Below are positions 1 to 32,693 of a stretch of DNA of 32,693 nt, one piece after another. A program made the translations under genes and the position numbers. This stretch comes from Pelomyxa schiedti (taxonomy: Eukaryota > Protista > Evosea), in NCBI GenBank assembly GCA_020536535.1, contig JAHLWZ010000990.1, positions 1 through 32,693 of the forward strand, in the 5' to 3' direction. Under the pieces are notes generated by a model that made no database searches, had not been told where the DNA came from, and saw only the letters and a program-made list of their open reading frames with translations. How positions within the stretch are numbered: position 1 is the stretch's first letter; each line of letters begins with the position of its first letter.

Positions 1-164
1 TAAAAATTTAGGTGAGGGCGAGCATCGCAGCGTGCAGGAAAGTTAAAAATTTAGGTGAGGGCGAGCATCGCAGCGTGCAGGAAAGTTAAAAATTTAGGTG
101 AGGGCGAGCATCGCAGCGTGCAGGAAAGTTAAAAATTTAGGTGAGGGCGAGCATCGCAGCGTGC
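1..164. repeat. 43-bp perfect tandem repeat (about 3.8 copies, truncated by the window start)
   Basis: Unit TAAAAATTTAGGTGAGGGCGAGCATCGCAGCGTGCAGGAAAGT occurs at 1-43, 44-86 and 87-129, plus 35 nt at 130-164. All copies are identical. Confidence 0.97.
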
Positions 165-2420
165 CATGTGAAACAAAGTGGGGAAACAGAAGACCCATTT
201 CAAAACAGGTTGAATGCTGAAAAGAAAAAAAAATCTGGGATTAGAGGTGAGGTACTATGGGGTGGCTACATTGAAGGGGAAACCTCAAGAGGCAAAGCAG
301 AGTAGACCCTTCTTCTGAGTGGCATTAGTATGCAGGACCAAATCTGTTTGAGTTTTTGGGTGATGATGGAAAGGGATAGGGGGGTGACAGGCTATCATGG
401 CAGGTCCAACTGTACCAGGTGAAATGAGGAGAAATAAGAAACATACCAGTGAGTGGCTGAGCTGTTGAAAGTTGGAGAACCCCAATGCCAACACTCCAAC
501 CCCAATGCCAACACTCCCATGAATGCAGAAAAGGACCTGTATAAACAATCAACTCAGCTAACTAATCCTGGGAGTGTTGACCCGTCCTGGTTGGAGCTAA
601 TCAACTTTGGAATCCAGGTGCACTCCCTGTCAGGGACACCACTCACAGCTTTGCCAGTGAATCATGATGTGTGATGTGTCCACAATGCACAACACCAAAA
701 AAAACAGGAAATAATGGGAGTGCTTCCAACCAATCTACCTATATTTCTATTCCCCTATTGTATTTTTCAGAGAAACTGGCCCAACCCCCATTGCAGCTGC
801 ACTTGCATTGCAGTGATCAGCACTTGTTGTGCTTTGGTGTTTTTGGAGGAATACCCTTTATGGTGGGTTTGGGGATCAAGATCCACCATTGGGTTTAGTG
901 GTTACATGAACAGGCTCCTTACTATAATAGTGGCTCCCATTGTGCTCCCATTGTCCTGGTTAAGTGTCCACAAGAACACCTTTGGAAGGTGAACTGCCAT
1001 CTCTGGGCCACAGGTAACCCTAATGGTTCCTGGTGGTCCCACATGTTCCCCTTTCACAAATGCTCATTGGGGTCCAGCATGTCCTGTGAGACAAAAAGAA
1101 AATATGTCAGGGACAAAAGTGCACAGATAGCAAAGCCACATACATTGAGAAACATGTTATCAGACACATGACTGCCCCATGAAGTCTGCACATTTGCCAA
1201 AAGCGTGAATCTCTCATACAGAAGGACTTGATTTTCAGGCAGTGGTGTCTGTTTAAAGTAGGTGCAATTGTTTGTTTCATCTGCCTTTAGTTCAGGGTTC
1301 TTTTTTTTGAAACTACATAGATGAAGCTGCACTGTTTCATTTGAGAGGAATTGTTGGTCTAAAGCACAATGAAAGTCTAGCCTTAGCCGCCTAAGTAACC
1401 TTTCACCCTTGTTTGGCAGGGGGTACCTTCATAAAGTGGAAATCACAATAAAAGGGCTGTGGGGTAGGAAAGGAGACAAACTCGTCTGCTGTTCTGGATA
1501 AGCAAGAGAGCATAAGCTGGGTGAGGTTGGGCAAGTCGTCCATATGGCATCCAAAGAAGGTGGCACTATAGTTTGGGTTAGGGCAGAATTCAGGTGGAAG
1601 GTAGAAGCAAGGTACTTACAGATGTAAAAAATTGTGGAAAAGCTTAATGGGGGAGTATGACTATCCTCATTTGAGCCAGTATTTCCCAATATTTATTCCC
1701 AAAGATTGAATTGGCAGGGTCTGAATTTTGAAAGACAAATGCAAGGCTATATTGGGTGTGACTATAGGAAGATGACAGTGTTTTAGAATGAAATAAATGT
1801 AAACGATACCAACCAGTTTATACCGGAACGATTCCAGTGGAAGACCACTGTCACGAAGAATAAAGGCATCAGGTCCGGATATAAACAAAGTAATGCTGTG
1901 ACATCTCCTGGATCTTTCTATATGGACAGAATCAATTGGTGTTGGAGAACACTCCTAAAGGCAGCCTTCACATCCAGCATCATGCTCTTTGGATCCGAAA
2001 ACACCACCATCATGATATGCAAAAGAACATGCTCAAGATCAGCATTCAAAGACTCCAGAATTTCTGTTCCAGATTGCACTTCTTTTTTTTTTTTTTTAAT
2101 AAGGAGTGATTGCTATAAACAAAAACAAGTAACATCAATACTGCAGGAATAGAATGTGTGAAGAAAAATTGTGCCCATAAGTATGTACACACCATTTCAC
2201 TGGATGTCCAAAAACGGCAACGCCTTGTAGACCCACTTTCCAGTCTTCCCTTGTCTTTGTAATTCGTCAATGAGCACAAGGGAAAGCATATTGTGACAAT
2301 CATCTTTATCACCTGTAAAAAGATCACTTATATTATAAATATATTGTTGGGTATTACCCCATGTTGACAAAATACTCTGCCTTGTTGGTTCCTCCAAGAT
2401 GGAAGTTGCCACATTCCTGC
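165..2420 (-). pseudogene. Decayed intron-containing coding sequence or transposon remnant, CpG-depleted
   Basis: The minus strand has protein-like fragments and intron-like segments broken by TGA/TAG stops and frameshifts (e.g. KHNKC*SLQCKCSC). I count only 2 CpG in 165-1380. No family recognised. Confidence 0.4.
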
Positions 2421-2421
2421 A

Positions 2422-3281
2422 TTACATTGTCTTCCAATAGATGGTATTTGCCTGAGGGCATAGCTTCATAAATGAAGGAATCGTTTTCGTTTGTTTTGGG
2501 ATATAGAACACTTCTAGGAGGTGATCAGAAGGCAGATCACCTTTGCCTTCAAGTGGAATCTTGATTGGGTCCACTGTATTATCGGTTCTCCAAGCGTCCA
2601 GTAGTCCAGTATACACTGTCCTTGCCATGACATTTTTGGGAAGGGTCTTTGGTCCTCCCTGTTTGAGTGAAAGATATGTCATATAGTGAACAAGACCAAG
2701 CAATAGTCGCATCTCGGGTGTAACAACAACAGTGCCACCAGGCTCTGGGGTGGGCCTTGTGGGTGTTGTGGGTGTTTTGAGGGTTTTGGGTGTTTTGGGC
2801 GAAATGGTTTGCGTATAGTAGGTGCTATTTCGGAACGACTTTGTACTATTCAGTGCAGTAAAGAGTAAATGTTGTGCCTGTGGCTCTGAACAACTCCTTA
2901 GACAATCAGGCTTAGGGGCCCGGGCAAAGCAATAACGGACAGAGGAGGCCAAGCCGTGGATCTCCTGGCGCGACAGCTCATCGGCGAGGCGGCGGGCTTC
3001 AGATGAAAGCCACTGCGCCATTTCGTCCCCTACAGGAACCAGTCTCAAAGGCAGCACGTAGGGTATCACTAAAACCAGAACTACGAAACGCGGAAGCCCA
3101 GTAGGTTTTTGCCGTCACCTCGGGGTTTGTGGCTGTGCCAGTGGCCGTCTTTGTGTACTGCCTGCTGGCTGATTCGGGTTCGCCACCATAAAAAGATGAG
3201 GCGGGGGGCACTGGAGCGACGTTGGGGATGACGTTCTTCTCGGATTTTTGGAAAAAGGAAGGTGGGACAGCTTCCATTCAC
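2422..3281 (-). CDS. Hypothetical protein (start and 3' exons uncertain; probably continues into the decayed region)
   Basis: 215-aa ORF at 2422-3069 with a Pro/Thr-rich linker. A plausible GTGACG...TTTTAG intron at about 3069-3118 joins it to the 3081-3281 frame. Confidence 0.4.
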
Positions 3282-3492
3282 AGAATACTGAATGTTCGGA
3301 ACTCCTCAGCCCCCAGCATAGACCCCTCTCCCACTGGAGCTCCACTTGTGAGAATGAACCGTAGAGAACCATACTCATAGAGTGTGACGCAGCCCTGAAC
3401 CAACAAGGAGTAAATTTTACCAGAACCTTATCACCCTTCTCTTCGAAGAGAACACAAGAATAGGGAAAAAGGGTAGCATTCCCACACTCTTG

Positions 3493-4789
3493 TCACAGAA
3501 TGGGAGGCAGGAGGGTTGGGGTGAAGGGAACGAGGCTTTCAGGGAGGGACTCACGTGCGAGGGTGTACATCTCAAAGAACCTCTTGAACGGGGGAAGCGC
3601 GCACGGGGCGGCTGCGGTGCCCAGGATGTTGGTGATGTAGTGCATGCCCGCACCGTTGAACAGCTCAGCGTAGTCAAAGCACCACTTGGTGAAGTGGAAC
3701 ACGTCGGCATGCGCGAGCCAAATGTTGTCAGGTTCGCACTTGCATCGAAACACGAAAGGGAACTTCTCCTCCGGAAGTGGATGGGCCCCAAGAATACTGC
3801 AAGTGGCGGTTGTTAGGCAAAAAGGTAGGGAATACAACGATCTCACTTTTCGATCACTTGTTGATCCCCACTCCAGGTATCCCTTGTTTCCGCAGATGTT
3901 ATCAGTGATGTGTATGTCTCTGTACTGGGGGTGATCACCATGAGCCCAGAGTTCACGTGTTCTGGATGTGGTTCGCACAACCAGCTGTCTGGCATTGTCG
4001 AGAAAGGTACCAAAACCTACAAGTTGTAAACGGAGGAGCAAGATGAAATAAAGTGGTTACATCCGTGAAAAGGTAGTCAATATTGTGCATAACAATAGTA
4101 TCGGCGTCCATGTAAACAAGCTTTGTGAGGTCTGTTTGCTTCCATATTTCCAACTTGTAAAGAGTTATTGCATTACTTAAGGAAATAAGTATCTCCACTT
4201 CTCGTCTTACCTTGCTCAGGGTGTCATTCCACCATACTCTGTAAGAAAAATTAGAAGACAAGCTTTTTACAGGACATACAAACTGGCTTGGCTTGAAGGC
4301 AGCTGGGTGGGGAGAATCTGGAATGCCTTTTACGTCAGGTCAGTACTGATATTGGAAATAAGGAACTGCTTGAACATACCACGAATATCTACACCAAGGG
4401 TGGAAAATATCTCTTTGAAGTAATCTGGAACTTTTGGGGTGCACAACATGCGCATATTCCTCGTGGTGTGTGCCATTTTGAGAGACATCACCAGTGCCAT
4501 GAATCCGCGAAGATGGTAATCATTGGTTGCCACAAATACATAGGCCTGAGATTGGAGAGAAGACTTCTCATTTGCTGATTTTATTTGGAGAGTTTCAAGG
4601 CCAGAGCCGTGGCGTGCTGCTAATATGTTACGCAAATACGAAAAAAAGAGCCGGTACACAACATGTTGCGTGCTCCACAAGGTAATATGTTGAAACGATA
4701 ATGACTAGACAAGCGCAGAAGATAGAGAACATCTGACAGATTTGCAAAGATCTTCCTTCGCCCCCGCGTTGCGTCCCGGTGCCGTACAT
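3493..4789 (-). CDS. Glycosyltransferase family 8 (glycogenin/GUX-like), type II membrane protein, multi-exon
   Basis: ATG at 4789 followed by an N-terminal TM segment (MFSIFCACLVIIVSTYYLV). Motifs AYVFVATNDYHLRG..LVMSLK, SKLEIWKQTDLTKLVYMDADTIVMHNIDYLF (DxD) and C-terminal VFHFTKW. GT-AG introns. Confidence 0.85.
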
Positions 4790-4946
4790 CCTCCTCTTGA
4801 AAAAAATACTAATTTGGATCTAGCTGCCTTCCGGTGTTTCGTTTTGGTTTCCCATTTTTTTCGCGGTTGAAGTACTTTGACATGTGTCAAACAGCTGAAC
4901 TTCTGTTTCCTCGCGCCATTCTGCAAAATTTAATAGCGATCTCGCA

Positions 4947-6238
4947 ATGGGGTGCTACGACCGGGGACCTCTGTGGGCCGGGTCGTACTGCTGTGCGCAG
5001 TGGTGCAATAAGGAGATCTTGGCGGAGTGGTGGGGGTCGATAGCCTGGATCGTCGTGTCGTCGTATGTCGGCGGCGGCATTAGGATGCTGCTGGAGGCCG
5101 CCGCGGAGGCGATTGTGACAAACGAAGGAGGGCAGTTCATTTGGTTTAAAGATGCGCTGCCGAACGTGGTCGGCTGTGCAATTATGGTACGGCGGTTTTT
5201 CTGCATGCACTATTTAGGTTGGTTAACCGCTGCCAGGGACTGGCTGTGGAACAGAAAGTTATTACATCGGGGACACCTATTTATGTTGGGATCACCACTG
5301 GCTTGTGCGGGAGCATAACAACCTTAAGTGGTTGGGCGAATACCGTAGCCCACGAGTTTGCTACCCCAGCTATCTCAAGCGGTGTAGTTTGCATTGTTTT
5401 CGGATGGTGCTCGTCCCTAGCGTTCTACAATTTAGGAAAGTAAGTAGGCCGTAGAAGCTTGCAAAGTCTCACTTTTATAGACACTTTGGAGGATTGCTGA
5501 AAGTGGAAGAACCACTGAACACGAACTTCCCAGCGATGGTGACCATCTCAGCCGCACTATCGACTCTTATGGTAGTCAGGTTAACGAAATCATGCAAGTT
5601 GTCTCAATATCAAATAGGTCTGGGGCAGTGTAGCTGTATCATGGTCCTTCAATCATTTCACACTGCGGTATTTCATTGCCCTGGCTTTATGCCCTTCCGG
5701 TTCATTGGTGCGGTGGTCTCTTTCGAAGTTAGCAAGCACGATTCTTTCTGTTGATACAAGAATGCCAATATGTGCAGCAACAATTGGAGAACCATCCTCC
5801 ACAAGTTCTGAGATTCGCATTGAGGTGAATGAGTGTGGTGACACTAGCGTGGCACCACGATCCCCTCCAGCACCGCGACCAAAGTCACAATTCTTACTGC
5901 CCCGCAAAATAATTAAGCTATGGAAAGACAGCAAATTTCCTCTTCAAACACTCATCGCCAACACCGTTTCCTGCTCAGTGTACTCTGGGCTGATTCACCA
6001 ACTCTCAGACGCACCCTCATACCTCATAAAAGGCACCTCCCCAGTGAAGGAAGACTTCATCTGGGGAACTGCCGTGGGTTTCTGTGGATGTTGCTCCACA
6101 GTCTCAACGCTGGTGCATGAAGTACTCAGCGTTCCCATGTCAGTACCAATTCTTTACACCTACACCACATCAACAGCAGCTCTGTCATTGGCTTTGCTGA
6201 CTCCTCTGTGGCACCACTTCCTCCATCAACCGAAATGA
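4947..6238 (+). CDS. FEX: Fluoride export protein (FEX, two fused CrcB/Fluc domains), multi-exon
   Basis: Domain 1: GGGIR, PNVVGCAIM/GL, YVGITTGLCGSITTLSGW. Domain 2: GSLVRWSLS, FPLQTLIAN, GTAVGFCGCCSTVSTLVHE. A 50-nt intron GTACGG...GCCAG restores the frame. Confidence 0.88.
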
Positions 6239-6326
6239 TTAATTTCGTTTTGCAAAGAAAATAACCTAAGCACAATGCACATTTGTTTATTTACATTTTA
6301 CACTTTCCTTGAAATGTTGTTCATTA

Positions 6327-7702
6327 TCAGTACTTGATTGTGAATGTGAACGGTTTGCAACCAGGCAAAGCCTACAATCCACCATTAATTGGTTTGTATT
6401 ATATTAATGGGCAGCTTTACCTGTCCCGCATTTATACACAGAGTTTGACTGTGGTCACTATGCACCACTTTTGTCATTCCAGTAAACCCATGGGAATGTC
6501 CAAAGACAAGAACCTGTTGGTGTGTTGGAGTTTTCGTTGTGAAGGGTAGAGTATGGTTTGTGTAGTACACACTTTTGGCTTGATGCGGTCTAATACATAG
6601 GCTCTGAGGCTTAAACTGCCCTCACCAGGTGCTTCGAGAATGCCATGAGGAGGGGCATGTGTCATAACAATGTGTGTATTCGGGGGAATTGCTGAATAGT
6701 GATGTTTAAGCCAATACGCACTCGTCCCAAACGCATCAGCTTGGTAGTAAATACTTCTTCCGAGGTGCCATGGAGTGCCCCATCTTATATTAAATGGTTA
6801 AAAGGAGTATGTGAGTGTCACAGAGTCACTTTACATGTTTATTCCAGATACACATTCACCGGTATCCTGCAGATAAGTTGCATTTGTAAAAAGTGCACTT
6901 GTTCGAGTAGGCAGTTTTCCCTTGAGGCAGTTCTCGTGGTTGCCACAAATTACAAACTTGCGCTTGTGGGGAAGTGTTCCAAGCCATGCATCAAACTGCT
7001 TCACATTCTGAATACTTATGTGGTGCCTGAATTTCAAGAAATCACCTTCCAGAAAAAGTTAGGAGCGAAAGTTTCATAGTAGTGAACAAAAGTGGTGAGT
7101 CTAAGTGCTTGATTCAACTGATACGTCTAACCCACACCACAGACAAGAAGCACGTCCCCAGGGGGAACAACGAGGCCGTCGTGATGCCAGTGAGTGTCAG
7201 AAATGCACACGAATTTCATCTCCCTCAAAGAAGCTCCCTCCCCAACGACGTCCTTGTCTAGACCTGCACTAGGTGATGGTTCTCCACCGCCGCCACAATC
7301 AATTGCACTTTTCATCACGAAACCCCCACTCCCTCCTTCTTTCTTTCTCTCCTTCTCAGCTTTCCCGTCAGAATCGACGTCCGCGTCACTGTCATCACTA
7401 GACTCCTCAGTCTTTCCCTTTTTCTTGCCCACAGACCCACTTTCATGTTTGCCTTTTCCTCTCCCATGAGTTGTTCTGTGCCCGCTCTTGGCGTCTGCAC
7501 TGCTACTGCTACTGCTGCTACTACTACGGCTGCGTAGGGTTTCTCGAGTTACTGGGGTGTGGGAGGTGCTGGTTGCCGACGAGGAGGCATTATGGGAGGC
7601 CACATCGAGTGTGACTACGGCGTGGTTTTCTCCCAACGACTCGATGTGCAACGGTTCGATGTGGATCGCATTTTCGTCCTCTTTGGAGCCACACAAGCCC
7701 AT
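6327..7702 (-). CDS. Metallophosphoesterase (MPPED1/2, 239FB-like) with acylated low-complexity N-terminal extension
   Basis: Motifs KFVCISDTH, GD, FVICGNHE, VMTHAPPHG and FGHSH across exons. N-terminus MGLCGS is a myristoylation/palmitoylation-type motif. Spliced end ...CKPFTFTIKY*. Confidence 0.88.
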
Positions 7703-7929
7703 AACTTATTTGAAATTGTTTGTTTCTTGGAAGTAGATCAAGATCAAGCTCATATCAAATCTTCCAATGCTTACAGTCACTGGGGTAATTTTATTACTCA
7801 CGAACCACAGTAGTCGTCATCGTTTTTGTTTTTTTATTTCAAGAACAAATAATTCCCATGACGATTTTTGCGTAAAAAAAGTGACACATGGAGTAGGACA
7901 TAGTAAGTATTTTATTGCAGCGGGAGAAC

Positions 7930-8988
7930 ATGCTTTCTAGGCTACCGTGGAAGAAGGACGTGAGGGAGGAGGGTCCGTCGTACGCAGAGATACCAACGCC
8001 GCACATGCTTGAGGAGTATGTGGCATTGGTGGATGACACAGTAAACTGGACCAGGGACTCGTTGGAGAGGAAGGACTGGCAGAGCGTGGATTACGATGAC
8101 AAGAGGGTTGCTGTGTTCACTGCCGTGGGTGAGCCAAGTCCTAGTGGGCCTTGGGATGTGCGCGTGAAGTTGGGCGGGAATGTCGTGAGCGTAATGTCTG
8201 TAACCACTCTGCCTGTTCCGGCTGCTGTTGCATACGAGAAGATGGATGACATCAGCTTCCAGACAAGAAAGAATTTCGAGGACGATCTCATATCCGCTGA
8301 AGTTGTTGCTCAAGTTGGTAATGACCTTACCGTACATACTTCCAAGTACAAGGCGCCTTTCTTCTTGTCAAAGCGTGAATTTGTGGTGCTCTACGGCAAG
8401 AGAGGTTAGTATTATATTATTTAAGTACACAATTGTCTAGTAATTAATTACATCGTTAAATACACAACAGTCTTGCAATTGCTGACTTCTATTTAACTAG
8501 AGGTGGAAGGAACCTTCTATCTCGTGCACACTTCAATAAACTATGCTGGAGCCAGGCACGACCCATCATGTACACGAGGAGTTACAAGGGTAGGGCACAC
8601 TATCACGCCATCCGTCAACAATCCCAGTCAAGAGTGCGTAATTCGCCGCATTGTGCAGCTGGATCCCAAGGGGGCTGTTCCTTCGTCAGCAGTGATGCTC
8701 AAGCAAAAAGACGACGCCAAGAGGATGACAAAGATCAAGGACGCGTTTGATCAAGGGCTCAGGGAGTACCAAGAAGCTCAGCAGCTCAACAGCGCGACGA
8801 CTAGCGCGATGGGGACCGCACAACAAAGGCATGACGCCGACGCTGGGGCGCAAGTCTGGGCTGACGTAGATGGTGGATCTGTGGTGGTGTGTTCTTCTGC
8901 CGCTTCGGGAGATCGCACGACTGCACGTGACTTGCATGGAGGTGGCTCCCAATCCCAATCCCAACCCCAATCCACAAAGGAAGACTGA
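7930..8988 (+). CDS. START (StAR-related lipid transfer) domain protein, 2 exons
   Basis: YKAPFFLSKREFV, TSINY, CTRG and QLDPKGAVPS motifs typical of START domains. Intron at about 8405-8500. Confidence 0.8.
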
Positions 8989-9350
8989 ACTGAACCCCAT
9001 CATCAAACACCGCTACGGCAGCTCATTTGCTTCTGGTTTTTGAATGGATCTTTTTATTTCTACTCCTCTTGTGACACCTCAAGCAGCAGGGAACTGCGTT
9101 TCTTGTTGTTTGTTTCGAGATTTCCCGAATTGATTGATTTTTTCGTTGACGTTGACAATGTACAAATGAAGAACAAAGGAAGCTCTGAGACCTGGTCCTG
9201 GTCCTTGGACACACCAATCAGCAGGGAACTGCTGCCAAATGGAACACGAACAAGAGAAGGAGTTAGTTGGTGAGTTCTAGTTCTGTCCAGATCGACGAAA
9301 AACCCAAAAGAGCTTAGGCACACGCCGATACATCCATCCGTGAGAGTGTG

Positions 9351-12300
9351 ATGGACGAGTATCCGGACGAAATACGACGCCTGCCGCTGCCTGTTGTCGG
9401 CGTCGTTGGTGGATCTCTCCAAGTCAACAACGTTTCTCTGGAGTCCATGCTGTTCGCCGCCACGTGTCAGGCGCAACTCGCGCACTACCAGTCCGCATCA
9501 GGCACCCAGATCTCCTCCAGCACCACGACCTCAAGCAGCCCCAATACCAACAACACTACCACAACGAGCGCGATCTCTGCCGTCGTTGGCGGCGGCACCT
9601 CGCCCGTCTCGGGTGGCGGCGGCGGCGCGAGCTCCGTCGGCGCCACGAGCGGCGGCGGCGTTGTGGGTGGTTTGGCGACGCCGGGCGGCGTGAGCGCGAC
9701 GCCTGCTGTTGCCGCGGCTGTCGCGGCGGCTCCTGCGTCGAGTAGTAGTTCCTCTTCTTCTTCTTCTGGGCAGCCGACTATGCTGAATTCTTTGTATCAC
9801 GCAATGCAACATTTGGCCTTGTGCCACCAGAAGCGCGGCGGCGACCATGGATTGACAAACGAGCAACAGTTGAACATTTTGCAGTCTTTGCTGCCTACCG
9901 CAAAGTCGCCTGCTCTACCACTGTCTTTGCAGCAGCAATTGAATCAAACCCAACAACAGATACAGGCACAGCAAGGTCTGCCTGTGGCAATTCCTATTCA
10001 CGGGAGATTAGCTGTTCATTCTCTTGCGGATGTAAACTTGCTCCCTGGCGAGAAGAAAAAAAAAGAACTGGATGGCTATTTACCACATGGGTTGTTGAAA
10101 TCTTCTTGGTTGTTCAAAAAAAGGGGCTGGGTACCCCAACAACTTGGAGCCTCTGTGGAAACAGAAGAAGCTCCATCCTCGCCTTCGATTCAAAGGAGCA
10201 CCACAACACCGATATCATCTCCTGTACAGATTCCTTCAACAGGTGAACGTGATACCCAAAATCAGGAACCAAGTGAAACCTCACCTGGTTTAAATGCCGA
10301 GATTTCCTCTCCACTCCCGCTTCCTGGGTCTCTTACTGTTGGAAGTCCATCGGGAACTTCTCTTGGATCTTCCCCACCTCGTCCCTTTAGCTCTATTCCT
10401 GCCATCCCCTCAACTTCGCCTCCAGTACCCGCTTCAGGGTTGGTTGGAGTCGTAAAGAATCGGTCCAGAAAATGTTCGCCTGCCTGCGTCGTGCTGTTCT
10501 TCCAATTGACTGATGAGCGACAGTGGCCACAAAAGCAAACTGAAATTCTTTCTGCCGTCCAGCAATCTAGGCAAGTCTCATTGGGGTTGACAGCAAACTA
10601 ATACATTATCTTCCAGGAGACTTCTTAGAGGCCGATCCACAAAGATCATTGTTTCCCTTATACTCAATACATCTGTTGGTATTTCGTGAAGCTGTCTTTT
10701 TTTTCCCACCTTTTCACTTGCATCTACAAGCTGATGTAAATGACGAACATGTTGCTCTTCTGAAAAAAAACTCTGCCCACGATGAGATCTTTCTTGCTTG
10801 TGGCACTGCTGAAGTAAAGGTATCATTTGTCACTCTGGTATGATCTGACTGGGAGCAAGGCACATATCGCCCACATAGAAAAGACAGCGCATGAAGCGGC
10901 CCTCACACACTACGCCAAAGAGATTCACAAGAAAATCGGGATTCTTTCACATGTTACGAAGTCAGCAAGTGTATGCAACTCCACTTTTATTCGAAACCCA
11001 TATTTTTAACCCGAAAATAGCCCTTAACATTGAACACTCGAATTTCCTTCAAAATTGCCCACCTTAATGAATTCCGTCAAGATACTCCTCAAGCCATAAA
11101 GTAAAACATATTGAAACCACTCCTCCCCTTCCCGATTTAACCAGTAAATAAAACAGGTACTATCAACAAGCTTACACGCAGCTGAGGGAATTAAAGCAAA
11201 CAGAGGAGAAGCGGCAGGATCAACTGGGTTCGATCACACTGAACGAGATTAAACTTTGTAAGACCTGGTGCTTTCTTTTATTTATTCTCATGGTTTTTGT
11301 CAGTGGCCGATTGGATAAATTTCAAAGTGATACCTACCCATTTCCTTTTTGAACCATTAATCATATATTGAAGCTGGTGACAATGCACTACTTGCTAACA
11401 CAAAACCTCTCGGAGGCAGTACAACAGTTTCACAAGCACATGCTTACATACAAGAGGATTGTAAATTTACCCGAGATAGAATTTGACCACTGGGGCTGGG
11501 TGGCCAAACAGTAAAAAACATTCCTGGTAAAATCCACGTTTATTAATTCATTTCTTTCTCTTTTTTTTCATGGAAAGGTACAAAGCTTTTGCTGAAATTT
11601 TGCAGTTAATTCCTACCTTAATTCCAGCCTACAGAGGGCAAAGGCATCCGAGTTTTTATTATCAGGTATGAAAGCATGTTGTACAGATGTATTCAAAGTT
11701 GTAATGACACCCACTTTTTTGTAGGCTGCTGCCCAGTATACAATGGAACGACGAAGACACGCTTCTGTGGCCTGTGAGGTGTTACATGTTTCGTACTAAA
11801 AGTACTAAGTACTCATCTCCGCTCACAGCCACTGAGAGAATCTCCCCTCTTGCCAGATGTGAAACACCTCCCAAAGGCGCCGTACATGAAATTAGATTAT
11901 ACTGCCCAATTCTACCTGGGCCAGCTTGGTAGTTCGAGTAAGTGATCAGGTAGTTCCAATACGATTGACACACTTCATATAGATTCAACCGCAGTCGATT
12001 ATAAGGTGAAGCACTCTCACACCGAGCATGTATATGCCCTTATTGCATACGAACTTTATTGTGTGGACCATACCAGATTTGCATTAAGTCTTTATAATGC
12101 TGCATTCACAGAATATATGGTAGGTTTCATACCTTCATGCGCATTCTCTAATCTTGTTTGTATCAGTCTGTACCGCATGTCAAGCGAGCCATGTGCTCTC
12201 TGTCATGCCAAATTGCAATTTGCCACTATCAACTTGAAGAATGGGAAAAAGCTAAATCGTATAGTTTTCTGTTTACTTGTACAAAAAAAGTGACAGTAAT

Positions 12301-14960
12301 TAGGATTACTGATAAGTTAGCTGAGAATTACCGAAATGAGCAGTGGTGGGACATGTTAGCAGTGGTGATAGCCATATCCAGAGACTGTGCCAGGAGAATT
12401 GGGGGGGATCGTCATACACCTCATTTCATTTCCACCAGTTTGGAACTTCTCCTTCCATGTATGCCATTGGTTGAAGTTTTCGCGCTAAGTTGTTTAGATA
12501 TGCCAACCACTGAATTAGAGAAGAAATGTATACAAAGCTCAATCACTCGGGTTATCGATGTACGTTCACCAAAGCTTTGTTGTAGTCGTGAAGTTAACAA
12601 CAAGACACACAGAAAATTATAGGCACTGATATTTCGACTTTCAGAAAACCTGCACTGCATTTTGGAAAATCAATGCCAGATTTAATGCTAACTAATGTAG
12701 AAAAGCTTTCCTTGAGTTCATCATTGCGCATTAATTTAGCGCAAAGCTACCCCCTATGTAGTCAACTCGATTAACAAATCAACCTCTGATCTAGTGATCT
12801 AGTATCCTGTGAAGTGTATTGGAAGCAAACTGTTGTATGTGCGGGAGATCCACTCGTTTTTATGGTAAAGATTACATCAAGATTTGTTTCAGAAATTCGT
12901 TTTTCCTTGGTATTAGCTCCATGAAACTTCTATCGAAAAAAAAAATGACTTCCCCATCAGCTCCGAGCGATATTTCAGGACACCCGATTTTCAACCACGT
13001 GGACCAACAATCCTCCAACATCTTCCCCCAACCCTACTTCCATATTATCTGCGGATCTCCTTTTAGCACCTGGTGCACAAAAAGTATTTACATGTGAAAT
13101 TGTTCCGAAAGACCTAGACCACTTAGAGGTATCTAGCAAATGTTAGTTTACGTTACCTGATATTAGTACAGTGCATGGCAGTTACTCTGGCCTATGGAAG
13201 TGATTCTGGTCCCTATCTGGAATTTGCTTGGAAAGTTAGTGAATGGACCCAAATGAACACTGATCCGTGCTATAAGCCAGTGACATCTGTGAGGTTGGTT
13301 CTGGAGTTCTTAAACAAGAAATAAAAGGATACTCAACCAATATTTTAGGATTACTGAAAGACCATCACATCTAAAAATATCGGTAGTACACACATCACCT
13401 GCACTAATAGATGAGCTGTATGAGTGCGCAATTTCTCTGAAGAATAATGAAGAACGTTCCATACAAGGAGGTTCTATCATGTTCGAAATTAGTACTGCTT
13501 CTCAGTTTTTGTACTCCACTCATCCTTTTATTTTTTTTCGTGCAACAAAGGAGACAACCCAATCTATCTCTTTGATATGAATGGAAATAAGCATCCTGTC
13601 AGTTCTTTGAATTTCAATCAAATTCCCCACATGGGCACATTTACCACAAGTATCTTTGTTCAATGCCAGGATTTATCGGAGAAAATGTTGCAGATTAAAG
13701 TTAGTACTGTAGCTAACAGTTTACTTTGAAAACCACCATTCAAAAAGGTCGTATATACAACAGATGATGGATACCGAACAAGCACAACCCACTCAGAATC
13801 TATAATACCCCAGAAGCCGTTTCTAACGAGATTCAATTTCTTTGATGCTGATACTCTTCTTCCAGTATCGCCACTGGCACAACCACAACCAATAAGCCCC
13901 TCAACACCGAATACTGCTGCAAACAAAACTGCAGCCAATTTACTTGCCTCCAATCCGACAACTTGCTTATCATTATCCAAACCCTTCCTTGTGAATATGG
14001 TGTTGCAACCACATGCTTCAACCACGTTTCCTTTGCATCTGCACGAACTAAGTCTAAACATTGTAGGTGCGCCACTTTTCCCGTTTCCACTCACAATACA
14101 AGGCATCCAGTAACAGCAACGAAATTGCTGTCAAGCTTCTTGCAGTGACACCGGCATTAAGAGCTCAACCTTCATCTGGTTTTCTTTATTCAAGTCCTTC
14201 AATGTTTTCGCGTTAACCAGAATATTGCAGATACTTTGTTCTCCCTCACTAGGGATCAACAACACAACTCGTGGTTCATGCTTGAAGCACAACCACCAGA
14301 TTCGTCTGCATGTTCTTCCACGCCTCCTCCGCCATCATCTCCTGGTCGCGGCGGGGCAAGTCAAACTTCTTCAAAAAAGCTCACCCCTCTGGGAACTCTT
14401 AATCTTGTTTGGTCAAGATCACCGGCCTCTCCCCACAGAGTTACAACCGCAGTCTCATTTCCGAAGGTGGAATTCACTAACCCCCCTTGGCGGTGGCACA
14501 TTGGTAAGAGGACCCTTAGTAGTATTTCTGTAATCTCATCGCCGCAGAAAACGACACTGAAGGAGTAGTTGGAGTTCCGTTGAACGCAACACTAGTGATA
14601 TCAAATTTCGCAGCACAACCACAGGTCCGGGGTCACTGTTCTCAAATACAAGGACACAAACCTCACGCTTACTAGGATTTTATTATGCAAGTCAAGGACC
14701 ATGGGAAGTTCCTTGTTGCCGGCATGGTCTCATGCAACAATCTAACCGTACCACCTCACAACACAGTCCGGTTCCCTCTGTGCTTCATCCCGCAGGCGGC
14801 CGGAAGCCAGTGCCTTCCTCCTATCTGCGTGGCACCTAAAGCACTCTGTGAGCTTATGCCGAATGTCTCGGTGGTTTTCTCCAGTTGTGCTCCCCCCGTT
14901 ATCTACCCGAAACCAGTGTTCATCAGACCCTGCACATCGCCATGCACATACCTCAGATAA
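9351..14960 (+). CDS. TRAPPC11: Trafficking protein particle complex subunit 11 (foie gras), many exons
   Basis: N-terminus MDEYPDEIRRLPLPVVGVVG, then GLLKSSW, PACVVLFF, FKIAHLNEFRQD..AIKYYQQAY, ADWINFK, EAVQQFHKH, HWGWVAKQYKAFAE and HPSFYYQAAA. C-terminal FIPQAAGSQCLPPI. Confidence 0.9.
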
Positions 14961-15189
14961 TAAATCTCATCAAACTCGACACAAAAAAAACTTGGCTTTT
15001 TAAGGGTGCAATTGTAAACCTTCTATCGTTCTCGTTAGAAGAGTGGTTTTCTGACGAAAACCGGAAAATCAGAGACTGAGGCCGCCATCAGGGTTCAAAT
15101 CTGAAGAAAAGCACCGAAGAAACAAAAAGAAACACTTTCAAAAAAAAAACCAAGAACAAACAAGGTGCGCGGTGTACCGGTGTCGACAA

Positions 15190-16071
15190 ATGGCAGCGAC
15201 GTCCTTCCAATATGAAGAAACCGTAGTTGAAACCACCGTCGAGACCACCGAGGAAGAACTAACAACAATTGAAGAAAGCCCACTCTCGTGAGTTTTTTTT
15301 TTTTTGAGATCTACAAGATCACACAAAGCTACTCTTATCTTGTTGCTGTAGTTTGTTGTTAACCTTTATTTTTTCTTTTCCCCTCTACTGCAGGAAATGG
15401 GAGCGGGAACATACTGAAATGTTGTTGGGAAGGGCAGAAAAGTCGGAACAACTACACAGAGAGATGTTGAGCAAGGCTAAAGAGGATGTAGCCGAGTTTT
15501 ATGCTGAAAGAGAGAAAGCAATAAAGGCAAAGCAAGCTCAGAATGAGTGAGCATCCTGTACCAACACAGCACGCGCGTTTTGTCTATATATTCACACTAT
15601 TGTGTTTGCTTGATGGGATGGGTAATAATTCACCAAATGTACAATTTTCAACAAAGTTCAAAAAGCCTAACCGCCAAATACCTAAACCCAAACAACAAAA
15701 CGAAAACCACGCGCTCTCTAAACCGACAAAACAACACTAGAAACAACCAAATAACTAACCCTTTTTTGTTTTTGTTATTCTCTCTGTGCAGGGAGTCAGA
15801 AACCCAGTTCCGCGCCAGCCAAGAAACCCTGTTCACTCACGGCACAGTCTGGGAACAAGTGGCCTCAATGGTTGACTTTAGCGGAACCGCTCAAATGCTC
15901 TCACGCAAAAAACTTGCCGCCGCCGCAGCAGCCGCTGCCGCAAGCGCCGACAAATCCAACACAACAACACCCACGAGCTCTTCTACTGCCGCTGCTGTAC
16001 CTGAATTGGAGAAGGAAGACACCACCAGAATGCGTTCAGTTCTCATCAGTCTCAAGGCAACAAAGGATTGA
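15190..16071 (+). CDS. CLC: Clathrin light chain, 3 exons
   Basis: Acidic N-terminus, KWEREH coiled coil with KAKEDVAEFY, WEQVASMVDF and C-terminal DTTRMRSVLISLK. Introns at about 15288-15393 and 15547-15791. Confidence 0.9.
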
Positions 16072-16144
16072 TTCGGATTTGTTTGGAGTTGGGTGTGGAT
16101 TTGACTTCACAACACAAAAACCGCATTTTTCTTGTTGCTTTTCT

Positions 16145-18322
16145 TCATCTTTTTATGTCAAAGACGCGTACTGTGCCGTCTCTGTAGCCGGCTGCTAGTC
16201 TCGTCCCGTTGTTGTTCCAACATACTTCATTCACACCGGTATCAGTTTGGTATGTGCGAATAAGGGTACCGGTCTGCAATGAGTGAGAATGGAGTACGGG
16301 TATCAATGGAGTGGCTAAATGGTACCTTTACTGACCACAAGGCTACGGAATCGTCGTTTGTTCCGGTTGCTAAGTAGGTACCGTCAGGACTGAATGACAG
16401 TGTGATAACGGGTCCCCTGTATGGGTGTGAGTGATTAGTTTCAGGTGCAGGTGTTCTTACACGTGGTGCTTCAGGGTGTAGGTGCACTTCCCAACATTAA
16501 CATCCCATAGTTTAACTGTGGTGTCCATCGAGCCCCTAATTTTCGTTAAAAAAACCTAGGAAATAGGTGTGCTATACGTGGCTATTAGTGGATTGGCAGA
16601 AAATAATCCAGGGCTCCATTTGAGTGTGTATATTTCTCTTGTGTGTTCTGCGAAAGTGTGTGCACAAACAACTCTATCATTTTTAATATCCCAGACCTGT
16701 GTTGACATCAGCGAAGATAGAAAAAGGAAAAGTCTTACTTTGGCAGTGCGATCATCTGAACAGGATGCAAGGAGCAGGCCATTTGGGTCCCACTTGATCA
16801 CATTCACTTCAGATTCGTGTCCTTCTAATCTCATTGTTGGTTTTTTACTCTTGAGGTCACATATGCATATAGGTCCTCTGGCACTGGAGGAAGCAAAGGA
16901 GGTAGCATTTCGCCAGTCAACATCCAGTATAACTCCAGAATGACAGTTATATTGCTGAACGATTTCTCCTGTTTGGGCGTCCCATACGACCATTGTTTTG
17001 TCTTCTAAAATGGTGTAAACAGGAAGTAGTTGTGTGGAAACTAATGTATACCAGATCCTGTGAGAATATAGTTTCCATTTGGGTTCCATTTAAGACACAT
17101 AATGCTCCCTTTGTGCTTGGAGAGGGACAGCACTGGCGCGCCTTGGGCAGGATTTGTCTTGCTCTTTGCTTGTTCAGTGGGGGGTGTATACCTTGTTTTG
17201 TCCATATTCTGGCTATACCATCAGAAGTTCCAGTAGCAAGGTGACTGCCTGATGCCTGTGTTTTTTTCAGTGCCAACACCCCGAAAGGTAGCTTACATTC
17301 CAATCCAAGCTCTTAATGTATTGATTTTCGCCCTCAATTTGAGGGTGTTTGAGTAATCTATAAGTCGAAGGTGATGATGTCAGATTCCATATTCTGGCTG
17401 TTGAGTCTCCAGACCTGTACATTCATTATGACAGTTGTCTCCCCACAGTGTTGAACACACCCAGAAGCAAGGATGTCAGATTCTGGATTCCACGAACAGG
17501 ACACAATCTGAGTGTGGTTTAATTCAAAGGAGAGAGCAGGAATTCAGGTGTGACACACCTCTGCTTTGTGACCACCCAGTAGGGTTGTGTCAAGCGATGA
17601 CTTGGCTGGATCTACTTCCATTTTGCTGTCATCCCCCAGGTTAGTTGAGGTACTACGTGCAGCTGTCTGATTTGCTTCCACGGTGACTGCTGCTCCTTCA
17701 TTTCCATTTTTTGGGGAAGATGAAGGAGAAGCTCCTGTCTGGGCGGCAGCAGTAGTTAAGGTGCCTGCCCCGGCTTGTAATCTCTTTGACTTGCACTTAT
17801 GTGTGTTCACAAGCGAAAAAGGCTCTTCACAGTCTGCAACAACACTGCCATCCTGTGGCCAAATACATAGTCAGCAAAAAATGCACTGTAGAAGGGAGGG
17901 TGGTCACCAGTTTAACGTGGGTCTCTATAGCATAAAACTGCAAACCTTTTTGCAGAAAAGATACCAAAGACCCAAAAGGTATTTCCACTGACTCTGGTGC
18001 CACATATTCCGTCTCATTAGCGAAAACAAATGCACTATGCTCGTAACCTATTAACAGTCAAAAACATACAACATGAATTCTACTATTCTACTTCCAATGA
18101 AATAACAACAACCCACAAATGTGACAAAAAAAAAAAAAAAAAGGAAAAAGGGAGAAGAGCTTTTTTGGAAAAAAAAAAAAAAGGAAAAAGAGCAGACAAC
18201 TAGATCGCACCCGACTCAACCAAGTAGTGCAATATTAGTTCATTGATATGCTTTGCAGTTACGACAGGCACCTGCTCCATTCCCAGATCCACTCCTGCTG
18301 ATTGGTTCATCTCGGTCACCAT
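16145..18322 (-). CDS. TBL1XR1: TBL1/TBLR1/Sif2-family LisH + WD40 protein (NCoR/HDAC3 complex subunit)
   Basis: LisH INELILHYLVESG/YEHSAFVF; LVSFLQKGLQF; WD repeats SGDSTARIW, LATGTSDGIARIW, LDVDW, GHESEVNVIKWDPNGLLLASCSDDRTAK and EIYTLKWSP. Ends ...VRVFDIKR*. Confidence 0.9.
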
Positions 18323-18485
18323 CCTCCTCCCTCTGGTCTGTACGTTATGTATGCTGCCGGTGATGATGTCAGTCCCCTCACTCACTCACACGTAGCGTTG
18401 TGTTGGTTGGTCTATGCCACGGTCCTACACGGCACCCGGCTAACCCAGCAAATTCTTCTTGCTTTTTTATTTTTGTTTGTGTTCT

Positions 18486-18827
18486 TTTTTTTTTTTTTTG
18501 TGCCATTTGAGGTCGTGTTGAGGACAAAAGGGTTTGGAAAAATCTATTATTGTTTTATTCGTGTCCAAAGACACTGTTGGGTGATGCTTTGTGGTTTGTT
18601 TGGTGTNNNNNNNNNNNNNNNNNNNNNNNNNNNNNNNNNNNNNNNNNNNNNNNNNNNNNNNNNNNNNNNNNNNNNNNNNNNNNNNNNNNNNNNNNNNNNN
18701 NNNNNNTTTTTTTTTTTTTTGTGCCATTTGAGGTCGTGTTGAGGACAAAAGGGTTTGGAAAAATCTATTATTGTTTTATTCGTGTCCAAAGACACTGTTG
18801 GGTGATGCTTTGTGGTTTGTTTGGTGT
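18486..18827. other. Assembly gap (100 N at 18607-18706) flanked by an identical 121-nt duplication
   Basis: 18486-18606 equals 18707-18827. Confidence 0.9.
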
Positions 18828-18844
18828 TCAAAAAGGGTTGTGCC

Positions 18845-19751
18845 TCAGGAAGCAAATTTACAGACAAAGTCAAAACCCTTTTTGGGTAAGTGTGAGTGAG
18901 TTGGTGCAAAATAGGCGAAATGAATACCTCATCAAAGGAACCGGTGGTTGCTGAGCCTGTAAGAGCGGAACAGGCGCAGATGTGCCACGGTCTGTGCAGG
19001 GAGGCAAGGCCAAGCTTTTCAGATATCTGTTCCACACCTTGAAATGTTGGGAGGTCTGCCTTGTTAGCGAGAACAAGCACAGGGAGGTCTGGACTGCAGG
19101 AAGTGGAAAGGAATCCGTGAAGCTCACACTGAGCCATTAGAAACTGATCAGGGTCGCTGCCATCTACAACAAAGATGAGAGCGTCTCTATCTGCGGCATG
19201 CTATTTCAATGAGAGATAAGTGGTGGATAATTGACGGATGGGTACATGTCTCCATAGGGATCGAATTTTCTCATGGCCTCCAACATCTCTCAAAGTAATC
19301 CTCGTTATTTTGTGTACAAATTCCTCCACATTAAATCCAATTGTTGGAGTTGTAGGTACAACCTTGTAAAGGGGTTTTCCCGTTGTTGATTTTTTCACTT
19401 GGAGACATACCTCATTTCGTTTTAGTTTGTGCAGTAGAGCAGTTTTTCCTGCTCCGTCAAGTCCCACCTAATAATATACCACATAAGTCACTTGATCCAC
19501 TAACTACGGTGGGGAAAAAAACGCACCATAAGGGCAGATAGTCTCTGCGTAATTCCGGCAGCCTTGTCAGCATCTTCTGCCTCCTTCCTCTTCTTTTGGT
19601 CGTCCATCTCCTGCACCAACGAGATGACGCAGGGCTCGCAAACGTACTGGTCGGATGTGAGGTGGTAAATGACTTTCTCGCGCGGAAATCCGGCATCTCC
19701 GCACATCGCGCACTCAAACGTCTCCTTCGTGTCGCTGGTTTGCGTCGCCAT
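18845..19751 (-). CDS. ARF-family small GTPase with an N-terminal C4 zinc-finger-like extension, multi-exon
   Basis: G1 GLDGAGKT, switch [12 protein letters not shown]3 DVGGH, IFVVD, G4 NKAD, G5 CSA and spliced C-terminus [11 protein letters not shown]-terminal CAMC-x20-CEPC. Confidence 0.88.
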
Positions 19752-19944
19752 TGTCGTTTGGATTTTGTGGTTTTTTTTTGTTTTGTGTTTGTTTGGGTTG
19801 GTTTCCTTTGGCAGGCGCGAATTAATTTCCCGGCTTCTGTGTTTGGAAGAGGAAACAACAAAATCCTCGAGATAGAGGGATGGGTGCTGATGAATTCTTT
19901 CTTTTTTTTCCCCATTTGTTTGTGTACAGTCACTAGGAGGTTCT

Positions 19945-20616
19945 CTACCTCAACATTGTGAGTAACATCTTGAATCTCTCAGCAGCATGCACAGAATGAG
20001 GAACATTAGCAGGCAACAAAACCATTTGGCCTGGTCCTACGTCGTGCACTGTCTTGTCAATGGTTATCTGAGCTCGCCCNNNNNNNNNNNNNNNNNNNNN
20101 NNNNNNNNNNNNNNNNNNNNNNNNNNNNNNNNNNNNNNNNNNNNNNNNNNNNNNNNNNNNNNNNNNNNNNNNNNNNNNNTGAGTAACATCTTGAATCTCT
20201 CAGCAGCATGCACAGAATGAGGAACATTAGCAGGCAACAAAACCATTTGGCCTGGTCCTACGTCGTGCACTGTCTTGTCAATGGTTATCTGAGCTCGCCC
20301 GGCAATCACCTGTTTTTTTGTTGTTTTATGTGGTCAGCATTATATAATCCAAGACTCCACTCTCTTTGAACATTCACAAAACCTGTATTATTGCAGAGTA
20401 TGGAGTACTGTGCTCAGATAAGCCTTGGCTCGCCTCAAACGCAAACACGGTGAGTGTTCCAGTCGGCTTTGTAAGCAGCGTTTTGCTGACCACACACCTG
20501 AAGAGCATTATATAAAGAAAGCCCATTTGGTTACCACAAACTAGCAGAATAGAAATGCCATACCCTGACGAGTAGTCGACAAGTGTCTCCAGCCCGTATA
20601 CAGTTCCCGCGTCCAT
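19945..20616 (-). CDS. Small cupin-domain protein (prokaryotic cupin_2-like), 2 introns; last exon duplicated by an assembly gap
   Basis: VVSKTLL..TLTVFAFEASQGLSEHSTP..AIIQVIAG..PANVPHSVHAAERFKMLLTMLR*. The stop lies in the left copy at 19945. Confidence 0.85.
19959..20300. other. Assembly gap (100 N at 20080-20179) flanked by an identical 121-nt duplication
   Basis: 19959-20079 equals 20180-20300, the same overlap length as at the first gap. Confidence 0.9.
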
Positions 20617-20758
20617 GTGTCGTGCAGTACCTCCCAAACTTTCCTTTACTGCTTTTCTTTATTATTTTGTTTTTGGTTTTCAGTGGGGGTTTTTCCTTTT
20701 CTTCTTAGGGCAGAGTAATTTTTACATGTCGGTTCGCGTAACGACGGCTGAAAGGTCT

Positions 20759-23563
20759 CTATGCGCCCAGAGAATTTAGTGCTGATATCAAGTGACTGAC
20801 ACTCGTGGACCTGATGCAGGAGAGTGAGGACTTGTTGCCAAGAAAGGCCCTGAGCATAGACTGCAAAGTTGTGCTGTCCGGAGGCAGTTTGACTACAAGC
20901 ACACGCACAGCAAACAGGAGGAACGAGGCAATGACTGAGGTGATGAAGCAGAGTTCAGTGGGTGAGTGAGACAAGCTCAGAACTGTTTCAATGTAGCCGG
21001 CAGTGCAGGACAAAGGAGTCACCGCAGCTTCTGAGGGGGCACACCTACTTGTTGTTGAGTAGTAGTTCCGAAATAGTTTGGTATAGAGACACACCTGGAA
21101 ATGGTATGGTCAATACAGAACTGCTCCAATGACTTCTGAACTGACAATAAAGTTATTTTGACAGGGAGTCCCTTCGAGGGCTGTGCTTTCAGCAAAGTGC
21201 CAACAGCAAAGAATTTCTCGCATAATAGATGTACACTCTCTTGACCAACGTTGATCCTGACAACCTCCGGCATTGCCAGGGCTGAGGATTCAGGGGAGGA
21301 AAAACTGTCCCTGTCATGCAATCCTAAAAGGTTCACAAGTGCGGCAGCGGTAAGTGTTTGTAATCTTCCTGGACAAGTGTCATTCTGAATGGCCCACCGT
21401 GAAGTAGACTTTGGAAATGCTAAAAACGGCATTCCCGGCATTATACAGATATCAGGGCCTCTGCCCAAAGATGATGTCCACAAGTGGCCTGCCGCAAAAG
21501 CGGCACCTTTGGCAGCCCGCTCAAGCAATTTGAGTTCAAACTCACTTGCATAATGCAGCACGTGCGTCACATATTGCACTTCACTGCTATATTGCCACTC
21601 ACACTCTCGCTCATGGGAGGCCAGAAGCTCCTGGAGGCGCCGAAATTTGGAGTCACCATTGTGAAATACTGACAAAGAGCCTGTAGATGCCTTGCTGGTG
21701 CCAAGAGTGGCATATTTAACATAGCTTTTAACAAGGACAAGGCACAGTTTACCTTGACGACAAAAGTATGAGGAGGAGGTAACAGAAAGTTAGAGAAACC
21801 TGATTCGATGAGAGGACAAGCACAAGATATCAGCTCCAGAAAATGTGTGTCATTAGGTTTCTCCAGAGTGACATCAATGACAAGAGTACTGAATCCTGCA
21901 GATTGGGCTCTCTCAGATATGCGTGAGAACAGCTGTTCAACTGGTGGAGGGAGCCCAGCCGTTGGGTTGCTTGGATTTGGTGTGTAGTAGAAAACAGGTA
22001 TTCCTTCATCTGTTTCTTCCAAGGCCACCGCATCTGCAAGGAGGTATTGGACTTCTAAGTAATCCCTCTCCGGGCATAATTGACAAACAGGGGAGTGCTT
22101 TCCATTGTTTATGTTAATGAATAAGCGCAAGGCAGTTGTTATGGCCTCCATTCCACTTGACACAATCCCAACACATCTCAGATAAGGCACCAGTTGAGAG
22201 TAACGGGTACTAATTATCGACGCTATAGCAGTCTTTATATCCTTCACTGTGTAGGGTCTCAGAACGCTCAGCACTGTGAACAGCTCATCTCCCAATAATT
22301 CCAACAAGCGACTGCATACAGTTAAGCTCCGTCGATGAAAGGACATTTCCAAGCCAAGGTTCTGAATCACACCCAAGGCATTGGGTACAATGGGAGGGAG
22401 AGCAAGTGATTTGCATCTGGCCTCAATCTCATGTATTTTTACTGCCAGCCCATGAATCAATTTGCTTGAACATGCACGCAAAAGGTACGTTTCTTGGCCT
22501 GAACATTCACAGCACATCCTGGTCTCCGAATGCGCAGAGGAAAGACTTGGGTCTCGAGGGGCATTTCCCCACAGGAGCTTTTTACATGCTCTCCTCCAAT
22601 TCCAACACTGATTAAGACCGTCATCAACACTTGTTGGCCAAATTGTGTCCAGCAGTCGGATGTCAGGCTGCAGGTCCGAATATGTGGGCCATTCGTGGAA
22701 AGTGTCTCCTTCATACACTCTAGGACTATTGCGACTGGAATGCGCTACTTGTATGGCTGCAAACAAAGAAGGAGTTGCACCGATTCTGTATATGAGCTCT
22801 TCAAGATTTTCCGGTGTATGACCCACAAAACTCGAGATATGGAACGTGGGAGCCAACTTATAACTTGCCGCCACAGAGAACGTGCTCACTATACAACAAA
22901 GGGGGAATGGGTCGATTACGTTTGAGAAGTTGAATACATACAAGATATATCAGAAAGGAGTCCAAGAGCCCGGAGGTTTGATAGTAATATTGTAGCATTG
23001 ACATTGGAGCAGTACAACCTACCCCACAGTTTCTGTTGGATAAGTGATTACACATGTGTTCCCAAGTCACATAGCGCAATCAAAACTTATACATATTTAG
23101 TGGAGCTAAAAGAAAAGAAAACAAAACAAAGCAATCAAACAAACAAAAGACAGCATTTCATAACGATAATACATTCGTCCAAAATACGAACCACTTCGTG
23201 CTGGGCCGCGGGAATCAATTTGAGGAGGAACGAGAAGGCCGACCCATAACCGTCCCGCGCGTAGGCCACGCACAGGGGCCCACGCCGTCGCCACACCGAC
23301 GGCGGCACGGCGGCAACCCCCCCGATTATTATGGGACGCTGCTGCTGTTGGTTCGGGGTCCTGTCGTTGGCGGAGTGAACACCGTAGCACGCCGCCACGT
23401 CTGAGTTCTCAGGGAACTGCTGTGCAAGCCACGTCGCACGGTACTCGACGCCCGAGGGCGAAGTGGATAGGGGCCGGCTGCACGTGGGTATGTGGGCGTA
23501 CCATGTCATTCGTGCGCGCCACCACCACTGCAGTGTGTCTGCTGCCGCCTCTTCATTCATCAT
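20759..23563 (-). CDS. Large protein with a divergent Cys/Met-metabolism (cystathionine gamma-lyase/synthase-like) PLP-dependent domain, multi-exon
   Basis: Ordered motifs VSSGMEAI, TPNPSNP, LVIDVT, spliced VKSYVKYATLG (candidate PLP lysine), RDSFSSPES and VVRINVGQES. These match the family pattern SSGMAAI / ESPxNP / VVDNT / HSxTKY / SLGxxES / IRLSVGLE. Confidence 0.65.
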
Positions 23564-23712
23564 GTCGATATTACCTTAGACTTCAGGGATCATATTTGAT
23601 CCAACCGCGAAAAAAGCTTCAGATGCTCTCACTTGCAGGATTCAGGGCAATGTGTCTTATAGTGCTCATAGTAGGTTCCTGTATGCAGAAAGTCAAGTGA
23701 GAGTCAAGTCGT

Positions 23713-23827
23713 AAAAAAACCTGTGAAATGTTAAGGGAAGAGCTATTGGCAATGGGGGGAAGAGAGGGAATCGGGGGATGGAACCGCAGTCCGACCCCTT
23801 GCCTTCTGCCCAATCTCCACTCCTCCT
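23713..23827 (-). ncRNA. Candidate structured small RNA, copy C
   Basis: Shares GAGTGGAGATTGGGCAG and CCCCCCATTGCCA..AGCTCT.CCC.TAACATTTCACAGG-T7 with copies A and B. The central arm differs in sequence but still pairs. Confidence 0.5.
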
Positions 23828-23905
23828 GGATGCATTTCGGGAATTTCATCTGGGGGAACAAATTGTGGGTCGTCACTGAACTGACGAGACCAAAAAGTCA
23901 GGAGG

Positions 23906-24021
23906 AAAAAAAAACCTGTGAAATGTTAGGGGGAGAGCTGCTGGCAATGGGGGGATGGCAGGTCTTCCGGGGGAGTTACCACATCCGGCCCCTGACATCT
24001 GCCCAATCTCCACTCTCCCTC
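23906..24021 (-). ncRNA. Candidate structured small RNA, copy B
   Basis: Same scaffold. Central arm GATGTCAGG/CCTGCCATC and CCGG/CCGG, followed by a T9 run. Confidence 0.55.
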
Positions 24022-24278
24022 AGACAAACTTCGGTTTCTTCAAATTAAAAGACCGGGTTTTTTGTAGTGACATTCAAATTGTGGTAAGAACGTCCTCTTG
24101 TAGATTTCACAGGGGTCTTGGGGTATCCGGCACAGATAAATGTCAGGCTTTCTTCTTGTTGGGCTTGAAGGTGACTGGTGACGGGGCCATTGAGGGTCAA
24201 AGTCTGTTTCTGTTTGACCACAAGCACACGCACAGCAGGGTGTGAGCGCAATGAAAAACGCACAAAAAAAGTTGGAAG

Positions 24279-24392
24279 AAAAAAAAACCTGTGAAATGTT
24301 AGGGGGAGAGCTGCTGGCAATGGGGGGGTGACAGGGCACCGGGGTAATCCCCTGGCGGCCCCCTGTCACCTGCCCAATCTCCACTCTCCCTC
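24279..24392 (-). ncRNA. Candidate structured small RNA, copy A
   Basis: Same scaffold. Closing stem GGGAGAG/CTCTCCC, central arm GGTGACAGGG/CCCTGTCACC and CCAGGGG/CCCCGG, followed by a T9 run. Confidence 0.55.
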
Positions 24393-24412
24393 GGGAAATC
24401 CACTCGTTTGCT

Positions 24413-24456
24413 CAAATTAAAAGACCGTTTTTTTTGTGGTGAGACAAATTGTGGGA
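24413..24456 (-). promoter_or_regulatory. DUSE-like element (TCCCACAA, about -64) plus AT-rich box (TTTTAATTTG, about -30 to -21) upstream of copy A
   Basis: Matches the dictyostelid upstream sequence element consensus [A/T]CCCA[C/T]AA at the expected distance of about 60-65 nt. Equivalents at 24079-24086 and 24041-24050 (copy B) and 23863-23870 (copy C). Confidence 0.45.
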
Positions 24457-24485
24457 AAAGCATTGCTTGTAGATTTCCGCGAAGG

Positions 24486-27400
24486 TTACAGCAGTGTGTG
24501 CTGGGAAGGATCGAGTCTGCGGGTCTTGGGGTGGTTGCCTCTTGGGGCATCAGGCACATACAGATAACCATCAGGCTTTCTTATTGTTGGGCCAGCAGGT
24601 GTCTGTGGAAGGGGTGATTGGGGGTCAAAGTCCGTTGGCTTTACTCTTCTCTTAGTAGGAAGAGTTGGACTTATGACGGTTTTAGCGGCCCCTATCTCGG
24701 TGGCAGTTCCATGTTGTGAGGGAGGAACAGTCGCACGGTGACGAGAACCGCCGCCCGGACGAAGGCAAGGAGGAACTGATGAAGGTGTGGGTCTGAAGTT
24801 GCCACGACTTACCGGAGCCATGTTGCCTCCTTTTCTGTGAACCACGTGATCAGTCGGAACATCCGTACAAGCACCTTGGCAAGATTGTGACCAGTCAATT
24901 TGAGGCATTGTACACCTGAGATACATTGATGCTTTGCGGTGGAATGTTTCCACTCCAAGTCGATCAGGGTGCTTCACAAGGATATTCTCGCTACCTTGGT
25001 GCAGAAACTCAAGGAGAACAGGCCTCATGGTTTCATCTGTGCAGACATCCAAAAGCCACTGAAAAAGGGATGGGCGGTCCTTTGGGTCAATGCTAAAATA
25101 TTTCCCTGACACGCTCAGATCCACGAGCACAGCCTCGGCGAGCATATGTACCGTCAAAGTGCTTTCCACATACCCGGCAGCAGATACAGCAAGTTGGGAA
25201 TTGATGGCACCCAGCAGGAAAAGGGTGACAGGCCACACAGTGGCACTCCGTGGTACCTTGTAGTAAAGTACCTGCTCCACGTCAAGAGCACCGAGCCGTT
25301 GGGCCAACAGTGTCAGAACCTCCTGCAATGCAATAATATGCTTATTGAGCTTTCTGTATCCAATGGCCAAGCCGTCCGTACCTCCCTTTTTGCTGGATTC
25401 AGGCCTCAGCCTTAAAACAGTTTCAAACAGGTGGATTGGATCCTTAAGGGAATCCCAGCAAAAGAGGTCATTGAAGTGTAGCCACAGGAGCGCCTCTCCC
25501 CTGCACCCCTTCTGAATCAGCTTCACAAGTGCGGTATCCATCTTGAATGTCTCCGTACCGCCAGGTTGTTGGGTGGCTTTACCCTCAGCTCTCAGAAAAG
25601 GAAGCAATCCTGCAGCAGCTGTAACTGTTTGCTGTGGCTGGGGTGAGTAATGGTGAATTGCTTTCCTTTCCTCGAATATGGCATAAGTATTCTTCGGTAA
25701 ACCAATGAAGTCCTCAAATAGCATATGAAAGTGCCCTGAGCGCTTAGGTATCAGAGTGTCTACAAGCAACTCTGAGAGCAACTCTCCCTTTAGTTCGGCC
25801 TTAAAATCAGGCTGAGCACTAGTCAATTGAAATATAGTGCCATTATTCCACTGGCACGCCGATTCGAGTATCAACTTAACCGTCCAGCTGGGCAATGGTC
25901 CACCTGCGACCTTTTGAAACCGAGCGAACAGGTCCGAGAAAATTTCCACAGCCTCTTTACTGGTAGGGTACCTGGCGAGGTTACACAGCAGGTTGGGAAG
26001 GTTTCTGGTAATCTCCTCGTCGCTATCACTGAACTCTGGACTGAGGATAATTGTCAGCGTTACCCACATCTGGCCGAGAGACGCCGCCAGCGCTATAGTA
26101 GATTTTTCGAAAGGTGGCCATTTGTGCGCTGTGAATTCTGAAGGGAATGGCATCTCATCCCATCGGGTCGGGGTGGAGGCAACAAGATCCAGCATCGCTT
26201 TGCAAGCCAATTTGAAGTTTTTCTCCGACGTGCAGGCCGCCTTCAAAAGAGGAGTACAGAAGTGCGCGATGTTGTATTTCTTGTCACTCGGCACTGCAGT
26301 GAGCAATACTCTACACGTGTCGGGATAACCTCCTGCCATGGCGGAACAGAACGGATTCAGATAAAGGGTTTGATTCCTGTTATAGAGGATGCTAGTACCA
26401 GAAGGAGATTTCTCCACTACGGCCTCGATCACTGGGACGGCTCCAGTGGTGGAGGCAATTTCAAGCAAATCCCTGGTGTGGTAAATGTTATCCAATGGCG
26501 TTCTGGATATCAACCCTGCCACCCAGTTTCTTATCAAAGCCTTGAGCACTTCGTCATCTTGTCTTGGTGAAAATACTTGCACCGCCTTTAGATGCTGTCT
26601 CGCAGCAGATATGCCAAGACAGGTGGCAACACGGAGGTTTCTGTTGTTGACGTTCTGTGAATGCTTCGCCGCATTCTCGTCATTAATGCAAATGCCTTCA
26701 GAGTGTACACGTTCTATTACTTTGGCCCACGCAACAAAGAAGTGATACTGGGCATGTGACATGGCATATTCAAATGCACCTGAAAAAACACACAAGGAAT
26801 CAGTCATGAGAAAGAGGCAGGAAGCACAAACCTGGAATGGAAGCCGGCAAACACTGAAACTGTCCATTGAAGTCCCAGAGAAGCTTTGTCGCCACTTTTA
26901 TGGCGCCATGAGCAGCGCACGCATTTATTTGATTTGTGATGCTCCCCACCCTGTTTTTGATCCACGTCATCATGCTTTGCAGTCCCCATGGGTGGAAGAC
27001 CTCCGCCATCCTCACGACAAACTCGATTTTTCTGCCGTCGTAGTGCTTCAGATGAACCACGGCTGCGGTGGTGGCCCAGTCGCATGATCTCCTTTTCCTT
27101 TTGCAACAGCACAACGAAACTGGATCCGCGGGTTCTGCTGTTGAAGAAAATTCCTTTCCGAATAGATTTCTGTGTACCAAAGTCCAAAGAATCCCGATTT
27201 TTGAGACTGTAAGAGAGTGTGAAGTCTTTCTCCAGTTGTCGGCTAGGTCGGCCAACAACACCTCACTGCTGTTTCCCCTGCTTTCTTACGGTTATATTCT
27301 GATGTCAAAATACTTGTGTGAACCTCTCATTCTTGTCACTAAGCATTGTCGTCGCTCGGTCCGCACTTGTTCCCGATCCCTCACTTGTGGTTTCAACGCT

Positions 27401-27532
27401 GTTTGGGGCCGGCCCACTTATTTGGGTTAGTTTGTGTGCAGCTTTATGGTGTGCAAGTCAGAATGCTAATTAGGTAATGACACACCGAGTGGCCCCGGCT
27501 TCTGTATAAGCAACATCGTCGGTGTGCTTCAT
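24486..27532 (-). CDS. Large hypothetical protein with degenerate ankyrin-like helical repeats
   Basis: Terminal exon of about 2.3 kb (793-aa ORF) plus three upstream exons joined by GT-AG introns. Ankyrin-like units include INACAAHGAIKVATKLL, LLEIASTTGAVPVIEAVV and PFCSAMAGGYPDTCRVLL. Confidence 0.7.
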
Positions 27533-27904
27533 CAACGACACGAGGGGGGTGCGGCACGGTTCAAGAAGTCGTTGCCGGAAGCGCTGATTGTCTTTTTTGT
27601 GCCGAATAGACTGAGACCCAAAAATGGGCCCGATCGTTTCTTTTTTTGAGATATGATCTTCTGTTTCGCTCGGAGAGGAGTGTTTTCTCTGTTAGTTCTG
27701 TCAGGGTGGAAGGACAACAAAATATTGAGAAGAATTGAGGTACTCTCAGTCTCCCCCAGCACCAACAAGAGACAAGCCACGGAAAAAGCACAGAAAGGGA
27801 ATTCGTGCCATTCGCTTAAAAACTGCACGAAAAAAAAAAAAAGACAAACATAAGCAACATAAGCAACAGCTAACGCCCCAACACACTACAGCCCACAATA
27901 CAGA

Positions 27905-28157
27905 ATGGGAGGATCTGAATCAACATCACGACCAGAGGCAGGCGCGTTGGCTGCGCAGAGCGGCCTGGATGTCGAGCAAGTGAAGGCCATAATGTCACAC
28001 TGGCCCAACAGAGAGTCGCTCAAGCTCGACGCCTTCAAGGAGGTAGTGGCCAAGGTTAGGGCTCTGTTCCCTACGATAAAGGTGCTACATTCGGAGGGCT
28101 TTGCCGACGAGATCTTTGTCTTGTTTGACAAGAACCACGATGGTATGGAAGAGCTTT

Positions 28158-28225
<68 letters not shown>

Positions 28226-29018
28226 TTTCTTTCTTTGTTTGTTTGTTTGTTTGTTCGTTTGTCTTGCTTGTTTTGTTTTGTTTGTTTAAAATCGACTTAT
28301 GGCATATAGATACTGTCTTCCCGTGTTTAATTAATTTAATTTCTTAGGTAGAGTCTCGTACTCAGAGTTCCTTGGCGGACTGGCCATTTTGGCCAAGGGA
28401 GACCAAGTCGAGAGGGCTAAGATGCTGTTCTACGCATGCGATGCTAATAACGACGGGCAAGTCACAAAGGCCGAATTCATCAAAGCGCTCAAGGCTTCCA
28501 TGAACTCTTGCAAGACACTCGTGAAGGCCCAACTTACAGACTACATGACAAAGACCTCTGGTGGCAGCTTCGCCAGTATGTCTTCCTTACACTATCAAGC
28601 TATCATCCAACAGACAAAACCATATCCAATACCTACAATAACAATTAAACAATTACGGACAACACCTGACACAAAACCTCAAATAGCCGGCCTGCTGAGC
28701 TCCATGATTCTCAGCGCAGTCAGCTTCGACGCGGACCGGTTCGCCAACCTCGCATTCATGGCAGACACTGACCACAACGGCACCCTGTCCATGGAAGAGT
28801 GGCTGGCCAGCTTCCAGTCCAACCAGGCCATTGCTCGCCTGTTTGCCTTTGCCTCAGGAGACCTCATAGTGGCCCCGTCTGCACTCACTGGGGACACTGA
28901 GAGAGTAGTTCGTCTCCTGGCTCTGGAATTCCCGGCTCTGAGTGATGCCACTATCACCGGTCTCATAAACCAGTACAATGCCGAGGCTGCAAAGTCAACC
29001 AACACCTCTGGCCTCTGA
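27905..29018 (+). CDS. N-myristoylated EF-hand calcium-binding protein (NCS/recoverin/calcineurin B-like), multi-exon
   Basis: MGGSES N-terminus. EF loops FDKNHDG/RVSYSEF, DANNDGQVTKAEF and DTDHNGTLSMEEW. Confidence 0.88.
28160..28224. repeat. Poly-T tract of about 65 nt inside intron 1 of the EF-hand gene
   Basis: Uninterrupted T run followed by (TTTG)n. Confidence 0.9.
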
Positions 29019-29275
29019 TTCAAAGACACACCCCAACCTAACACCAACCATTAATGTTGAGTGCCTATCACTAAGAATAATATTTTACTACAAGTCAAAA
29101 GCCACTTGGCTTACGTTCCTCTTCTTGAGTCCATCACCCAATTCTCCTTTCTCAGAACAGAACGAAACCCAATCACTGGGTTTTTCTTGATCTATTTATT
29201 GCATTTTTGAATCGTACGTGGGTCGACGAGCGTCAGAGCCACAACAGACACAAATAATAGAAACAACGGCCAACC

Positions 29276-32200
29276 ATGTCACAAGAGGTTCTATTCAATT
29301 GAGTCTCGTGTTTTGACAGTGCTTTTTTTCACTTTTGACCGGGGAACAGCTGCCACGATTGACAGGATTTTTGAGAGGCAACTCTGCTGGTTTCTGTAAC
29401 GTGAACCAAGAGACTGTGAGAAGAGCAACTGTGTTGCATTTACGCGCCAAAAGGAAGTGTGTGGTCATCATTTTGATAAAAGAACTGTGAGTGACTGGAG
29501 TTTTAGAAAAGTCTTTCATGCAGAAAAGCAAAGTGCACCAGAGAATGTTGACCGTCTTGACTGGAATTTCTTTTCCTCTGTAATGACAAGTTGTTACAAT
29601 GCCAAATCTTCAAGTTGGAATTAACAAAAAAACAAAAAATAAAGGAGAGGATGAGCACAAGCTAAGAGAAAAGCAGAAATTATTCAATCAATTCATGCGG
29701 AATCTATGTACTCTAATTGGGGAAGTAGACTCTGATGAACTCCATTCTGCAGCCTATCTTGCTTATTCTATCATTTGTAACTTTAATGACGACGATACAG
29801 CTCTGAGGTCATTCATCTTAACTCTTGTCTGTTGTTAAATGTATGTTGTGAATCACAGGAAGGCATTAGCCCGCCAGTTTGGCCCTGTCCCAGATGGGCT
29901 GTTCAAGTCACTTGTTGAGGCCGTCAGGGACTTATCTCGTTGGCGGGCACTTGCCACATTATCCACACAGAGAGCTGGCACAGCCATGCCCCAAGGTCTT
30001 GCGGAGACAATGGAGTATGGGGCTGATATTTGCCTTGAAAATGTTGACGATTCTCGTGCCCTGTTTTGGGTCGAGCACCATGGAAGAAAAAAAGCAGCCT
30101 TTGTTGGAGCCAGAGAGGCAGCAGCACCCACACAACCTCCCCCTAACACTGCACCTGTTTCAGTTCCAAATCAAAAAAGTGCCCCAAATGCACCCGACTC
30201 TTCTCCCATGGCAGAGACTAAGAGTACTGCAGCTCAAACTAAGCTGCCAAGTCAACCACCACCAAAATCTGCCCCAGCACCAAACAAGTTTGTAGTGAAG
30301 TATGCATTTTATATTTTGTGATGTTTCTAGACCAAAAGAAGATGCCATTCAAAAATCTATTCAGGCAGTAGACGACCAGTGGTTACCAACACAATGCCAA
30401 AAGTAATTCTTTCACATTAAACAGTTGTCTAAGAAACCATCAGATTTATTACTACTGCTAAAAACACCACATTCACTGCCCAGGAGCTTGCAGCCACTAT
30501 TTCTGCATCTCTGAGTAGCAACAAATCTGGTTTTTTACCCTTTAAAAAAATGTGTAATATTTTTTACTCTCCATAGATCAAATCCTCCAGTCAGAGCTTT
30601 TTGACTTACTAGGTGACAGCAGTTTTGAGTTCATCCAACTTCTACTTCAAAAAAGGATTGGAATATTAAAGTCTCTGCGCTCACAGGTGGGCAGTATGAA
30701 CACTCATTCTCCTAGCCAACTCTTCCTCAGATCAAAAAGTCCTACCAACCTTCTTCCACCTCTTCAACACCACACGCTCTACCATCAGTTACCATCACTT
30801 ATGAGGAAAACAAAACTGTTGTCAAGAAGCTCAAGGAAGAGGAAAGAAAATTACAAAAAGCGAGTAGGTTCTTATTCCTCTCCATCTTTTTATAACTTTC
30901 TGTTAGTTGAAGCTCAAACTCGCTCTTCTGAGAGCAAGAATCCAAAACCTAAATCTTCAACCAAGAAGAATGGTCCAGTTTCGGAATGGGTTCCAGAGAG
31001 TGAGATAAGAGCAGTTGTACCACCACCTCAAGTTAAATTTCAGTAGTGAATTCACTGTCTTTGTTTTTTCCCCTCATCATTCTCAGGACTGCAGAACAGT
31101 TACTCCCAGAAGGTACGTTAGTTCCACGTGTGGATCAGCGGCGGATGGTTCTTCCAACTGGCACTGTTCGGAACAACTTTAAGGTATCTACCCACGTTTC
31201 TGTGAGCACTTGGCAATACTCTGAACACTTGATAGACTTATGAGGAGGTGATTGTTCCAGCAGTTGCACCTACTCACAAAAAAGATCCGTTGGTGCCAGT
31301 ATCCACAATGGACGATTGGGCACAACTTGCGTTTGAGGTACTGTTTTTTTTCCCACCCCAATCTGATATATTTCTTAGGGATATACACACCTGAATGTAA
31401 TACAATCCAAAGTTTTTAATGCTGCCTATAGCACCAATGAAAACCTACTTGTTTGTGCACCAACAGGTACCCTCTGACAATGACACAATTCGTATCTTAG
31501 CGACACAGGTGCTGGTAAAACCAATATTGCACTTTTATGCATTCTTCATGAAATTGGTCAGCATATATATGGAGGAATGCTAAGCAAAGATGAATTTAAG
31601 ATAGTTTATGTGGCACCAATGAAAGCACTTGCACAAGAGATTACCTCCAACTTTGAGAAAAGGCTTAGCCCCCTTGGCATATCCTCTAGGTACGAACTGA
31701 AATGAGGAAAGAAAAATGTTAAAAATCGAAAGGGAGTTGACAGGCGATATGCAACTCTCAAAAAAAGAGATCGGGGATACACAAGTTATTGTAACAACCC
31801 CAGAAAAATGGGATGTTGTGACGAGGAAGAGCACAGATTCTGCCTTGGCCCAGGTAATGTGCTTCCTCTTTATTTAGAGACTAAGTGGTCATAGTCTGTT
31901 CGACTCCTGATTATTGATGAGGTCCATTTACTGCATGAAGACAGAGGACCTGTTTTGGAAATTCTTGTAGCCCGTACTCTAAGACAAGTATTTTCTTCTT
32001 TCTTCATTACTGTTAGGCCCACCGGAATAAGGTTGAGAGCACCCAAAGCATGGTGCGGATTGTTGGTTTGTCTGCAACTCTGCCGAACTACCAAGATATT
32101 GCACAGTTCTTGAGGTTTAACTTGAAATTAATTACATTATTTAATTAAATTATAGGGTGAATGAAAAAGGGCTTTTCCACTTTGATTCTAGTTACAGGCC

Positions 32201-32693
32201 AGTGCCACTTTCTTCCCAATTTATTGGCATTAAAGAACGCCATCCTCTCCGGCAAAAAGCAGAGATGAACCAAGTCTGCTTTCAAAAAGTAGGCGAAAAA
32301 TCCTATTCCAAAAAACTAAATCGGCTCTTTGTTTTAAGGTGAAAGAATCCATTGCAAGGGAGAATCAAGTTATGGTATTTGTTCACTCCAGAAGAGATAC
32401 AGTGAAAACAGCAGAGAATTTATTAGAGATTGCCCGGAGTCGAGCTTGTGAAGGTTTCCCAGTCTTTCTCTTCTGGTACTAATAACTTGTGCAGAGCTAT
32501 TCCATGTCCCAGAGGACAAAAAAATGACAGCCGCCCTAAAAGAGGTGGCCAAGTCTCGGAATAAGGAGCTTCGAGACTTATTTGTCAGAGGGTTCGCCAT
32601 TCATCATGCTGGTATGCTGCGGTCTGATAGGTTACTGGTGGAGAAACTCTTTGGTCAGGGTCTATGCAAGGTTTTACTTCGAAGCCTGCATTG
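29276..32693 (+). CDS. ASCC3: ASCC3/Slh1-like Ski2-family DExH helicase, 3' truncated by the window end
   Basis: [100 protein letters not shown] and [10 protein letters not shown]. The QVESTQSM and QVMVFVH variants favour ASCC3 over Brr2. The exact 5' exons are less certain. Confidence 0.9.

Follow-up and report, generated by a model that had tools for sequence, protein, structure and literature searches.

A putative family of hairpin RNA genes with a DUSE-like promoter, linked to an ankyrin-like protein family, in the amoeba Pelomyxa schiedti

Introduction

In bacteria, RNA families are often linked in the genome to a specific protein family; in eukaryotes this is rare. Type III toxin-antitoxin systems, which are bacterial, pair an RNase toxin with RNA pseudoknots that are cleaved out of a single transcript. 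The Yrl genes of bacteria are found no more than 4 kb from the gene of their protein, and Y and Yrl RNAs share a general plan: 80–130 nt in length, with a conserved protein site in the stem, a variable top, several paralogues and an oligo-U end (PMC4030889, PMC4201824). Vault RNAs are Pol III products of about 100 nt with a panhandle and a variable central domain, and their genes carry internal A and B boxes (PMC9179338; trypanosome vtRNA, PMC9326685).

Among amoebozoans, the Class I RNAs of Dictyostelium are encoded by multicopy genes with a DUSE about 60 nt upstream, an element that stands at this distance before ncRNA genes of both Pol II and Pol III, and a T-run downstream (PMC7919456). 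These RNAs, a proposed protein sponge, pair their 5′ and 3′ ends into a stem next to which sits a short invariant motif, followed by a variable centre; they are about 60 nt long, have an 11-nt motif, start with AAG, end in CUGU and are so far reported from Dictyostelia alone (PMC7919456). For ncRNAs of Pelomyxa we found no Rfam family and no account in the literature searched.

Results

The window, that is the whole stretch of DNA analysed (32,693 nt of P. schiedti, contig JAHLWZ010000990.1), was the subject of an earlier note made from the letters alone, which described three minus-strand units with conserved ends and variable middles and proposed that they belong to an undescribed small RNA family. 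All three units were located, downstream of a protein gene:

24486–27009, minus strand: linked protein gene Pelo_15161 (823-aa public model; one intron, 26780–26831)
24446–24455, minus strand: DUSE-like promoter element of A (CCCACAATTT), 63 nt 5′ of the predicted +1
24288–24392, minus strand: RNA gene A, type 1, predicted 105 nt plus oligo-U
24374–24382 and 24316–24323, minus strand: core strands of A
24279–24287, minus strand: terminator of A, Pol III-type T9
24125–24208, minus strand: duplicated 3′-end fragment of the linked protein gene, 77% identical to 24549–24636
24076–24085, minus strand: promoter element of B (its initial C replaced by A), 64 nt 5′ of the predicted +1
23915–24021, minus strand: RNA gene B, type 1, predicted 107 nt
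24003–24011 and 23943–23950, minus strand: core strands of B
23906–23914, minus strand: terminator of B, T9
23860–23869, minus strand: promoter element of C, only 42 nt 5′ of the stem
23720–23827, minus strand: RNA gene C, type 1, predicted 108 nt
23810–23818 and 23748–23755, minus strand: core strands of C
23713–23719, minus strand: terminator of C, T7

The 5′ block said to be invariant is identical over 17 nt in A, B and C, the 3′ block is near-invariant as described, and each unit runs directly into the T7–9 run reported for it (T9, T9 and T7). The change of the closing stem in copy C is likewise real in the type-1 alignment. Because the fragment at 24125–24208 duplicates the 3′ end of the linked gene, A and B are read as products of a tandem duplication of gene end, promoter and RNA. 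The promoter spacer of C's paralogue on C596 measures 59 nt, against 42 nt in C, and C scores weakly with the promoter model; having lost part of its spacer, C may start at the wrong place or not be transcribed. Homology between C and the C596 cassette stops about 30 nt past C's T7. An assembly artefact can be set aside, since the middles of the units differ by 30–35% and contigs from a DNA run of the assembly's own sample cover them. Contigs of the only RNA run reach parts of the flanking genes but none of the units; they derive from a long-fragment single-cell library that would likely miss such RNAs.

Elsewhere in the window, an expressed gene without a Pfam match directly follows copy C (21567–22943, minus strand), and its RNA contig reveals a 47-nt intron at about 21751–21797. 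The contig starts with a 43-nt tandem repeat (1–164) and contains a long poly-T run at 28160–28220. At 18486–18827 and 19959–20300, two exact 121-nt direct repeats are spaced by 221 nt; these repeats also occur on other contigs and are probably scaffold-join artefacts.

Searches of the P. schiedti assembly (52,367,397 bases in 5337 contigs; 52.4 Mb genome, PMC8887013) extended the group well beyond the window. The 17-mer of the 5′ block has 35 genome matches at up to two mismatches, six of them exact, versus two for its reversed control. Pattern searches returned further type-1 copies on C306, C596 and C2327, a second subtype with seven copies on C417 and one on C867, and a third subtype on C253. 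The search of this genome with a covariance model that the earlier note had proposed, carried out with a model of the core only, yielded 27 places on nine contigs at E<0.02, and a sequence-only model of promoter plus 5′ core matched 23 genes over its full length, nine of them unread copies that fall at places that the structure model also found. The family comprises about 25 genes on 7–9 contigs in at least three subtypes. Fifteen copies were read (predicted RNA length 102–155 nt); for nine others, as for the TROVE gene, U6 and the loci next to distant protein homologues, the data consist of position and score. What the first reading had missed are the promoter element upstream, some 22 more genes and the family of the linked protein.

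Rfam returned no match for the units, either at the gathering cut-off or at E≤10, and ARAGORN returned none, which upholds the description of the family as new. Together with negative motif checks, these searches also bear out the absence of tRNA, 5S, SRP, RNase P/MRP and C/D snoRNA signatures, and no family copy has an Sm site, C/D boxes or a cloverleaf. Motifs of SECIS elements, K-turns and SRP helix 8 are not present. A U1 variant, suggested by an ACTTACC before one copy, was rejected: the motif lies upstream of the start, and the true U1 genes are elsewhere. Beyond the P. schiedti genome, a homologue of the RNA family was found in neither metagenomes, viral contigs nor prokaryote genomes: the promoter-plus-core pattern gave nine metagenome matches, approximately the number expected by chance, all without closing stem or T-run and at most 22 bits; viral contigs gave none, and prokaryote genomes three, again at chance level. 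A, B and C are very probably, on sequence grounds, members of an undescribed P. schiedti ncRNA gene family.

The 1691-nt contig C2327, whose ends overlap by 77 nt (a circular or tandem unit), carries RNA A as an exact copy that lacks the promoter element, together with a second, truncated copy. What is left there of the protein gene is a remnant of its end, and a GC-rich stretch of about 150 nt folds back on itself. At C253:111.9k, a broken copy (1423–1560 of that locus) retains promoter and 5′ core, has its 3′ half inverted and faces an intact type-3 gene.

Upon comparison of the subtypes, only GGAGAUUGG and CCAUUGCC (9+8 nt) are common to all, so that the long 5′ and 3′ blocks, which had been taken for the scaffold of the family, do not hold that role beyond type 1. 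The two strands face each other as an internal loop with a short helix on either side. Each subtype has its own closing stem, apical arm and tail, and arms from different subtypes show near-random identity. The core reads GGAGAUUG, and the sole variant observed is GGCGAUUG, an A-to-C change in one C417 copy. The ACAUUUCACAGG tail is confined to type 1. In type-1 tails (24288–24304; L050 4412–4428), YTAAC-N6-YAG-G is kept while the six middle bases vary; absent in types 2 and 3, it looks like a branch point with a 3′ splice site and could equally well form a CCU/AGG mini-hairpin. A spliced-leader RNA or an intron end (YTAAC-N6-YAG-GT) was rejected, as the copies have no 5′ splice site or Sm site and types 2 and 3 lack the tail.

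Could the core be a diverged Ro-type helix, and the RNAs Y- or vault-RNA-like ligands of a single TROVE protein? The size, the Pol III features, the conserved stem with variable top and the several paralogues are those of Y RNAs (PMC4030889), the GGAGA/UUG of the core resembles GNCGAA(N)G (PMC4201824), with the sole A-to-C variant located there, and the genome has one TROVE gene (C807:26546–27809) and three MVP genes (C352, C810 and C516). A Y-type terminal stem, variable loop and oligo-U are present, while type 3 and some type-2 RNAs exceed 80–130 nt. However, GGUCCGA, GNCGAA and the bulged C occur in none of the 15 copies, Rfam gave no Y, Yrl or vault match, the A/B boxes of vault RNA genes (PMC9179338) are absent, a Ro60-type vWA domain was not found in the genome, and neither model places a family gene next to the TROVE or MVP genes. 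We therefore consider this explanation unlikely. The TROVE-domain gene at C807, without a Ro60-type vWA match, is possibly TEP1-like. A 12-mer of the 5′ core 4.5 kb from the C352 MVP gene is matched by neither model, and a vault link was rejected.

Folding each copy alone gave z-scores against shuffles of −4.2 for A, −0.7 for B and −0.2 for C; only A outperforms its shuffles, and energy taken by itself is weak evidence. Because the plus strand folds about as well as the minus strand, the strand call rests on promoter and terminator. The claim that structure is maintained by compensatory change finds support in the alignment of six type-1 copies, in which 91% of cells are paired in the proposed structure, versus 47–60% in slid-register controls, and three base pairs show two-sided changes. 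As the six sequences are related, the covariation is supportive, short of proof.

The middles of A, B and C are 65–70% identical, against 42% for random sequence. Among different type-1 RNA species, middle identity amounts to 63–89%; within one species it rises to 96–100% despite diverged flanks. Between B and C596a, for instance, the middle is 100%, the spacer 89% and the downstream flank 61% identical, and between the type-2 copies of C417 and C867 the middle is 98–100% and the spacer 48–51% identical. Gene conversion could contribute to this homogeneity within species. The earlier note was right that the middles of the three units differ and wrong that their sequence is free: the middles are homologous and conserved within subtypes, which speaks against a freely variable module or guide.

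A further reading is base-pairing guides of a single-hairpin H/ACA-like or pre-miRNA-like kind. In H/ACA RNAs, the ACA box lies 3 nt from the end and 14–16 nt from the pocket. Type 1 has an ACA 3 nt before the U-run, an internal loop and a long hairpin, but the ACA occurs in five type-1 copies only, being missing from C596b and types 2 and 3, and its distance from the pocket is about 21 nt. Moreover, complementarity to U1 and U2 never exceeds 7 nt, antisense matches of the tail in the genome stay at control level, and the arms are bulged and conserved within subtypes. Guides are very unlikely. Since the two-stranded loop is the one part that all subtypes retain, and U1/U2 offer it no antisense partner, we infer recognition by a protein, and the RNAs would probably, with modest confidence, act by binding it through the invariant loop and not by target base-pairing.

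The transcription signals are shared across the family. CCCACAAT lies 59–65 nt 5′ of a purine start, placed at the first purine of the stem, in 14 of the 15 copies read, the exception being C, where a deletion has shortened the spacer to 42 nt. This spacing is kept even though the spacers of many copies are unalignable (35–55% identity; random 42%). The same element (CCCAYAA) is found at −58 to −64 in 19 of 20 U1/U2 genes examined. We call it DUSE-like by comparison with the DUSE consensus. Genome-wide, CCCACAATTT occurs 529 times versus 76 for the reversed control, an excess of about 450 sites, and several hundred of these may mark unannotated ncRNA genes. T-runs follow all 15 family copies and only two of the 20 U1/U2 genes, and internal A/B box consensus sequences are absent from the 15 copies, with one B-like site at one mismatch in copy C only. 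T-runs without internal boxes make Pol III with an external promoter the most likely source of the RNAs; upstream element and T-runs across 15 copies agree with the Pol III-type, minus-strand transcription first proposed from the window.

At least 18 U1 genes in the genome score above the cut-off, often as divergent pairs about 130–300 nt apart, with three 5′-splice-site recognition ends (ACUUACC, ACAUACC and ACGUACC) and very variable stems; U2 is represented by about 30 dispersed genes, each roughly 215 nt long and extended in the 3′ domain.

The promoter also bears on SINEs, MITEs or other non-functional repeats, of which dispersed copies in both orientations and the A-rich tails of type 2 are reminiscent. 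Retroposition would lose an external promoter at fixed spacing, however, and the roughly 25 copies have no internal A/B box, no target-site duplications around them and an RNA body far better conserved than the flanks. This reading is largely refuted and highly improbable.

The promoter element of A follows the stop codon of Pelo_15161 at a distance of 31 nt. The product of Pelo_15161 is modelled as a degenerate ankyrin or helical-repeat solenoid with a disordered tail (pLDDT 68; best Z 9.2, to ankyrin proteins), and a generic helical stack at the C-terminus of the model gives a Z of about 6, which is not significant. Fold matches point to no known RNA-binding or catalytic fold or domain, and fold comparison gives no match to Ro60/TROVE, a transposase or a HEPN nuclease. 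The protein has a conserved basic loop, and dN/dS values of 0.20–0.30 indicate purifying selection on its family, of which we found no member outside Pelomyxa.

Nine protein copies, at 44% identity or more, were counted for linkage. Seven have a firm RNA gene 105–1051 nt from the matched region; the other two have a weak model match (C596, 621 nt) and a 12-mer of the 5′ core (C825, about 720 nt). Proximity by chance is about 0.2% per locus. A protein-gene remnant on C253 is flanked by two RNA genes, and four weak promoter-model matches lie within 1.2 kb of two homologues of 33% identity (0.03 expected). Because the loci share ancestry, the count demonstrates co-duplication, not function, and the linkage may reflect descent through repeated segmental duplication.

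The RNAs might then bind an ordinary cellular partner as Class I analogues, with the ankyrin gene a mere co-duplicated neighbour. Homology blocks spanning gene and RNA genes look like segmental duplication; about one third of the RNA genes have no nearby protein copy (C306, C843, C867:57.8k, C253:48.7k and C253:164k); and the Class I RNAs of Dictyostelium are products of multicopy DUSE genes that bind an RRM protein (PMC7919456). On the other hand, the linkage persists between paralogues that adjoin different RNA subtypes and share only 41–47% identity, and probably at the 33% homologues too. RNA genes are found upstream or downstream of the protein gene and in either orientation, and because orientation varies, the linkage has survived rearrangement. 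Duplicated blocks, moreover, stop shortly past the last terminator. We regard an ordinary partner as rather unlikely. That the linked ankyrin protein is the cognate partner of the RNAs is, from sequence, a tentative proposal, and a cognate gene-RNA cassette is possible but somewhat doubtful.

Discussion

Our overall reading, to which we assign a probability of about 0.5, is a Pelomyxa multigene ncRNA family of about 100–150 nt whose hairpins bind protein, with the ankyrin protein as leading candidate partner. Each RNA gene would be an independent transcription unit, in which the DUSE-like element fixes the start about 62 nt downstream and the oligo-T run ends the transcript. The RNA is predicted to form one long hairpin with a 5′/3′ closing stem, an invariant internal loop (GG-AGAU-UGG opposite CCA-UUG-CC) and an apical arm that differs between subtypes; its tail is single-stranded and poor in G. 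A protein would bind the loop and be held or regulated by the RNA, which would serve as its scaffold, tether or decoy; the apical arm would confer subtype identity, and the ankyrin-protein gene and RNA genes would travel together as a cassette.

The family resembles Class I RNAs in being amoebozoan and multicopy, with a DUSE-type element about 60 nt upstream, a T-run downstream, a 5′/3′ stem, a short invariant motif by the 5′ stem and a variable centre (PMC7919456). By contrast, the Pelomyxa RNAs are 100–150 nt long hairpins with a two-stranded core, a 3′ tail and linkage to a protein gene, no copy has the Class I 11-nt motif at the 5′ stem, and no Class I match was found in Rfam. The general plan of Y and Yrl RNAs is shared, whereas the bulged C and GGUCCGA/GNCGAA are lacking and the linked protein is ankyrin-like, not TROVE. 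From vault RNAs, similar in length, probable Pol III origin and panhandle design, the family differs in having no internal boxes, sequence match or MVP adjacency. Like type III toxin-antitoxin loci, it sets a protein gene beside repeated structured RNAs, which would co-diverge with the protein; unlike there, the RNAs have separate promoters and no catalytic domain is recognisable in the protein. A eukaryotic cassette in which the hairpin RNAs next to each ankyrin-like paralogue bind and control it, the pairs co-diverging, must be called doubtful.

With its DUSE-like promoter, an archamoeba joins the dictyostelids, the only group for which we found such an element described, and the CCCACAATTT-type element, with its roughly 450 excess sites, offers a handle on the remaining ncRNAs of P. 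schiedti. The family would be a second multicopy, DUSE-driven family of mid-size RNAs, in an amoeba without aggregative development, and bears on the proposed tie of such RNAs to dictyostelid multicellularity. The linkage in P. schiedti names a testable partner protein. If true, the cassette would parallel, in a eukaryote, the Ro60-Yrl loci or the type III toxin-antitoxin systems of bacteria, and it might serve this multinucleate amoeba in defence or be a selfish module.
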